In this document: in pieces, positions 1 to 64,000 of the stretch | How positions within the stretch are numbered: the first letter of the stretch is position 1 | Layout of the letters: the number at the start of each line of letters is the position of its first letter | NCBI GenBank assembly: GCA_963851265.1 | Contig: CAWKNZ010000001.1 | Coordinates: forward strand, 160,001 to 224,000 | DNA length: 64,000 nt | Source: an uncultured Gemmatimonadales bacterium | Lineage (GTDB): Bacteria; Gemmatimonadota; Gemmatimonadetes; Gemmatimonadales; Gemmatimonadaceae | Direction of reading: 5' to 3' | The notes under the pieces: model-generated | Database searches by the model: none | What the model saw: the letters and a program-made list of their open reading frames with translations, nothing else | What the model was told of the DNA's origin: nothing | Translations under genes and position numbers: made by a program

Positions 1-195
1 CGTGGCCTCGTCGCTCTGCTCGAACGGCGGCAACTGGGGCGCGGTCCCGCGGCCCGCCTCGGTCATCCGCATGCCGCGCGGTGCGTTGGGGTTGATCGTC
101 AGGCAGCCGGCGGCCGCGAGGGCGGTCGTGGCGAGCGCGAGGCGCACCGGGGCGCGGGGCCCGCGCGCGCGGGGGCGGGGTCGTGGCGACGTCAT
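1..195 (-). CDS. Putative lipoprotein, N-terminal part only (runs off window start)
   Basis: Manual translation from ATG at 195: MTSPRPRPRARGPRAPVRLALATTALAAAGCLTINPN...; basic N-region, hydrophobic core, lipobox-like AAGC; no stop before position 1. Confidence 0.6.
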   Translation of the reverse strand, partial: MTSPRPRPRARGPRAPVRLALATTALAAAGCLTINPNAPRGMRMTEAGRGTAPQLPPFEQSDEAT

Positions 196-638
196 CTTGG
201 CGAAAGGGTGTGGAGGACCGGCGTCGCGCCCGGCCGTGCGCGGACGGGCGGCCGCGGACGGTGGGCACACGGATTCCCCAACGCATCCGGTGCGCCGGCG
301 CGGTCCCGATCGGGGGGTTGACCGGGCCCGCGCCGGCCGGTCGCGGCCCCGCCTGCTGCCCCGCCCGCCACCCCGTCCGCGGCGGCTCCGCGGGCCACTC
401 CGCGTCCCGGTCGCGCGACGCGGCGCGCGGCGCGGCGGAGCGCGGCGCGACGGGACGCCGCGAGTGCCTAACGGTGCGCGATCGCGGTCGCCGGACGACG
501 TCCGGTGCCTAACGATCGGTGCCTGCGCGCGCGCGCCGTAGCCCTCGCGCTACGGCGCGCGCGCGCGGAACGGGTGTTGCACCCTGGGGCGTCCCACGGT
601 TCGACCGTCTATATCCACTCCGCTTGGAGGGTACGCCG

Positions 639-899
639 ATGCGCACGCCCCGTTTCGCCCGTCACGCCGCCGCGATCGCCGGCCTCGCACTCCCCGCGCT
701 TCTCGTCGCCTCGTCCTCGGGCGCGCAGGAGCCGCACCACAGCAAGACCAAGGGCGCCGTCGTTGGCGGCGCGACCGGCGCGGTCGTCGGCGGTCCCGTG
801 GGCGCGGTCGCCGGCGCGGCTGTCGGCGCCGAGGTCCAGCACCACCGCAACGTGAAGGCCCGCCGCCGCGCCGCGCGCGCGGCTCGCGCGGGGCACTAG
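639..899 (+). CDS. Small exported glycine-zipper protein
   Basis: GGAGG at 626-630, ATG 639; signal peptide followed by GAVVGGATGAVVGGPVGAVAGAAVG. Confidence 0.75.
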   Translation: MRTPRFARHAAAIAGLALPALLVASSSGAQEPHHSKTKGAVVGGATGAVVGGPVGAVAGAAVGAEVQHHRNVKARRRAARAARAGH

Positions 900-1074
900 G
901 CCCCGCGGGGCGGGCCGGCACAATCGGCGGCGGGTGCGCGATCGCGCACCCGCCGCTGATTGTGTCAGCCCCGCCGAGAGGTACATACTCCCTCCGCGCG
1001 CCGCACGGCCACGTGGAACGGCGCGGGTGACGTACGCGGGGGAGCATCGGGTGGGCACACGGGTCGGATCGAGC

Positions 1075-2457
1075 ATGGGGCCGCGCGGTCGCGCGGCGTG
1101 GCAAAGGGTTCTCGTGGGCGCGGCGGCTCTCGGGGCGGCCGGTACAGCGGCCGCCTGTGCCACCGCGCGGCCGGCCGCCAAGCCGCCGGCCGCGTCGGTC
1201 GCGTCGCCGGTGCCGGTGGTCGTAGTGCCGCCGGCGCCCGACACGTCACTGCTCGTCGCCGCACGCGCGGCGGCCGCCGCGCGTCGCGACACCGCACCCG
1301 CTCCCCCGCCGCAACCGCCGGCGCTCGACTCGGCGCCGCCCCCGCTCGACCCCACCGACGGCAGCGGCCGTGTGCGTTGGGTGGGGCGCGAGGCCGACCG
1401 CACGATCGCTCCGGCCGACCGCGCGCTGCTGCGCAGCGTGTTCGGCATCGACGACGTGCGGCGCATCTACGTGCCCACCACGCCAGGCGAGGTGCTGCGC
1501 TACGCGGCGCACGCCCCCGGCTGCCCCGACGTCGGCCCGAACGGCGGGCGCCCCACCACCCGCGGCGGCGCGTGCCGCGTGGTCGGCGTGCGCATCGGAC
1601 TCGCCGCGCCGCGTGACAGCACCGAGACCTGGGACGCGTTCACGGCGCGCGTGGAGCGAGGCGGCCCGCGCGTTTGGTCTGCCAACGGAGGGCGCGCCGC
1701 GTACTCCGGGCTCGACGCGCTCGACCCCGAGGCGCGCCCCGCCTTCCAGCGTCTGATCGACGACGCCCGCGCCGCAGGGTTTCCGATCCACGTGCGCGAG
1801 ACGTACCGCACGCCCGAACGCCAGGCGGCGATCCTCGCCCGCAACGACGGCCGCACCACGACGCTCACGTCGGCGCACTCGTTCGGGCGCGCGGTCGACA
1901 TCGCGGTGAGCGGCCGACACAGCACCTGGGTCGAGTTCCGGCGCTGGGTGCTGCGGCAGCAGAACGGCGCGTTCCGCCTGATCGGCACTCCCGAGAGCAC
2001 GTGGGACTGGCCGCACGTCGAGTACGTCGGCCCGGCCGGGGGCCCGCCGCTCGGCTACGCGTCGGTCGACGCACTCGTCGCCGCGGCGCGCGTGTGCCGC
2101 GCCGGGGCAGCGAGCGACGTGGAGGCGGCCCGGCGCTGCACGCAGGAGTCGCCGCGCCCGGCGGAGAGCGTGCTCGCCACCACCGTCTCGGACGACGAAC
2201 CGGTCGGGCGCGCGCGGCGCGGACACCGGCACGGGCGGCATGCGTCGGCCCGCAGCGTGCGCGGAAGGAGCGCGCGCGGCAGCCGGTCGCACGGCGCGCG
2301 TCAATCGACGACGCACCACGGGTCGAAGGGCGACGAGTCGTCGGCGCACTCGTCGTCCGCGCATTCGTCGTCGAAGCACGCGTCGTCCAAGCACGGGGCG
2401 TCCAAGCACGGGGCGTCCGGGGGCGGCTCGTCACGCGCCAAACACCGCTCCCGCTGA
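1075..2457 (+). CDS. M15-family metallopeptidase lipoprotein (L-Ala-D-Glu/D,D-peptidase-like) with Ser/His/Lys-rich tail
   Basis: Lipobox-like AAAC; motifs ETYRTPERQ, SAHSFGRAVD (SxHxxGxAxD), DWPHVE; start uncertain. Confidence 0.75.
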   Translation: MGPRGRAAWQRVLVGAAALGAAGTAAACATARPAAKPPAASVASPVPVVVVPPAPDTSLLVAARAAAAARRDTAPAPPPQPPALDSAPPPLDPTDGSGRVRWVGREADRTIAPADRALLRSVFGIDDVRRIYVPTTPGEVLRYAAHAPGCPDVGPNGGRPTTRGGACRVVGVRIGLAAPRDSTETWDAFTARVERGGPRVWSANGGRAAYSGLDALDPEARPAFQRLIDDARAAGFPIHVRETYRTPERQAAILARNDGRTTTLTSAHSFGRAVDIAVSGRHSTWVEFRRWVLRQQNGAFRLIGTPESTWDWPHVEYVGPAGGPPLGYASVDALVAAARVCRAGAASDVEAARRCTQESPRPAESVLATTVSDDEPVGRARRGHRHGRHASARSVRGRSARGSRSHGARQSTTHHGSKGDESSAHSSSAHSSSKHASSKHGASKHGASGGGSSRAKHRSR

Positions 2458-2487
2458 CCCGCGGACGGGGCGGCTAAGTTCGTGGCC

Positions 2488-3357
2488 ATGTCGCCCTGGA
2501 TCCTCGGCGCCCGCCCGCGCACCCTCCCCGCCGCCGTCGTGCCCGTGGTCGTGGGCACCGCGTGCGCCGCGCCGCACGTGATCTGGTGGCGCGCCCTCGC
2601 CGCCCTCGTCGTCGCCCTGGCCCTGCAGGTGGGCGTCAACTACGCCAACGACTACAGCGACGGCGTGCGCGGCACCGACGCCGAACGCGTGGGCCCGGTG
2701 CGCCTCGTCGCATCGGGGCTCAAGCCGGCCGGCGCCGTGCGGCGCGCCGCGTTCCTCGCCTTCGCGGTCGCCGCGATCGCCGGCGCGGCCCTCGCCGCGG
2801 CCGCCGACCCGCGACTCGTGCTCGTCGGCCTCGGCTGCATCTTCGCGGCGTGGTTCTACACCGGCGGCGCGCGCCCTTACGGCTACCGCGGCTTCGGCGA
2901 GCTGAGCGTGTTCGTCTTCTTCGGCCTCGTCGCGACCATCGGCACGGCGTACGTGCAGGCGCCCGGCTGGAACGCCGCCACGCAGCTCGCCGCGCGCGCG
3001 GCCGGCCCGCTCGGACTCCTCGCCTGCGCGATGCTCGTCGTCAACAACCTGCGCGATCTGCCCGGCGACCGCGCCGTGGGCAAGCACACCCTCGCCGTCC
3101 GTCTCGGCGACGGCCGCACGCGTGGACTGTACGCGGCGTGCGTGCTGCTCCCGTTCTTCGGACTGGGCTCGTTCTCGCTCGCGCGGCCGACGGCGCTCGC
3201 CGCGCTCTTCGCCCTGCCGCTGGCGGTGCGCGCGGTGGGGCGCGTGCGCGCCGGCGCCCGCGGGCCGGCCCTCATTCCCGTGCTCGGCGAAACGGGGCGG
3301 CTACAACTGGCCTACGGCGCCCTGCTGGTGATAGGTCTGGTGCTCGGGGCACGGTAG
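2488..3357 (+). CDS. menA: 1,4-dihydroxy-2-naphthoate polyprenyltransferase
   Basis: ARPRTLPAA, NYANDYSDGVRGTD, NNLRDLPGDRAVGKHTLAVRLG UbiA/MenA motifs; multiple TM segments. Confidence 0.92.
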   Translation: MSPWILGARPRTLPAAVVPVVVGTACAAPHVIWWRALAALVVALALQVGVNYANDYSDGVRGTDAERVGPVRLVASGLKPAGAVRRAAFLAFAVAAIAGAALAAAADPRLVLVGLGCIFAAWFYTGGARPYGYRGFGELSVFVFFGLVATIGTAYVQAPGWNAATQLAARAAGPLGLLACAMLVVNNLRDLPGDRAVGKHTLAVRLGDGRTRGLYAACVLLPFFGLGSFSLARPTALAALFALPLAVRAVGRVRAGARGPALIPVLGETGRLQLAYGALLVIGLVLGAR

Positions 3358-3409
3358 CGTTCGGCACGCGCGCGTCCCGGCCTGCGCGCTCCTCGCCAGC
3401 CCCGCGATC

Positions 3410-4765
3410 ATGACCGCCCTCCTCGCCCGACTCGGCCTTCGCACCCCCGCCCTGCGCGCGTGGGCGCTGTACGACGTCGGGATGGCCGCCGTGTTCACGA
3501 TCCTCATCACGGCCGTCTTCCCGATCTACTTCGCGAAGGCCGCCGCCGCGACGCTTCCCCCCAACGTCGCCAGCGCGCGCTTCTCGCTCGGCAGCGCGGT
3601 CGCCCTCCTCCTCGCGGTCGTCGTCTCTCCGCTCCTCGGCGCCATCGCCGACGCCCGCCCCCTCAAGAAGCGCGTTCTCGTCCTCTCGGTCGGCGTCGGC
3701 GCGCTCGCCACCGCGGCCCTCGGCCTCGCCGGACGCGGCGACTGGGCCTTTGCCCTGTTCGCGTTCGGCGTGCTCAACGTCGCGGTCAACGGCAGTCAGG
3801 TGGTCTACGACGCCATCCTGCCGCACATCGCGCGGCGCGACGAACTGGATCGCGCCTCCACGGCCGCGTACGGCGTGCACTACCTGGGCGGTGGGCTCAT
3901 CCTGCTCGTCGCGCTGTTCGTCATTCAGAATCCGGCCGCCGTGGGACTCGGCGCCGTGGCGGCGCGCGACGGCACCGTCCCCACGCGCCTCGTCTTCGTC
4001 GGCGTGGCCGTGTGGTGGGCGCTGTTCACGATCCCGCTCGTCCGCCGCGTCCCCGAGCCGCCCGCCGCCCCGCGCCCGCCCGGCACGCCCGAGCCGTCGC
4101 TCGGCCAGGCTGCCGCGGGCGCGTTCGCGTCCCTCGCCCGCACGGTGCGCACCCTGCGCGCGCTCCCCAACACGGGGCGCTTCCTGCTCGGCTTCATCTT
4201 CTACAACGACGGCGTCAACACGATCATCCGCCTCGCCACGGTCTACGGCGCGGAGCTGAAGCTGCGGGACTCCGCGCTCATCACCGCGATCGTGATGGTG
4301 CAGTTCGTCGGCATCCCGTTCGCCTTCGCCTTCGGCGCGCTCGCCGATCGGGTGGGCGCCAAGCGCGCGGTGCTCGGCGCGATCGGCGTGTACGTGGTGA
4401 TCTCGGGGATCGCCTACGGCATGAAGACCGAGCGCGACTTCTTCCTGCTCGCCGCGCTCGTCGCGACCGTGCAGGGCGGTGCGCAGGCGCTGTCCCGCTC
4501 GCTCTACGCGAGTCTCACTCCCGCGTCGCGCTCGGGTGAGTTCTTCGCCCTCTTCTCGGTGTTCAGCCGCTTCGGTGGGCTCATCGGTCAGGTGGCGTTC
4601 TTCGTCATCACGACGCTCACCGGGTCCAGCCGGCTCGGGATTCTTTCGGTGGTCGCGCTGTTCGTCGCGGGTGGAGCGCTGCTCGCGCGGGTGAAGCTCG
4701 ACCAGGGACGGGCAGACGCGCGTGCGCTCGACGCGTCGCTGGCCGGGGTCGCGGCGGCCGCGTGA
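3410..4765 (+). CDS. MFS transporter (UMF1/ATG22-like)
   Basis: WALYD, FYNDGVNTI, GGAQALSRSLY, GEFF motifs; about 12 hydrophobic segments. Confidence 0.85.
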   Translation: MTALLARLGLRTPALRAWALYDVGMAAVFTILITAVFPIYFAKAAAATLPPNVASARFSLGSAVALLLAVVVSPLLGAIADARPLKKRVLVLSVGVGALATAALGLAGRGDWAFALFAFGVLNVAVNGSQVVYDAILPHIARRDELDRASTAAYGVHYLGGGLILLVALFVIQNPAAVGLGAVAARDGTVPTRLVFVGVAVWWALFTIPLVRRVPEPPAAPRPPGTPEPSLGQAAAGAFASLARTVRTLRALPNTGRFLLGFIFYNDGVNTIIRLATVYGAELKLRDSALITAIVMVQFVGIPFAFAFGALADRVGAKRAVLGAIGVYVVISGIAYGMKTERDFFLLAALVATVQGGAQALSRSLYASLTPASRSGEFFALFSVFSRFGGLIGQVAFFVITTLTGSSRLGILSVVALFVAGGALLARVKLDQGRADARALDASLAGVAAAA

Positions 4766-4786
4766 GCGACGCGGACGGCGAGTACC

Positions 4787-5425
4787 TTGGTAGGCGTGCC
4801 CGCGACGCTGCGCCACGAGATCGCCCGCAAGTCCATCCACCTCGCCTCCGCGGCCATTCCGGTCGCGTACGCGGCCGGGCTGCCGCGCGCCGTGCTCGTG
4901 CCGGCGCTCGCCGCCGCGGGGGTGACGGCGGCGACGATCGAGGTCGCCCGCGTGCGCTCGCCGCGCGTGCGGGTCGCGTTCGAGCGGCTGGTCGGGCCGC
5001 TGCTCAGGCCGCACGAGCGTGGGCGGTGGTCGGGCGCGACGTGGATGTGCGCGGCCTATCTCCTCGCCGCACTCGTCTTTCCCCGCGCCGTGGCGGTGGC
5101 GGCGATGCTCGCGGTGGCACTCGGCGATGCGGCGGCCGCCGTCGTCGGGCGCGTGGCGAGCGCGGGCGCGCGGGCGCGGCGCGCGGAAGGACCGGACGCG
5201 CGCGCGGCGGGGCGCAAGACGTGGGCGGGGAGCCTGTCGTGCTTCGCCGCGACCGCCGTCGGCGCGCTCGTCGTCGCGCGCCTGGACGCGCCGGCCGCGC
5301 TCGCGTGCGGGGCGGCGGCGATGCTCGCCGAGCGGCCGCGCTGGGCGGTCGACGACAACGTGCGCATCGTGGTGGCCGCCGGCGCCGTGGCGTGGGGGGT
5401 CGCGTGGGCGGTGCACCGCGTGTGA
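4787..5425 (+). CDS. CTP-dependent polyprenol/phytol/dolichol kinase-like membrane protein
   Basis: EIARKSIHL, LGDAAAAVVG, RKTWAGS, DDN motifs; start TTG 4787 or GTG 4796. Confidence 0.78.
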   Translation: MVGVPATLRHEIARKSIHLASAAIPVAYAAGLPRAVLVPALAAAGVTAATIEVARVRSPRVRVAFERLVGPLLRPHERGRWSGATWMCAAYLLAALVFPRAVAVAAMLAVALGDAAAAVVGRVASAGARARRAEGPDARAAGRKTWAGSLSCFAATAVGALVVARLDAPAALACGAAAMLAERPRWAVDDNVRIVVAAGAVAWGVAWAVHRV

Positions 5426-5442
5426 CGGCCGACGACGCGTTC

Positions 5443-5471
5443 TTGACAGCTTCGCCGGTCGATCCTATATA
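5443..5471 (+). promoter_or_regulatory. Sigma70-like promoter of the cold-shock gene
   Basis: TTGACA (5443-5448), 17 nt, TATATA (5466-5471); implies a 5' UTR of about 105 nt. Confidence 0.65.
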
Positions 5472-5581
5472 GGCGCCGCGCCGGCCGTCTGGTGGGCGTC
5501 GCCGGTCGCGCGTGGGCGCGTGCGGCGTGAGAGCACCCGCATCACCGGTGCGCACCGAGCGCACCGCAGGAGACAGCGCGC

Positions 5582-5782
5582 ATGGCCAGGGGCAAGGTCA
5601 AGTGGTTCAATGACGCCAAGGGGTACGGCTTCATCGAACAGGACGGCGGCGAAGACGTGTTCGTCCACTTCTCGTCGATCACCATGGACGGCTTCAAGAC
5701 CCTCGCCGAGGGACAGGCCGTCGAGTTCGAGATCAAGAACGGCGACAAGGGGCTGCACGCCGCCAACGTCCAGCGGGTCTGA
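5582..5782 (+). CDS. Cold-shock protein (CspA family)
   Basis: [15 protein letters not shown] and DVFVHFS RNP motifs; AGGAGA RBS. Confidence 0.97.
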
Positions 5783-5812
5783 CCTGGCGGCTCTGCCGCG
5801 CGCTGAGCACCG

Positions 5813-5854
5813 ACGACACCGCCCGCCCGGGACACCCCGGGCGGGCGGTGTCGT
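5813..5854 (+). terminator. Perfect 19-bp hairpin after the csp gene
   Basis: ACGACACCGCCCGCCCGGG-acac-CCCGGGCGGGCGGTGTCGT; no U tract. Confidence 0.65.
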
Positions 5855-5884
5855 ATCGGGGCGCCGCGCGCGTATCATCCCGGC

Positions 5885-8959
<3,075 letters not shown>

Positions 8960-9073
8960 CCGGTCGGGCGACCCGCCCCGTGATCCGCCCGGTGACGGGT
9001 TCGATGACGGGGCGTGACGCGGGCGGTGGACCGGGCGTCACGCGCAGAGCCGCTTCCACCGAGGTCCGTCCCC

Positions 9074-9481
9074 GTGTCCACCACCCGTCCACACCGCACG
9101 CCGCGCCGCCGTACGGGCTTCACGCTCGTCGAAATGCTCATCGTGGTGGTGATCATCGGGATCCTCGCCGCGGTCGTGATCCCGAAGTTCTCCAACACGA
9201 CGGCGAAGGCCGACCTGGCGAACGTGAAGTCGGACCTGCACAGCATCGTGCTGACCGAGGAGGGCTACTACAACGAGCACGCGGTCTACACGGCGAGCCT
9301 CGCGCTGCTGGGGGTGCAGTCGTCGCAGGGCGTGATCACGACGGTCGTGGAGGCCGGGCCGCAGGGGTACTCCGCGATGGCCGTGCACCCGGCCGCGGTG
9401 CCGGTGACGTGCGCGGTGTTCTACGGCGCGGCCACGCCGCTCGCGCCCGCGGTCACCGAGGGCGTCATCACCTGCAAGTAG
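9074..9481 (+). CDS. Type IV pilin-like protein
   Basis: Prepilin motif G/FTLVEMLIVVVIIGILAAVVIP; GAGG upstream of GTG 9074. Confidence 0.88.
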   Translation: MSTTRPHRTPRRRTGFTLVEMLIVVVIIGILAAVVIPKFSNTTAKADLANVKSDLHSIVLTEEGYYNEHAVYTASLALLGVQSSQGVITTVVEAGPQGYSAMAVHPAAVPVTCAVFYGAATPLAPAVTEGVITCK

Positions 9482-9503
9482 GGCGCGGGTAGGGCGGACG
9501 CGC

Positions 9504-9791
9504 GTGTCGGGACGTCCGCCCCTCCGCGAGTCGTACCGCGAGTTCGCCCTGCGCCGCGACGGCATGTTGCACGCGATGGACGGCGGACTCTGGCTGCACC
9601 GCCACGTGTGGCGCGGCACGCCGATGGCGCACCTGGTCTCGACGGACCGCGAGGCGCTGCTCGCCTACGGGCGCGCGGCCGGGCTCGACGCGCGGCGGCT
9701 GCAGTTCAAGCCCTTGAAGGACCCGCGCACGGGCGAGCGGCGGAACGCGTGGCACTGGGACCTCGTGGGGCGGTCGCTGCCGCCGCGTTAG
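9504..9791 (+). CDS. Small hypothetical protein, DUF4031-like
   Basis: HLVSTD...L..Y....GL....LQ...HWDL pattern recalls DUF4031. Confidence 0.55.
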   Translation: MSGRPPLRESYREFALRRDGMLHAMDGGLWLHRHVWRGTPMAHLVSTDREALLAYGRAAGLDARRLQFKPLKDPRTGERRNAWHWDLVGRSLPPR

Positions 9792-9831
9792 GCACGGGGC
9801 CGCCGGCCGCGCGGTGCGCGGCCGCGCGCCG

Positions 9832-11127
9832 TCAGTCGAGCGCCCGCCCGCGCGTCTCGGGCGCGCGCGCGAGGGCGACGAGCGCGGGCACGGCCATGAG
9901 CGCGGCGTAGGCCGACACCGGCGCGGTCGAGCCGTAGCGCGCGAGGAGCGCGACGCCGACGATCGGCGCGACCGCGCCCGACGCCACCGAGGCGAGCTGA
10001 TAGCCTAACGAGAAGCCCGTGTAGCGCGCGGCGGTCGGGAACAGCTCGACGAAGAACGCCGACATGCCGCCGACGATCACCCCGTGGGCGATTCCGCCGC
10101 CGACGGCGACGAGCGTGAGGCCGAGCGCGCCGGCCGGGGCGCCCAACCGGAAGAGGGCGAAGGACCACGCGGCCGCGGCGAGGAGGCCGGCGGCCGTGAC
10201 CGGGCGCCGCCCGACACGGTCCGACCACCGCCCGGCGAGCACGATCACGCCCACCTCGACGGCCGAGGCGACGACCGTGGCGGTGAGCGCGACGCCGCGC
10301 GGGCGGTGCAGCACCCGCGTCACCCAGACGACGAAGAAGGTCGTGAAGACGTAGAAGAGCGCGTTCTCGCCGGCCTTCACGCAGAACACGGTGAGCAGGG
10401 CGCGCCAGTGCGCGGCGACGGTGGCCGCGAGCGGCGCGCGCGCGTCGGGCGCGCGCGCGGCCCGGCGCGCCTGGTACGCCTCGAACAGCGGCGACTCCTC
10501 GATGCGCGCGCGCATCCAGAGCCCGACGGCGACGAGCACGCCCGAGAGCAGGAACGCGACGCGCCAGCCCCACGCGCCGAACTGCGCCTCGGTGAGGGCG
10601 CCCGAGAGCAGGGCGAGCACGCCCGCCGCGGCGACGTTGCCCGCGGGCCCGCCGGTCTGCGGCCACGCGGTCCACTCGCCGCGGCGTGGCGCGTCCAGCG
10701 ACTCGGCCACGAGCAGCACCGCCCCGCCGACCTCGCCGCCGACCGCGACGCCCTGCACGAGCCGGAGCAGGACGAGCAGCGCGGGGGCGACGGGGCCCGC
10801 CTGGGCGTAGGTGGGCAGGAGCCCGACGCCGACGGTGGCCGCGCCCATCAGCAGGAGGCTCGCGACGAGGGCGCGCTTGCGCCCGCGGCGGTCGCCGAGC
10901 GCGCCGAAGAGCGCGCCGCCTAACGGTCGGGTGGCGAAGCCGACCGCGTAGGTCATCAGGGCGAGCAGCGTGCCGGTGAGCGGGTCGGTGCGGGGGAAGA
11001 AGGCGCGGTCGAAGACCAGCGCGGCGGCGGAGGCGAAGACGAAGAAGTCGTACCACTCGACGACGCTGCCGACGGCGCTGGCAACCAGCACCCGTCGCGT
11101 GTCGCCCGCCGGTGCCGTCGCGAGCAT
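9832..11127 (-). CDS. MFS transporter, metabolite:H+ symporter (ShiA-like)
   Basis: GSVVEWYDF, RPLGGALFGALGDRRGRK, GGEVGGA, IEESP. Confidence 0.9.
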   Translation of the reverse strand: MLATAPAGDTRRVLVASAVGSVVEWYDFFVFASAAALVFDRAFFPRTDPLTGTLLALMTYAVGFATRPLGGALFGALGDRRGRKRALVASLLLMGAATVGVGLLPTYAQAGPVAPALLVLLRLVQGVAVGGEVGGAVLLVAESLDAPRRGEWTAWPQTGGPAGNVAAAGVLALLSGALTEAQFGAWGWRVAFLLSGVLVAVGLWMRARIEESPLFEAYQARRAARAPDARAPLAATVAAHWRALLTVFCVKAGENALFYVFTTFFVVWVTRVLHRPRGVALTATVVASAVEVGVIVLAGRWSDRVGRRPVTAAGLLAAAAWSFALFRLGAPAGALGLTLVAVGGGIAHGVIVGGMSAFFVELFPTAARYTGFSLGYQLASVASGAVAPIVGVALLARYGSTAPVSAYAALMAVPALVALARAPETRGRALD

Positions 11128-11190
11128 GTCGAGGGAGCTGCCGCGGCCCGCGGGTGGCGCACCCGGGGAGGGAGGCACGGACGACGACGA

Positions 11191-13299
<2,109 letters not shown>

Positions 13300-13410
13300 G
13301 ACGGGAACGTGGTGCGCGCGCGGGCGCGGTGCAACTGCAGCATGCGCCGCTCGCCGCGCACCGGCCGGCCCTCTATCGGCGTGGACGGGGGCGGTCGATA
13401 TTGGCGCGCC

Positions 13411-13887
13411 ATGCTGACCTTTCGGATGTTGGGAGGCGTCGCGCTCGCGGGCGATGACGGGGCCGAGGTCGACGCGCTCCTGCGCCAGACCAAGCACGTC
13501 GCGCTGCTCGCCTACCTCGCGCTGCCCCGGCCCGGCACGTGGCACCGGCGGGACACGTTGCTCGCCATCTTCTGGCCCGAGCTGGACGAGGCGCGCGCGC
13601 GCACCGCGCTGCGCAGCGCGCTCCACATCCTCCGCCGGCACGTCGGCCCGCATACCGTCCGGAACCGTGGTACCGGCGAGGTCGGGCTCGCCCCCGAGGC
13701 GCTCGCCACCGACGTCGGCCGGCTGCGCGACGCCGCAGCCGATCGTCGCCACGCCGACGCGCTGGCGTGCTACCGCGGCGAGTTGCTCCCGGCGCTGCAC
13801 GTCGACGACGCGGACGGGTTCCAGCGGTGGCTCGAGGCGGAGCGGGTGGGGCTGGTCACGCAACCCCCGACACCGAGGAAATCGTGA
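13411..13887 (+). CDS. AfsR/SARP-type regulator: winged helix plus truncated BTAD
   Basis: ALLAYLAL, RRDTLLAIFWPE, ARTALRSALHILR, YRGELL, WLEAER, then an early stop. Confidence 0.75.
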   Translation: MLTFRMLGGVALAGDDGAEVDALLRQTKHVALLAYLALPRPGTWHRRDTLLAIFWPELDEARARTALRSALHILRRHVGPHTVRNRGTGEVGLAPEALATDVGRLRDAAADRRHADALACYRGELLPALHVDDADGFQRWLEAERVGLVTQPPTPRKS

Positions 13888-14696
13888 AGCAGACGACGAG
13901 CGCGACGGGCGCGAGAACCGCGTCGGTCAACGGCGACCTGTGGGGCGCGCGGGCCCGTGACTGGGCCGACGTGCAGGAGGGGCAGGCGCGGGTGCTCTAC
14001 GACGCCGTCCTCGAAGCGCTCGCGGTCCGTCGCGGGACGCAGCTCCTGGATGCGGGGTGCGGCGCCGGGATGGTCGCGATGCTCGCCGCGGCGCGCGGGG
14101 CGACCGTCACGGGCGTCGACGCGTCGGACGCGCTGCTCGCGATCGCCCGCGAGCGCGTCCCGGACGCCGAGTTTCGCCGGGGCGACCTGGAATTGCTGCC
14201 CGTTTCCGACGCGCAGTTCGACGCCGTGACCGGCTTCAACGCGTTTCAGTATGCCGGGTCGCCCGTCGCGGCGCTTCGCGAGGCGCGTCGCGTCGCGCGC
14301 CCCGGGGCGCCGGTGGTGATTGCCACCTGGGGTCGGCCGGACGGGATGCCCGCCGCGTCGCTCGTCACCGCGCTGCGCCCGTTGTTGCCGCCCCCGCCCC
14401 CCGGCGCGCCGGGCCCGTTCGCGCTCTCCGACGAGGCGGCGCTCCGCGCGCTCGCGAGCGAGGCCGGGCTCGTGCCCGAGCGCGTGGCCGATGTCGAGGC
14501 GACGTGGACGTACCCCGACCTCGCCACGGCCGTGCGCGGGCTCAACGCGTCGGGCGTCGCGCAGCGTGCCATCCGGTACGCGGGCGAGGACGCGGTGACG
14601 CGCGCCCACGCCGACGCGCTCGCGCCGTTCGGCACGCGCGACGGCGGGTTCGCCGTGGGCGCGACGTTCCGCTACCTCGTCGCGCGCGCGGCGTGA
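13884..14696 (+). CDS. Class I SAM-dependent methyltransferase
   Basis: LLDAGCGAG, GVDAS, FDAVTGFN; GAGGA RBS; GTGA overlap with upstream stop. Confidence 0.9.
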   Translation: MKQTTSATGARTASVNGDLWGARARDWADVQEGQARVLYDAVLEALAVRRGTQLLDAGCGAGMVAMLAAARGATVTGVDASDALLAIARERVPDAEFRRGDLELLPVSDAQFDAVTGFNAFQYAGSPVAALREARRVARPGAPVVIATWGRPDGMPAASLVTALRPLLPPPPPGAPGPFALSDEAALRALASEAGLVPERVADVEATWTYPDLATAVRGLNASGVAQRAIRYAGEDAVTRAHADALAPFGTRDGGFAVGATFRYLVARAA

Positions 14697-14936
14697 CGCC
14701 GGAGGCGCGCTGTTAGGCTCTCCACTCGATGCCGCCGCCGGGCCGGTGCCCGGGCGCTGACACGCCGGGCACGCGGTCCGCGCCGAGATGGGCGGCCGGG
14801 ACGCGGGCTCGCGTCGTGAACGCCTCAACCGCGACGATCGGAACCCGGACGTCGCGGGGTCGCCGCCGCCCCCGGATCCGCGCGAAAGCGCCTCGCCGAC
14901 GCGCGTCGCCGGGAGCGCGGCGTCAGCGGCGCCGGG

Positions 14937-16859
14937 TCACGCGGTGAACCACGACGCCCACCCGGAGCTCCCGTCCCACGACGTCGCGTAGACCAGCCCG
15001 TCCGAGCCGACCGTGAACAGGTCCAGGTGCGCCGTGAGGCGCGAGATCGCCGCGACCGTTCCGCCGGGCTCTCCCACGCCGCCCGCCACCCAGAACCACC
15101 CGGCCCAGCCCGTGGCCGCGTCCCACCACGTGCTGTAGACGCGGTTGTCGGTGCCGATCGTGAACACGTCGAGGTGGTTGGTGAAGCGCGACACCGCCGT
15201 GACCTGCGCGCCCGGCGACGCCACGCCGCCCGAGACCTGGAACCACCCCGCCGCCCACCCGGTGTGTACGTCCCACCAGGTCGACATCGTGGCGCCGTTC
15301 GCGGCCGTCGTGAACAGGTCGAGGTGGTCCACGAAGCGCACGACCGCGTTCACCACCGAGTCGGGGCGGCACACGACGCCGTTGAGCGGGAACCACGCGT
15401 GCCAGCCGCTCGCCGCGTCCCACCAGCAGCTGTAGACGCGCTCGTCCGTGCCCACCGTGAACAGGTCGAGGTGGGTGGGGAAGCGTGCGACGGCGGTCAC
15501 GGTGGCGCCGGGCGCGGCCACGCCGCCCATCACCTGGAACCAGCCGGCCCAGCCCGTGCTCGCGTCCCACCACGTCGACACGGTGGCGCCGTCGGCCGCC
15601 GTCGTGAACAGGTCGAGGTGGTTGATGTTGCGCGAGACGACGTTCACCGTCGACCCGGGGCGGCACGCCATCGTGCCGAGCGGGAACCACGGGTGCCACC
15701 CGCTCGACGCGTCCCACCAGCAGCTGTAGACGCGGTTGTCGGTGCCGACGGTGAACAGGTCGAGGTGGTTGGCGAAGCGCGACACGGAGGTGACCGGCGA
15801 GCCCGCGCCGCCGGGCGACGCGACGCCGCCCTCGACCTGGAACCAGTTGGCCCACCCGAAGCTCGCGTCCCACCAGTCCGACATCGTGCGCCCGTCGTTG
15901 GCGACGGCGAACACGTCGAGGTGCGTGGGCACGCGCGCGACCGCGCTCATCGGCGTGCGCGGTCGTGCGGCGAGCGTCGCGCGCGGCGGCCGGAGCACGC
16001 AGGCGTTGGCGCTGTTCGACCACTCGGTCTGGATCGTGAACCCGCCGAGGTTCGTCACCGACCCGTTGCAGATGTCGCCGATCTCGTTGCCGGTGGCGCT
16101 GTCCCACCACGCGTTGAGCGCGGGGTCGGTGATGGCCTCGCACAGCTCGTGGCTGCTCACCTTGGTGAGCGTGTTGAGGATCGTCCCGAACGAGCACCCG
16201 CCGCACGTCACGAACGGCTCGACGGCGTAGTAGACCGCGCCGGTCGGGGCGTTGAAGTGGCCGTGGTAGCCGCAGTACTGCACGCACGACGACTGGGTGC
16301 CCTGGGTCGAGACGACGCCCGGGGGCAGGTACACGAAGTAGAGCGTGTTGGGCGTGACCGCCGGCACGGTCCCGGCCGCGATCCACCCCGCGAGGGCCGC
16401 CTGAATCTGCCCGTCGCTCACCGTGCCGCTCCCGCCGCCGGGCTCCGACGTGGTGATCGTGCGCGAGCCGATGTGGGTGCCGTGGCCGATCGGCGCGCCG
16501 GGGAGGCTGTACTCGGCGAGCTGGTCGATGAGCGAGCTGGTGAGGATGAAGTTGAAGAAGGCGTCCACCTGACCGCGCAGCGGCGCCTGCGCCGGCTGCG
16601 TCCACGCCGCGCCCCAGTAGACGGTGACGACCTGCACCGCCGACAGCACCGGGCCGCCGTGGTACGTGAGGTGGGGCGGCGGCGCGGCCGGCGCCGGGGC
16701 GCCGGCGGCCGGAGTGCCTAACGTTAGGCCCTTGTCGTCCGCCGGCGGCGTGTGCAGCGGGACGATGTTGCGCGGCCCCACCGGCTGCGCGCCCGCGAGT
16801 TGGGGCGTGTACGAGGCGAGGGGCGCGCCCTCTCGCGTGCTGCCGTGTTCGGGTGTCAT
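14937..16859 (-). CDS. Phi-1/EXORDIUM-like N-terminal domain plus 7-bladed Trp-rich lectin-like beta-propeller
   Basis: LTYHGGPVL, YCGYH, SHELCEAITDP, EIGDIC; seven ~49-aa repeats HLDLF...WWD...GW..WF; GGAGG RBS. Confidence 0.8.
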   Translation of the reverse strand: MTPEHGSTREGAPLASYTPQLAGAQPVGPRNIVPLHTPPADDKGLTLGTPAAGAPAPAAPPPHLTYHGGPVLSAVQVVTVYWGAAWTQPAQAPLRGQVDAFFNFILTSSLIDQLAEYSLPGAPIGHGTHIGSRTITTSEPGGGSGTVSDGQIQAALAGWIAAGTVPAVTPNTLYFVYLPPGVVSTQGTQSSCVQYCGYHGHFNAPTGAVYYAVEPFVTCGGCSFGTILNTLTKVSSHELCEAITDPALNAWWDSATGNEIGDICNGSVTNLGGFTIQTEWSNSANACVLRPPRATLAARPRTPMSAVARVPTHLDVFAVANDGRTMSDWWDASFGWANWFQVEGGVASPGGAGSPVTSVSRFANHLDLFTVGTDNRVYSCWWDASSGWHPWFPLGTMACRPGSTVNVVSRNINHLDLFTTAADGATVSTWWDASTGWAGWFQVMGGVAAPGATVTAVARFPTHLDLFTVGTDERVYSCWWDAASGWHAWFPLNGVVCRPDSVVNAVVRFVDHLDLFTTAANGATMSTWWDVHTGWAAGWFQVSGGVASPGAQVTAVSRFTNHLDVFTIGTDNRVYSTWWDAATGWAGWFWVAGGVGEPGGTVAAISRLTAHLDLFTVGSDGLVYATSWDGSSGWASWFTA

Positions 16860-17083
16860 GAGGCCCTCCGGGGCGCTCGCCCGGACCATTCCGGGCGCGC
16901 CCTCAATCGTTTCACGACGGCAATAAGTCAAGCGCGCCGGGAGGGCGACGCGCGACGTGCGGCTTCCGGGGCGTAGCACCCTCGCTGCCCGCCCGCCGCT
17001 GCGGCGTGGCGCGCGTGTCAGGGCCCGCCGGGCGCCTGGACGGCGCCGCGCCGCCGTCGTGCCGACCACGCCCGGGCGGACGC

Positions 17084-17112
17084 TTGCGCGCAGGCCCGGC
17101 CGTCGCCACATT
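17084..17112 (+). promoter_or_regulatory. Putative promoter of the leader/aromatic operon
   Basis: TTGCGC (17084-17089), 17 nt, CACATT (17107-17112), 9 nt before the leader ATG. Confidence 0.5.
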
Positions 17113-17121
17113 GGCCGGACC

Positions 17122-17223
17122 ATGCGCCGCCCGACCGCCGCCCAGTATTACTTTAGCAGCTATCGCTACTTCGGCTTCCCGCCGGGGACAGCGGTGCTGT
17201 GCGCGCGCTTGAGCAGGCAGTAG
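17122..17223 (+). CDS. Tyr/Phe-rich attenuator leader peptide (33 aa)
   Basis: MRRPTAAQYYFSSYRYFGFPPGTAVLCARLSRQ*; 4 Tyr + 3 Phe in codons 9-19, directly upstream of a terminator and Phe/Tyr biosynthesis genes. Confidence 0.85.
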   Translation: MRRPTAAQYYFSSYRYFGFPPGTAVLCARLSRQ

Positions 17224-17250
17224 CTCCAAAGCGACCTCGCGATACACGCC

Positions 17251-17282
17251 AGCGGCCCCCGAATCTCGGGGGCCGCTTTTTT
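17251..17282 (+). terminator. Attenuator intrinsic terminator
   Basis: AGCGGCCCCCGA-atc-TCGGGGGCCGCT (12-bp stem) with T run 17277-17282, 22 nt before the aroF ATG. Confidence 0.9.
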
Positions 17283-17304
17283 GTTGTCCCCTGCCGCTAC
17301 CACC

Positions 17305-18284
<980 letters not shown>

Positions 18285-18288
<4 letters not shown>

Positions 18289-19235
18289 GCACCGCCGCGA
18301 CCGGGGGCGCGCCGGCGGTCGCGCTCCGCCCGCCTACCGCGGCAGCCGCTCCGCGTGTGGCGTTCCAGGGCGAACACGGTGCGTACAGCGAGGAGGCCGT
18401 CGCGGCGTGGTGGGGCGGCGCGGCGGTCGCCGTGCCGGCGCGCGAGTGCGCCGACGTCGCGCGCCTGGTCGAGTCGGGCGCGGTCGACCACGGAATGCTC
18501 GCCATCGAGAACACGCTCGCCGGTAGCGTGCTCGCCGCCTACGACGCACTCGCGACGGCCGCGGGCGTGACGGTCGTGGGCGAGGTGGTGTTGCCCATCC
18601 ACCACTGCGTGCTCGCCCCGCCGGGGGCCGACCTCGCGTCGCTCTCCACGGTGGAAAGTCACCCGGTGGCTCTCGCGCAGTGCGGGCGCTTTCTCGCCGA
18701 CCACCCGCACGTCGACGCCCGCGCCGCCTACGACACCGCCGGCGCGGCGCGGGCGGTGGCCGCGCGCGGCGACCCCCGCTGCGCGGCAATCGCCGGTCAC
18801 GGGGCGGCCGAGCGGTTCGGCCTCGCGGTGCTCGCGGCCAACGTCGAGGACCGGCCCGACAACCAGACGCGCTTTCTCGTGCTCGCCCCTGCATCTGCCG
18901 GGCGGATCGTGAACGTGGCAGCGGCGCTGCCCGAGGGCGCGCCCGCGCGCACCGCGCTCATCGCCGTCACCGACAACGTGCCGGGCGCACTCCTGCGCCT
19001 CCTCGCCCCGCTCGCGGCGGCCGCGCTCAACGTGAGCAAGATCGAGTCGCGCCCCACCGGCGTGCCGTGGGCCTACCGCTTCTTCCTCGAATTCGAGCAC
19101 GCGGCCGCCGATCCGCGCGTGGACGACGCGCTCGCCGCCGTGCGCGGCGCGTCGCGCGAACTCCGCACGCTCGGCACCTTCGCGCGCGCCCACCCGGCCG
19201 ATGCCTCGCCAACCACCCGGGGGCACGATGGCTGA
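18285..19235 (+). CDS. pheA: Prephenate dehydratase with ACT domain
   Basis: [45 protein letters not shown] overlap. Confidence 0.93.
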
Positions 19236-20199
19236 ACGCGCCGTGGGAATCGTGGGCCTCGGGTTGATCGGGGGCTCGCTGGCCCGGGCGCTCCTCGCGC
19301 GCGGCGTGCGCGTACTGGGGACCGCGCACGACGCCGAGGACCGTCGGCTCGCGGCGCGGTGCGGGGTGGAGGTCACGGGCGGCGTGGCCGAACTCGCGGC
19401 CGCGATGCCCGCCGCCGGTGCGCCGGCCAGCCATCCCACGAGACCACCGGCGCCCAGCGTGGTGGTGCTCGCCGTCCCGCTCCCGGCGCTCGGGGCGGCG
19501 GCGGGCGCGCTGCTCGGTTCGCTCGCGCCCGACGCGGTCGTGCTGCACGCCGCCGGTCTGCAGCGGCCGGCGGCCACCGGGCTCGACGCCGTCGCGAGGG
19601 CGCGCGTGATTGGGACGCACCCACTGGCGGGGTCGCACGAGGCCGGGTTCGCGGCGTCGCGCGCGGATCTGTTCGCGGGGGCGGCGGTGTGGGCGGAGGA
19701 GCGCGCGGGCGACGCGGCGCGCGCCTGCCTCGAATGGCTGTGGGCGTGCGTGGGCGCGCGCGCCGTCGAGTACCGGAGCGCCGAATCGCACGACGCGGCG
19801 ATGGCCTGGGTCAGCCACCTGCCGCAACTCGCGTCGACCGCGCTCGCGGCGGCGCTCGACACCGCCGGCATGCCGGCCACGCTCGGCGGACCCGGCCTGC
19901 GCGACGCGACCCGCCTCGCCGCGAGCCCGTTCCCCCTCTGGCAGGACGTGCTGCGCGCGGCTCCCCCCGAGACCGACGCGGCGCTCGCTCGGCTGGCCGA
20001 CACGATCGCGCAGCTCCGCGCCGCGCTCGCCCGCGGCGACGGCGACGCGCTGGCCGCGCTGTGGGAGCGGGCCGGCAACTGGCGAACCGGGCGCACACCG
20101 GTGCCCCACGACCGGGCCAACGACGACGGTCCGGACCACCCTGATTCGGAGGAGACCGCGATGCACGAGGCGGGAATGGAGGGTGCCGCGCGATGGTGA
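19228..20199 (+). CDS. tyrA: Prephenate/arogenate dehydrogenase
   Basis: GLGLIGGSLA, THPLAGS, HDAAMAWVSHLPQL, GPGLRDATRLA. Confidence 0.9.
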   Translation: MAERAVGIVGLGLIGGSLARALLARGVRVLGTAHDAEDRRLAARCGVEVTGGVAELAAAMPAAGAPASHPTRPPAPSVVVLAVPLPALGAAAGALLGSLAPDAVVLHAAGLQRPAATGLDAVARARVIGTHPLAGSHEAGFAASRADLFAGAAVWAEERAGDAARACLEWLWACVGARAVEYRSAESHDAAMAWVSHLPQLASTALAAALDTAGMPATLGGPGLRDATRLAASPFPLWQDVLRAAPPETDAALARLADTIAQLRAALARGDGDALAALWERAGNWRTGRTPVPHDRANDDGPDHPDSEETAMHEAGMEGAARW

Positions 20200-20591
20200 A
20201 CGCGACGGGTCTGGCGGTACGCGCGATTCGCGGCGCGACCGCCGTCGACGTCGACGAGCCCGAGGCGGTGAAGGCCGCGACGCGCGAACTCCTCGCGTGC
20301 ATCGTCGAACGCAACGGCGTGGGTCCGGACGACCTGATCAGCGCCGTGTTCACGGTCACCGGCGACCTCACGAGCACCTTCCCCGCACACGCCGCGCGCG
20401 AGATGGGGTGGACCGACGTGCCGCTGCTCTGCGCGCTCGAGATCCCGGTGCCCGGCGCGCTCGCGCGCTGCGTGCGCGTCCTGCTCCACGTCATGAGCGA
20501 CCGGCCGCGCGCGGCCGTTCAGCACGTCTACCTCCGCGGCGCGGTCGTGCTCCGCCCCGACCTCACCGCCGTGGCCGCGCATGACGCCTGA
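20193..20591 (+). CDS. aroH: Chorismate mutase, AroH class
   Basis: RAIRGAT, FTVTGDL, FPA, VPLLCALEI, HVYLRGAVVLRPD. Confidence 0.93.
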   Translation: MVNATGLAVRAIRGATAVDVDEPEAVKAATRELLACIVERNGVGPDDLISAVFTVTGDLTSTFPAHAAREMGWTDVPLLCALEIPVPGALARCVRVLLHVMSDRPRAAVQHVYLRGAVVLRPDLTAVAAHDA

Positions 20592-21924
20592 CCTCGCCTG
20601 GGCACCGTCATCGCGCGTGCCACCCGTCGTGCCGCCCGTGGCATCATCCGTCCCGCCGATTCTCGCCGAGGGGCAGGACGCCGGCGCGCGCTGCGCCGAT
20701 CGGGCCCGCCAGCTCGGCGTCGCCGGGGCATCGGGCGCAACCGACGTGCTGGCTGCGGCCCGCGCGCTCGAAGCGGCGGGTCGGCGCATCGTGCACCTCG
20801 AGGTGGGCGAGCCCGACGCCCCGACGCCGCCGCACATCGTCGAGGCCGGGATGCGTGCCCTGCGCGACGGGCACACGCGTTACGGGCCGCCGGCCGGCAT
20901 CCCCGAGCTGCGCGCGGCGGCGGCCGACGCGCTCCGCGCGCGCGGCGCGCCGGCCGACGCCGCGCGCGTGGTGGTCGCGCCGGGCGCGCGCGCCGTGCTG
21001 TTCACGACGCTGCTGGCCGCGGTCCGCCCCGGCGACGAGGTGCTCGTCCCCGACCCGGGCTACGGCACCTACGGCGCGGTGGCCGAGTTCGCCGGCGGGC
21101 GCGCCGTGCGCTACGCGCTCGACGCGGCGCGCGGGTTCGCGATCGACGTCGCCGCGATCGCGGCGCGCGTCACGCCACGCACGCGCGTCCTCGTCGTCAA
21201 CGCGCCCCACAACCCGACGGGCGCGGTGGCCGACGCGGCCGCCTGGGAGGCGGTCGCCGAACTCGCCTGCCGGCACGACCTGCTCGTCGTCTCGGACGAG
21301 ATCTACTCCCGGCACGTCTACACCGACGCGCGGGACCCCATCGCGCCGGACGGCATCGGGAGCGACGCGTCGGGCGCCGTCGGTCACCCGAGCATCGCCG
21401 CCGCGCCGGAGATGGCCGGGCGCACGGTCGTGGTGGACGGCTTTTCCAAGGCGTACGCAATGACGGGGTGGCGGCTCGGCTACGGCCTCCTGCCGGCGGG
21501 GCTCGTCGCGCCGGTCACCGCCCTCCTCACGCAGAGCGCGTCGTGCACGGCGACGTTCGTGCAGCACGCGGGGGTCGCGGCGCTCACGGGGCCGCAGGAC
21601 GCGGTGGCCGCGCAGACGGCGGAGTTTCGGCGGCGGCGCGACTGGTTGGTCGACGCGTTGAACCGGATCGACGGCGTGGCGTGCGCGACGCCCGGCGGCG
21701 CGTTCTACGTGTTTCCCCGCGTCGAGGCCGCACTCGCGGGTACGGGGCAGACGGAGGGTACGCTCGCGCGGCGCCTGCTCGACGCGCACGGCGTGGCGTG
21801 CGTACCGGGGACGGCGTTCGGGCCGGCCGGGACGGGGCATCTGCGCTTCGCGTACACGGCACCGTTCGGCGATCTCGAGATCGCGGTCGAGGCACTGCGG
21901 GCGTCTGTAAGCCAGGGTTCGTAG
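20581..21924 (+). CDS. PLP-dependent class I/II aminotransferase
   Basis: GEPD, NAPHNPTG, SDEIY, GFSKAYAMTGWRLG; overlaps aroH. Confidence 0.92.
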   Translation: MTPDLAWAPSSRVPPVVPPVASSVPPILAEGQDAGARCADRARQLGVAGASGATDVLAAARALEAAGRRIVHLEVGEPDAPTPPHIVEAGMRALRDGHTRYGPPAGIPELRAAAADALRARGAPADAARVVVAPGARAVLFTTLLAAVRPGDEVLVPDPGYGTYGAVAEFAGGRAVRYALDAARGFAIDVAAIAARVTPRTRVLVVNAPHNPTGAVADAAAWEAVAELACRHDLLVVSDEIYSRHVYTDARDPIAPDGIGSDASGAVGHPSIAAAPEMAGRTVVVDGFSKAYAMTGWRLGYGLLPAGLVAPVTALLTQSASCTATFVQHAGVAALTGPQDAVAAQTAEFRRRRDWLVDALNRIDGVACATPGGAFYVFPRVEAALAGTGQTEGTLARRLLDAHGVACVPGTAFGPAGTGHLRFAYTAPFGDLEIAVEALRASVSQGS

Positions 21925-21986
21925 GGCCGGTTGCCTCCACCGCCCCTGGCGGGTATCGTGGCGCACCCCGACCTGCGAGGTGTACC

Positions 21987-23111
21987 CTGCCGTCGTTCGT
22001 CCACCCCCGCCGCCTCGGCGCCACGCTCCTCGTCGGCGCCGCCCTGACCCGCGCGAGCGCGCCGAGCGGATGGCGCGTCGACGCGCGGCCCGCGGCGCCG
22101 ACCGTCTCCCCCGCCCTGCTCGTCCTCTCGAAGACCGACCACGTGCTCAGCGTCGTCGACCCCGCGACGCTCCGGGTCGTCGGGCAGGTGCCGTCGGGCC
22201 CCGATCCCCACGAGGTCATCGCGTCGGCCGACGGCCGCATGGCGTACATCTCCAACTACGGAGGCGGCGCGTACCACACGCTCACCCCCGTCGATCTCTC
22301 GGGGCCGCGCGCGCTTCCGGTGATCGAACTCGGCGCGCTCCGCGGCCCGCACGGCCTCGCGGTCGCGGGTGGCAAGGTCTGGTTCACCGCCGAAGCCGCC
22401 AGGGTCGTCGGCCGGTACGATCCCGCGACGGCGCAGGTCGACTGGGTACTCGGCACCGGACAGGACCGCACGCACATGGTCGACGTGTCGCCCGATGGTA
22501 AGCGGGTGATCACGACCAACGTGAGCGCGGGCACCGTGAGCATCCTCGAAGAGCGCGCCGCCCGAGGCCCGGGCGGTCCACCGCCCGGCGCCCCGCCCGG
22601 CGCCCCGCCCGGTCCACCGCCCGGCGCCCCGCCGGGGCCGCCGCCCGGCGCGCCGCGTACCGACTGGACGTCGACGGTGGTGTCCGTGGGCCGGGGCGCG
22701 GAGGGGTTCGACGTCACGCCCGACGGGAAGGAGGCGTGGGTCGCGAACGCGGGCGACGGCACCATCTCGGTCGTCGACCTCGCGGCGCGGCGGGTCGTGC
22801 AGACGATCGACGCCGGCGTGCGGGGCGCCAACCGGCTGAAGTTCACTCCCGACGGCGCGCTCGCCTTCGTTTCGACGTTAGGCGGCCCCGACGTGACGGT
22901 GCTGCGCGTCGCGACGCGGGCCGTCGTGAAGCGCGTGCCGGTGGGGCACGGGGCGGCCGGGCTGCAGGTCCAGCCCGACGGCGCCCGCGTGTACGTGGCG
23001 TGCACGCCCGACGATTACGTCGCGGTGGTCGACGTGCGGTCGCTCGCGGTGGTCGGGCGGATCGCGGCGGGGCGGGAGCCCGACGGGCTGGCGTGGGCAG
23101 TGCGGCCGTAG
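21987..23111 (+). CDS. Exported YVTN/YncE-type beta-propeller protein
   Basis: Repeats such as GPDPHEV, DVSPDGK, DVTPDGKEAWVAN, FTPDG, VQPDGARVYV; start uncertain (possible CTG). Confidence 0.8.
   Translation: MPSFVHPRRLGATLLVGAALTRASAPSGWRVDARPAAPTVSPALLVLSKTDHVLSVVDPATLRVVGQVPSGPDPHEVIASADGRMAYISNYGGGAYHTLTPVDLSGPRALPVIELGALRGPHGLAVAGGKVWFTAEAARVVGRYDPATAQVDWVLGTGQDRTHMVDVSPDGKRVITTNVSAGTVSILEERAARGPGGPPPGAPPGAPPGPPPGAPPGPPPGAPRTDWTSTVVSVGRGAEGFDVTPDGKEAWVANAGDGTISVVDLAARRVVQTIDAGVRGANRLKFTPDGALAFVSTLGGPDVTVLRVATRAVVKRVPVGHGAAGLQVQPDGARVYVACTPDDYVAVVDVRSLAVVGRIAAGREPDGLAWAVRP
22567..22655 (+). repeat. Pro/Gly tandem repeat (12-bp units) inside the propeller gene
   Basis: [30 protein letters not shown]. 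Confidence 0.8.
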
Positions 23112-23200
23112 CGGCGGTGAGGCCGTAGCGGCGGTGGGCCGGTCACGGGCCGCCGCGCCGAACCGATCCGCGACCCACCGCTCTACCCATCCCGCTCGGA

Positions 23201-25054
<1,854 letters not shown>

Positions 25055-25063
25055 TTACGCCCC

Positions 25064-26116
25064 GTGCTGACGACGAGCTACGGGGAGCGCGCGGAAATCT
25101 CGCGGCCGGCGACGCGGTGCCTGGTCGCCGTGCTCGCGGCGCTTGCCGGGTGCGGGCGCGACGCGCCGCGGCCGGCTGCCCGCGTCGCGGCGCGCGCGCC
25201 AGCAGTCGTGGTCGCGACGCCGGCGGGGCACGAACACACCTGGGACGACGCCGCGGGCGTCGGACTCGTGGTGCACGCGGGCACGGGGCAGGAGGTGCTC
25301 GTCTCGCCCGACACGGCCGAGGCGCGCAGCGGCCTGGCCCGCGCCGCGGCGGGCGCGTCCGACGGCGGCGTCGTCCTCTTCGGGCGGGCGGGCCTGCTCG
25401 GCCACGCCCAGGCCGACTCCACGTTCGACGGCGTTCCGCTCGCGGGCGCGTGCGCGACCTGGTCCGCGCTGCGGCTCGGGCCGTCGTCGGGCGCGGACGT
25501 CTCGCCAGCCTGGTCGGTCGGCTTCGTCGTTCCCGCGGGCACCGCACGACCGAAGGCGCTCGCCCTCGATTCGCTCGGCGTACTTTCGTCGCGCGATTCG
25601 GCCACGCTCGCCGCGGCGGTCACGCGTCTGGCCGCGTCGCTCCCCGACACGGGCGCCCGCGGCATTCGTCGGCGGCCTGCCCTCCGCGGCGTGCCGTTCC
25701 GCGTCCGCGACGCGCACCGCTTCACCACGAACGACGGATCGAGTGCCGTCGTTGCCGTCCTCACGCGCACCATGAATACCGAAGCCACCCCGTTCGCCGA
25801 GCAGATCCTGCTCGTCGCCGAGCGTCGATCGACGCAGCCGTACCGGCTCACCTATGCGGAGTCGGTCGCAGGCGTCGAGGAGTCGCTCCCCGCGATGGAC
25901 GTGCTCGCCGCCGTCGAGCTGCCCGCGACGGCCACGTCCCTGCCGCCCGCCCAGCCCGCGCGCGCCGCGCTCGTCCTCGGTCGCGATGGTGACGACGGCA
26001 GTCGGTACACGCTGCTCGAGCGCGAGTCGCCGGGCCGCTGGCGGGCGCGCTGGACGAGCGCGGTCTGCCGCGTCGGCGGCGCGTCGGCCACCCGCGGGAG
26101 CGTGCATGCGAGCTGA
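25064..26116 (+). CDS. Hypothetical lipoprotein
   Basis: Lipobox LAGC after a hydrophobic stretch; fills the gap on the + strand; no family recognised. Confidence 0.6.
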   Translation: MLTTSYGERAEISRPATRCLVAVLAALAGCGRDAPRPAARVAARAPAVVVATPAGHEHTWDDAAGVGLVVHAGTGQEVLVSPDTAEARSGLARAAAGASDGGVVLFGRAGLLGHAQADSTFDGVPLAGACATWSALRLGPSSGADVSPAWSVGFVVPAGTARPKALALDSLGVLSSRDSATLAAAVTRLAASLPDTGARGIRRRPALRGVPFRVRDAHRFTTNDGSSAVVAVLTRTMNTEATPFAEQILLVAERRSTQPYRLTYAESVAGVEESLPAMDVLAAVELPATATSLPPAQPARAALVLGRDGDDGSRYTLLERESPGRWRARWTSAVCRVGGASATRGSVHAS

Positions 26117-27035
26117 CCGCGGCCGCAGGGCCCACGGCGCCGCCCCACCCGTCGCCCGGCGCGGCGCCTATCGGACCGCCCACCGCGCCGCCCACCGCGC
26201 CGCCTTCGGCCCGGTCCGCGCCGCGATGACCCTCGGTGCTGCCGTGCTTCTCGCCGCAGCCTGCACGGCGCCGAGCGTGCCACGTGCCACACCTGCGCCG
26301 GCTCCTGTCGCGTCGGCGAGCGGCGCGGCGGGTTCGAGCGGGGTCGGGACGAGGGACGTGAGCACGACGGGAGCTGGCTCGCCGGCGGCGTCCGCGCGAA
26401 CGCCTGTCACGACCGCCGCCGATTCGTCGCTCGCGACGACCAACGCCCCCCCGGCGCCGCTCGCCGACGACGCGACCGCGGCCGCACTGATGACCGACGT
26501 GCGCGCCGCCGAGTCGACCATTCGCGTCGAACTCCGTTACGCGACGCCGTACAACTTCACCGGTGCCGTGCTCCCGGGCTACGAGGCACCCCATGCACTC
26601 CTACGTCGCGAGGCCGCGGCCGCACTCGCCCAGGTGCAGCGCGCCCTCGCAGCCGACGGGCTCGGGCTCAAGGTGTTCGACGCGTACCGGCCCGTGCGTG
26701 CGACCGACGCGATGGTCGCGTGGACGCGCCAGGTGCACCGTGAGGACCTGCTCCGGGATGGGTACATCGCCGAGTTGAGCCGGCACAACCTCGGCGTGGC
26801 CGTCGACCTCACGCTGGTGGAGCTCGCCAGCGGCCGCGAGCTGAAGATGGGCACCGCGTTCGACACCTTCGCCGCGTCGGCGCACACCGCGAACGCGACC
26901 GGTGAGGCCGCGCGCAACCGGGCGCGCCTCGTGCGCGCGATGGGTGCCGCAGGGTTCGTGAACCTTCCGGAGGAGTGGTGGCATTTCAGCTATCCGGTGC
27001 CCGACCCGCGGCGGTTCGACCTCGTCATCCGCTGA
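26106..27035 (+). CDS. D-alanyl-D-alanine dipeptidase (M15D, VanX/DdpX-like) lipoprotein
   Basis: LRYATPYNFTG, FDAYRP, SRHNLGVAVDLT, EEWWHF; start 26106 or 26226. Confidence 0.88.
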   Translation: MRADRGRRAHGAAPPVARRGAYRTAHRAAHRAAFGPVRAAMTLGAAVLLAAACTAPSVPRATPAPAPVASASGAAGSSGVGTRDVSTTGAGSPAASARTPVTTAADSSLATTNAPPAPLADDATAAALMTDVRAAESTIRVELRYATPYNFTGAVLPGYEAPHALLRREAAAALAQVQRALAADGLGLKVFDAYRPVRATDAMVAWTRQVHREDLLRDGYIAELSRHNLGVAVDLTLVELASGRELKMGTAFDTFAASAHTANATGEAARNRARLVRAMGAAGFVNLPEEWWHFSYPVPDPRRFDLVIR

Positions 27036-27058
27036 TCCGTCTCCTCTTCCTTCAGTTC

Positions 27059-27982
27059 ATGCCCGCACCTCGCACGATCGCCCCACTCGCCGCCGCGCTC
27101 GGAATCGCGCTGGTCACCGCCTGCGCGTCCAGCCCGAGCATGGTCCACGATCACGCCGGAATGGCGGGGATGAGTCCCGCGCCGGCCGCCGCTCCGACGC
27201 CGGGCGTGGGCGCGGCCAACCTCCCCGCCGACGCGGCCGGTGCGGTCGCGCGGCTCAACGCCTCGCCACGGCATGGCGAGTACGTCACCATCCGGTCCGG
27301 CAACGATTCCGTGCGCGCGTGGGTGGTCTATCCCCAGCGCTCCACTCGCGCCCCGGTGGTCGTGGTCGTGCACGAAATCTTCGGCCTGTCGAGCTGGGTG
27401 CGTGCGGTGGCCGACCAGCTCGCGGCCGAAGGGTACATCGCGATCGCGCCCGACTTCCTCACCGGGTACCCGAACGAGGGGAACCCCGACAACGTCGGCA
27501 TGCAGGGCGCCGTGCGGCAGATCTCGCAGCTCGACGTGGGGCAGGTGCAGCGGCGGATCACGATGGCCGCCGAGTACGCCACGAGCCAGCCCTCGGCGCT
27601 GCTGCAGTACGGCGTGGTCGGATTTTGCTGGGGCGGATCGATCTCGTTCGCGCACGCGGTTTTCGCGGCGTCGCAGGGCACGCCGCAGCTCAAGGCGTCG
27701 GTGGTCTACTACGGGACCGCGCCGCGCTCGTCCGAGCTGGCCAGCGAGCGCGTGCCGATCCTCGGCCTGTTCGGCGGCAACGACGCGCGCGTGGTCTCGA
27801 CGCTCCCGCCGGCCGACTCGACCCTCCGCGCGCTCGGGCGCACGCACGAGTTCGACGTGTACGCGGGCGCGGGGCACGGCTTCCTGCGCCAGCAGAGCGA
27901 CTCGAGCGGCGCCAACCTCGCCGCGACCCGTCAGGCCTGGCCGCGTACGGTCGCCTGGTTCAAGCAGTACCTTGGCAGCTGA
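27059..27982 (+). CDS. Dienelactone hydrolase family lipoprotein
   Basis: HEIFGL, GFCWGG, AGHGF; lipobox VTAC. Confidence 0.9.
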   Translation: MPAPRTIAPLAAALGIALVTACASSPSMVHDHAGMAGMSPAPAAAPTPGVGAANLPADAAGAVARLNASPRHGEYVTIRSGNDSVRAWVVYPQRSTRAPVVVVVHEIFGLSSWVRAVADQLAAEGYIAIAPDFLTGYPNEGNPDNVGMQGAVRQISQLDVGQVQRRITMAAEYATSQPSALLQYGVVGFCWGGSISFAHAVFAASQGTPQLKASVVYYGTAPRSSELASERVPILGLFGGNDARVVSTLPPADSTLRALGRTHEFDVYAGAGHGFLRQQSDSSGANLAATRQAWPRTVAWFKQYLGS

Positions 27983-28049
27983 CGGCTGACGCGCCGCCGC
28001 CGGGAACCACCGGCGGACCGCGCGCGCTGTTCCGCTTTACATTGGCCGC

Positions 28050-28613
28050 ATGTCGCTGCTTTTCGTCGCCTGCTTCGTCGCCGGACTCGTGCTCGGCGTG
28101 TACGTCATGCTCAACGGCGTGGAACGCGCGCCGCAGCCGACGGGGCGCGCGCCGCACGAGGAGACCGGCGCGCACGACCCGCGTACGGAACCGCCGAAAG
28201 TCTTCAACGTTCAGACCGCGTCGGCGTTCGCGGTCGTCTTCGGCGGGGCGGGGTACCTCGCCATGCGGGCAGGGTGGACCAGCGCGGCCACCCTGGGCGT
28301 CGCGATCGTGGCCGGCGTCGCCAGCGCGGTGCTCTCGTTCGTCCTGCTCGCCAAGTGGGCACTGCCGAGTGCGCGGCGCGATGTCGTCGACGCGCGCTAC
28401 CTGATGCAGGGACATCCCGCCACGGTCACCCGTGCCATCCCGGCGGGCGGACTCGGCGAGATCGCCTACGAGATGGACGGGCGACGCTGGACGCTCGAGG
28501 CACGTGGGTGGGATGACTCGCCGGTCGGGCTCGGTGAGGAAGTGGCGATCGATCGGGTGGAAGGTGGGGTGGCGTACGTCGAGCAGTGGGCGCAGGTGGA
28601 AGCACGCCTCTGA
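28050..28613 (+). CDS. NfeD-like membrane protein (TM helices plus C-terminal OB fold)
   Basis: Three TM segments, then GHPATVTRAIPAGGLGEI...ARG...GEEVAIDRVEGGVAYV. Confidence 0.72.
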   Translation: MSLLFVACFVAGLVLGVYVMLNGVERAPQPTGRAPHEETGAHDPRTEPPKVFNVQTASAFAVVFGGAGYLAMRAGWTSAATLGVAIVAGVASAVLSFVLLAKWALPSARRDVVDARYLMQGHPATVTRAIPAGGLGEIAYEMDGRRWTLEARGWDDSPVGLGEEVAIDRVEGGVAYVEQWAQVEARL

Positions 28614-28635
28614 CGCGAGGCGGGGGGGTGGTGCG

Positions 28636-28929
28636 ATGTCGGACGCGGTCATCTTCGTGCTCGTCTTCGGGGGCCTCTTCGTCCTCCGAATCGTCGCGGC
28701 CACGGTGTTCTTCTTCTGTCTGCTGCCCGAAGGAGATCGTTGCCTGAACTGCGACGCGCCCACCCTTCGCGTACAGCGCGTGTTCTGGCACCGATGGGTA
28801 CCCTGGTTCCGGCCGAGCTGGTGCATGGAGTGCGGCTGGCACGGCCTGTTACGTTCCGGTCCGACCACCCCGCAGCCGACCGACGTCGCGCTGCCGCCGC
28901 CGAAGATCGTGACCAAGAAGCCGACGTAA
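28636..28929 (+). CDS. Small membrane protein with zinc-ribbon (CLNC...CMEC)
   Basis: N-terminal TM segment and two CxxC pairs. Confidence 0.65.
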   Translation: MSDAVIFVLVFGGLFVLRIVAATVFFFCLLPEGDRCLNCDAPTLRVQRVFWHRWVPWFRPSWCMECGWHGLLRSGPTTPQPTDVALPPPKIVTKKPT

Positions 28930-28948
28930 CGTCGGCGAACCGCCCTGA

Positions 28949-29812
28949 ATGGATCGACGCAAGTTCCTGCAGCACCTCGGTTGGCGCGGAACGGGCGTCG
29001 CAGCACTCGCGGGAACGGCAGCTCTCGGGATCTACGCGCACGACGTCGAGCCGTTCTGGGACGAACTCGTCGTGCGGCAGCTGCCGGTCGCGTCACTTCC
29101 GCCCGCACTCGACGGCGCCCGCCTCGCTCTACTTACCGACCTTCACGTCGGTCCGAGCGTCAGCGACGTCTACCTGGCCGGCGTCTTCGCTCGGGTTCGT
29201 CAGACCCGCCCCGACATCGTCGTCCTCGGCGGCGACGCGCTGACCCACCGCTCACGGGGCGGCGAAGCGCAGTACCTGCGCCTCCGCTCCGTGCTCGCCG
29301 GATTCCCCCGCGGCCGACTCGCCACGGTCGCCGTGCTCGGCAACCATGATTACGGCAGAGACTGGCGCGAGCCCGACGTGGCTGCCCGGGTCACGGCCGA
29401 GCTCGAGCGGGCCGGCGTCCGCGTCCTGCGCAACGACGCGGTGAACGTTGCCGGGCTCGATCTCGTCGGCGTCGAAGACCTGTGGTCCGGCGGCGCGGAC
29501 GCGTGGCGCGCCCTCAGCGCACGCCGCGGTGACGCCGCGATCGCGATCTGTCACAACCCGGATGGGGCCGACGAACTCGACTGGGGGGATTTCCGCGGCT
29601 GGATTCTCGCCGGGCACACGCACGGCGGCCAGTGCCGCCCGCCCTTTCTCCCGCCGCCCATCCTCCCGGTGCGCAACCACCGGTACAGCGCCGGCGAGGT
29701 GAGTGCGCCCGGCGGGCGCACGCTCTACATCAGTCGTGGCGTGGGGCACATCCTCAGAGTGCGGTTCAACGTGAGGCCGGAGGCGACTGTTTTCACGTTG
29801 CGGGCCGTGTGA
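28949..29812 (+). CDS. Metallophosphoesterase with Tat-like signal (YkuE-like)
   Basis: DRRKFL; DLH, GGD, GNHD, HNPD, GHTHGGQ. Confidence 0.9.
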   Translation: MDRRKFLQHLGWRGTGVAALAGTAALGIYAHDVEPFWDELVVRQLPVASLPPALDGARLALLTDLHVGPSVSDVYLAGVFARVRQTRPDIVVLGGDALTHRSRGGEAQYLRLRSVLAGFPRGRLATVAVLGNHDYGRDWREPDVAARVTAELERAGVRVLRNDAVNVAGLDLVGVEDLWSGGADAWRALSARRGDAAIAICHNPDGADELDWGDFRGWILAGHTHGGQCRPPFLPPPILPVRNHRYSAGEVSAPGGRTLYISRGVGHILRVRFNVRPEATVFTLRAV

Positions 29813-29968
29813 TGCGAGGGGGTGCGCGGGATCGGATCCGCGTGGGAGCCCGTGACCGGCCGCGGATGCAGGGACCGGCGAGTACATCCCCGGCCCCGGT
29901 GTTCGATCAGCACCTATCCGTGGCCGGTCACGGCCACGCGCGACGCCCTCGCCGTTCGCCCCGCCAGT

Positions 29969-30883
29969 TCACCGCCTCCGCTGTCGCTGGATCGGCACAT
30001 ACTCCCCGCGCTGCAACGCGATCGTGTACGCCCGCACCCGCGCGAGGTAATCCGCCGCCTCCACCCCCGCCGGCCCGAGCTCGGGCAACCGCCGCACCCA
30101 CTCGACCCCCAGGCGGTCGACCGCGTCGTGGGTCCAGACGTAGCCCTGGTTGTAACTCACGGCCACGAGGTCGAACAGCCGGTCCGACCCGATCGGCTGC
30201 CCGGCTGCGAGCTTCTGGCTGGCGAAGGTGCCGTACCCGCCGGGCCATGCATCGCTCGTCCACTTGGTCTGCAGCAGCCGGATCCAGTACTCGGCCGCCC
30301 GCGTGCTCAGCGCGGGATCGAACAGGTACTCGGTCCGGCTCGTGACGGCGCCGCGGGCGAGGCGGGCCCGCACGCTGTCGGCGCTGATGGGCGTCGCGGT
30401 CGAATCGACGTGGATTGCCGGATCGCGCGGCCACCCGTTGACCTCGGCCGCCATCCACGAGAACGACGGCGAGACGGTCATCGCACGCAGGTCGGCGTCG
30501 GCGCGCGGGGTGAGCTGTGCGATGCCGAGCGCGGGGACCGGGCTCACGGCGAGCGTATCGAGCGCGCTCTCCTTGATGAACAGGGCGGCGACGAAATTGG
30601 GGTCGATCTGGATGCGCGGGTTGACCGCGTCGCGTTCGAGCATGGGCACGACCCGCGTGTAGAACGCGTCGCGGTCGCTCGCCTGGATGAGGCGCGGCGA
30701 TCCGTTGGCATTCGTGAACGCGGTCGGCGACGGCCGACCGACGTGGGCCTCGCCGTACAACGTCACAGACAGCGGATCGGGGTGCGACGCGCACGCCGCG
30801 CCGAGCACGGTTGTGAGGGCGGCACCGACGGTGCGCAGGGGTAGGGCGAACGCGCCGGATGGGCGCGGGGCAGATCGAAGCAT
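29969..30883 (-). CDS. Lytic transglycosylase (SLT)-like lipoprotein
   Basis: Lipobox-like GAAC; ALFIKES, LGIAQL, SYNQG. Confidence 0.7.
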   Translation of the reverse strand: MLRSAPRPSGAFALPLRTVGAALTTVLGAACASHPDPLSVTLYGEAHVGRPSPTAFTNANGSPRLIQASDRDAFYTRVVPMLERDAVNPRIQIDPNFVAALFIKESALDTLAVSPVPALGIAQLTPRADADLRAMTVSPSFSWMAAEVNGWPRDPAIHVDSTATPISADSVRARLARGAVTSRTEYLFDPALSTRAAEYWIRLLQTKWTSDAWPGGYGTFASQKLAAGQPIGSDRLFDLVAVSYNQGYVWTHDAVDRLGVEWVRRLPELGPAGVEAADYLARVRAYTIALQRGEYVPIQRQRRR

Positions 30884-31039
30884 GAACCGGGTCAATGTGG
30901 TGCGGCGTGGAACGGGCGTCGGAGTCGTGCGGGCTCGCGCCGCTCGGCAGACCCGAGTCCCTCGGGGCGGCGCGTGCAGATCGCCCGTGGTGCGTCGCGC
31001 GCGGATTTCCATGCGGCGGTACAGCGCGGGCCTTCGCTG

Positions 31040-31360
31040 CTACGGCATCGCTCCCGCACCTTGTACACCCGATCCCCCGGCATCCCCCACGTACACGCGG
31101 AGCCACTCCGGCCAGTTGCTCGGCATTTCGAAGAAATCGTCGAAGTAGCGCAGGCCGAGCGCTTCGAGGTCGGCGAGAAGGGCACCGAGTGCGTCCTCGT
31201 CGTGAATCGGACCGAGCGCCACGAGTCCGCCCTCCACACGAAACTCGTCCGCCGTGAGCGTGAGTCGTTCGTCGAGCGCGGCTCGCACGAGCCCGGCGCG
31301 CTCGTAGGCGGCGCGCCGGATGACGAGCGTGACGTGGCCGGGGGTGATGCTGAGTGCCAT
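31040..31360 (-). CDS. Hypothetical protein
   Basis: Globular composition (LGLRYFDDFFEM...WPEWL); follows the M20 gene. Confidence 0.65.
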   Translation of the reverse strand: MALSITPGHVTLVIRRAAYERAGLVRAALDERLTLTADEFRVEGGLVALGPIHDEDALGALLADLEALGLRYFDDFFEMPSNWPEWLRVYVGDAGGSGVQGAGAMP

Positions 31361-31385
31361 GCGGGCGTGTGGATCGAAGGAGTGG

Positions 31386-32804
31386 TCAGGGCCGCGTGTC
31401 GCGCGCATCGCGCGGCGTAGTGCCGCGCGCCAGCCGGCTCATGAAGACGGCCGCGCGCGCCGCGCTCATCCGGAGCGACGGCAGGTAGATGAGTTCATGC
31501 GGGCTGTGCGCGCCCGCCCCGTCCACCCCCAGCCCGTCGATGCCGGGCATGAGCGGCGCCACGAACGACACGTCCCCCGCCCCGCGGCTCTCGGGCGGCG
31601 AGGTCGTCACGGCGGGGTAGCCCAGCGCGGAGCTCGCGCCGGAGTAGAGCGCGAGCAGGCGCGCGTTGGCCGGTGTCGCGGTCATCGCGGGGTACGCGTC
31701 CTCGAACGTGAAGCGCGCCTCGGTGCCGGCGAGCGAGTGCCCCGCGATCTGCCGCATGCGCGTGCGTGCCGAATCCTTCTGCCCCTCCGACAGAAACCGC
31801 AAGTCTCCTGTCGCCTCGAACGCGGGCGGCACGATGTTGCTCTTGCCGTCGGCCAGCAGCGTTCCCGCGGCCGAATCGGCGGCGACATGGGCCCCGCCGG
31901 CGAGGAGTCCCACGTTGAGCGTGAGTCCCGGCTCCCCGGACAGCGTGCGCCGCACGTCATCCAGGACCCGGGCACCTTCGTACACGGCCCCGTAGCCCAC
32001 GCCACTCGAGAAGATCCCCGACGAGTGTGCCTGGCGCCCGCTCACGTGTAGCTGCCACGAACTCGCCCCGCGCCGTCCGATCGCCGCGCGGGTCGCGGTC
32101 CCGCCCTCGAACGCGAGGGCGACGTCGCTCGACCGCGCGGCATCGAGCAGCGCCGCCCGCGCCTCGGCGAGAGGCCGCCCCGGTGCCTCCTCGTCGCCGG
32201 TCAGCACGACGGTCACCCGCATCCCGTCCAGCTCCCCGGCGTCGGCCAGGGCGTGCAGGGCGAGCAGGATGGCGACGTCTCCGCCCTTGATGTCGCTCGT
32301 CCCCGCCCCCCGCGCGACGGTGTCCTCTCGCACCCAGTGCTGCCCCTCGCCCTCGAACACGGTGTCGAGGTGTCCGATGAGCAGCAACCGTGGTCCGCGC
32401 GTGCCGTCGCGTTCGGCCACCAGATGGCCGCCGCGGTGCATCGTCGCGGGCACTTCTACCCACCGGGTCCGAAACCCGAGCGCCTGCAGCTCGCCCGCGA
32501 ACAGCGTACCCACCCGCCGCACGCCCTGCGTGTTGAGCGTCCCGCTCGGGATGTCGACGGCCCGCTGCAGGAGCGCCACGTGTGCGTCGTACCTCCGGTC
32601 GACCGCGTCGCGAATCGCCCGTTCCGCCGCACTCAACTCCGCTCCGCCGCACCAGCCCGCCACCACGCCCGCCGCGTGCCCCGCCGCTTCCTCCCGCACC
32701 GCGACGGGTGTGGCACGTGCCACACTCGCCGTTGTGGGCGCGGAACGGCATGCCGCGAACGCGAGGCACGCGAGAATGGTGGCCCGTGAAATCCCAGGCA
32801 ACAT
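31386..32804 (-). CDS. M20-family peptidase (carboxypeptidase G2-like) lipoprotein
   Basis: GHLDTVF, DIKGG, GDEE, GAGD, GAHSPHE; lipobox FAAC. Confidence 0.9.
   Translation of the reverse strand: MLPGISRATILACLAFAACRSAPTTASVARATPVAVREEAAGHAAGVVAGWCGGAELSAAERAIRDAVDRRYDAHVALLQRAVDIPSGTLNTQGVRRVGTLFAGELQALGFRTRWVEVPATMHRGGHLVAERDGTRGPRLLLIGHLDTVFEGEGQHWVREDTVARGAGTSDIKGGDVAILLALHALADAGELDGMRVTVVLTGDEEAPGRPLAEARAALLDAARSSDVALAFEGGTATRAAIGRRGASSWQLHVSGRQAHSSGIFSSGVGYGAVYEGARVLDDVRRTLSGEPGLTLNVGLLAGGAHVAADSAAGTLLADGKSNIVPPAFEATGDLRFLSEGQKDSARTRMRQIAGHSLAGTEARFTFEDAYPAMTATPANARLLALYSGASSALGYPAVTTSPPESRGAGDVSFVAPLMPGIDGLGVDGAGAHSPHELIYLPSLRMSAARAAVFMSRLARGTTPRDARDTRP
32708..32725. promoter_or_regulatory. 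parS-like palindrome, copy 1
   Basis: Perfect 18-bp palindrome GTGTGGCACGTGCCACAC. Confidence 0.75.
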
Positions 32805-32937
32805 CGGAACGCAGCGGTGGGCGCGCATGCGGCGCCTGCGCATGCGAGGAACGTGCACGAACCACCCGCACACGGCTCCGCACCGGCACGCCGCCGGCGA
32901 GCCGGACCTCACACGGCGACCGCCGGTACATTCTGGC

Positions 32938-34875
32938 ATGCGACGCACCGAAGCCCAGTACGACGTGCTCGTGATCGGCGGCGGTCACGCGGGCGTGGAA
33001 GCCGCAGTCGCCGCAAGCCGGTGCGGCGCCCGCACGGCCCTCGTCACGAGCGCGATCGAGACCATCGGCCAGATGTCCTGCAACCCGGCCATCGGCGGTG
33101 TGGCCAAGGGTACGGTCGTGCGCGAGGTCGACGCGCTCGGCGGCGTGATGGGGCGCGCGACCGATCGCGCAACCGTCCAGTTCCGCATGCTCAACCGCGG
33201 GAAGGGCGCCGCGGTGTGGTCGCCCCGCGCCCAGTGCGACCGCGGCCTCTACCGGCGCGCCGTGCGCCACGAACTCGAACGCCACGCCGGCCTCGACGTC
33301 GTCCAGGGCACCGTCGCACGGCTCCTGCTCGCTGACCACGCCACCGTGGTCGGTCTCGAGACGCTCGAAGGGCGCCGGTTGGGCGCCGCCGCCGTCGTCA
33401 TCACCACGGGCACCTTCCTCCGCGGTCGCCTCCACATCGGCACCACGGTCGCGATCTCCGGCGGACGTGCCGGCGACCCTGCCGCCGTCCACCTCGCCGA
33501 ACAGCTCGACATACTCGGCATCACGGTCGCCCGCTTCAAGACGGGCACGCCGCCGCGCATCGACGGACGCTCGGTCGACTACAGCCGACTCGCCCGGCAG
33601 GACAGCGAACTCCACGACGCCGACCCCACCCGCCCCGGCTATCGCTGGAGCCATTTCGACGATGCGGCGCCCACGCTGCCGCAGCTGCCGTGCTGGGGCA
33701 CGTACCTCGAAGAGCCCGGAAAGGCGCTCATCGCAGCCCACCTGCACGAGAGCGCGATGTACGGCGGCGCGATCGGCGCGCGAGGCCCGCGCTACTGCCC
33801 GTCGGTCGAGGACAAGATCGTCCGGTTTCCCGACGCCGCGCGCCACCAGCTCTTCCTCGAACCCGAAGGGCTCGACACGTCCGAGCTGTACGTGAACGGC
33901 CTCTCGACGTCGCTCCCCGCCGCCGTTCAGCTCGACATCCTGCACACGGTCGCGGGCCTGGAACACGCGCGCATGACGCGCGCGGGATACGCCATCGAGT
34001 ACGACTACTGCCCGCCGACCCAACTCGACGCCACCCTCCGCGTCCGCGCGGTCGAGGGACTGTGGCTCGCCGGACAGATTAACGGCACCACGGGCTACGA
34101 GGAAGCCGCGGGTCAGGGCGTCGTTGCCGGCCTCAACGCCGCCCTCTGGACCCAGCGTCGCCCCCCGGTCACGATCGGGCGCGAGTCGGCCTACCTCGGC
34201 GTGCTCGTCGACGATTTGGTCACCCGCGGGGTGGATGAGCCGTACCGGCTCTTCACCTCGCGATCCGAACTCCGTCTGACCATCCGCCAGGACAACGCCC
34301 TCCGTCGGCTCGCCCCCGTCGCCGCCTCCCTCGGCATGTACTCCGACGCCGAAGCGGTGATCGTCGAACGCCGCGCCCGCGACGAGGCCGACGCGATCGC
34401 CCTCGCCGAACGGACGAGCATCACCCCCGAGCGCGCCGCCCCGATCATCGCCGCCGCAGCGGCCGCCGGCGCCGCGGTCGGCGGGGTACCCCCGCACGCA
34501 GTCCGCGCCGACGAACTCGTCCGCCGCCCCGGCGTCGCGCTCGCTCCCCTCCTCGCCGCGTGCGACGTCGGCGCCGACCTCCACCCCGAGGCGGTCCACT
34601 CCGCCGAACTCGAGATCAAGTACAGCACGTACATGGCCCGCGAACGCGACCAGGCTGCCCGCATCGCGCGCCTGCGCGAGGTCCCGCTCGACGCCGCCCT
34701 CCCCTACGCGGAGTTTCGCTCGCTCTCGACCGAGGCCCGCCAGAAACTCGGTGCCCTCCGCCCGGCCACCCTCGCACAGGCCGGTCGCGTTCCCGGCGTT
34801 TCCGCCAGCGACCTGCAGAACCTCCTCGTCGAGGCAGCCCGGTGGCGACGCGACGCACTCGCCAGCGCCGAGTAG
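32938..34875 (+). CDS. mnmG: tRNA uridine-5-carboxymethylaminomethyl modification enzyme MnmG/GidA
   Basis: GGGHAGVEAA, MSCNPAIGG, GPRYCPSVEDK, AGQINGTTGYEEAA, EPYRLFTSR. Confidence 0.98.
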   Translation: MRRTEAQYDVLVIGGGHAGVEAAVAASRCGARTALVTSAIETIGQMSCNPAIGGVAKGTVVREVDALGGVMGRATDRATVQFRMLNRGKGAAVWSPRAQCDRGLYRRAVRHELERHAGLDVVQGTVARLLLADHATVVGLETLEGRRLGAAAVVITTGTFLRGRLHIGTTVAISGGRAGDPAAVHLAEQLDILGITVARFKTGTPPRIDGRSVDYSRLARQDSELHDADPTRPGYRWSHFDDAAPTLPQLPCWGTYLEEPGKALIAAHLHESAMYGGAIGARGPRYCPSVEDKIVRFPDAARHQLFLEPEGLDTSELYVNGLSTSLPAAVQLDILHTVAGLEHARMTRAGYAIEYDYCPPTQLDATLRVRAVEGLWLAGQINGTTGYEEAAGQGVVAGLNAALWTQRRPPVTIGRESAYLGVLVDDLVTRGVDEPYRLFTSRSELRLTIRQDNALRRLAPVAASLGMYSDAEAVIVERRARDEADAIALAERTSITPERAAPIIAAAAAAGAAVGGVPPHAVRADELVRRPGVALAPLLAACDVGADLHPEAVHSAELEIKYSTYMARERDQAARIARLREVPLDAALPYAEFRSLSTEARQKLGALRPATLAQAGRVPGVSASDLQNLLVEAARWRRDALASAE

Positions 34876-34911
34876 GCCGGTCCGCACCCCCACATTCTCA
34901 CCTGCCCGCCC

Positions 34912-35691
34912 ATGCCGTCCGCCCGCCCGCGCCGCACCCTGTCCCTCGCTCGCGCCCTCGCCGTCAGGACCATCGCCGTCGGGGCCATCGCCCTGTCACT
35001 CGGCGCGCCGTCCCGCGCCCGCGCGCAGACGCCGACCGGCGTGGAAACGTTCAACCCCGGCGCGGCCATCACCGTGACCGGCACAGGTGAGGACCAGATC
35101 GCCCCCGACCGCGCCCGCGTGTCACTCGGCGTGGTCACACAGGCGGCCACGGCGGCGGCGGCCGCGCAACAAAACGCGCGACTGCAACAGAGCGTCCTCG
35201 ATGCCGTCCGCGCCCAGGGCATTCCAGCCGAACAGATCTCGACCAGCGGTTACAACGTCAGCCCCACCACCGAGTACAACCAGCAGACGCAGCGCTCGCG
35301 CGTCACCGGCTACTCGGTGCAGAACACCGTGACCGTTGAGCTGCGCCGCATCGACCAGATCGGCCCCGTGCTCGACGCCGTGCTCGCGAAGGGAGCCAAC
35401 ACCGTCTCGTCGCTGGAACTCTACTCGTCGCAGGCCGAAGCCTCGCGACGCCGCGCACTCGCCAAGGCCGTGGAACGTGCCCGTGCCGACGCCGAAGCCA
35501 TTGCTGCAGCCGCCGGCGGGCGACTCGGCCTGCTGCTCGACCTGAGTTCCGCGCCCTCGTTCGGTCCTCCCCGCGCCTTCCCCATGGCCATGGCCCGCGT
35601 CGCCACGGCGCCAGCCACCCCCATCAGTGAGGGCCTCGAGACCAACTCCGCGAGCATCACCGCGCGCTGGCAGTTCGTGCCCCTCCGCTGA
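34912..35691 (+). CDS. SIMPL (DUF541) domain exported protein
   Basis: Signal peptide; ITVTGTG, APDRARVSLGV, AVERARADAEAIA. Confidence 0.88.
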   Translation: MPSARPRRTLSLARALAVRTIAVGAIALSLGAPSRARAQTPTGVETFNPGAAITVTGTGEDQIAPDRARVSLGVVTQAATAAAAAQQNARLQQSVLDAVRAQGIPAEQISTSGYNVSPTTEYNQQTQRSRVTGYSVQNTVTVELRRIDQIGPVLDAVLAKGANTVSSLELYSSQAEASRRRALAKAVERARADAEAIAAAAGGRLGLLLDLSSAPSFGPPRAFPMAMARVATAPATPISEGLETNSASITARWQFVPLR

Positions 35692-35713
35692 CCAACGTCG
35701 GCGCTGCGATCGT

Positions 35714-35731
35714 GTGTGGCACGTGCCACAC
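35714..35731. promoter_or_regulatory. parS-like palindrome, copy 2 (upstream of parA)
   Basis: Perfect 18-bp palindrome GTGTGGCACGTGCCACAC, identical to 32708-32725. Confidence 0.8.
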
Positions 35732-35824
35732 CCGCCCGCGCCCCGCATATCTTCCGCCTCCCGGTCCGCCCTCCCGGCTCCCCGCCCGCCGCTCGTCATC
35801 CTCCCGCGCTCTTCTGCTCCCGCC

Positions 35825-36643
35825 GTGACCCGCGTTCTCGCCATCGCCAATCAGAAAGGCGGCGTCGGTAAGACCACCTCCGCCGTGAACCTCGCGGCGA
35901 GTCTCGCGGTCGCGGAGCAGCGTACGCTTCTCGTCGACGCCGACCCGCAGGGCAACGCGACGAGCGGCATCGGCCTCGAGCGCGACGCGATCGGCGCGTC
36001 GTTGTACGACGTCCTTGCCGGCGAGCGTACCCTCGACGAGTCGGTGCACCGCGGCGTGCTCTTCCCGCACCTCGACGTGCTCGCTGCCACCCCGGACCTC
36101 GCCGGCGCGGAAGTCGAGTTGGTCGCTCGCGAGCGGCGCGTGCTCGCCATGCGTGACGCGCTCGAGCCGGCCCGCGGCCGCTACGACTACGTCCTCATCG
36201 ACTGCCCGCCCTCGCTCGGCCTCCTCACGGTCAACATGCTGGCGGCGGCCGACGCGGTGCTCATCCCGCTCCAGTGCGAGTACTACGCGCTCGAAGGGCT
36301 GTCCCAACTGCTCGATACGGTGCGGCGGGTTCAGCAGGGCACCAACCCCAACCTCGCCGTGGACGGCGTGCTGCTCACCATGTACGACGCCCGCCTCAAC
36401 CTCTCGCGCCAGGTCGCGGCCGACGCGCGCGAGTACTTCGGCCCGCAGATCTTCCGCACGGTCATTCCGCGCAACGTGCGGTTGGCGGAGGCGCCGAGCT
36501 TCGGAAAGCCGATCGTCCTGTATGACGTGACGTCGGTCGGCGCCCAGGCGTACATGGCCGTCGCGCAGGAGATCATCGAACGCGAGCAGGCGCGCGGCGC
36601 GCCGGCCGACGCTGCCGTAGCGGAAACGGCGGAGGCGGTCTGA
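35825..36643 (+). CDS. parA: Chromosome partition ATPase ParA/Soj
   Basis: ANQKGGVGKTT, DPQGNAT, IDCPPSLG, QCEYYALEG, IPRNVRLAEAPS. Confidence 0.97.
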   Translation: MTRVLAIANQKGGVGKTTSAVNLAASLAVAEQRTLLVDADPQGNATSGIGLERDAIGASLYDVLAGERTLDESVHRGVLFPHLDVLAATPDLAGAEVELVARERRVLAMRDALEPARGRYDYVLIDCPPSLGLLTVNMLAAADAVLIPLQCEYYALEGLSQLLDTVRRVQQGTNPNLAVDGVLLTMYDARLNLSRQVAADAREYFGPQIFRTVIPRNVRLAEAPSFGKPIVLYDVTSVGAQAYMAVAQEIIEREQARGAPADAAVAETAEAV

Positions 36644-37530
36644 TGCCCCCGGCCCCCCCACGGCGGCTCGGACGCGGCCTCGAGGCGCTACTCGCGTCAC
36701 GCACGGCGACGGAACCCACCCCGGAGGAGCGGAGCGCGCTGCGCAACATCCCGCTCGCCGAGATCCGGCCGAACCCGTACCAGCCACGGCAGTCGTTCCG
36801 GCCGGAAGAACTCGCAGAGCTCGAAGCGAGTCTGCGGACGTCGGGACTCCTGCAGCCGGTGACGGTGCGTCCTGCGGCGGAGGGGAGCGGGTACGAGCTC
36901 GTCGCCGGCGAGCGGCGTCTGCGCGCGGCCACCAACATCGGCTGGACCGAGATTCCGGCCGTCGTGAAGCCGATCGACGACCGGACGCTGCTCACCCTCG
37001 CCCTCGTCGAGAACCTGCAGCGCGCCGACCTCGACGCGCTCGAGGAGGCCGAGGGCTATCAACGTCTGCTCGACGAGTTCGGCCTGACGCAACAGCAGGT
37101 GGCCGAGGTCGTCGGAAAGGACCGCTCGACCGTGGCGAGCACGCTGCGCCTGCTCGCGCTCCCCGCTTCAGTACGCCGGATGGTGCAGGAACGGGATCTC
37201 ACCGCGGGACACGCGCGCGCCCTCCTCGCGCTCGGTGACGAACGGCCGATGGCCGATCTCGCGCGTGAGGCGGTGACCAACGGGTGGAGCGTGCGCGAGG
37301 TCGAGCGTCGGGTGCGCGCCCTGCTCGAACGCCCACCCCGCCCAACCGCGCCCGTGGCCGACGCGCGCCCGGCCGAAGTGCGGCGCACCGAGGACCACCT
37401 CCGCCGTCACTTTGCCACCGACGTTGCGATCAAGCTCACGGGTCAGGAGAAGGGGGAGATCCGCATCGCCTTCTACTCGGCGGACGACTTCGAGCGGCTG
37501 CTCACGACGCTCGGCACCCGCCCCGAGTGA
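36643..37530 (+). CDS. parB: Chromosome partition protein ParB/Spo0J
   Basis: LGRGLEAL, PNPYQPR, GERRLRA, ENLQR, HTH, GHARALL. Confidence 0.97.
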   Translation: MPPAPPRRLGRGLEALLASRTATEPTPEERSALRNIPLAEIRPNPYQPRQSFRPEELAELEASLRTSGLLQPVTVRPAAEGSGYELVAGERRLRAATNIGWTEIPAVVKPIDDRTLLTLALVENLQRADLDALEEAEGYQRLLDEFGLTQQQVAEVVGKDRSTVASTLRLLALPASVRRMVQERDLTAGHARALLALGDERPMADLAREAVTNGWSVREVERRVRALLERPPRPTAPVADARPAEVRRTEDHLRRHFATDVAIKLTGQEKGEIRIAFYSADDFERLLTTLGTRPE

Positions 37531-37571
37531 GATGCGTTGAAGCACCGGGTACCCAATGCACGCCGGCCGGA

Positions 37572-37681
37572 TGTGGACGAAGTTCTCCACATCCGGCCAA
37601 CGTCTTACCGCGCAATCACTTCCGGAGTTTTCCGCATGCTCGTCTCCCGATTTTCCACAGCTTCCCACATCGCGTGGATGA
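37572..37681. promoter_or_regulatory. Cluster of DnaA-box-like 9-mers
   Basis: TGTGGACGA, TTCTCCACA, TTTTCCGCA, TTTTCCACA, CTTCCCACA, CGTGGATGA within 110 bp. Confidence 0.6.
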
Positions 37682-38781
37682 TCGTCGGCGCCGCGGCCAC
37701 CGTCGCCTGCGGCCGCGCGGGTGAGCAGCAGGTGGCCGACACGGCCCACGCTGCTGCGAGCACCGGAGCTGCGAGCACCGGAGCTGCGGGCGCCGGGGCC
37801 GGCGCTGCCGCCGCGAGCGGTCCGTTCCGCGTCGCCCTGCTCACCCCGGGGCCCATCTCCGACCAGTCCTGGAACGGCGGCGCGTACAACGGCCTGCTCG
37901 CCATCCGCGACTCGCTCGGCGCGCAGGTCAGCCACGTTCAGACCAAGACGCCCGCCGAGTTCGAGGAGAACTTCCGGCAGTACGGCGCCAAGGGGTACGC
38001 GCTCGTGTTCGGGCACGGTTTCGAGTTTCAGGACGCCGCGGTGCGCGTCGCGCCGTCGTACCCCAAGACGTTCTACGTCACGACGTCGGGCAACACGGCC
38101 AAGGCGAACGTGGCCGGGATGACCTTCGCGTTCGAGGAGCCGAGCTACCTGGCCGGGATGGTCGCCGGACGCATGACCAGGACCGGCGTCGTCGGCGTGA
38201 TTGGCGGCACCGAGCTACCGCCGGTGAAGTCGAGCTTCGACGCGTTCACCGCGGGCGCGAAGGCGGCCAACCCGAAGGTGCGCGTGCTCTCGTCGTACAT
38301 CGGCAACTGGGACGACGTGAGTGCCGGGAAGGAGCAGGCACTCGCGCAGATCGGGCGCGGTGCCGACGTGATCTTCCAGAACGCCGATGCGGCGGGGCTC
38401 GGCGTGTTCCAGGCCGCGCGCGAGCGGCACGTCTACGCCTTCGGTTCCAACTCCAACCAGAATGCCGTCGCGCCCGACGTGGTGCTCGGCTCCGTGGTGA
38501 TCGACCTGCCGCGCGCCTTCCTGCGCGTCGCGCGCGAGGTGAAGACCGGCGGGTTCCACGGTCAGGTGGTGCGGCTCGGCCTCGACACGAAAGTGGTCAC
38601 GCTGGTCATGAATCCCGCGCTCGCCGGCAAGGTCCCCGCGACCGTGACCGCCGCCGTCGACTCGGCCGAGAAGGCGATCGAAGCCGGGCGGCTGCAGCCG
38701 CTGCCCAGCGGCGCTCGGTACGGCGGTGGGGAAGGCGGCTCCGGGGTGAAGGTGAGCGAGGCCGCGCCGGGCAAGTCGTAA
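37636..38781 (+). CDS. BMP-family ABC substrate-binding lipoprotein (nucleoside-type)
   Basis: Lipobox TVAC; DQSWN, GHGFEF, SYLAG, GADVIF. Confidence 0.92.
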   Translation: MLVSRFSTASHIAWMIVGAAATVACGRAGEQQVADTAHAAASTGAASTGAAGAGAGAAAASGPFRVALLTPGPISDQSWNGGAYNGLLAIRDSLGAQVSHVQTKTPAEFEENFRQYGAKGYALVFGHGFEFQDAAVRVAPSYPKTFYVTTSGNTAKANVAGMTFAFEEPSYLAGMVAGRMTRTGVVGVIGGTELPPVKSSFDAFTAGAKAANPKVRVLSSYIGNWDDVSAGKEQALAQIGRGADVIFQNADAAGLGVFQAARERHVYAFGSNSNQNAVAPDVVLGSVVIDLPRAFLRVAREVKTGGFHGQVVRLGLDTKVVTLVMNPALAGKVPATVTAAVDSAEKAIEAGRLQPLPSGARYGGGEGGSGVKVSEAAPGKS

Positions 38782-38784
38782 GCG

Positions 38785-38805
38785 CGCGACCGCGCCGCGG
38801 TCGCG
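38785..38805. terminator. Hairpin between convergent genes
   Basis: CGCGACCGC-gcc-GCGGTCGCG fills the gap between the two stop codons. Confidence 0.5.
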
Positions 38806-39606
38806 TTACAGCCCCGTCGGCTCGCCGACGAAGCGCCAGTCCAGCCCGAACGTTCGCGCCAACTCGTCGCCGAGCGCGCGGACGCCGAGCGTCTCGGTGG
38901 CGTAGTGGCCGGCGTAGATCACCACGAGGCCGCGCTCCACGGCCTCGACGGCCGTGTGATGCGGCCCCTCGCCCACGATAAGCGTGTCGAGCCCTCGCGA
39001 CTGTGCCTCCGCCAGCGATTCGCTCGACGCCCCCGCGCCCGTGCAGATCCCCCAACGGCGCGTGCGGTGCCCCGCCGGGATCGGCGTGTGGCGCGCCACG
39101 TGTCCCCAGCGCGCCGCGAACGCCGTCGCCCGTTCGGCCAGCGCCACCGTGTCGAGGTCGGCCTCTCCGCTCACGCCGACGTCGACCGTCTTGTAGCGCG
39201 CGAACCCCCCGCCGGGTGTGAGGTCCAACGCGCGGGCGAGCAGGACGTTGTTGCCGACCTCGGGATGCACGTCGAGCGGCAGGTGGGACGAGTAGACGGC
39301 CAGGTCGTGCGCGAACAGCAGGCGCAGCCGCTCGTAGGCCGCGCCGACCACTGGCTGCACCCCCGACCAGAACATGCCGTGATGCACGATCAGCAGCCCT
39401 GCCCCGGTCGCGGCGGCCTGCTCGATCGCCGCGCGTGAGAAGTCGACCGCCACCGCGACGCGCTCCACCGCGCCCGAGTTCGCGCACTGCAGCCCGTTGA
39501 CGGCGCCGCCGTAGTCCGGCACCTCGCGAGTGCGGAGCAACGTGTCGAGATGCGCGACCACCTCGGCCAACCCCGCCTGCTCTGCCCCGCCCTGAGTCCC
39601 GACCAA
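38806..39606 (-). CDS. Nif3-like dinuclear metal centre protein (YbgI family)
   Basis: NGLQ, VHHG, HLPLDVHPEVGNN, GE, AGHYATE; GGAGGA before TTG 39606. Confidence 0.93.
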   Translation of the reverse strand: MVGTQGGAEQAGLAEVVAHLDTLLRTREVPDYGGAVNGLQCANSGAVERVAVAVDFSRAAIEQAAATGAGLLIVHHGMFWSGVQPVVGAAYERLRLLFAHDLAVYSSHLPLDVHPEVGNNVLLARALDLTPGGGFARYKTVDVGVSGEADLDTVALAERATAFAARWGHVARHTPIPAGHRTRRWGICTGAGASSESLAEAQSRGLDTLIVGEGPHHTAVEAVERGLVVIYAGHYATETLGVRALGDELARTFGLDWRFVGEPTGL

Positions 39607-39818
39607 TGCGCTCCTCCGTCCCGCGGTCCTCGCCGGCACCTCACCCCGTCCGGGGTGCGCGACCGTGCGATCTCACGTGTTCCGCGGCCGCCCACAACGC
39701 CATCCAACGTACACGCCCGGCCGGGTCCTGCCGCCTCGTCGGCCCGCCCGATCGATAGGCCACCCCGCCGCATTGCGCTTCCCTGGCGCGCCCACGCCCG
39801 ATGCGCGAGGTTGGCCCG

Positions 39819-40211
39819 ATGTCCCCGTCCCCATGGCCGGTCGCCCTCGTCTTCGGCGTCGCGGGCGTGCTGCACTTCGTGATACCGCGCACGTACGAGC
39901 AGATCATGCCGCCGTGGATTCCCGCCACCGGCCCGTTCGGTCACCGTGCCCTCGTGCTCGCGAGTGGCGCGTTCGAGATCCTCGGCGCGCTCGGCGTCCT
40001 GTACGCCCCCACGCGCGTCGCATCCGGTTGGGGCCTCGTCGTACTGCTGCTCGCCGTCCTGCCGGCCAACGTCGAGATGCTCGCGGCCGCACGGCGGAGC
40101 CGCGCGGCGGCGTGGGCGCAGGTGTTGCTCGTCGCGCGGCTGCCACTGCAGGGCGTGATGATGTGGTGGGTGTGGGCGTCCGCCGTCCGCGACGGCGCCG
40201 TCCGCGGGTGA
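39819..40211 (+). CDS. DoxX-like membrane protein
   Basis: AGVLHF, IMPPWIP, SGAFEI, PAN, RLPLQ. Confidence 0.8.
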   Translation: MSPSPWPVALVFGVAGVLHFVIPRTYEQIMPPWIPATGPFGHRALVLASGAFEILGALGVLYAPTRVASGWGLVVLLLAVLPANVEMLAAARRSRAAAWAQVLLVARLPLQGVMMWWVWASAVRDGAVRG

Positions 40212-40215
40212 ACCC

Positions 40216-40842
40216 ATGGCTCTTCGTTCCTCGCGTGCGATGCCCGCCGCTCCGCCCGAACTCACCATCGCCCTGACGCGGTGCGCCGATGCGAGCACCG
40301 TGTTCCGCCTGACCCGGGCCGACGGCTCGGCGACGTGGCAGCGCACCCATGGCGCGACTGGTGCCTTCTTTCCGCGTCATGACCTCGCCCACTATGCGGT
40401 CGAGACGGTGCTCGGCCACCGTCGAGGGTTCTACGGTCTCGTGGCCGACGGCTGGGACCTCGACAGCTTCGCCGCGCCCTGGCCGCGTGGTCGCCTCGTC
40501 GACATCGATCCGTCCGAGTTGATCGTGGGGTTCCTCGACCGCACGGGTCTCGCGGACGGAACCGAGGCGGACGCGGGCGCGCTCAACGACACCGCGACGA
40601 CGTTCTTCGCCTCGCCCCGCGCCGATCCGGCGAGCGCCGCACGCTGGCGCGACCTGCGCGACGTCGATCTCGCGGCCGTGCGCGCGCGGGCCCGCGCCCT
40701 CGTGTCGGCCTGGGACACGCTCCCCATCGGTGAGACGCTCACGCTCGTGTTCGACCGCACCGTGTTCGACCGCATCGTGCTCGGCCCCACCGCGTTCGAC
40801 CGCTCTGCGGTCGGCGGCGCCGCGCCGTTCGCGAACGGCTGA
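40216..40842 (+). CDS. Hypothetical protein (HDLAH motif)
   Basis: RADGSATW, HDLAHYAVE, GFYGLVADGW; start 40216 or 40240. Confidence 0.7.
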   Translation: MALRSSRAMPAAPPELTIALTRCADASTVFRLTRADGSATWQRTHGATGAFFPRHDLAHYAVETVLGHRRGFYGLVADGWDLDSFAAPWPRGRLVDIDPSELIVGFLDRTGLADGTEADAGALNDTATTFFASPRADPASAARWRDLRDVDLAAVRARARALVSAWDTLPIGETLTLVFDRTVFDRIVLGPTAFDRSAVGGAAPFANG

Positions 40843-40846
40843 TCGG

Positions 40847-42418
40847 ATGGTGACTGTCCCGCCCGTGCCGGCGGGCGCCGCCGCGGCGCTCGCCCTCGAC
40901 GGCATCGTGAAACAGTACGGCGGCGTGCGCGCCCTCGACGCGGCGGGGCTCACCGTCTCGCGCGGCACACTGCACGCCGTGCTCGGCGAGAACGGCGCGG
41001 GGAAGACGACGTTGATGCGCGTGGCGTTCGGGCTCGTGCGGCCGGACGCGGGCACACTGCGCGTGGACGGCATCGCGCGCCGCTTCGAGACCCCGCGCGA
41101 CGCGATCGCGGCGGGCATCGGGATGGTGCACCAGCATTTCACGATCGTTCCCGCGATGACCGTGGCCGAGAACGTCGCGCTCGGCGGGCGCGGCGGCTAC
41201 GATCCGCGCCGCGGGGCGGACCGCGTGCGCGCGCTGGGCGAGCGCACCGGCCTGCGTCTCGACCCCGACGCGCGTGCCGGCACGCTCGGCGTCGCCGCGC
41301 AGCAGCGGCTCGAAGTGCTGAAGGCGCTCGCCCGCGGCGGCGCGGGTGCACACGACACGGCGGACGGCACCGCGTCGGCCGCGCGCCTGCTCATCCTCGA
41401 CGAGCCCGCCGCAGTGCTCGCCCCCGCGGAATCGGACGAGCTGCTACGCTGGTTGCGCGGGTGGGTCGACGCCGGCGGGACCGCGGTGCTCGTCACGCAC
41501 AAGCTGCGGGACGCGCTCCGTCACGCCGACGCCGTGACCGTCCTGCGCCGGGGCGCGACCGTACTCGCCACCCCGCTCGGCGCCGCGGGCGCAACCGCCC
41601 CCGTCGACGAGCACACCCTCACCCTGGCGATGCTCGGCACCGAGACGCCGGGCGCCGACGCCGGACTGACCGGCGACGCCGGCCCTCCGCGTCCGGCCGA
41701 CCTGCACGACCCGCAGGAGACGGAGCGGGCGGGCGCGCCCATGGTCGTCGCGCGGCTCGCCGGGGTACGCGTCGTCGACGCTGCCGGCGTGACCCGGCTC
41801 CGTGATGCGACGGTGGAGCTTCGTGCGGGGCGCGTGGTCGGCGTCGCGGCGGTCGAGGGAAGCGGCCAGCACGAGCTGCTGCGCGTGCTCGCCGGGCGGC
41901 TCGCGCCGTCGGACGGCACGGCGGTCGTGCCGTCCACCGTCGCCTTCGTGCCCGAGGACCGGCATCGCGACGCGCTCATGCTCGACGGCTCGCTGGCGGA
42001 GAACCTCGCCCTCGCGGGCGCGGGGGTACGCCGCGGTCGGTTGGCGTGGGCGCGCGTGCGCGAGAACGCCGACGCCCTCGTCGCGGCCGCGGACGTGCGC
42101 GGCGGGGCGTCGGCGACCGCGGCGCGGGCGCTCTCGGGTGGCAACCAGCAGAAATTCGTCGTCGCGCGCGAACTCGCCCCCGGTCCTACGCTCGTCGTCG
42201 CCGAGAACCCTACGCGCGGGCTCGACGTCCGCGCCGCGGCGAGCGTGCGGGCGCGGCTGCGCGCCGCGGCCACGGCCGGCGCGGCGGTCGTCGTCTACGC
42301 GAGCGACCTCGATGAGGTGCTGGGCTTGGCCGACGAGATGCTCGTGGTGTATGACGGCCTCGTCCGCCGTGCCCCGGTCGACCGCGGCGTCGTCGGCCGA
42401 CTGATGCTGGGCGCCTGA
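40847..42418 (+). CDS. ABC transporter ATP-binding protein (two-domain sugar/nucleoside type)
   Basis: GENGAGKTT, GMVHQHF, ILDEP, LSGGNQQK, PTRGLD. Confidence 0.93.
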   Translation: MVTVPPVPAGAAAALALDGIVKQYGGVRALDAAGLTVSRGTLHAVLGENGAGKTTLMRVAFGLVRPDAGTLRVDGIARRFETPRDAIAAGIGMVHQHFTIVPAMTVAENVALGGRGGYDPRRGADRVRALGERTGLRLDPDARAGTLGVAAQQRLEVLKALARGGAGAHDTADGTASAARLLILDEPAAVLAPAESDELLRWLRGWVDAGGTAVLVTHKLRDALRHADAVTVLRRGATVLATPLGAAGATAPVDEHTLTLAMLGTETPGADAGLTGDAGPPRPADLHDPQETERAGAPMVVARLAGVRVVDAAGVTRLRDATVELRAGRVVGVAAVEGSGQHELLRVLAGRLAPSDGTAVVPSTVAFVPEDRHRDALMLDGSLAENLALAGAGVRRGRLAWARVRENADALVAAADVRGGASATAARALSGGNQQKFVVARELAPGPTLVVAENPTRGLDVRAAASVRARLRAAATAGAAVVVYASDLDEVLGLADEMLVVYDGLVRRAPVDRGVVGRLMLGA

Positions 42419-42457
42419 GATCGTCGAAATCGAAAGACTGACGCTGCGAGTTGAATC

Positions 42458-44944
42458 GTGATCCGCCGCACCCCCATCCGCCTGACCCGCCCCTTGCCTC
42501 TCGTCGCCGCGCTCACGGCCGTGGCGGTCGCAAGCGGGTGTCGCGGGACGGGCGTGGTCGAGGACGACCGCCGGCAGTTTGCCGCCGCGGCGCGGGTCAT
42601 CGACTCCGTCGAGGCGGCGCCGACCGTGTCGGACGCGGGCGCGGTCGCGCTCGGCTACCTGGAGCGGCTGCGGATCGGCGTGGCCGCACCGTTCCGGCTC
42701 GTCGAGCAGGCGTCGGTCGATCCGCGGCTCCCGGCGCCGCTGCGCGACCGGGTGGCGTGGGCGCTCATCGATCGTATCCGGCGCGGTGACGCGTTCCACG
42801 TCGACTCGACCGCGCTCGGCGACGGCCCGGCGCCGGCCACGGTGCTCACCGACGGCGGGTGGCACCGCGCGTTCATCGATTCGATCGTCCGCGCCGCGCC
42901 CACGGCCCGCACCGGCGAGGAAACCGTACGCCTCACCTATGCGCTGGCGCGCGCCGAGTGGCTCGTCACGCCGCAGACGGCCACCGCCGCGGTAGACGCC
43001 GCCGCCCTCGCCCGCGACCGGCGTCTCGCGGCCACCGATGCCGAACACCTGCTGGCCGCGCCGCTGTCGGAAACCGACTCGACGCGTCTGCTCCTCGCGC
43101 GGTCGTGGCGCATCGCGCGCCTGTTCGCCTCGGAGCGCCCGCTGCTCGCCGACGACCTCACGCCCGACCACGCGCGCGCCGTGCGGGATGCGGAGCGCGC
43201 GCTCGGCACGCTCCGCGACGCGGCGCTCGCGAGTGTACCCGCCCCGGTCCCCGCCCCGGACGGCCGAGCGCTCGCGGGCGTGACGGCTGCACCCGACTCG
43301 CTCGGGCGGATGGATTCCGCCCGCGTGCGGACGGAGCTCGCCACGACTACCGCGCACGCGGAGGGCGGCGCGGACAGCAGCGTGCTCTCGCTCGGGGCGG
43401 CCGCGCGGCTGAGCGCGCTACCGAGCGTGCGGACCGGCGCCCCGTCGTCGCCCATCGTCGTCTCGCTCGGCGGGTTCCGGCGCGACCTGGGCGCGGGGGA
43501 CGGGCAGACGCCGACCACCGCGCAGGTGCTGCGCACGCGCTTTCTCGCCCGCACGCGAACGGACGAGTCGCTGGTGGCCGAGTGGGCGCTGGCGCGCGCG
43601 GCGCTCCCGGCCGGGAACGCCATCCGCCAGCAACTCGCCCGTGCCGTCGAGGCCGCCGCCGTGGCCGCACGCATCGATGCGCAGGACGCGCCCGCGTTCG
43701 ACGTGCCTGGCGCTTCGTCCGACGGACGGGTTGCCGTTGCCGCGCTCAAGTGGCGTGACGGGGTGCGTGACGTCAGCGTGGAGCCAGATCTGCCCGCCGC
43801 GTGGGGCCCGCGCGTGGCCGCCCGGGTGAGTGCGGCCACGGCTGACCTGCGCAGCGTCCTGCCGGAGCTCGCGCTCGACGGCCTGGCGATCCGCATCGGC
43901 GACAGTCCGCGGCACGATCAGGCCCTCGCGCTCCACGATCCGGCGCGCCACGTCGTGTACCTGCCCCCGCTCACCGCGGCCGGCACGCTCACCCACGAAC
44001 TCGCGCACGACCTCGACTGGCAGACGGCGCGCGGCACGCTCGGGGTGCACGGTGTCTACGTCACCGACCGCGCCATCCGTGTCGACCTCACCCGGGCGTC
44101 GCGCCCGTTCCGAATCGGCTGGCCGCGCGACACGGCGGGGCTGCGCACGCTGGCCGACGCGGTGCGCGCCATGGCCGGCGTGCACACCACCGTGCCGCCA
44201 GGTGCGCTCGGGACGGCCCTCGGCGCCCCCCCGCCGGGGCACCGCGGCGACGACGACCGGCCGGCGGAGCTGTTCGCGCGGGGCACCGACTTCTTCGTCG
44301 CGGCCGCGCTCGCGCGAGAAGGGCGGAGCGACGGCATGCTGAGCGCGGTGCAGGACCCGCTGCTCGTCGGCTACGCCGGCGTGCGCGCCCCCGACCCCGG
44401 CGATGGCACCGCCGAAGCGCTCGTCGACGTGCTCGCGGGCATGACGCTCGTACCGTCGTCGGCGCGTCAGTGGTACCTCGCCCGCTTCGGGCGGGCGGGC
44501 ACGCGCACGCCGCTCGCCCTCGTCGGCGACGTGCTACGCGCGACCCCGGCGTGGAGCGCCGAGGGCGCGCTGCGCATGGTGGGGGTCCCCGGGGGCCTGA
44601 CCGCGGTGGAGGGCACCACGTGGCCGCGCGCGTCCGACCGCGGGCGCAATGGATGCCAGACCGGTGCGGGCGGCGGCGCGCCCGCGGCATGGCAGGCGCG
44701 GCTGCTCTGGATCACGGCCGACGCACGGGCGCGCGGCTACGTCCGCGCGCGCGCGCTGCGCTCGGCTGCCGTGGGCGGTGCGTGGTGGGGGTGGAGCGCC
44801 CAGCCCCTGCTGGGCGGCCCGTGGCGCCCCGAACTGGCCGAGCCGTCCGTCGGGCGCCTGCGCGACGCCGTGCTCCGCGCCACCTCCTCCGAGCGGGAGC
44901 GGCGGCTGCCGTTCGCCAACCCCGACGGAAGCTGCCCGTGGTAG
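42458..44944 (+). CDS. Large hypothetical lipoprotein with zincin-like HELAH motif
   Basis: Lipobox ASGC; GTLTHELAHDLD and ELFAR. Confidence 0.7.
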   Translation: MIRRTPIRLTRPLPLVAALTAVAVASGCRGTGVVEDDRRQFAAAARVIDSVEAAPTVSDAGAVALGYLERLRIGVAAPFRLVEQASVDPRLPAPLRDRVAWALIDRIRRGDAFHVDSTALGDGPAPATVLTDGGWHRAFIDSIVRAAPTARTGEETVRLTYALARAEWLVTPQTATAAVDAAALARDRRLAATDAEHLLAAPLSETDSTRLLLARSWRIARLFASERPLLADDLTPDHARAVRDAERALGTLRDAALASVPAPVPAPDGRALAGVTAAPDSLGRMDSARVRTELATTTAHAEGGADSSVLSLGAAARLSALPSVRTGAPSSPIVVSLGGFRRDLGAGDGQTPTTAQVLRTRFLARTRTDESLVAEWALARAALPAGNAIRQQLARAVEAAAVAARIDAQDAPAFDVPGASSDGRVAVAALKWRDGVRDVSVEPDLPAAWGPRVAARVSAATADLRSVLPELALDGLAIRIGDSPRHDQALALHDPARHVVYLPPLTAAGTLTHELAHDLDWQTARGTLGVHGVYVTDRAIRVDLTRASRPFRIGWPRDTAGLRTLADAVRAMAGVHTTVPPGALGTALGAPPPGHRGDDDRPAELFARGTDFFVAAALAREGRSDGMLSAVQDPLLVGYAGVRAPDPGDGTAEALVDVLAGMTLVPSSARQWYLARFGRAGTRTPLALVGDVLRATPAWSAEGALRMVGVPGGLTAVEGTTWPRASDRGRNGCQTGAGGGAPAAWQARLLWITADARARGYVRARALRSAAVGGAWWGWSAQPLLGGPWRPELAEPSVGRLRDAVLRATSSERERRLPFANPDGSCPW

Positions 44945-44990
44945 GCGGGCCCGCCCCGGCTCCGACTGCTTCGCCTCCGCCCCTGCCCCG

Positions 44991-45941
44991 TTGAGCGCAG
45001 CCCTTCCACAGGCGCTCACCGCGTTCTGGCAGGGCGCGTTCGGGTCGACCGACGCCGTCGTCTCTGCCACCCTCGTCCGCGCCACGCCGCTGATTCTCGC
45101 CGGGCTGGCGGTCGCGGTGGCGTTCCGCGCCGGCGTGCTGAACCTCGGCGCCGAGGGACAGCTGCTGGTGGGCGCGGCGACGGCGGCCACCGTGGGCATC
45201 GCGCTCGCGCCCGCGCTCGGCGGGGCGACCGTGCTGGCGGCGCTGCTCGCCGGCGCCGCGGCGGGGGCGTGCTGGGCTGGAATCGCGGCGTGGCTGCGCG
45301 AGCGCTTCGGCGTGCTCGAGGTCATCAGCACCATCATGCTGAACTTCGTCGCGCTCTACGCCGTAGGCTGGCTCGTGCGCGGGCCGCTGCAGGAACCGAC
45401 GCACGTCTACCCGCAGTCGGCGACGCTCACGGCCGGTGCGCGTCTGCCGCTGCTCGTGCCCGACTCGCGTCTGCACGCCGGGCTCGCGCTCGCCGTGGCC
45501 GCCGCGGTCGCGCTCTGGTGGACGCTCCGGGCGACCGCGGCCGGGTTCCGTCTGCGTGCGGTCGGACTCAATCCCGCGGCCGCGTCCAGTGCCGGACGCA
45601 TCGACGTGCCGCGGGTGACCACGCGCGCCTTCCTCGTCAGCGGCGCCCTCGCCGGTCTCGCCGGCGCGGTCGAGGTCACGGGCGTGACGTTCGCGCTCTA
45701 CGACAACTTCTCGCCCGGGTACGGTTATACCGCGGTCGCCGTGGCGCTGCTCGCCGGCCTGCACCCGTTCGGCGTGCTCGCGACGGGCACCCTCTTCGGC
45801 GCACTCGAGGCTGGCGCGAGCGCGATGCAGCGCGATGCCGGCGTGCCCGCCACCGTGGCGGGCGTGGTAGAGGCCGGGCTGGTACTCGTGGTGCTCGCCG
45901 TCGAGACCCGGCGCCGCCGGTCGGCGGAGCTGGGGACGTGA
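44991..45941 (+). CDS. ABC transporter permease (nucleoside type)
   Basis: ATPLILAGL, NLGAEGQ, EVISTIMLN, GYGY; start uncertain (TTG 44991). Confidence 0.88.
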   Translation: MSAALPQALTAFWQGAFGSTDAVVSATLVRATPLILAGLAVAVAFRAGVLNLGAEGQLLVGAATAATVGIALAPALGGATVLAALLAGAAAGACWAGIAAWLRERFGVLEVISTIMLNFVALYAVGWLVRGPLQEPTHVYPQSATLTAGARLPLLVPDSRLHAGLALAVAAAVALWWTLRATAAGFRLRAVGLNPAAASSAGRIDVPRVTTRAFLVSGALAGLAGAVEVTGVTFALYDNFSPGYGYTAVAVALLAGLHPFGVLATGTLFGALEAGASAMQRDAGVPATVAGVVEAGLVLVVLAVETRRRRSAELGT

Positions 45942-45951
45942 GCGGGCCGCG

Positions 45952-46893
45952 ATGACGGGGTTCTCTGGCGGGGCCCTGGGCAGCTTCCTCGAAGCCACCG
46001 TGCGCACCGCGACGCCGCTCGCCTTCGCCGCGCTCGGCGAGACGCTCGTGGAGCGGGCGGGCGTCATCAACATCGGGCTCGAAGGAATCATCGTCGCGGG
46101 CGCGTTCGGCGCCCTCGTCGGCGCGGGGTTCGCGGGCGGCGCCGCGGGCACGACGCTCGGTTTCGCCGCGGGCGCGCTCGCCGGCCTCGCCACGGCCGCG
46201 CTGTTCGCCGTCTTCGCCGTGTGGCTGCGCACCGACCAGATCATCACCGGCACGGCGGTCACCCTCGCCGCGCTCGGCATCACGGGCACGCTCTATCGCG
46301 TCGCGTACGGCGACGCCGGCGCGGCGCTCACCACACCGACGTCGGGTCCGCTCGCACTGCCCGGACTCGTGGCGGTGCCGTTGATCGGACGCGCGCTGTT
46401 CGCCCAACCACCGGTCACCTACGCCCTCTACCTGCTGGCCCCGGCGCTCGGTTGGGGGCTGCGCCGTACGCACGCCGGACTCGCCCTGCGCGCCGTGGGC
46501 GAGCGTCCGGATGCGGCAGCGGCAGCGGGCATCAACCCGCGCCTCGTGCAGGGCGCCGCGGTGCTCGCCGGCGGCGTGCTCGGCGGCATCGCCGGCGCGA
46601 CGCTCGTCGTCGCCCAGGCCGGCACCTTCGTCGAGGGGATGAGCGCCGGGCGCGGGTTCATCGCGATCGCGGTGGTCGTGCTCGGCAGGTGGCAACCGAT
46701 GGGAGTGGCCGGCGCGGCGCTGCTCTTCGGCGCGTCGGGCGCCTTGCAGTACCTCTTTCAGGCGATGGGGTGGGCCCTGCCCTATCAGCTCTTTCTCGCG
46801 GTACCCTACGTGCTCACCCTGCTGGTCCTGGCCGGAGTCGCCGGTCGCGCCGCCGCGCCGGCCGCGATGGGGCGGCGGACGCTCTCGGAATGA
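45952..46893 (+). CDS. ABC transporter permease (nucleoside type)
   Basis: ATPL, ERAGVINIGLEG, LRAVGE, GRGFIAIA, PYVLT. Confidence 0.92.
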   Translation: MTGFSGGALGSFLEATVRTATPLAFAALGETLVERAGVINIGLEGIIVAGAFGALVGAGFAGGAAGTTLGFAAGALAGLATAALFAVFAVWLRTDQIITGTAVTLAALGITGTLYRVAYGDAGAALTTPTSGPLALPGLVAVPLIGRALFAQPPVTYALYLLAPALGWGLRRTHAGLALRAVGERPDAAAAAGINPRLVQGAAVLAGGVLGGIAGATLVVAQAGTFVEGMSAGRGFIAIAVVVLGRWQPMGVAGAALLFGASGALQYLFQAMGWALPYQLFLAVPYVLTLLVLAGVAGRAAAPAAMGRRTLSE

Positions 46894-47013
46894 GTGAGAG
46901 TGATGGAGACGAAAACGTGACGCCCACGGAGTGAACCCGGACTGTACAGTTCGGTACTGTCACCGCGCCGGCCGGTTCCGAACCGTAGGATCAACAGCGA
47001 GCACTGCCGCCGC

Positions 47014-47337
47014 ATGACTCCCCCACCCTTCGTCGCCGTCGCAGACGGCGGCGTGATTCGCGTCCAGACCGGCGACGAGTCCGCAGGACCGTCGCTCGTC
47101 GCGCTGGGTTTCCTTTCGGGCGCGTCGGACGGCGAGTACCTCTACGACGTCCACGACCAGGCCGAGGAGGCGCAGCTGTTCTCGGCGCTCCGCGACGCGG
47201 GTGTGTACTTCGCGCGCGGTGGCGAGTGGAGTCCCGCCGAGGTGTTCGAGCGCATGCGCGCTCGCGGGCTCGTGGTGGGACCGTTCCGAAGCATCACCTG
47301 GCGCGGGCCCGACGACTGGATCGCGCGCGAGGAGTAG
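47014..47337 (+). CDS. Hypothetical protein
   Basis: 107-aa globular-looking ORF in an otherwise empty gap. Confidence 0.55.
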   Translation: MTPPPFVAVADGGVIRVQTGDESAGPSLVALGFLSGASDGEYLYDVHDQAEEAQLFSALRDAGVYFARGGEWSPAEVFERMRARGLVVGPFRSITWRGPDDWIAREE

Positions 47338-47429
47338 AGCGGTCGGCACGTTCGGAAACTCCGGGGTACTCGTGTAGAGTTCGCCCCGCACGTTCGCCGC
47401 TCACTTCCCGTCTCCCGCCTTCCCCGCCC

Positions 47430-48020
47430 ATGCGCGCTGCCCTGCTCGCCGCCAGCACCCTGCTCGTGACCGCGACCGCGGCCCGCGCCCAGAATACGTC
47501 CCCGGCCGGCGCCGCCGGCGGCGCGACGGCTACTGCGTCGGCCCCCGACGTCGGGCAGGTCGCCCCGGACTTCACGCTCGCCTCGGTCGACCCCAGGAGC
47601 GGTAGTGCGTCGCCGTTCACGCTCTCGTCGATGCGCGGCAAGGTCGTCGTGCTGGCCTTCTACCCCAAGGACCGCACCGGCGGCTGCACGGCGGAGCTCG
47701 ACAAGTTCCGCGACGAGTACACGTCGATCTTCGGCAGCAAGGTCGGCACGGACGTGATCGTCGTGCCCATCTCGGCCGACAACGTCACCTCGCACGCGGC
47801 CTGGGCCAAGGAGTCGGACTTCCCCTTCGCCCTCGTGTCCGACACCGCGCTCACGGCGGTGAGTGCGTACGGGTCGCGCATGGGTGCCATGCCGATGTCG
47901 CAGCGCACGGTGTTCGTGGTCGGCAAGGACGGGACGATCAAGTACCGCGACCTCAAGTTCAACGCCCTCGACGAGGGCGAGTACGCGAAGCTCAAGGACG
48001 CGGTCGCGAAAGCCCGGTGA
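47430..48020 (+). CDS. Exported peroxiredoxin (BCP/PrxQ-like, 1-Cys)
   Basis: Signal peptide ending ARA-Q; APDFTL, FYPKDRTGGCTAE, ISAD, RTVFVVGKDG. Confidence 0.88.
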   Translation: MRAALLAASTLLVTATAARAQNTSPAGAAGGATATASAPDVGQVAPDFTLASVDPRSGSASPFTLSSMRGKVVVLAFYPKDRTGGCTAELDKFRDEYTSIFGSKVGTDVIVVPISADNVTSHAAWAKESDFPFALVSDTALTAVSAYGSRMGAMPMSQRTVFVVGKDGTIKYRDLKFNALDEGEYAKLKDAVAKAR

Positions 48021-48077
48021 CCGGTCGGATGACGCCGGCCGGCCGCGTCGTGCGTGTCCCGGACTGGGGCCGCCACA

Positions 48078-50615
48078 TCACAGCGGCTGGTTGAACGTCA
48101 GCACGCCGCGGTAGCCGCGCGGGCGGTCGGCATGGCTGTCGACCGCCCGCGCGACGCCGCCGAAGATCGCGCCGCCAAACAGCGTCACCCCCGCGCTGAC
48201 GCTCGCCCGCACGCCGTCGGTCGGGCGCGAGGCGAACACCGGAAGCCCGAGCGTGGCCACGGTGTCGTTGCGGAAGCCGAGCCGGGCGATGCTGCGGCGC
48301 GCGGCGTCGTTGGAGGCCTCCGCGTACCCGAGCTGGAGCGTGGCGGCCAGCCCCGGGGCGACGGCGGGGAGGATGAATCGGCGCACGCGGATGGGCGTGC
48401 GGAAGAACGGGCCGGTGAGGAGCAGCGCCGATCGGGCCGACCCCGCCCGGTCGCCCGCGAACTCCTTGTAACCGTAGCCGAGTAGCCCCTGCGCGCGGCC
48501 GAGCTCGAAGAGTTGTTGCGGCGGCGGTCCGCGGTCGGCGGGCGCGACCACCACGCCTGCGTCCACGCGCCCGACGAGCGCCAGCGTGCTCCCGGCGATC
48601 GGAATGCCGAGGAATCGCCCGGCCGTGCCGTCGATGAGGTCGCGGCGGCCAGTGATGCGCCCTTCGACGCGCGTGTAGCGCAGTTGGCCCTCGCCGTTCT
48701 CGGCGTAGAGGCGGGCGCCGATTCCGGGGCGGACGAATTCGGCGGCGACGTCCGGATGCCACTCGAGCGTGGCCGTGGTGCGGACGTAGTGGCCCTCGTC
48801 GACACCACGGTTGGGGCGGTAGACGACGCGTCGGGTGAACAATGGGTGAACGAACCGGCTGCTGTCGCCGCGGTCGTCGGCCAGGCCCACGTCGGCGCGG
48901 AACACGAACGCGCGGGCCCCCGCCACGTGTCCGACGCCGATGGTCGCGAAGCGCCGGTCGACGTAGTCGTACTCGTCCGCGCCGAGGATCGCGCCGAGTG
49001 ACGAGCCCGAGTCGAACGGGGCGCGGAAATCGTTGGTGATGTCGAGAGTGCGGCCGGCGCGGGCGAGGAGCGACCAGGATGCGCCGTTCGGTGCGGCGCC
49101 GAGGGCATCGGGCGCCGCCTCCTCGGGCGCGCGACGGGATGCGGCGCCGAGCTTCTGCTCGACCTCGACGCGGCCGCGAACCGTGCGCTCGGTGAACGCA
49201 TACCCGGCCGTCCCGGCGACGGTGAGTCCCGGCGCCGCGTCGCGAAATCGAACGCGCTCGCCGAGGCCGAGGTACAGTCCTTCGACGCGGTTGAAGCGGA
49301 CGAGGTCCGAGATGCGTGGGTAGAACGGGGCGGCCGTCGGCGGCCCGTGGATCTGCCCGATGATCGGGGTGAGGTCGTCGAAGTCGTTGGCGTGCGCGTC
49401 GCCCGACGCCGTGCCGATCGGGGCGTGCCATCCTTGGTAGCGGCCGAGCGAGTCGCCACGGGCGAGCGTGAGGCGTCGCTGGGCCAGGGGGCCGAGCGAA
49501 TCGGCGTTGGCCGCGAGTTCGGCCGGGGTGAGGGTCGTGTCGTTGATGGCGACGTCGCGGAAGCGCGAGACGATGCGTGCGACCGCGCGCACGTCGCCGA
49601 GCACCGGCGCGGTCGCCTGCAGCTCGATGCGCTGCGTGGCCGGCAGCCAGTAACGCGCGCCGTTGGGCGCCAGGCGTTCCGCGTTCACGTACTCGACGAA
49701 CGCGTAGCCGCGCGGCGCGACCGCGTTCCGCAGGCGGGCGAGCAGCGAGCGGTCGGGGCGCGCCGCGACGAGAAAGCGCCCGCGCAGGCGGACCACCGCG
49801 TGCTGCACCGCGTCGAGGTCGATGTCGCCCCTGAAGATCCCCGTGCGCGTGCTCGATACGCCGCGCGGCTCGACGTGCACGCGCACGATCGGAACGCTGC
49901 GCACGCCGGCGCCGCCGGTCGGCGCGCGGAGTGTGACGATCGTGTCGCCGCCGGTGAAGCGGTAGTACGCGTCGCGATCGTCCGCGAGCGGGTGGATGAC
50001 CGGGATCGTGTCGGCTGCCGCCTCGCGCCCGCCGATTCGCGCCTCGATCTTGTCGACCGTGCCTGCCTTGCCGTTCGCGGGCGCGCGGCGGGCCTCGTCC
50101 CGGCGCAGGCGCAGCCGGTTGCCGTAGAGCAGCGGCGTCGCCCACCCCGTGCGGGCCACCGAGAGCAGGGAGAACGACAGCCCCGACTGGCGTGCCCGAT
50201 CGCCGATCACGTGCTGGTCGTAGTAGCCGGCGCGCGTCCAGCGCAGCACCGACGCGACCTGCTCGACGCCGAACAGCGCCTCCTGCCCGTCCTCGCGAAG
50301 GGCGGAGATGGCGATCTCGCTCTCGACCGCGGCGCGGTAGCTGGCGAGCGAGTCGGGCACTCGGTTTCCGTGCGCCGCGTCGGCGACGAGGGTGCGGAGG
50401 GCGGGCGTCGCGTACGTGGCGGTGTCGGCGCGCGCAGCCGGGCGTACTACAGCCGGGCGTACTACCGCCGGGCGTACCACCGCCGGGCGTGCCGGCGCGC
50501 CGGTGCGCGACGGGTCGGCGTGCTGCGCGCTGAGGGCGGCCGGCAGCAGCATCGCGCACGCGCGCACGGCGGAGAGTGCCGGGGCGGGCGCGGAGTCGAG
50601 CGCGGAGCGGCGCAC
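48078..50615 (-). CDS. Hypothetical exported protein with probable C-terminal outer-membrane beta-barrel
   Basis: Signal-like N-terminus; RFNRVEGLYLG; alternating aromatic/hydrophobic strands; GYGYKEFAGDR. Confidence 0.65.
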   Translation of the reverse strand: MRRSALDSAPAPALSAVRACAMLLPAALSAQHADPSRTGAPARPAVVRPAVVRPAVVRPAARADTATYATPALRTLVADAAHGNRVPDSLASYRAAVESEIAISALREDGQEALFGVEQVASVLRWTRAGYYDQHVIGDRARQSGLSFSLLSVARTGWATPLLYGNRLRLRRDEARRAPANGKAGTVDKIEARIGGREAAADTIPVIHPLADDRDAYYRFTGGDTIVTLRAPTGGAGVRSVPIVRVHVEPRGVSSTRTGIFRGDIDLDAVQHAVVRLRGRFLVAARPDRSLLARLRNAVAPRGYAFVEYVNAERLAPNGARYWLPATQRIELQATAPVLGDVRAVARIVSRFRDVAINDTTLTPAELAANADSLGPLAQRRLTLARGDSLGRYQGWHAPIGTASGDAHANDFDDLTPIIGQIHGPPTAAPFYPRISDLVRFNRVEGLYLGLGERVRFRDAAPGLTVAGTAGYAFTERTVRGRVEVEQKLGAASRRAPEEAAPDALGAAPNGASWSLLARAGRTLDITNDFRAPFDSGSSLGAILGADEYDYVDRRFATIGVGHVAGARAFVFRADVGLADDRGDSSRFVHPLFTRRVVYRPNRGVDEGHYVRTTATLEWHPDVAAEFVRPGIGARLYAENGEGQLRYTRVEGRITGRRDLIDGTAGRFLGIPIAGSTLALVGRVDAGVVVAPADRGPPPQQLFELGRAQGLLGYGYKEFAGDRAGSARSALLLTGPFFRTPIRVRRFILPAVAPGLAATLQLGYAEASNDAARRSIARLGFRNDTVATLGLPVFASRPTDGVRASVSAGVTLFGGAIFGGVARAVDSHADRPRGYRGVLTFNQPL
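50437..50490 (-). repeat. 15-bp tandem repeat (RPAVV x3)
   Basis: GCCGGGCGTACTACA / GCCGGGCGTACTACC / GCCGGGCGTACCACC / GCCGGGCGT. Confidence 0.8.
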
Positions 50616-50729
50616 GGAGGAGAGGACGGGAAAGTGGCGCGGAGCGACGGATGCCGGGAGCTAAAGCAGAGCTCGCGCCGGTGGGGGTACGCTGGCACGT
50701 CGCACCGAGGCCCGCGTCGCGATCTCCCG

Positions 50730-50758
50730 TTGCCCTGCTTCCATTCGCGCAATAGGTT
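50730..50758 (+). promoter_or_regulatory. Putative leaderless promoter of the Ser/Thr kinase
   Basis: TTGCCC, 17 nt, TAGGTT, 7 nt, ATG; no SD. Confidence 0.55.
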
Positions 50759-50765
50759 CGCCCCC

Positions 50766-51731
50766 ATGTCCCGAGAGTCCCTGGTGGGCGAGACGCTCGC
50801 CGGCTATGCGGTGCGCGGTGTGGTCGGCGAGGGCGGGACGTCCGCCGTCTACCGCGCGGACCACCCGACGCACGGCACCGTCGCGCTGAAGGTTCTCCGC
50901 GACAAACTGCGGGACGACGACACCGCGGTGTCGCGCTTCATGCGCGAGGCACGATACGGCAGCCAGGTGGAGCACCCCAACGTGGTGCGCACCATCGAGC
51001 TCGGCGAGGCGCCGCTGACGCCGGGCGGGTCGGTGCTTCACTTCCTGGCCATCGAGTGGGCCGGCGGCGAACTGTTGGAGAAGTACGCCAAACGTCACTG
51101 CCCCGTCCCCGCGGGCGACGTCGCGGAGATCATCGGGCAGATCGGCGACGCCGTACAGGCCGCGCACGACGCCGGCATCGTGCACCGCGACCTGAAGCCG
51201 GACAACGTGATGTGGGATCCGGTCACGCGGCAGGTCAAGCTGCTCGACTTCGGCATCGCGGCCCAAGCGGATCAGACCGCCGATCAGCGTCTGACGCGCG
51301 CGGGCTTCTTCGTGGGGACGCTGATGTACGTCGCCCCCGAAGCGCTCTCGGGCGAGATGGTCAGCCCGGCGGCCGACCAGTACTCGCTTGCCACGATCGC
51401 GTACTTCCTGCTCTCGGGCTGCCACCCGTACACCGGGAAGTCGCCGCGCGAGATGTTCACGCAGCTCCTCTCGCAGCCCCCTCAGTCGCTCAACGCGGCA
51501 AAGGACGGACTGGTCTTCCCGTCTGCGGTCGAGGCCGTCGTCATGAAGGGGCTCGCCAAGAAGCCCGAGGACCGCTACCCCGACGTCCGCGCGTTCGCCA
51601 CGGCGCTGCGCGAGGCGCTCGCCACGCCGATGCCGACGCCGCGCATGGGTACCAAGGCGGCGCCGGGCATGCCGGCGGACGACGGGGTGGGGCTGCTCGG
51701 GAAGTTGCGCGGGATGTTCAAGCGCGGGTAA
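50766..51731 (+). CDS. Hanks-type Ser/Thr protein kinase (cytoplasmic)
   Basis: GEGG, VALK, HRDLKPDN, DFG, GTLMYVAPE. Confidence 0.95.
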   Translation: MSRESLVGETLAGYAVRGVVGEGGTSAVYRADHPTHGTVALKVLRDKLRDDDTAVSRFMREARYGSQVEHPNVVRTIELGEAPLTPGGSVLHFLAIEWAGGELLEKYAKRHCPVPAGDVAEIIGQIGDAVQAAHDAGIVHRDLKPDNVMWDPVTRQVKLLDFGIAAQADQTADQRLTRAGFFVGTLMYVAPEALSGEMVSPAADQYSLATIAYFLLSGCHPYTGKSPREMFTQLLSQPPQSLNAAKDGLVFPSAVEAVVMKGLAKKPEDRYPDVRAFATALREALATPMPTPRMGTKAAPGMPADDGVGLLGKLRGMFKRG

Positions 51732-51753
51732 CCCTCCCGGACGCCGCGCTCCG

Positions 51754-52326
51754 TCACGACGGGCGCGGCAGCTTCTGGATGACGTCGCTCACCGCGCGCG
51801 CCAGCTGCGCGGTATACCGGGTCTGGTCGTCCGACACCTCGGTGCGCCCCGTCCCGCGCCACACCAGCCGGCTGGTCCGGCGGTCGATCACGTCGATCAC
51901 CACCGTGCCCTGATTCACCTCGCGCACCTCCTGCCGATCGCGTGCGCCGTACCACCACGGCCGGTACGGATAGCCGTAGTCCACCGTCGAGACGTCGAGC
52001 GCCTTCTTGGCCGCGGCGTAGTACGCCACCGAGAAGTCGGCCTGGTCGCCGCCCGGCGCGTACCCGCGCGCGACCAGCGCCTCACGCAGATCGTCGCGGA
52101 GCGCGCGGTTGGTGATCGAATTGTCGACCATCGGGTCGTCCGAAGCCGCCGGATTCACGTCGTGCGGCCGCGGGGTGAGAATGTTGAACGTGCGATAGTT
52201 GCCGAACTGCGCCTCGGGCGCGACCGTCGTATTGACGTGTACGGCCGGGGCCGCAGTCGCGCAGCCGGTCCCGATCGCCGCAAGGGCGGCCGCGACCACG
52301 AGTGCGCGAAGACGGGTCTGTGACAT
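51754..52326 (-). CDS. DUF4136-like lipoprotein
   Basis: Lipobox-like GTGC; YRTF, ADFSVAY, GTVVIDVID...LVWRG. Confidence 0.85.
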   Translation of the reverse strand: MSQTRLRALVVAAALAAIGTGCATAAPAVHVNTTVAPEAQFGNYRTFNILTPRPHDVNPAASDDPMVDNSITNRALRDDLREALVARGYAPGGDQADFSVAYYAAAKKALDVSTVDYGYPYRPWWYGARDRQEVREVNQGTVVIDVIDRRTSRLVWRGTGRTEVSDDQTRYTAQLARAVSDVIQKLPRPS

Positions 52327-52495
52327 GAAATCGTTCGATGAAGTTGAGGCTCGAAACGCGGCGCGGTCCGCGCGCCGCCCATGATCATGTAGTACCCGCG
52401 AACCGCCCGTGCGCCTCACTGGAAGCGCGCGATGGACGGGCACACAAATGGTTATTGACAGGCGCGCGTTCCGGCCGCGGCACGTCGCGCGCGGC

Positions 52496-53782
52496 TCAGA
52501 GCGTGGTCCCGGCCTCGTAGTCGCTCCGCCGCCGGCCGCCGGCCCGCGGTTCGCTCGCGTGCCGCTCGCCTGCCAGTGGCGGGCGCGCACCATGCTCCGT
52601 TTCGCCGGTGTCGAACCCGGCCGAAACGTCGACCGGATCGACCGGTAACCAGAGCGTGAACGTCGAACCGCGGCCGGGATCGCTCTCAAGCGTGAGGTCG
52701 CCGCCAAGCAGCTGGGCGAGGCGGCGCGAGATGGCCAGGCCGAGCCCCGTGCCGCGGTCCGCGCCGTCGCCGGTGCGGGGGCCAAGCTGCTCGAACTCGT
52801 CGAAGATGCGCGCCTGATCGGCCGGGCGGATGCCCACGCCCGTGTCGACGACCTGCAGCGCGATCCACGGCACCGCCGCCATGTCTGCCACCGGCGTGTC
52901 GACCGGCGCCGCACGTCGACCGGGCAGCAGCCGCCGCACACCGGCGCGCACCGTCGCCTGGGGCGGCGGCTGCCTGGTCGCGAACGGCGGCACGCCGCCG
53001 GCCGCCTCGACGAGTGAGGCGCGCACGCCGACCCGCCCGCCGGTCGGCGTGAACTTGACCGCGTTGCCGAGCAGGTTGATGAGCACCTGACGTACGTGGA
53101 GCGGGTCGCTCCGCAGGCGCGGCAGCGCGTTCGGCACCCCGATCGAGAGCGCGAGCCCTTTCTCCTGCACCAGCGGCTCGATCTCCTCCGCGATCTCGAG
53201 GACGAACGGGCGCAGCGCCACCGACTCGGTGTGCACTTCCAGGCGGCCGGCGGCGATCTTCGCGAGGTCGAGGATCTGATCGACGATGTGACGCAGGTGC
53301 GTGGCCGCGGTGGCGATGCGCCGCACCGGGCCCACCTGCGGTGCGGTGAGCTCGCCGTACACGCCGTCCTGCATCAACTCCGCGAAGCCGACCACGGCGT
53401 TGAGCGGGGTCCGCAGCTCGTGCGACACGTTCGCGAGGAACTCGCTCTTCGCGCGGTTGGCACGCATCAGCTCCGCGGACAGCCGCTCGAGCTCCGTCGC
53501 GCGCGCGGCGGCGCGGCGGCGCATCCGCTCGCCGTGTACGAGCCCGACCGCGAGCGCGCCCGACGCGGCCGCGCCCAACAGCCAGCTCGCCGTCCGGTAG
53601 TGCAGCACCGCGTCGGCGTCGGCGGCGGGCAGCGCGGCGGCGGCCGCCGTCAGCCCGCGGCTCGCGATCCAGAGCGCCGCGCCCACGGCCACGCACGACG
53701 CCACCAGCGCCAGCGCCGCCGCGCGTGCCGCGTCGGCGTACGACGCCGTTCCCGGACTCCCCGCCGGCCCCGCGCGTTCCAT
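52496..53782 (-). CDS. Membrane sensor histidine kinase
   Basis: Two TM segments; SHELRTPLNA, NLLGNAVKFT, DTGVGI, GTGLGLAI; start may lie up to 53947. Confidence 0.9.
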   Translation of the reverse strand: MERAGPAGSPGTASYADAARAAALALVASCVAVGAALWIASRGLTAAAAALPAADADAVLHYRTASWLLGAAASGALAVGLVHGERMRRRAAARATELERLSAELMRANRAKSEFLANVSHELRTPLNAVVGFAELMQDGVYGELTAPQVGPVRRIATAATHLRHIVDQILDLAKIAAGRLEVHTESVALRPFVLEIAEEIEPLVQEKGLALSIGVPNALPRLRSDPLHVRQVLINLLGNAVKFTPTGGRVGVRASLVEAAGGVPPFATRQPPPQATVRAGVRRLLPGRRAAPVDTPVADMAAVPWIALQVVDTGVGIRPADQARIFDEFEQLGPRTGDGADRGTGLGLAISRRLAQLLGGDLTLESDPGRGSTFTLWLPVDPVDVSAGFDTGETEHGARPPLAGERHASEPRAGGRRRSDYEAGTTL

Positions 53783-54040
53783 ACGCCCCGCGGCCGCGGC
53801 CGCGGGCGTGGTCAGCGTCGGCACGCCGTCCGGCGCACGGGCCAACCCGGACGAGGGTTCCGCGACGCCGTCGCGAGAGGAGGAGGCAGGCGTTAGCACC
53901 GATCGACGATCGAGATAACCGGAGAGGACGCCCGAAAACTGAACCACCGCGCGCCACGAGGAACGTTGTCAACGGTGACGGCCGCCCGTAAGCTCCCCAC
54001 CGCGTCAAGCTTTCGTCGCCCCGCCCCTGATCCCGGCTGC

Positions 54041-54649
54041 ATGTCAACGTTTCCCGCAGAGCCCGCCTCGGTCGCCCACGGGCGCGAGCAGCTCGCCGAC
54101 CTGCTCGCGGTGCGCTCGGCGCGACGCGGCACGTTCACCCTCGCCTCGGGTCGCACCTCCGACCTGTACATCGACGCACGTCTCACGACGATGAGCCCCG
54201 ACGGCCTCGCCCTCCTCGGCCCGCTCGCGCTCGACCTGCTCGCAGAGGCGGGGTGGAACGTCGACGCGGTCGGCGGCCTCACGCTCGGCGCCGACCCGAT
54301 CGCCTACGCGATCGCGTACGCGAGCACCGTCGGCCGCCCCGCCGATGCGTGGGTGCGCGCGTTCACCGTCCGCAAGCAGGCCAAGGCGCACGGCACCGGG
54401 CAGCGCATCGAAGGTCCGTTCCAGACGACCGACCGCGTGGCCATCGTCGAGGACGTGATCACGACCGGTGGGTCCGCGCTGCAGGCCGTGGAGGTGGTTC
54501 GCGCCGCGGGTGCGACCATCGTCGGCGTGCTCGCGGTCGTCGACCGCGAGGAGGGCGGGCGCGAGGCGATCGAGCGCGCGGCGGGCGTGCCCGTCCTCTC
54601 GCTCGTCAGCGCGCGTGACGTCGTCCGCCGCCTCGACTCGCCGCGCTGA
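54041..54649 (+). CDS. pyrE: Orotate phosphoribosyltransferase
   Basis: GTFTLASG, YID, VRKQAKAHG, VEDVITTGGS. Confidence 0.96.
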   Translation: MSTFPAEPASVAHGREQLADLLAVRSARRGTFTLASGRTSDLYIDARLTTMSPDGLALLGPLALDLLAEAGWNVDAVGGLTLGADPIAYAIAYASTVGRPADAWVRAFTVRKQAKAHGTGQRIEGPFQTTDRVAIVEDVITTGGSALQAVEVVRAAGATIVGVLAVVDREEGGREAIERAAGVPVLSLVSARDVVRRLDSPR

Positions 54650-54658
54650 GCACCCCGG

Positions 54659-56086
54659 TCAACTGGGTGACCCGGACGCTGCGCCGGAGCGCGACGCGTC
54701 GTGCGTGGCCGCCCCGTTCCCCGGCTCGGGCTCGGCCTCAGTGACCGGCAGGCGCAGGTACAGCGCGTCGGCATCGACGAGTGCCGCGGGCTCGACCTGC
54801 TCGGCAGGACCGGCCGCGTTCGCCCCGATGCTGCCGCCGTGGTCGGCCGCGAACGAGACGGCCAGCTCCAGGCCGTGCGCGTCCCAGCGCCCTGTGGGAG
54901 CGCCCGGCGCCCCCCCACGCACCTCGCCACGTTCGGCGCTTCGCCGCGACAGCGCCACGCGCATCACCGCGCTCGGCCGCCCGTCGGCCCGCTCGCTCGC
55001 GCCGCGCTCCGTGCCGCGGTCGGTGCAGTCGATCCGCACCGCGTCGCCCGGTCCCGCGTTCGCGAGCGCCGCCAGCAGCAGCGCGGTGAGCGTGAGCTCC
55101 AGCGCCCCGGGATCGACGTACGACGGCGGCTCGGCGGGCACGTTGCCCACGATCACGTCGCATTCGGCCAGCCGCGCGGCTTCCCGGACCTCACGGCGCG
55201 CCGCGACCGCCACGTCTCGAAGGGCGATGTCCTGTGGCGGGATGAGCAGCGCGGTTGCCGCGGCGTCGTCCAGTCCACTCGCGATGAGTCGGTCGAGCGA
55301 CCCCGCGTTCCGGGCTACCATCGACCGGATGCCCGGCCCGTGACGCATCTCCTCCGGCACGCTCTCGTCCTCCATCAGCGACAGCGCGCTGCGGATGGTA
55401 CCGAGCGGGTTGCGCAGGTCGTGGCGGAGCAGGCGGTAGCGCTCGCGCATGTTGCGGAGCATGGCGTGCACGAACCCCGACGCCGCGGCCTGCGTGTAAC
55501 GCCCCATCGCGCGCTGCAGCCGTCGCGCGGCCCCGAACGTCGCGGCCGGGGTCGCGACCACGTCGGCAGGCAGGGACTCGGCTTCACGCTCTAGGTCGGC
55601 GAGCACGATGGCGAGCAGCAGGTCGGCGTCGCGCACCACGTGATGAACCGAAAGCCCCGACGCGAACGCCCGCCCTCCGGCCTCCCACCCGAGCTGCATG
55701 ACCTCCGCCGAGAGTCGCGCGTCCGTGCGGACGGGGTCGAGTGGATCTGCCGCCGTGGCCGCCGCGTTCGCGGCATGGGTCCCGGTAGCCGTCCCGCTCG
55801 GTGCCGCGCTGGACGCGTAGTCGCCCGCGATCAGTGCGGCTGCCGCGGTCGACGCCGTGACCTCGGCGGCGAGGGCGCGCAGCACGCGTTCGGCGTGACC
55901 GCGGTCGGGCACCGCGCCCGACACCGGCATCGCGTCGGCAGCGAGCGCATCGGCGGGCGTTCGCTCACTCAGCAGTGGGTGACGCGGCGTCGCCGCCCGC
56001 GCTCGATCCTGCCAGTGACGCGCCAGATACGACGCACGTAGGGCCAGACTCGATGCAACGAACTGAGAGAGAGTACGATACTGCAC
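54659..56086 (-). CDS. Histidine-kinase-like protein with degenerate ATPase domain
   Basis: H-box RHDLRNPLGTI; N/G1/G2 boxes poorly conserved. Confidence 0.7.
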   Translation of the reverse strand: MQYRTLSQFVASSLALRASYLARHWQDRARAATPRHPLLSERTPADALAADAMPVSGAVPDRGHAERVLRALAAEVTASTAAAALIAGDYASSAAPSGTATGTHAANAAATAADPLDPVRTDARLSAEVMQLGWEAGGRAFASGLSVHHVVRDADLLLAIVLADLEREAESLPADVVATPAATFGAARRLQRAMGRYTQAAASGFVHAMLRNMRERYRLLRHDLRNPLGTIRSALSLMEDESVPEEMRHGPGIRSMVARNAGSLDRLIASGLDDAAATALLIPPQDIALRDVAVAARREVREAARLAECDVIVGNVPAEPPSYVDPGALELTLTALLLAALANAGPGDAVRIDCTDRGTERGASERADGRPSAVMRVALSRRSAERGEVRGGAPGAPTGRWDAHGLELAVSFAADHGGSIGANAAGPAEQVEPAALVDADALYLRLPVTEAEPEPGNGAATHDASRSGAASGSPS

Positions 56087-56106
56087 AGCGTGACGCTGGA
56101 AGCACG

Positions 56107-56784
56107 GTGAGCCATCGGCGGACCGCGCCCGACAGTGCCAGAGCTAGGCCAGTCACGTCTGCGAACCTCTACGGCGACACGGTCGACGACGCGCTCGGCG
56201 ACGCGGCCGCGGCGGTCGAGGACGCGCACGAGAGCACGCGCGCCGTGGCGAGCGCCCTCGCCGAGCACCGTCGCGTGGCGGCGGACGCCGAGGTCACGCT
56301 CGGGGAGGCGACGAGCCACGCCCGGATCGCGATGAGCGCCGTCGCCGACATCGGGACCGCGGTCGCGCGCGGCGAGGCGCTCGTCGCGGCGCTGGCGCGG
56401 CTGGCGCGGCAGACGCAGCGGACCGCGCTCAACGCGTCGATCGAGGCGGCGCGCGTGGGCGACGAGGGGCGCGCGTTCGCGGCCGTGGCCGAGGCGTTAC
56501 GGCGGCTCGCGGACGAGGCGGCCGCGGCGGCCCGGACCGCGGCGGCGGAGATGGCGGACGCGCAGGACGAGACCGGGCGTGCCTCGATCGCCGTCCGCCG
56601 TTCGGCCGAGGCACTCGATCACGCCCGCGGGCCGGTGCGCGCGCTGGTCGGCGCTCTCGGTGGTCTGACCGACGAGGCTGCCGACGCGGTGGCCACCACG
56701 CACCTGTGTGCGACCGCGATCGGTGCCGCGCGCGCCGCGACTCCGTCGGTCGAGTCGAACTACTTGCCGACGCAGAACGACTGA
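56107..56784 (+). CDS. Stand-alone methyl-accepting chemotaxis signalling-domain-like protein
   Basis: QTQRTALNASIEAARVGDEGRAFAAVAEALRRLA; start uncertain. Confidence 0.65.
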   Translation: MSHRRTAPDSARARPVTSANLYGDTVDDALGDAAAAVEDAHESTRAVASALAEHRRVAADAEVTLGEATSHARIAMSAVADIGTAVARGEALVAALARLARQTQRTALNASIEAARVGDEGRAFAAVAEALRRLADEAAAAARTAAAEMADAQDETGRASIAVRRSAEALDHARGPVRALVGALGGLTDEAADAVATTHLCATAIGAARAATPSVESNYLPTQND

Positions 56785-58154
56785 AACACCCGGTCGAGCA
56801 CGTCCTCGACGTCGACGCCGCCGATCACGGCGCCGAGTGCCGCCGCGGCGGCATGCAGGTGCACGGCCGCGACCACGGCGGGGAGTGTGCCGTCCCGCCA
56901 CGCCGCGGCGAACTCGGCCAGTTCGTCGCGCCCCTCGCGGAGTGCGCGGCGGTGCCGCTCGCGGGTGACGAGCGGGAGGTCAGGCTCGGGTGTGCCGTAG
57001 CGCTCCGACACCGCGCGTTCGACCGCTGCGACGATAGATGACAGTCCAGCGCCAGTATCCGCACTCACCACGAGCAAGTGGGCCGAATCGTCGGTCGTGG
57101 GATGCAGATCGCCTTTCGTGCGCACGCGCAGGATTGGCGCGTCGGTGAGCGCGGCGACGTGTGACGCGGTCTGCTCGATGTCGGCCCGACGCTCGCCGCA
57201 GGCGAGGATGACGTGCGCGCGGCGGACCCAGCGTTCGCTGAGTTCGACGCCGAGCCGCTCGACCACGTCGGCCGTTTCACGCAGGCCCGCCGTGTCGACC
57301 AGGCGGAGCGGCCAGGGTGGGCGGGGGCCGCCGTCGTCGGTTCGCGGTTCGATCACGACCTCGAGCGCGTCGCGCGTGGTGCCCGGCACCTCGGTGACGA
57401 TGGCTCGAGCCTCGCCCGCGAGCGCGTTGAACAGCGACGATTTGCCCGCGTTGGGCGGCCCGGCGAGCACGACGACCGCGCCGTCGCGGACGATCTGTCC
57501 CGCCGGCACCGTCGCGAGCAGGGCGTCGACGTCGGCGAGCGCCGCGCCCACCGCCGCGAGCACGCGCCCGCGGGGGACCGGCCCGTCGTCCTCCTCCGGG
57601 AAGTCGACGTCGTAGGCGACGAGCGCCTCCGCTTCGAGTACCCGTTCGCGCAGCGCGGTGATGCGCCGCGTGAGACCGCCGTCGAGTTGGCGCAGGGCGG
57701 CGTCGCGCATCGCGTCGGTGCGCGCGTCGATCAGATCGCCGGTCGCCTCGGCCTGGGCGAGGTCGAGCCGACCATGGAGGACGGCGCGGCGGGTGAACTC
57801 ACCCGGCAGCGCCGGGCGCGCGCCCGCCGCCACCAGCGCCGCGAGCACCGCCGCCGGTGCCGCGAGCCCGCCGTGGGTGGAAAGCTCGACGACGTCCTCG
57901 CCCGTGTACGAGCGCGGCGCGGGGAACACGGTCGCGAGCACGCGGTCGAGCAGGCGCGCCGACTCCGGATCGCGCGCGGCGCGGAGCGCCGCGGTGCGCG
58001 GCGGTGGGGGCCACGGCGCGCCGCCGCCCACCACGCGCCCGGCGACGGCGATCGCGTCGGGGCCGCTGACCCGCACGACCGCCACCCCGCCGCGGCCGGG
58101 GGCGGTCGCGAGGGCGGCGATGGTGTCGGCGAGCAGATCGGGAGACGTGGGCAA
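56760..58154 (-). CDS. mnmE: tRNA modification GTPase MnmE/TrmE
   Basis: DTIAALAT, SYTGEDVVE, PGEFTRRA, GPPNAGKSS, GTTRD, DTAG, C-terminal FCVGK. Confidence 0.97.
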   Translation of the reverse strand: MPTSPDLLADTIAALATAPGRGGVAVVRVSGPDAIAVAGRVVGGGAPWPPPPRTAALRAARDPESARLLDRVLATVFPAPRSYTGEDVVELSTHGGLAAPAAVLAALVAAGARPALPGEFTRRAVLHGRLDLAQAEATGDLIDARTDAMRDAALRQLDGGLTRRITALRERVLEAEALVAYDVDFPEEDDGPVPRGRVLAAVGAALADVDALLATVPAGQIVRDGAVVVLAGPPNAGKSSLFNALAGEARAIVTEVPGTTRDALEVVIEPRTDDGGPRPPWPLRLVDTAGLRETADVVERLGVELSERWVRRAHVILACGERRADIEQTASHVAALTDAPILRVRTKGDLHPTTDDSAHLLVVSADTGAGLSSIVAAVERAVSERYGTPEPDLPLVTRERHRRALREGRDELAEFAAAWRDGTLPAVVAAVHLHAAAAALGAVIGGVDVEDVLDRVFQSFCVGK

Positions 58155-58216
58155 CGATGGTGGGGGGCTGGCCGTTGCAAGCTACGCCGCTGGTGCCCTC
58201 CCCTTCGACCTCCGAC

Positions 58217-60247
58217 ATGCGTCGCGCTTCCTCGCTCGCCACCGCTCTCGTTCTCACCCTCGGCGGAGTCGCCCCCGCCGCGGCCTGCGCGCAACTGGTC
58301 GACACCGGGTACGTCCGCGCCCACTACCTCAAGCGCGAGGTCCGCATCCCCATGCGCGACGGCGTGCAGCTGTTCACGAGCATCTACGTGCCGCGCGACA
58401 CGATGCGCAGCTACCCGGTGATGCTCGATCGGACGCCCTACTCGGTCGCCCCATACGGCCCCGACGCGATGGCTCGCTCCCTCGGTCCGTCGGCGGCCTT
58501 CACGCGCGAGGGATTCGTCTTCGTCTATCAGGACGTGCGCGGGCGTTACATGAGCGAGGGCGCGTTCTACGAGATGACGCCGCACAACGACCGGGCCCAC
58601 CCGGCGTCCTCGGTGCACCGCGGCACGGCGGCCGACGTGCCCGCCGGCGGCCGCCAGCCGGTGGGCGGCGTGCTCAGCGACGAGAGCACCGACACGTACG
58701 ACACGATCGCGTGGATCCTCAAGAATGTGCCGCACGTGGCGCCGCGCATCGGCATCTGGGGCATCAGCTACCCCGGCTTCTACACGGCGGCGAGCAGCAT
58801 CGACGCCCACCCCGCCCTGGTCGCGTCCAGCCCGCAGGCGCCGATGACCGACGAGGCGTCGGGCGACGACGTGCTGCACGGCGGGGCGCAGATGCTGGCC
58901 GCCAACTTCTCGTTCGACGTCTGCTTCAGCCGACCGGTGCCCAACCCGGCGCCGCCGACGCCGTGCCCGTTCGACGCCGGCACGCCGGACGGCTACGCCT
59001 ACTACCTCGGCATGGGTCCCGTCGGCCCGGGCAGCCGCCGCCTCGCTGCCGAGGGGCTCGCGCGAGGCAGCAGCACCGGAGCGACCGCGGCTCCCGTCAA
59101 CTACGCGCTCGGCGACTCGCTCCGCATCTGGGAGGAGCTGATCGCCCACCCCAACTACGACGCGTACTGGGCGGCCAAGAACACGCGTCCGCACCTGCGC
59201 GACATGCGACCGGCGATGCTCGTCGTGGGCGGCTGGTACGACGCCGAAGACCTGTTCGGCGCCCTCGCCACGTACCGCGCCGCCAACGCGCAGAGTCCCA
59301 ACGGCGACGTGCGCCTCGTGATGGGCCCGTGGTCCCACGGCCAGTGGTCGCGCGGTGACGGGGACCGCCTGGGAGAGGCACGGTTCGACGCCAACACGGG
59401 TCCGTGGTACCGCGACTCGGTCGAGTTCCCGTTCTTCATGCACCATCTCAAGGGCACGCCGGCGCCCGACCTGCCCGAGGCACTCGTTTTCGAGACGGGG
59501 CGCAACACGTGGCGCCGTTACCCGCAGTGGCCGCCCCGCGAGGCACGGCCGATGGCGCTCGTGCTGGGCGCGGGCGGCACGCTGCGCGTCTGCGCCCGCG
59601 CCGACGCGGCGTGCGCGGCCACGGCGGGCCCCGCCGGCGCCGACGCGTACGCGAGCGACCCCGCACACCCCGTCCCGTTCACCGAGATCGTCGACCCCGA
59701 GGTCCCGCGCGAGTACATGACCGGCGACCAGCGCTTCGCCTCGCGCCGCGCCGACGTGCTCGCGTACCAGACCGCCCCGCTCACCGGAGACGTGACGATC
59801 GCGGGCCCGGTCGCCCCCGTCCTGCGCGTGAGCACGAGCGGCACCGACGCGGATTACGTCGTCAAGCTGATCGACGTCTTCCCCGACTCCGCGCGGGACC
59901 CCGAAGGGTTACCCGACGGCTTCCACTACGGCGGCTATCAGCAACTCGTGCGTGGGGAGCCCATGCGCGCGCGCTTCCGCGAGTCGTTCACGACGCCAAG
60001 GCCGATGGTGCCCGACGTCCCCACGCGCGTGGCGTCGACGATGCCCGACGTGAACCACACGTTCCGCCGCGGGCACCGGATCATGCTGCAGGTGCAGAGC
60101 ACGTGGTTTCCGCTTGTGGATCGGAATCCGCAGACGTATGTGCCCAACATCAATTTCGCGCGACCCGAGGATTTTCGGGCGGCGACGATGCGGGTGTATC
60201 GTGGCGGCGGGGAGGGGTCGAGGGTGGAGGTGATGGTGGTGCCGTGA
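58217..60247 (+). CDS. CocE/NonD-family hydrolase (alpha-amino acid ester hydrolase-like), exported
   Basis: IPMRDGVQL, RTPY, QDVRGR, GISYPG, GGWYDAED, GPWSHG. Confidence 0.92.
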   Translation: MRRASSLATALVLTLGGVAPAAACAQLVDTGYVRAHYLKREVRIPMRDGVQLFTSIYVPRDTMRSYPVMLDRTPYSVAPYGPDAMARSLGPSAAFTREGFVFVYQDVRGRYMSEGAFYEMTPHNDRAHPASSVHRGTAADVPAGGRQPVGGVLSDESTDTYDTIAWILKNVPHVAPRIGIWGISYPGFYTAASSIDAHPALVASSPQAPMTDEASGDDVLHGGAQMLAANFSFDVCFSRPVPNPAPPTPCPFDAGTPDGYAYYLGMGPVGPGSRRLAAEGLARGSSTGATAAPVNYALGDSLRIWEELIAHPNYDAYWAAKNTRPHLRDMRPAMLVVGGWYDAEDLFGALATYRAANAQSPNGDVRLVMGPWSHGQWSRGDGDRLGEARFDANTGPWYRDSVEFPFFMHHLKGTPAPDLPEALVFETGRNTWRRYPQWPPREARPMALVLGAGGTLRVCARADAACAATAGPAGADAYASDPAHPVPFTEIVDPEVPREYMTGDQRFASRRADVLAYQTAPLTGDVTIAGPVAPVLRVSTSGTDADYVVKLIDVFPDSARDPEGLPDGFHYGGYQQLVRGEPMRARFRESFTTPRPMVPDVPTRVASTMPDVNHTFRRGHRIMLQVQSTWFPLVDRNPQTYVPNINFARPEDFRAATMRVYRGGGEGSRVEVMVVP

Positions 60248-60307
60248 CGACGCTCGTCGCTGAGGGTGGACCCCTACGTTCGCGGGGGTGCACCCCTCAG
60301 CCGCGAC

Positions 60308-62506
60308 TCACTGTGCGCGCCCTCCCACCGCCCGCGCCGCCTCCTCGATCGCCCGCGTCGCCGCCCCGATCCGCGCCGCCAGATCCGCGGCCTCGCGCCC
60401 GGCCCGCACGCCATCCCCGTCCCGCAGCGCCTCCGCCACCGACGGGAAGACGACGGTCGCGTATCCGTTGTCCTCGTCCGCCGCGTACACGAGGTTTCGA
60501 AACCACGTCCGGGTCCGAAGTCCTTCGGGCCGCGTGATCGCCCGCTCCACCCGCTTGAGCGCCTCGTTCGTGGCGGCGAGCGACCGCGCCGACGGCGGCG
60601 TGCCCGCGGCGAGCGCCGAATCGCGAACGGCGGCGAACGCGGCGGCTGCGCGCTCCATCGTGCCCAGCGCGGCGGCGATGGGCGCCGTGACGGTTGGCCC
60701 TGCACCGGCGGCCGCGCCGCGCGCGTCGAGCGCCGGCAGGAAGCGCGCGAGCGTGCGCGCGTACTCCACGTAGTCGTACGGCAGCACGTCCGCGTTCGCG
60801 AGCCGGAGCGTCATCGCCGCGCCGATCCGTGCGGCCGCCGCGTGGTAGCGGAACCCGGGGTCGCCGAACCGGCTCATCCAGGCGAACGAGTCGTACTGCG
60901 AGTGGTAGACCCCGCCCGGTCCCCCGAAGCCCCACTCGGCGATCGGAATCCCGAGGTGGTTGTAGAATCCGGCGAAGTCGCTCCCGCCGCCCGGGTCACT
61001 CATTGCCGGCTCCGCGGCGGCTGCGGCCGCAATCGCGCCCGGTGCACGCGCGGCCTGCCGGCGCCAGACGTCGTACACGCTCCCACCTGCCGGGTCGGGA
61101 ACCGTGCGCGCCACGCTGCGGAGCACCTCCCGGAGCGACGGCGAGCCGCCGCCGCCGAACGCGACGCCCTGCGCCGCCACGTCCTGGTTGAGGTACGCCA
61201 CCGCGTGCCGCGACAGGCGGAGTGTGTCGTCCTCGACGTACTCCGTCGAGCCGACCAGCCCCCACTCCTCCGCGTCCCACGTCGCGAACACGATCGTGCG
61301 GCGCGGGCGGCGCCCGGCCTTGAGTTCCTCCGACACCGCCCGCGCCGCCTCGAGCACGCTGGCGGTGCCGCTCACGTTGTCGGCCGCGCCCGGACCCCAG
61401 CCGTCGCGGTGCCCACCGATGAGCACCAGTTCGTCCGCGAGGTCGGTGCCGCGCACCACGCCGAAGGTGTCCCAGATCGTCTTGTACGCGTTGGTCGCCC
61501 GGTCGTCGGCCACCCGCACGCGGGCGCGCACCGGGCCCGGGCCCGCGTGGTAGCGGAACGCGAGGCCGCCCTGCCACGCCTGCGGCACGTTCGCGCCGCG
61601 CAGCCCGGCCAGCAGCTGCCGCGCGTTGCCGTACGAGATCGGCACGACGGGGATGTGCGCGATGTCCATCTGCGCCTCGGTCAGCCGCCGTGCGCCCTCG
61701 GTGCTCGGATAGCCGGGCGTGCTCGGATCGCCGTCGCCGTTGTAGATGGACCCGCGCTGCACACCCGCGGCCGGGCGCATGGGACCCTCGGGGTAGACGT
61801 CGCCGCGCACGTACCCGTCGTCCTGCGGATCGCTGTAGATCAGCACGGCCACCGCGCCGCGCTTCTCGGCCTCGCGCGCCTTGATGCCGCGGAAGCTCCG
61901 CCCGTACCGTGCGACGACGATCTTGCCGCGCACCGACACGCCGAGCGCGTCGAGCACGCGGTAGTCGTCGATGAGGCCGTAGTTGACGTACAGCACCTCG
62001 CCCGCGCCCTCGCCCGCGCCGCTCGTGCCGTTGACGGTCGGGTACTGGGCGAGCAGGCTCGTCGAGTCGCCGGCGACCGCGGGTTCGCGCAGGTCGAGCG
62101 CGGCGCTGTCCCCCGCCGCGCCGCCGTACGAGACGCTCACCGCGGTGGGCTGTGGCAGGAACACGCGATAGGCGCGCACCTCGGTCGGGATGTTCATCGC
62201 GCGCAGTTGGGCGAGCACGTAGTCCCGCGTGCGCGCCTGCGCGGGCGTGCCCGCGACGTGCGTCTCGGCCGAGAGCGCGCGCGAGTGCGCCTCGGCGCGC
62301 GAGGGGTCCGGGCGGGCCACGGCGCTCGTCTCGATGGCCTGCTCCGCCGCGGCGTGGGCGGGCGTGTACCCGACGAGGGCGGTCGGCGCGGTCATCGTCG
62401 AGCCGGCGCCGGGGACGGGCTGCGCGAACGCGACGCGCGCCGCCGGCGACAGGCAGGGCGACAGGCAGGCTGAGAGGACGGCCAGCGCGAAGCGGGAGCG
62501 AGGCAC
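60308..62506 (-). CDS. M28 peptidase with PA and transferrin-receptor-like dimerisation domains (GCPII-like)
   Basis: YVNYG, ARYG, VQRGS, GGHRDGW, GAADN, WDAEE, GSD, YHSQYD. Confidence 0.92.
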   Translation of the reverse strand: MPRSRFALAVLSACLSPCLSPAARVAFAQPVPGAGSTMTAPTALVGYTPAHAAAEQAIETSAVARPDPSRAEAHSRALSAETHVAGTPAQARTRDYVLAQLRAMNIPTEVRAYRVFLPQPTAVSVSYGGAAGDSAALDLREPAVAGDSTSLLAQYPTVNGTSGAGEGAGEVLYVNYGLIDDYRVLDALGVSVRGKIVVARYGRSFRGIKAREAEKRGAVAVLIYSDPQDDGYVRGDVYPEGPMRPAAGVQRGSIYNGDGDPSTPGYPSTEGARRLTEAQMDIAHIPVVPISYGNARQLLAGLRGANVPQAWQGGLAFRYHAGPGPVRARVRVADDRATNAYKTIWDTFGVVRGTDLADELVLIGGHRDGWGPGAADNVSGTASVLEAARAVSEELKAGRRPRRTIVFATWDAEEWGLVGSTEYVEDDTLRLSRHAVAYLNQDVAAQGVAFGGGGSPSLREVLRSVARTVPDPAGGSVYDVWRRQAARAPGAIAAAAAAEPAMSDPGGGSDFAGFYNHLGIPIAEWGFGGPGGVYHSQYDSFAWMSRFGDPGFRYHAAAARIGAAMTLRLANADVLPYDYVEYARTLARFLPALDARGAAAGAGPTVTAPIAAALGTMERAAAAFAAVRDSALAAGTPPSARSLAATNEALKRVERAITRPEGLRTRTWFRNLVYAADEDNGYATVVFPSVAEALRDGDGVRAGREAADLAARIGAATRAIEEAARAVGGRAQ

Positions 62507-62752
62507 GGGGGAGGGGCGAGAGGAAACACGCCGTTGGGCAGGCGCCGCGGCGTGCACACGGTAACGCACCGGCCCCGGCGGGTGCTGGGAGAGTGCCGGG
62601 CGGACGGTGGATGGGCGCCGGAGCGCCGATGCGCGCGCGCCGAATATGACGCGCTCGGCATGCGCTCGGCCCGTGCATTGCGAAGGGGGACGCGCGACCG
62701 TGCCGGGTCGATTTGCCACCATTCCTCAAGCTGCTACAGCGCCGTTGACGAG

Positions 62753-64000
62753 ATGACCACGTTCGTCGCCGCGAGCGCGGAATGGTTCCGTCGAGCCGAC
62801 CGGTACCGCAACGCGGTGCTCGCGCTCGTGCTGCTGGCTGCCGTGGCGCAGACGGCGGGCGGAATCCGTATCCACCCCGCGGTGTTCGTCACCCTGGCGT
62901 TGTGGCTCGCGGCCGGGCTCGCGGCGGGGCGTGCGATGCGACGCGTCCGCGATCGGCACCAGATCTGGCGCTGGCGCCTCGCCGTCTACATCCTCGACCT
63001 CGTCGGAATCGCCGTCGTCGAGTACGCGAGCGGTGGCATCGGGCTGATCGGCGCGTTGCCGTACGCCTTCACCATCGCCTTCTCGGCGGCCACGCTCACC
63101 GAAACGGCGGTGTACGCCCTGACCGCACTGGCGGTGGCGGCGTACGGCGTGCCGCTCTTCGGCGTGGCCGCGGGCGCGCTGCCGCCAGTCCTGCTGGTCA
63201 ACGCGCCCACGATGCCGCCCACGGTCGCGCAGGCTGCGGCGGTGTGGGCCGCCGGCACCGTGTTCCTCGCCGTGCTCGCGGTGCTGATGACCACGTTCGT
63301 GCGCCTGCTCCGGCGTGCCGGCAGCCGGTATCAGCTGTTGTTCGAGCAGGCGCCGGTCATCATCGCGACCTTCGACCGCACGCTCTGCATCACCAGCATC
63401 AACCCCGCGGGCGCGTCGGGCCTCGGCACCACGCCCGAGGCCGTGATCGGCACGTCGGTGCTCGCCTGGTCGGTGGACGAGCGGGGCGCCGAGGTCCGCA
63501 CACACTTCACCGAGGTCTTCGCCGGGCGCCCGCAGCACTTTCTGACGCGCCTGCGGCGAGTCGACGGCGCCATCCGCTGGGCCGACGTCACGCTCCACCC
63601 CGTACGCGACGACGGGGTGCCGCGCACCGCGGCCGCCGGTCACGCGGTCACCGGGGCCCTCGGCCTCGTGCGCGACGTGACGGAGGAGCGCGCCGCCGGC
63701 GAGGCGATCGCGGCGAGCGAGGCGCGATTCCGCGCACTCGTCCAGCATTCGTCCGACGCCATCACGATCGTCGACGCCGGCGGGCGCTGTTTGTACGTGA
63801 GTCCGTCGGTGCACACCCAGTTCGGGTACGAGCCCAGCGACGCCCTCGGCCGGCGGATGCAGGATTTCGTGCACCCCGAGGACCTCCCGATCGTCACCGC
63901 GGCATTGCGCGACGCGCAGCGCGCGCCGGCTACGCTGCGCTACCGGGCACGCCACGCCGACGGCTCCTGGCGTCAGGTCGAGAGCGTGGGGCGCGACCTG
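62753..64000 (+). CDS. Membrane-anchored multi-PAS signalling protein, partial (runs off window end; absent from ORF track)
   Basis: Manual translation MTTFVAASAEWFRR...; several TM segments, then YQLLFEQAP...RDVTE and RFRALVQHSSDAI...FVHPED; no stop. Confidence 0.85.
   Translation, partial: MTTFVAASAEWFRRADRYRNAVLALVLLAAVAQTAGGIRIHPAVFVTLALWLAAGLAAGRAMRRVRDRHQIWRWRLAVYILDLVGIAVVEYASGGIGLIGALPYAFTIAFSAATLTETAVYALTALAVAAYGVPLFGVAAGALPPVLLVNAPTMPPTVAQAAAVWAAGTVFLAVLAVLMTTFVRLLRRAGSRYQLLFEQAPVIIATFDRTLCITSINPAGASGLGTTPEAVIGTSVLAWSVDERGAEVRTHFTEVFAGRPQHFLTRLRRVDGAIRWADVTLHPVRDDGVPRTAAAGHAVTGALGLVRDVTEERAAGEAIAASEARFRALVQHSSDAITIVDAGGRCLYVSPSVHTQFGYEPSDALGRRMQDFVHPEDLPIVTAALRDAQRAPATLRYRARHADGSWRQVESVGRDL

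Follow-up and report, generated by a model that had tools for sequence, protein, structure and literature searches.

The aroF operon of an uncultured Gemmatimonadales bacterium is preceded by an element that we take to be, with fair probability, a classical ribosome-mediated transcription attenuator sensing both tyrosine and phenylalanine. Taken more broadly, as a classical four-segment attenuator answering either to the two amino acids or to a single one, this reading is very probable, and a response to both end products is likely. The element lies in the window, the whole stretch of 64,000 nucleotides that was analysed and to which all coordinates refer. The trpL/pheL-type interpretation advanced by an earlier note on this DNA is supported by the conservation of the leader, the covariation of the antiterminator, the geometry of the ribosome on the leader and the fact that control codons follow the identity of the downstream gene.

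Downstream of the leader, five plus-strand genes overlap end to end, and Pfam and NCBIfam confirmed the previously proposed order aroF-pheA-tyrA-aroH-aminotransferase. The first gene, aroF (17305..18288), encodes a type I-beta DAHP synthase (PF00793, TIGR01361; zero PF18152) without the N-terminal ferredoxin-like regulatory domain, and since this feedback domain is missing the attenuator would be the main end-product control of aroF. It is followed by pheA (18285..19235), a prephenate dehydratase with an ACT domain, and by tyrA (19201..20199), a prephenate/arogenate dehydrogenase, which are respectively the sole PDT and the sole PDH_N matches in a genome that is 94% complete. An aroH-type monofunctional chorismate mutase (20193..20591; PF07736 and TIGR01796 above cut-off) and a class I/II PLP aminotransferase (20581..21924; PF00155) close the unit. 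None of the best 25 NCBIfam matches of this aminotransferase was above cut-off, and the gene context suggests an aromatic role for it. With aroF, pheA, tyrA and aroH downstream, the Tyr and Phe control codons fit the products of the operon. The closest named relatives of this aroF are Gemmatimonadales and Gemmatimonadota records with 65-72% identity. The second aroF of the genome (contig C2) carries the PF18152 regulatory domain, and the covariance model of the leader found no match in the 20-kb region around it. The same genome (94% complete) yielded no phhA, no evident Trp-rich leader with a terminator in the vicinity of its trp genes, and upstream of hisG no His-rich ORF. The divergent gene at 14937-16859 on the minus strand encodes a 640-aa protein with Trp-rich repeats and a weak match to a fungal fucose-specific lectin family.

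The leader ORF (17122..17223, plus strand) comprises 33 sense codons followed by TAG, contains no Trp and is conserved in orthologues. Both its coordinates and its codons agree with what had been claimed, namely 4 Tyr and 3 Phe in a stretch of 11 codons (17146..17178), at positions Tyr9, Tyr10, Phe11, Tyr14, Tyr16, Phe17 and Phe19. Such a density is exceptional in the host genome (4.6 Mb, 73% GC): among 12,882 ATG-started short ORF tails genome-wide, only the aroF leader reaches 7 Tyr/Phe in 11 codons, the runners-up being two cases with 5, both of them ends of long frames. In this line, 94 terminator-like sites yielded 35 short-ORF/terminator pairs, among which at least 4 Tyr/Phe in 11 codons were found in the aroF leader only. 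The scarcity of TAT and TTT in this DNA was also borne out, these triplets making up 6.1% of the Tyr codons and 4.8% of the Phe codons in long coding frames. The leader of the window uses TAT for 2 of its 4 Tyr codons and TTT for 1 of its 3 Phe codons, and 70 orthologous leaders use them for 85 of 229 and 75 of 146, respectively. ARAGORN detected one tRNA-Tyr and one tRNA-Phe, so that both codons of each amino acid would report on the same tRNA. The leader peptide itself has no Pfam or NCBIfam match.

A TTGCGC-17-CACATT promoter had been proposed in front of this ORF. Taken alone it is weak, as the putative -35 (17084..17089) and -10 (17107..17112, 9 nt 5' of the leader ATG) hexamers, both on the plus strand, each match the consensus at 3/6 positions, and a promoter scanner placed it below threshold and made no call. 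Its position, on the other hand, is backed by the relatives: among 70 orthologous leaders taken as representatives, hexamer 17084-17089 is the top -35 call in 14, and the best -10 call ends 5-10 nt upstream of the leader ATG in 58. Given this fixed position of the -10 and the rarity of Shine-Dalgarno-like motifs, present in merely 2/70 leaders, the leader mRNA is predicted to be leaderless or nearly so.

Between the leader and aroF there is a predicted intrinsic terminator, supported by sequence and by covariation. The 12-bp GC stem with a T6 run placed by the earlier note 22 nt before aroF was recovered as 12 pairs over 17251-17277, with an A-T at either end. Segment 3, the 5' arm (17251..17262), is defined by the terminator call and the alignment; segment 4, the 3' arm (17266..17277), completes a hairpin of -26.2 kcal/mol, and the T6 tract at 17277..17282, where termination is predicted, leaves those 22 nt up to the aroF ATG at 17305. 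Segment 2 (17181..17200) has two predicted partners: segment 1, and the stretch 17247-17261, with which its part 17183-17196 would give the antiterminator. The proposed identity of 8/10 between 17183-17192 and the terminator 3' arm was reproduced, and the antiterminator pairing itself appears in the predicted fold when the ribosome sits on Tyr16 or Phe17. This mutually exclusive 2:3 pairing is present in the family and weaker than average in the window genome, where segment 2 departs from the family pattern by two mismatches. The trpL/pheL architecture had been drawn with the right anatomy but overlooking the protector (1:2) hairpin (17156-17175/17181-17200), in which segment 1 (17156..17175) provides the 5' arm. 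This hairpin, predicted in the window, would extend across the control codons with 18 bp and -25.3 kcal/mol. A long upper stem across the leader stop codon (17193..17251, also -25.3 kcal/mol) is the predicted nucleus of the antiterminator, and the entire 17183-17261 hairpin, whose base holds the terminator 5' arm, is predicted at -36.9 kcal/mol. Directly past the T tract, a 9-nt complement of 17184-17192 is found at 17283..17291, 13 nt 5' of the aroF ATG, which is partly kept in the same-genus L002. A pattern scan of metagenomes for close copies of the leader start returned 0 stretches, and this downstream pairing was compared with one same-genus relative.

Conservation was examined in 137 aroF loci of the same family, selected on protein score, irrespective of any leader (10, 27 and 100 more among the 150 matches listed, with 151 further matches beyond these). 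Under a strict criterion, an ATG ORF with at least 5 Tyr/Phe/Trp in 12 codons, an aromatic-rich ORF was called in 94 of the 132 orthologous loci with enough upstream DNA, and in 73 of the 132 together with a terminator; 19 control loci, mostly paralogous aroF, gave 1 ORF and 0 with a terminator. Many of the misses correspond to hairpins with interrupted T tracts. Relaxed criteria recovered a leader and a hairpin in 121 of the 137 loci; the Tyr/Phe-rich small ORF looked for upstream of aroF in relatives indeed recurs in most of the loci examined. Among the 16 uncalled loci, 4 have <450 nt upstream, and the covariance model subsequently recognised L193, L153 and L033. After removal of L221 (called in error), L175 (in which a wrong ORF had been taken) and L167 (with an N in its sequence), 118 leaders were kept and thinned at 75% identity to 70 representatives. 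Tyr occurs in all 70 (mean 3.3), Phe in 57 (mean 2.1) and Trp in 40 (mean 0.7), both Tyr and Phe being present in 57; the peptides share this aromatic composition without a common sequence.

The genes behind these leaders vary. Where 4.5 kb or more of downstream sequence was available behind a leader (69 loci), aroF stands alone in 27, as aroF-tyrA in 26, as aroF-pheA-aroH in 13 and as aroF-pheA in 5, with two other orders seen once each, counts that sum to 73 as printed and may miss divergent genes; the five-gene form of the window was found in none of them. The Tyr share is higher in aroF-tyrA than in aroF-pheA leaders (0.79 vs 0.52; p 2e-4, 46 leaders), an association that was discarded as evidence because on a quick aroF tree it amounts to a single change in one clade. 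Some leader-controlled aroF genes (the window, L003, L008, L142, L154, L207 and others) are devoid of the N-terminal regulatory domain, and many keep it. Upstream of aroF in L044, L171 and L205, a pair of aromatic-rich leader ORFs is spaced by about 300 nt, which suggests attenuators in tandem. Aromatic-rich aroF leaders were also seen in Solirubrobacterales/Thermoleophilia and other actinobacterial loci (L071, L084, L093, L102, L103, L106, L116-L119, L125, L130, L131, L135-L137), with a common Trp-Arg-Phe-Ser/Ile tail and zero terminator calls; they form a separate leader class, which is perhaps Rho-dependent or translational. In Anaerolineae, Clostridia and Planctomycetota (L064, L073, L096, L112, L122, L134), aromatic-rich aroF leaders have a terminator call in 5 of 6 cases, and one of the six contains six consecutive Tyr.

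Covariation was judged on a sequence-only MAFFT alignment of the 70 leaders, and the stem covariation expected in relatives was found for both structures. The terminator shows two-sided changes at 9 of its 10 consensus pairs. For the antiterminator, 80.2% of 673 cells are paired, vs 71.5% after shuffling (0/500 shuffles as high), and sliding its columns by 1-3 lowers pairing to 30-48%. Two-sided change occurs at 7 of 10 antiterminator pairs, a number that shuffles also reach (143/500). By mutual information, the antiterminator pair 124:259 ranks within the first 6 among 8,001 column pairs. This strongest covarying antiterminator pair corresponds to a single event on the aroF tree, and the two-sided changes at the six pairs tested amount to 1, 2, 4, 1, 3 and 6 events. 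As the 124:259 swap and the Tyr-rich clade are each one tree change, neither counts as repeated independent evidence. RNAalifold recovered from the leader alignment the terminator alone and no other helix. At the level of individual sequences, binding of a leader to its own terminator arm surpasses the average over the other leaders' arms in 60/70 cases, and lies above 95% of synonymous-codon shuffles in 41/70.

The finding that speaks most for codon identity as the signal, drawn from sequences of related genomes, is that the codons seem to be swapped with the downstream gene. A covariance model built from the 70 aroF leaders gave matches in 66 of 151 genomes across Gemmatimonadota, often several per genome; 56 of the 102 matches listed were examined and counted by eye, with 34 downstream proteins put to Pfam and the rest assigned by near-identical N-termini. 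In front of phhA, the gene for phenylalanine hydroxylase, all 8 leaders (L253, L259-L261, L268, L273-L275), with an antiterminator and a terminator like those of the aroF leaders in Gemmatimonadota, contain 2-6 Tyr and zero Phe. Upstream of pheA, 2-7 Phe were found in 13/13 leaders, 6 of which have no Tyr. Of the 11 matches at hisG, 10 yield a leader carrying 4-8 His, on a scaffold that closely resembles the one before aroF (L277-L279, L281-L283, L299, L304, L307, L309). Among 30 phhA loci unselected for a leader, a Tyr ORF with a terminator was found in 7, with Phe in 0 of the 7, these being all among the 8 found by the model and hence not a separate sample. One further set of matches (L280, L312, L296, L310, L311) includes Leu-rich leaders upstream of an aconitase-family and an HMGL-family gene, which are probably leuC and leuA, and Cys-rich ones in front of a PAPS reductase and of a gene that Pfam leaves unmatched; it also includes a weak match ahead of a probable gltB (class II glutamine amidotransferase). 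Applied to E. coli pheL, the model gives 27.8 bits along the whole of its length, so that the similarity of scaffold may stem from convergence instead of common descent.

In a scan of ribosome positions, a mask was set on each codon of the 70 leaders, with the transcript ended at the terminator loop and the positions anchored by the peptide alone. With the ribosome on the control codons, freeing the terminator arm cost 8.7 kcal/mol on average; the figure was 4.2 once the ribosome had moved at least 4 codons beyond them, 5.2 when it stood on the stop codon and 5.3 when it was left out. From the last aromatic codon to the third codon after it, the cost dropped from 8.5 to 4.0 kcal/mol, and in 66/70 leaders the control-codon value exceeded that at the stop. 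Across leaders, segment 2 begins 2-18 nt (median 12) after the start of the last aromatic codon. In the leader of the window, modelled antitermination is strongest from Tyr10 to Gly18, with 6.1 and 6.5 kcal/mol at Phe11 and Phe17 and 4.8-5.5 at Tyr10, Tyr14 and Tyr16, vs 4.2 at the stop. Tyr9 (1.2) and Phe19 (3.8) stay at or below the stop value, so that among the seven codons proposed as stall sites those from Tyr10 to Phe17 are effective in the model and the two outer ones are weak. The resulting contrast of 2.3 kcal/mol compares with a family median of 5.7 and is lower in just 8/70 leaders; by the same metric, E. coli pheL gives 7.8-13.5 kcal/mol on its Phe codons and 0.9 at the stop.

A stall blocks the terminator in the truncated-transcript model, but at equilibrium it does so in merely 5/70 leaders, the terminator persisting in the other 65 when the full leader is folded with a stalled ribosome. 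Folding the leader of the window with the ribosome footprint masked, as had been suggested, accordingly gave no switch at equilibrium (terminator 0.96-1.0 formed), its stalled antiterminator being predicted about 15 kcal/mol less stable than the upper stem plus terminator. The pheL leader of E. coli does switch in this calculation, with a terminator of 0.0-0.13 when stalled at Phe6-Phe11. Since the terminator wins at equilibrium, read-through is assumed to rely on kinetic trapping.

In the proposed mechanism, transcription would start about 2-4 nt before the leader ATG and translation would begin without a Shine-Dalgarno site. With ample Tyr and Phe, the ribosome would cross segment 2 up to the stop codon while the 1:2 protector re-forms behind it, and 3:4 would then form and RNA polymerase stop at the T tract, near 17282. 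Under low charged tRNA-Tyr or tRNA-Phe, a stall at about Tyr10-Phe17 (codons 10-17) would melt segment 1 and leave segment 2 free. The long stem could then zip down and hold 17247-17261 before the 3' arm is made, a kinetically trapped state that would result in read-through. Without translation, 1:2 and 3:4 would be expected together, leading to termination.

The modelled values leave room for an attenuator of the same build that answers in practice to one amino acid alone, be it Phe (the case of aroR) or Tyr, with the remaining codons placed where a stall leaves the switch shut or serving the hairpin. This reading, which we consider unlikely, draws on the precedent of C. glutamicum aroR, on the ineffective Tyr9 and Phe19 and on the higher scores of the two inner Phe codons relative to the three inner Tyr codons and the stop. 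Nevertheless, the effective zone takes in three of the Tyr and two of the Phe codons, and the Tyr-only phhA leaders and Phe-only pheA leaders suggest that either codon type can signal. Less probable still is that the family represents a real attenuator of which the copy in the window has decayed or been rewired, either switching little or using the 17283-17291 pairing to act on aroF translation. In the window, segment 2 with 17283-17291 reaches -18.5 kcal/mol vs -9.3 for swapped partners, which together with the two segment 2 mismatches and the low contrast would agree with such a change. Pairing of segment 2 past the T tract was nonetheless rejected as a family mechanism (own -9.2 vs swapped -8.8 kcal/mol), the leader with its control codons, the spacing of the promoter and the terminator remain intact, a same-genus relative has the same design, and the long upper stem may compensate.

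It seems very improbable, finally, that the ORF is an independent small peptide gene with its own terminator, or a TnaC-like arrest peptide sensing a free ligand, with aroF served by a separate promoter. A conserved peptide at the stall site, as a TnaC-type arrest peptide would show, was not found across the leaders, where the aromatic composition alone is conserved. Such an arrangement would suit a terminator that is strong and wins at equilibrium, but the gap from terminator to aroF is merely 22 nt, segment 2 covaries with the terminator and the codon content tracks the downstream pathway. The attenuator with dual Tyr/Phe sensing remains the preferred reading.

The element lies outside every Rfam family. 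Model RF01859 (55-bit cut-off) found no match up to E 5 in window 15000-24000, nor in six related loci, the E. coli control scoring 132.3 bits, and an Rfam scan of the same region for T-box or riboswitch leaders returned only a chance snoRNA match inside pheA. According to the description of the E. coli pheL-pheA mechanism in PMC3082878 (Rfam RF01859), the leader of the window shares with pheL the 1:2 / 2:3 / 3:4 layout, Phe control codons and a GC hairpin with a T tract. The pheL leader as described there reads Phe only, has a Shine-Dalgarno site and an ORF that stops before segment 2, whereas the ORF of the window runs through segment 2 and is predicted to be near-leaderless; in our calculation pheL also switches at equilibrium, unlike most Gemmatimonadota leaders. 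The closest precedent is the C. glutamicum aroR-aroF attenuator (Neshat et al. 2014, as mentioned in PMC3890552), a Phe and Tyr codon leader before a DAHP synthase operon in which stalling raises transcription. By the account of PMC11802643, its Phe-Tyr-Phe leader responded to Phe, and Tyr had no effect on transcription. As far as those descriptions go, the leader of the window differs in its codons (4 Tyr, 3 Phe) and in its setting: its aroF is of type I-beta and lacks the feedback domain, the unit contains both terminal branches, and the phylum is another. A predicted Phe-codon uORF with a terminator before aroF, the Acholeplasma uORFC-13-1 motif, is presented in PMC8632094 with an RBS, a U-run for Phe, no reported Tyr cluster and 24 representatives, again in another phylum.

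Leaderless short ORFs acting as amino-acid sensors for an operon have a parallel in the Cys-responsive polycysteine attenuator ORFs described for mycobacteria (10.1101/834739). A caution comes from the Streptomyces ilvB leader, which looks like an attenuator and in which control-codon mutations were reported to have no effect (PMC1262725), a result counted against the attenuator reading here; the Actinobacteria survey in the same source lists zero Phe or Tyr elements. Attenuator calls before tyrA operons, given without leader peptides, are mentioned in a database (PMC1173090), and PMC2659441 points to a leader of aroF in Shewanella. Our search covered openly accessible papers without their supplements, and within that scope no account of attenuation in Gemmatimonadota was found, in agreement with the earlier note; the string 'Gemmat' is absent from the main text of PMC8632094, PMC11109978, PMC4833913 and PMC2965389. 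Likewise, no experimental Tyr-responsive leader-peptide attenuator was found in this literature, and Panina 2001, Lopatovskaya 2010 and Neshat 2014 may list more Tyr/Phe leaders.

The mechanism itself is textbook and a published aroF precedent exists; what is new here is the likely Tyr-rich dual control, the predicted leaderless start and the reusable scaffold. Single leaders reading two or three amino acids are known from thrL (Thr/Ile) and ilvGMEDA, multivalent as proposed for the leader of the window but devoted to other amino acids in other lineages. Tentatively, and with somewhat less than even confidence, we suggest that one ancestral near-leaderless attenuator cassette of Gemmatimonadota was copied and retargeted by control-codon swap, the window holding its dual Tyr/Phe, working Tyr-sensing and kinetically trapped form. 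The targets of such a cassette, a list we hold just as provisionally, would be aroF (Tyr/Phe/Trp), pheA (Phe), phhA (Tyr alone), hisG (His), leuA/leuC (Leu) and cysH (Cys). The natural Tyr-only, Phe-only and mixed versions on one scaffold make the Tyr response testable, and the leader codons aid function assignment, as for phhA as a tyrosine-making enzyme. Altogether, the finding would extend ribosome-mediated attenuation to Gemmatimonadota and add an unannotated regulatory ORF for >100 genomes.

Follow-up and report, generated by a model that had tools for sequence, protein, structure and literature searches.

The chromosomal partitioning locus of this bacterium carries a 16-bp palindrome, TGTGGCACGTGCCACA, that is in all probability the parS of its genus, with half-sites re-spelled from GTT(T/C)CAC to GTGGCAC and a likely reader in the adjacent ParB, in which Ser stands for Asn178 in the recognition helix. 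That ParB binds the variant site is the part of this reading that we hold most firmly. An earlier note on this DNA had proposed a rewired parS. The reading gains strength from four features of the sequences: the homology of the slot in 34 relatives, the low copy number of the palindrome at parAB, the absence of canonical parS from the genus, and the change in the recognition helix of ParB.

A repeated palindrome at the mnmG-parA-parB locus

The window, which is the whole stretch of 64,000 nucleotides analysed, belongs to a 4.6-Mb genome of 73% G+C. A scan of the window recovered both copies of the palindrome listed in the earlier note, letter-perfect, and each exact 16-mer proved to be the core of an 18-bp perfect palindrome (32708-32725 and 35714-35731). 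The reported 14/16 copy was recovered as a match with two mismatches. The main copy had been placed about 95 bp before parA; as measured, it ends 94-95 bp before the GTG start codon at 35825. At three or fewer mismatches, the window contained three matches to the 16-mer versus a mean of 0.38 in shuffled sequence, and 0/100 shuffles gave three. Genome-wide, the 16-mer occurred exactly twice, where an order-5 Markov model predicts 0.0002 occurrences, and both copies lie at most 3.2 kb from parA, adjoining mnmG-parA-parB. The genome holds 735 perfect palindromes of at least 16 bp, the full list being uninformative at such high G+C; the variant motif was the only repeated palindrome with at least four A/T and with its copies no more than a few kb apart.

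The palindrome has three mismatches to TGTTNCACGTGAAACA and does not match TGTT(T/C)CACGTG(A/G)AACA. Canonical parS, TGTTYCACGTGRAACA, was said to be missing from the window, and indeed no match at zero or one mismatch was found anywhere in the genome, which is 94% complete. At two mismatches there was one unrelated match, on another contig.

Table 1. Features of the partitioning locus and neighbouring genes, in window positions.
Feature	Position	Strand	Basis or context
D-Ala-D-Ala dipeptidase (Peptidase_M15) lipoprotein with third copy	26226..27035	+	Third copy in its linker
Possible weak third site, CGTGCCACGTGCCACA	26276..26291	.	Linker of D-Ala-D-Ala dipeptidase lipoprotein; not conserved
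M20 peptidase, predicted lipoprotein	31386..32828	-	Start codon uncertain
Variant parS (probable), second site	32709..32724	.	~215 bp upstream of mnmG; inside minus-strand M20 peptidase lipoprotein
mnmG (gidA)	32938..34875	+	TIGR00136, 703.6 bits, above cut-off
SIMPL (DUF541) gene	34912..35691	+	Between mnmG and parA; Pfam PF04402, E=2e-50; syntenic in many relatives
Variant parS (probable), main site, TGTGGCACGTGCCACA	35715..35730	.	Intergenic, 110 bp upstream of parA start
Conserved TATCTT, possible -10 of parAB promoter	35748..35753	+	17-34 bp past main site, four genomes
parA, Soj-type Walker-A ATPase, 272 aa	35825..36643	+	Pfam AAA_31, E=4e-61; KGGVGKTT motif
parB, 295 aa	36643..37530	+	ParB_N, HTH_ParB, ParB_C domains
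Codon AGC, Ser166, position of Caulobacter Asn178	37138..37140	+	Alignment to 6T1F and 1VZ0
Cluster of five DnaA-box-like 9-mers	37572..37681	.	Directly after parB; second-densest such cluster in genome

The locus has the gene order of a chromosomal (type Ia) ParABS system, with a Walker-A parA directly upstream of parB and near gidA/mnmG. Its ParB has the three expected domains, an N-terminal CTPase, an HTH, and a C-terminal dimer domain (Pfam PF02195, PF17762, and PF23552, all above cut-off). Residues 89-95, GERRLRA, form the GERRxRA arginine patch. Both specificity residues are kept, Caulobacter R173 as R161 and G201 as G189. This is the genome's only full-length chromosomal-type ParB; one ParB match per genome was obtained in 38/41 genomes, and in trees the window ParB nests among those of its own family. 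The sites are likewise of the type Ia kind: few, palindromic, 16 bp long, near parAB, and on the origin side of the chromosome.

The location of oriC was deduced from dnaA and DnaA-box clusters; GC skew did not locate the origin. On the contig that also carries dnaA, the variant sites are ~181-185 kb away from this gene, a distance of about 4% of the genome. Across the genus, this distance is 129-186 kb versus 14-30 kb in two canonical relatives. The DnaA-box-like cluster after parB has five boxes in genomes G001 and G004 of the genus as well. Where the earlier note expected few copies clustered near oriC, there are two, together at parAB, on the origin side of the chromosome but not immediately at the origin.

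The second and third copies

In the host genome, the second site falls in the predicted N-terminal linker of the M20 lipoprotein and encodes VARAT. It is exact in three other genus genomes (G001, G003, and G004) at a like distance from mnmG (~215-235 bp), amid unalignable flanks, and is intergenic in all three; a search of these genomes for the M20 gene gave no match at E≤1e-60. The third copy is among only five matches genome-wide to GTG..ACGT..CAC, of which three are in the window. The dipeptidase orthologues of G001 and G004 lack it, and it is therefore predicted to be at most a weak, lineage-specific site. Accordingly, the description of two copies inside lipoprotein linkers holds for this genome but does not extend to its relatives. 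The same copies were said to force A/T-ending codons and, in seven window genes, the codons concerned are indeed rare: 5% of Ala codons are GCA, 7% of Arg codons are CGT, 3% of Thr codons are ACA, and 4% of Pro codons are CCA.

Conservation in the genus and family

Both exact copies occupy matching places in three of the four other genomes of the genus, and the main-site slot lies at -86 to -110 from parA in these three. The fourth genome is 1.7 Mb and 78% complete, and parB was not found there either. Among 301 family genomes, only the host and the same three (G001, G003, and G004) contained the exact 16-mer. Canonical parS at zero or one mismatch was found in none of the five genus genomes. 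By contrast, all 34 non-genus relatives having ParB carry a different, mostly canonical, parS-frame site in the main-site slot, so the variant palindrome is very likely the parS of the genus. One-mismatch matches in two genomes (G022 and G034) are not close to parAB genes and were taken as chance. When 26 family loci with GTG-type palindromes were screened, three were at parA; 8 of 16 further GTG-type loci contained parB.

Residue 178 of ParB and the spelling of the site

The residue equivalent to Caulobacter Asn178 is Ser in 4/4 genus ParBs and Asn in 34/34 other relatives. A further 18/18 loci of the phylum carry Asn178; canonical sites accompany 12 of these, and the other 6 have no site in range. 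With Ser166, the window ParB departs from canonical parS-type ParBs at a parS-contacting residue that ParB and Noc proteins alike conserve (PMC7383237); Asn164 of Helicobacter pylori is listed as a specific DNA-binding residue (PMC11229316). We lean towards the view that loss of Asn178 causes or permits the GG spelling.

Among the matches listed, eight loci of a Pyrinomonadaceae-containing clade of Acidobacteriota have the same 16-mer between their mnmG and parA genes. The ParB of this clade is ~40% identical to the window ParB and has Thr178. A single origin of the two GG-type ParBs was rejected in an AU test with the recognition-helix columns removed (p=1.6e-48; 40 of the rows, simple model). 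In a tally of 159 loci, those with Ser or Thr178 were GG-only in 16/16 cases, with 76/76 half-sites GG; 0/125 site-bearing Asn178 loci had a GG majority, and 9/438 of their half-sites were GG. The tally left out G003, whose parA is split across contigs; L185 and L199, which are truncated or unrelated; the duplicates L200, L380, and L381; L252; and loci with less than 250 bp upstream of parA. Ten of its 13 Thr loci were reached via the motif itself. In a Blastocatellia sample drawn blind to the motif, 3/3 Thr loci and 0/26 Asn loci were GG. These data suggest that the same paired change, in site and ParB, evolved a second time, independently, in a remote group, and they point to natural rewiring of the way in which the centromere is recognized; the co-variation of residue 178 and GG spelling would represent only two independent events.

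Intermediate spellings also exist. Single-G variants accompany Asn178 ParBs, GTG[C/T]CAC at 21 loci and GTTGCAC at further ones, as do hybrid sites in which one arm is GTGGCAC (L202 and L307), so Asn forbids neither G. A further spelling, TGTGAAACGTTTCACA, is paired with an Ala178 ParB. Some Pyrinomonadaceae have 11-81 scattered copies of the 16-mer TGTGGCACGTGCCACA, which is not the pattern of a classical parS. Single exact matches in other phyla had no parA or parB within their flanks among the matches listed (119 loci, with flanks of 3.5 kb for 80 and ~300 bp for 39). Five other-phyla genomes were checked and yielded no new Ser/Thr ParB: one had Asn, two had no ParB match, one was not scored, and the remaining one was a Blastocatellia genome already in the tally.

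Alternative explanations and proposed mechanism

The palindrome could be parS and ParB merely tolerant at positions 3-4, newly or always, GG having drifted in under G+C pressure with Ser166 relaxed or hitchhiking and canonical parS still bound. We take this possibility seriously without favouring it. The co-occurrence of single-G and hybrid sites with Asn178 is in keeping with tolerance, as are the 73% G+C of the genome, the single transition (AAC -> AGC) that turns Asn into Ser, and the fact that just two independent events are involved. Nevertheless, 76/76 GG half-sites in Ser/Thr loci amount to fixation, the Acidobacteriota copies sit in A+T-rich flanks, and both copies are letter-perfect across four genomes despite flanks that cannot be aligned.

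The CRP/FNR-type consensus is TGTGA-N6-TCACA, from which the site differs by one base per arm. The palindrome might then be an operator for the mnmG and parAB promoters, the true parS being missing from the assemblies; both copies are upstream of operon starts, and the scattered copies in Pyrinomonadaceae are intergenic. We judge this very improbable, as the palindrome fills the parS slot of 34 relatives, its central CACGTG is invariant, and canonical parS is absent from all four well-assembled genus genomes. Moreover, TGTGG-N6-CCACA occurs at these two places only in the genome, the four true TGTGA-N6-TCACA sites have unrelated A+T-rich spacers, and the conserved TATCTT follows the main site at variable distances of 17 to 34 bp. 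Rather than the variable spacer and many promoters of a CRP/FNR operator, there are two sites with an invariant spacer. Least credible of all is a site that belongs to an accessory ParB-like protein or came by horizontal transfer of an Acidobacteriota parABS cassette: three further ParB_N matches in the genome, two adjoining ParA-like genes, and the identical 16-mer in Acidobacteriota would fit, but the two other parA-parB-like pairs have their own, different, doubled palindromes, the window ParB nests in its own family (68% to G013), and rejection of a joint clade largely refutes the idea.

If the palindrome is the re-specified parS, the established ParABS mechanism suggests that the two sites would serve as loading points for ParB dimers, which would then clamp on CTP and spread, and that ParA would pull the ParB complex, segregating the origin region. 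With the main site beside a putative -10, ParB may also damp parAB transcription. We propose, tentatively, that Asn178 -> Ser/Thr alone may have re-specified the primary ParB to GTGGCAC, twice, in two phyla, without duplication and via hybrid sites, giving an orthogonal natural pair; the site would then have spread in dozens of copies around the Pyrinomonadaceae chromosome.

Significance and comparison with known systems

The locus is very likely a new variant of chromosomal ParABS with a re-spelled parS and a Ser166 ParB. ParB-parS specificity has been described as conserved across bacteria, with 17/17 tested ParBs preferring canonical parS; Noc, the only natural switch to have been dissected, required gene duplication (PMC7383237). 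In the host, both partners of the resident pair appear changed, and the identical 16-mer also arose in a distant lineage, alongside a similar residue. Single-G and hybrid sites survive in sister lineages, and the evolutionary path is therefore open to test. Consensus searches would score GG lineages as lacking parS. An orthogonal pair, if true, would give ParB-based locus labelling a further channel; one more independent parS would extend its palette (PMC11798528). We found no paper with the GG palindrome.

The ParABS systems of Caulobacter crescentus, Bacillus subtilis, and Thermus thermophilus, with parS TGTTNCACGTGAAACA (Jalal et al. 2020, PMC7383237; Kawalek et al. 2020, PMC7022226), have in common with this locus a gidA-region parA-parB operon, a three-domain ParB with the arginine patch and the R173 and G201 equivalents, and a 16-bp palindrome in few origin-side copies with half-site letters G1, T2, C5, A6, and C7. 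They differ at half-site positions 3-4, GG here versus T(T/C), and in Asn178, which is Ser here; GG at those positions is found in no primary-chromosome consensus listed in Table 1 of PMC7022226. Noc-NBS of Firmicutes is likewise a natural change of DNA specificity in the ParB family via recognition-helix residues. However, Noc arose by duplication, has another function, and changed positions 1 and 6 through Q173/K179/K184/R201 (PMC7383237), whereas in the host a single resident ParB changed at another residue and for other bases, with no duplicate. The window ParB is not itself a Noc: it has R, T, A, and G at the four residues, and its sites are confined to parAB rather than being ATTTCCC half-sites chromosome-wide. 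Secondary chromosomes, such as Vibrio cholerae chrII and Burkholderia cenocepacia chrII, and plasmids also pair non-canonical palindromes, their private parS, with a cognate ParB (Table 1, PMC7022226); those systems are plasmid-type and reside on secondary replicons, whereas the host's, at mnmG-parAB, is the primary system and is inherited vertically. Finally, TtParBm/ParSm of ParSite (PMC11798528) is an altered ParB-parS pair too, engineered along the Noc route, whereas the host pair is natural, involves other positions, and is putatively orthogonal.

Copies and position of the variant palindrome

The palindrome TGTGGCACGTGCCACA occurs exactly twice in the window, before parA (site A) and before mnmG (site B), with a further copy carrying two mismatches (site C); none of 100 shuffled sequences reached the same number of matches. 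In the 4.6-Mb source genome (94% complete), sites A and B were the only exact copies, versus 0.0002 expected, and no canonical parS was found at 0-1 mismatch. These counts agree with an earlier note, which had claimed two perfect copies, one imperfect copy and no canonical parS in the window.

The gene order is M20 peptidase (minus strand), site B, mnmG, SIMPL, site A, parA, parB, a DnaA-box-like cluster and a BMP-family lipoprotein. The proposal that intragenic copies force A/T-ending codons held in part: the rare codons are real, but site B is intragenic in the source genome only and intergenic in the genus relatives searched. In three genus relatives no M20 peptidase gene was found, and another gene occupies the corresponding position. 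Site C combines one GTGGCAC arm with one GTGCCAC arm, a form with five matches genome-wide, and was not found in the two orthologous genes examined; its sequence makes it plausible as a weak extra parS-like site. The dnaA gene, 181-185 kb distant on this contig, adjoins the densest DnaA-box cluster. The cluster after parB, the second densest of the genome, is far from dnaA, is conserved in two genus relatives (G001 and G004) and has four boxes in three other relatives; it is possibly a DnaA-titration or origin-related element.

Coordinates of features (window positions unless a genome and contig are named)
Feature	Position	Strand	Remark
Site C	26276-26291		two mismatches
M20 peptidase	31386-32828	minus	predicted signal peptide and linker overlap conserved site B
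Site B	32709-32724		exact
Site A	35715-35730		exact
Ser166 of ParB	37138		codon AGC; aligns with Asn178 of Caulobacter ParB
Five DnaA-box-like 9-mers	37572-37681		directly 3' of parB
Accessory parA-parB-like pair (L385)	G000:C6:80667-82989		source genome
Accessory parA-parB-like pair (L386)	G000:C8:258161-260817		source genome
Ala178 ParB (L196)	G044:C39:27900-28584		
parB matched in two frames (L198, L200)	G041:C1:3393913-3394765		possibly a sequencing frameshift

Most of the nearest Atlas clusters are from Gemmatimonadota, the phylum to which the host probably belongs. Among 41 genomes compared, two copies each were present in the source genome and three others (G001, G003, G004), all of one genus; the exact 16-mer was limited to these four among 301 genomes of the family. 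The motif was not found in a fifth genus member, whose genome is 78% complete and in which parB was likewise not found. Within the genus, site A lies 86-110 bp upstream of parA and site B approximately 215-235 bp upstream of mnmG, and the flanks of both are unalignable between genomes. In the slot before parA, each of the 34 non-genus relatives with a ParB carries a palindrome in the parS frame: canonical or near-canonical in most, with one G at positions 3-4 (single-G) in G008 and with one GTGGCAC arm (hybrid) in G013. No canonical site at 0-1 mismatch was found in the genus genomes. Mainly because the motif replaces the relatives' palindrome in place, we consider it very likely to be the parS of the genus. 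A CRP-type operator is unlikely, given a spacer that does not vary, a variable distance to the putative -10, and the fact that true TGTGA-N6-TCACA sites fall into a class of their own.

The recognition helix of ParB

The window ParB is complete in its three domains and has the arginine patch as well as equivalents of the parS-type residues R173 and G201 (Caulobacter numbering); the genome encodes no other full-length ParB of the chromosomal type. Contigs C6 and C8, which could be integrated elements or secondary replicons, each carry a further parA-parB-like pair together with a private doubled palindrome (GTTGTGCGGCACAAC; GTTCTGCGGCAGAAC), and C9 encodes a third ParB_N protein.

Aligned to Caulobacter ParB, the recognition helix reads DRSTVASTLR, with Ser at position 178. 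Asn178 was present in 34/34 relatives and 18/18 further loci of the phylum. Jalal et al. (PMC7383237) count N178 among six residues that contact parS and are conserved in ParB and Noc alike, and Asn164 of H. pylori is listed as binding DNA specifically (PMC11229316). The suggestion of a rewired parS is supported by sequence: a different palindrome occupies the slot, and Ser stands in place of Asn178.

Recurrence in Blastocatellia

The exact 16-mer was found in at least 119 stretches of GTDB genomes; among the matches listed, Pyrinomonadaceae and related Blastocatellia dominate. At least eight loci, among listed matches with long flanks, contain one to three copies between mnmG and parA, and their ParBs, approximately 40% identical to the window ParB, all have Thr178 (8/8). 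Thirty Blastocatellia loci were sampled independently of the motif: three had Thr178 with GTGG sites, including TGTGGAACGTTCCACA and TGTGGTACGTACCACA; one had Ala178 and no site in range; and 26 had Asn178, none with a majority of GG half-sites (GTGGCAC). All 26 further Acidobacteriota loci analysed had Asn178. Most of the sampled Blastocatellia (G046-G085) encode a second ParB-like protein of ~275 aa elsewhere on the chromosome.

A tally was pooled from 159 loci whose sequence extended 250 bp or more upstream of parA; its pattern reflects two events, many of its loci are closely related, and the motif itself had led to 10 of its 13 Thr loci. GG sites accompanied Ser/Thr178 in 16/16 loci and 76/76 half-sites. 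With Asn178, a site was present at 125 of 140 loci, GG half-sites numbered 9 of 438, and no locus had a GG majority. In a tree of 40 rows (LG+G4, helix columns removed; identical topology on 105 rows), the Ser genus falls among the other members of its family, and the Thr/Ala clade lies inside Blastocatellia. A single joint Ser and Thr/Ala clade was rejected on the same 40 rows (AU p=1.6e-48).

Residue 178 and the spelling of the site

Several findings argue against a simple switch at residue 178. Asn178 tolerates one G, GTG[C/T]CAC being the majority half-site in 21 loci. This half-site tracks Thr174, occurring in 21/23 Thr174/Asn178 loci versus 0/56 Ser174/Asn178 loci, several loci having been chosen by site. 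It occupies the parS slot in several other genera of the family (L257, L258, L282, L283, L307, L308, L311, L318, L333, L363-L374), where it goes with Thr174 and Asn178 is retained, apart from His178 in L365. GTTGCAC half-sites occur in another family, and hybrid sites at loci L202 and L307. An Ala178 ParB in G044 is preceded by four copies of TGTGAAACGTTTCACA upstream of parA. Based on the single-G and hybrid sites with Asn178 and on TGTGAAACGTTTCACA with Ala178, residue 178 may allow the GG spelling rather than instruct it, and these forms may mark the path from the canonical to the GG site. In G044, the TGTGAAACGTTTCACA and GG forms are both scattered (57 matches in all), which suggests a second re-spelling in progress.

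In four Pyrinomonadaceae-like genomes, matches to TGTNNCACGTGNNACA are spread chromosome-wide: 81 in G041 (loci L076, L387-L392), 58 in G043, 24 in G044 and 11 in G042. Those of G041 occur approximately every 55 kb, are mostly intergenic, lie in some cases inside a longer shared A+T-rich repeat, and include a tandem of six sites before parA. Four Asn178 relatives had 0-8 matches to a looser pattern. The scattered copies could be a dispersed centromere, serve a Noc-like role, or reflect a repeat element carrying parS.

Comparison with known ParABS systems

Searches covering the main text of open-access papers revealed none that contains GTGGCACGTGCCAC or TGTGCCACGTGGCACA, and topic searches showed none on such a parS variant among the papers listed. 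Under the ParABS model (PMC7022226), sites A and B would serve as loading points for ParB, which would then close into a clamp on CTP, spread, and engage ParA. Autoregulation of parAB via site A is possible, as this site lies 17-34 bp before a conserved TATCTT. Judged on sequence, the genus as a whole has a genuine variant of its primary chromosomal ParABS, in which ParB and its putative site show a convergent change.
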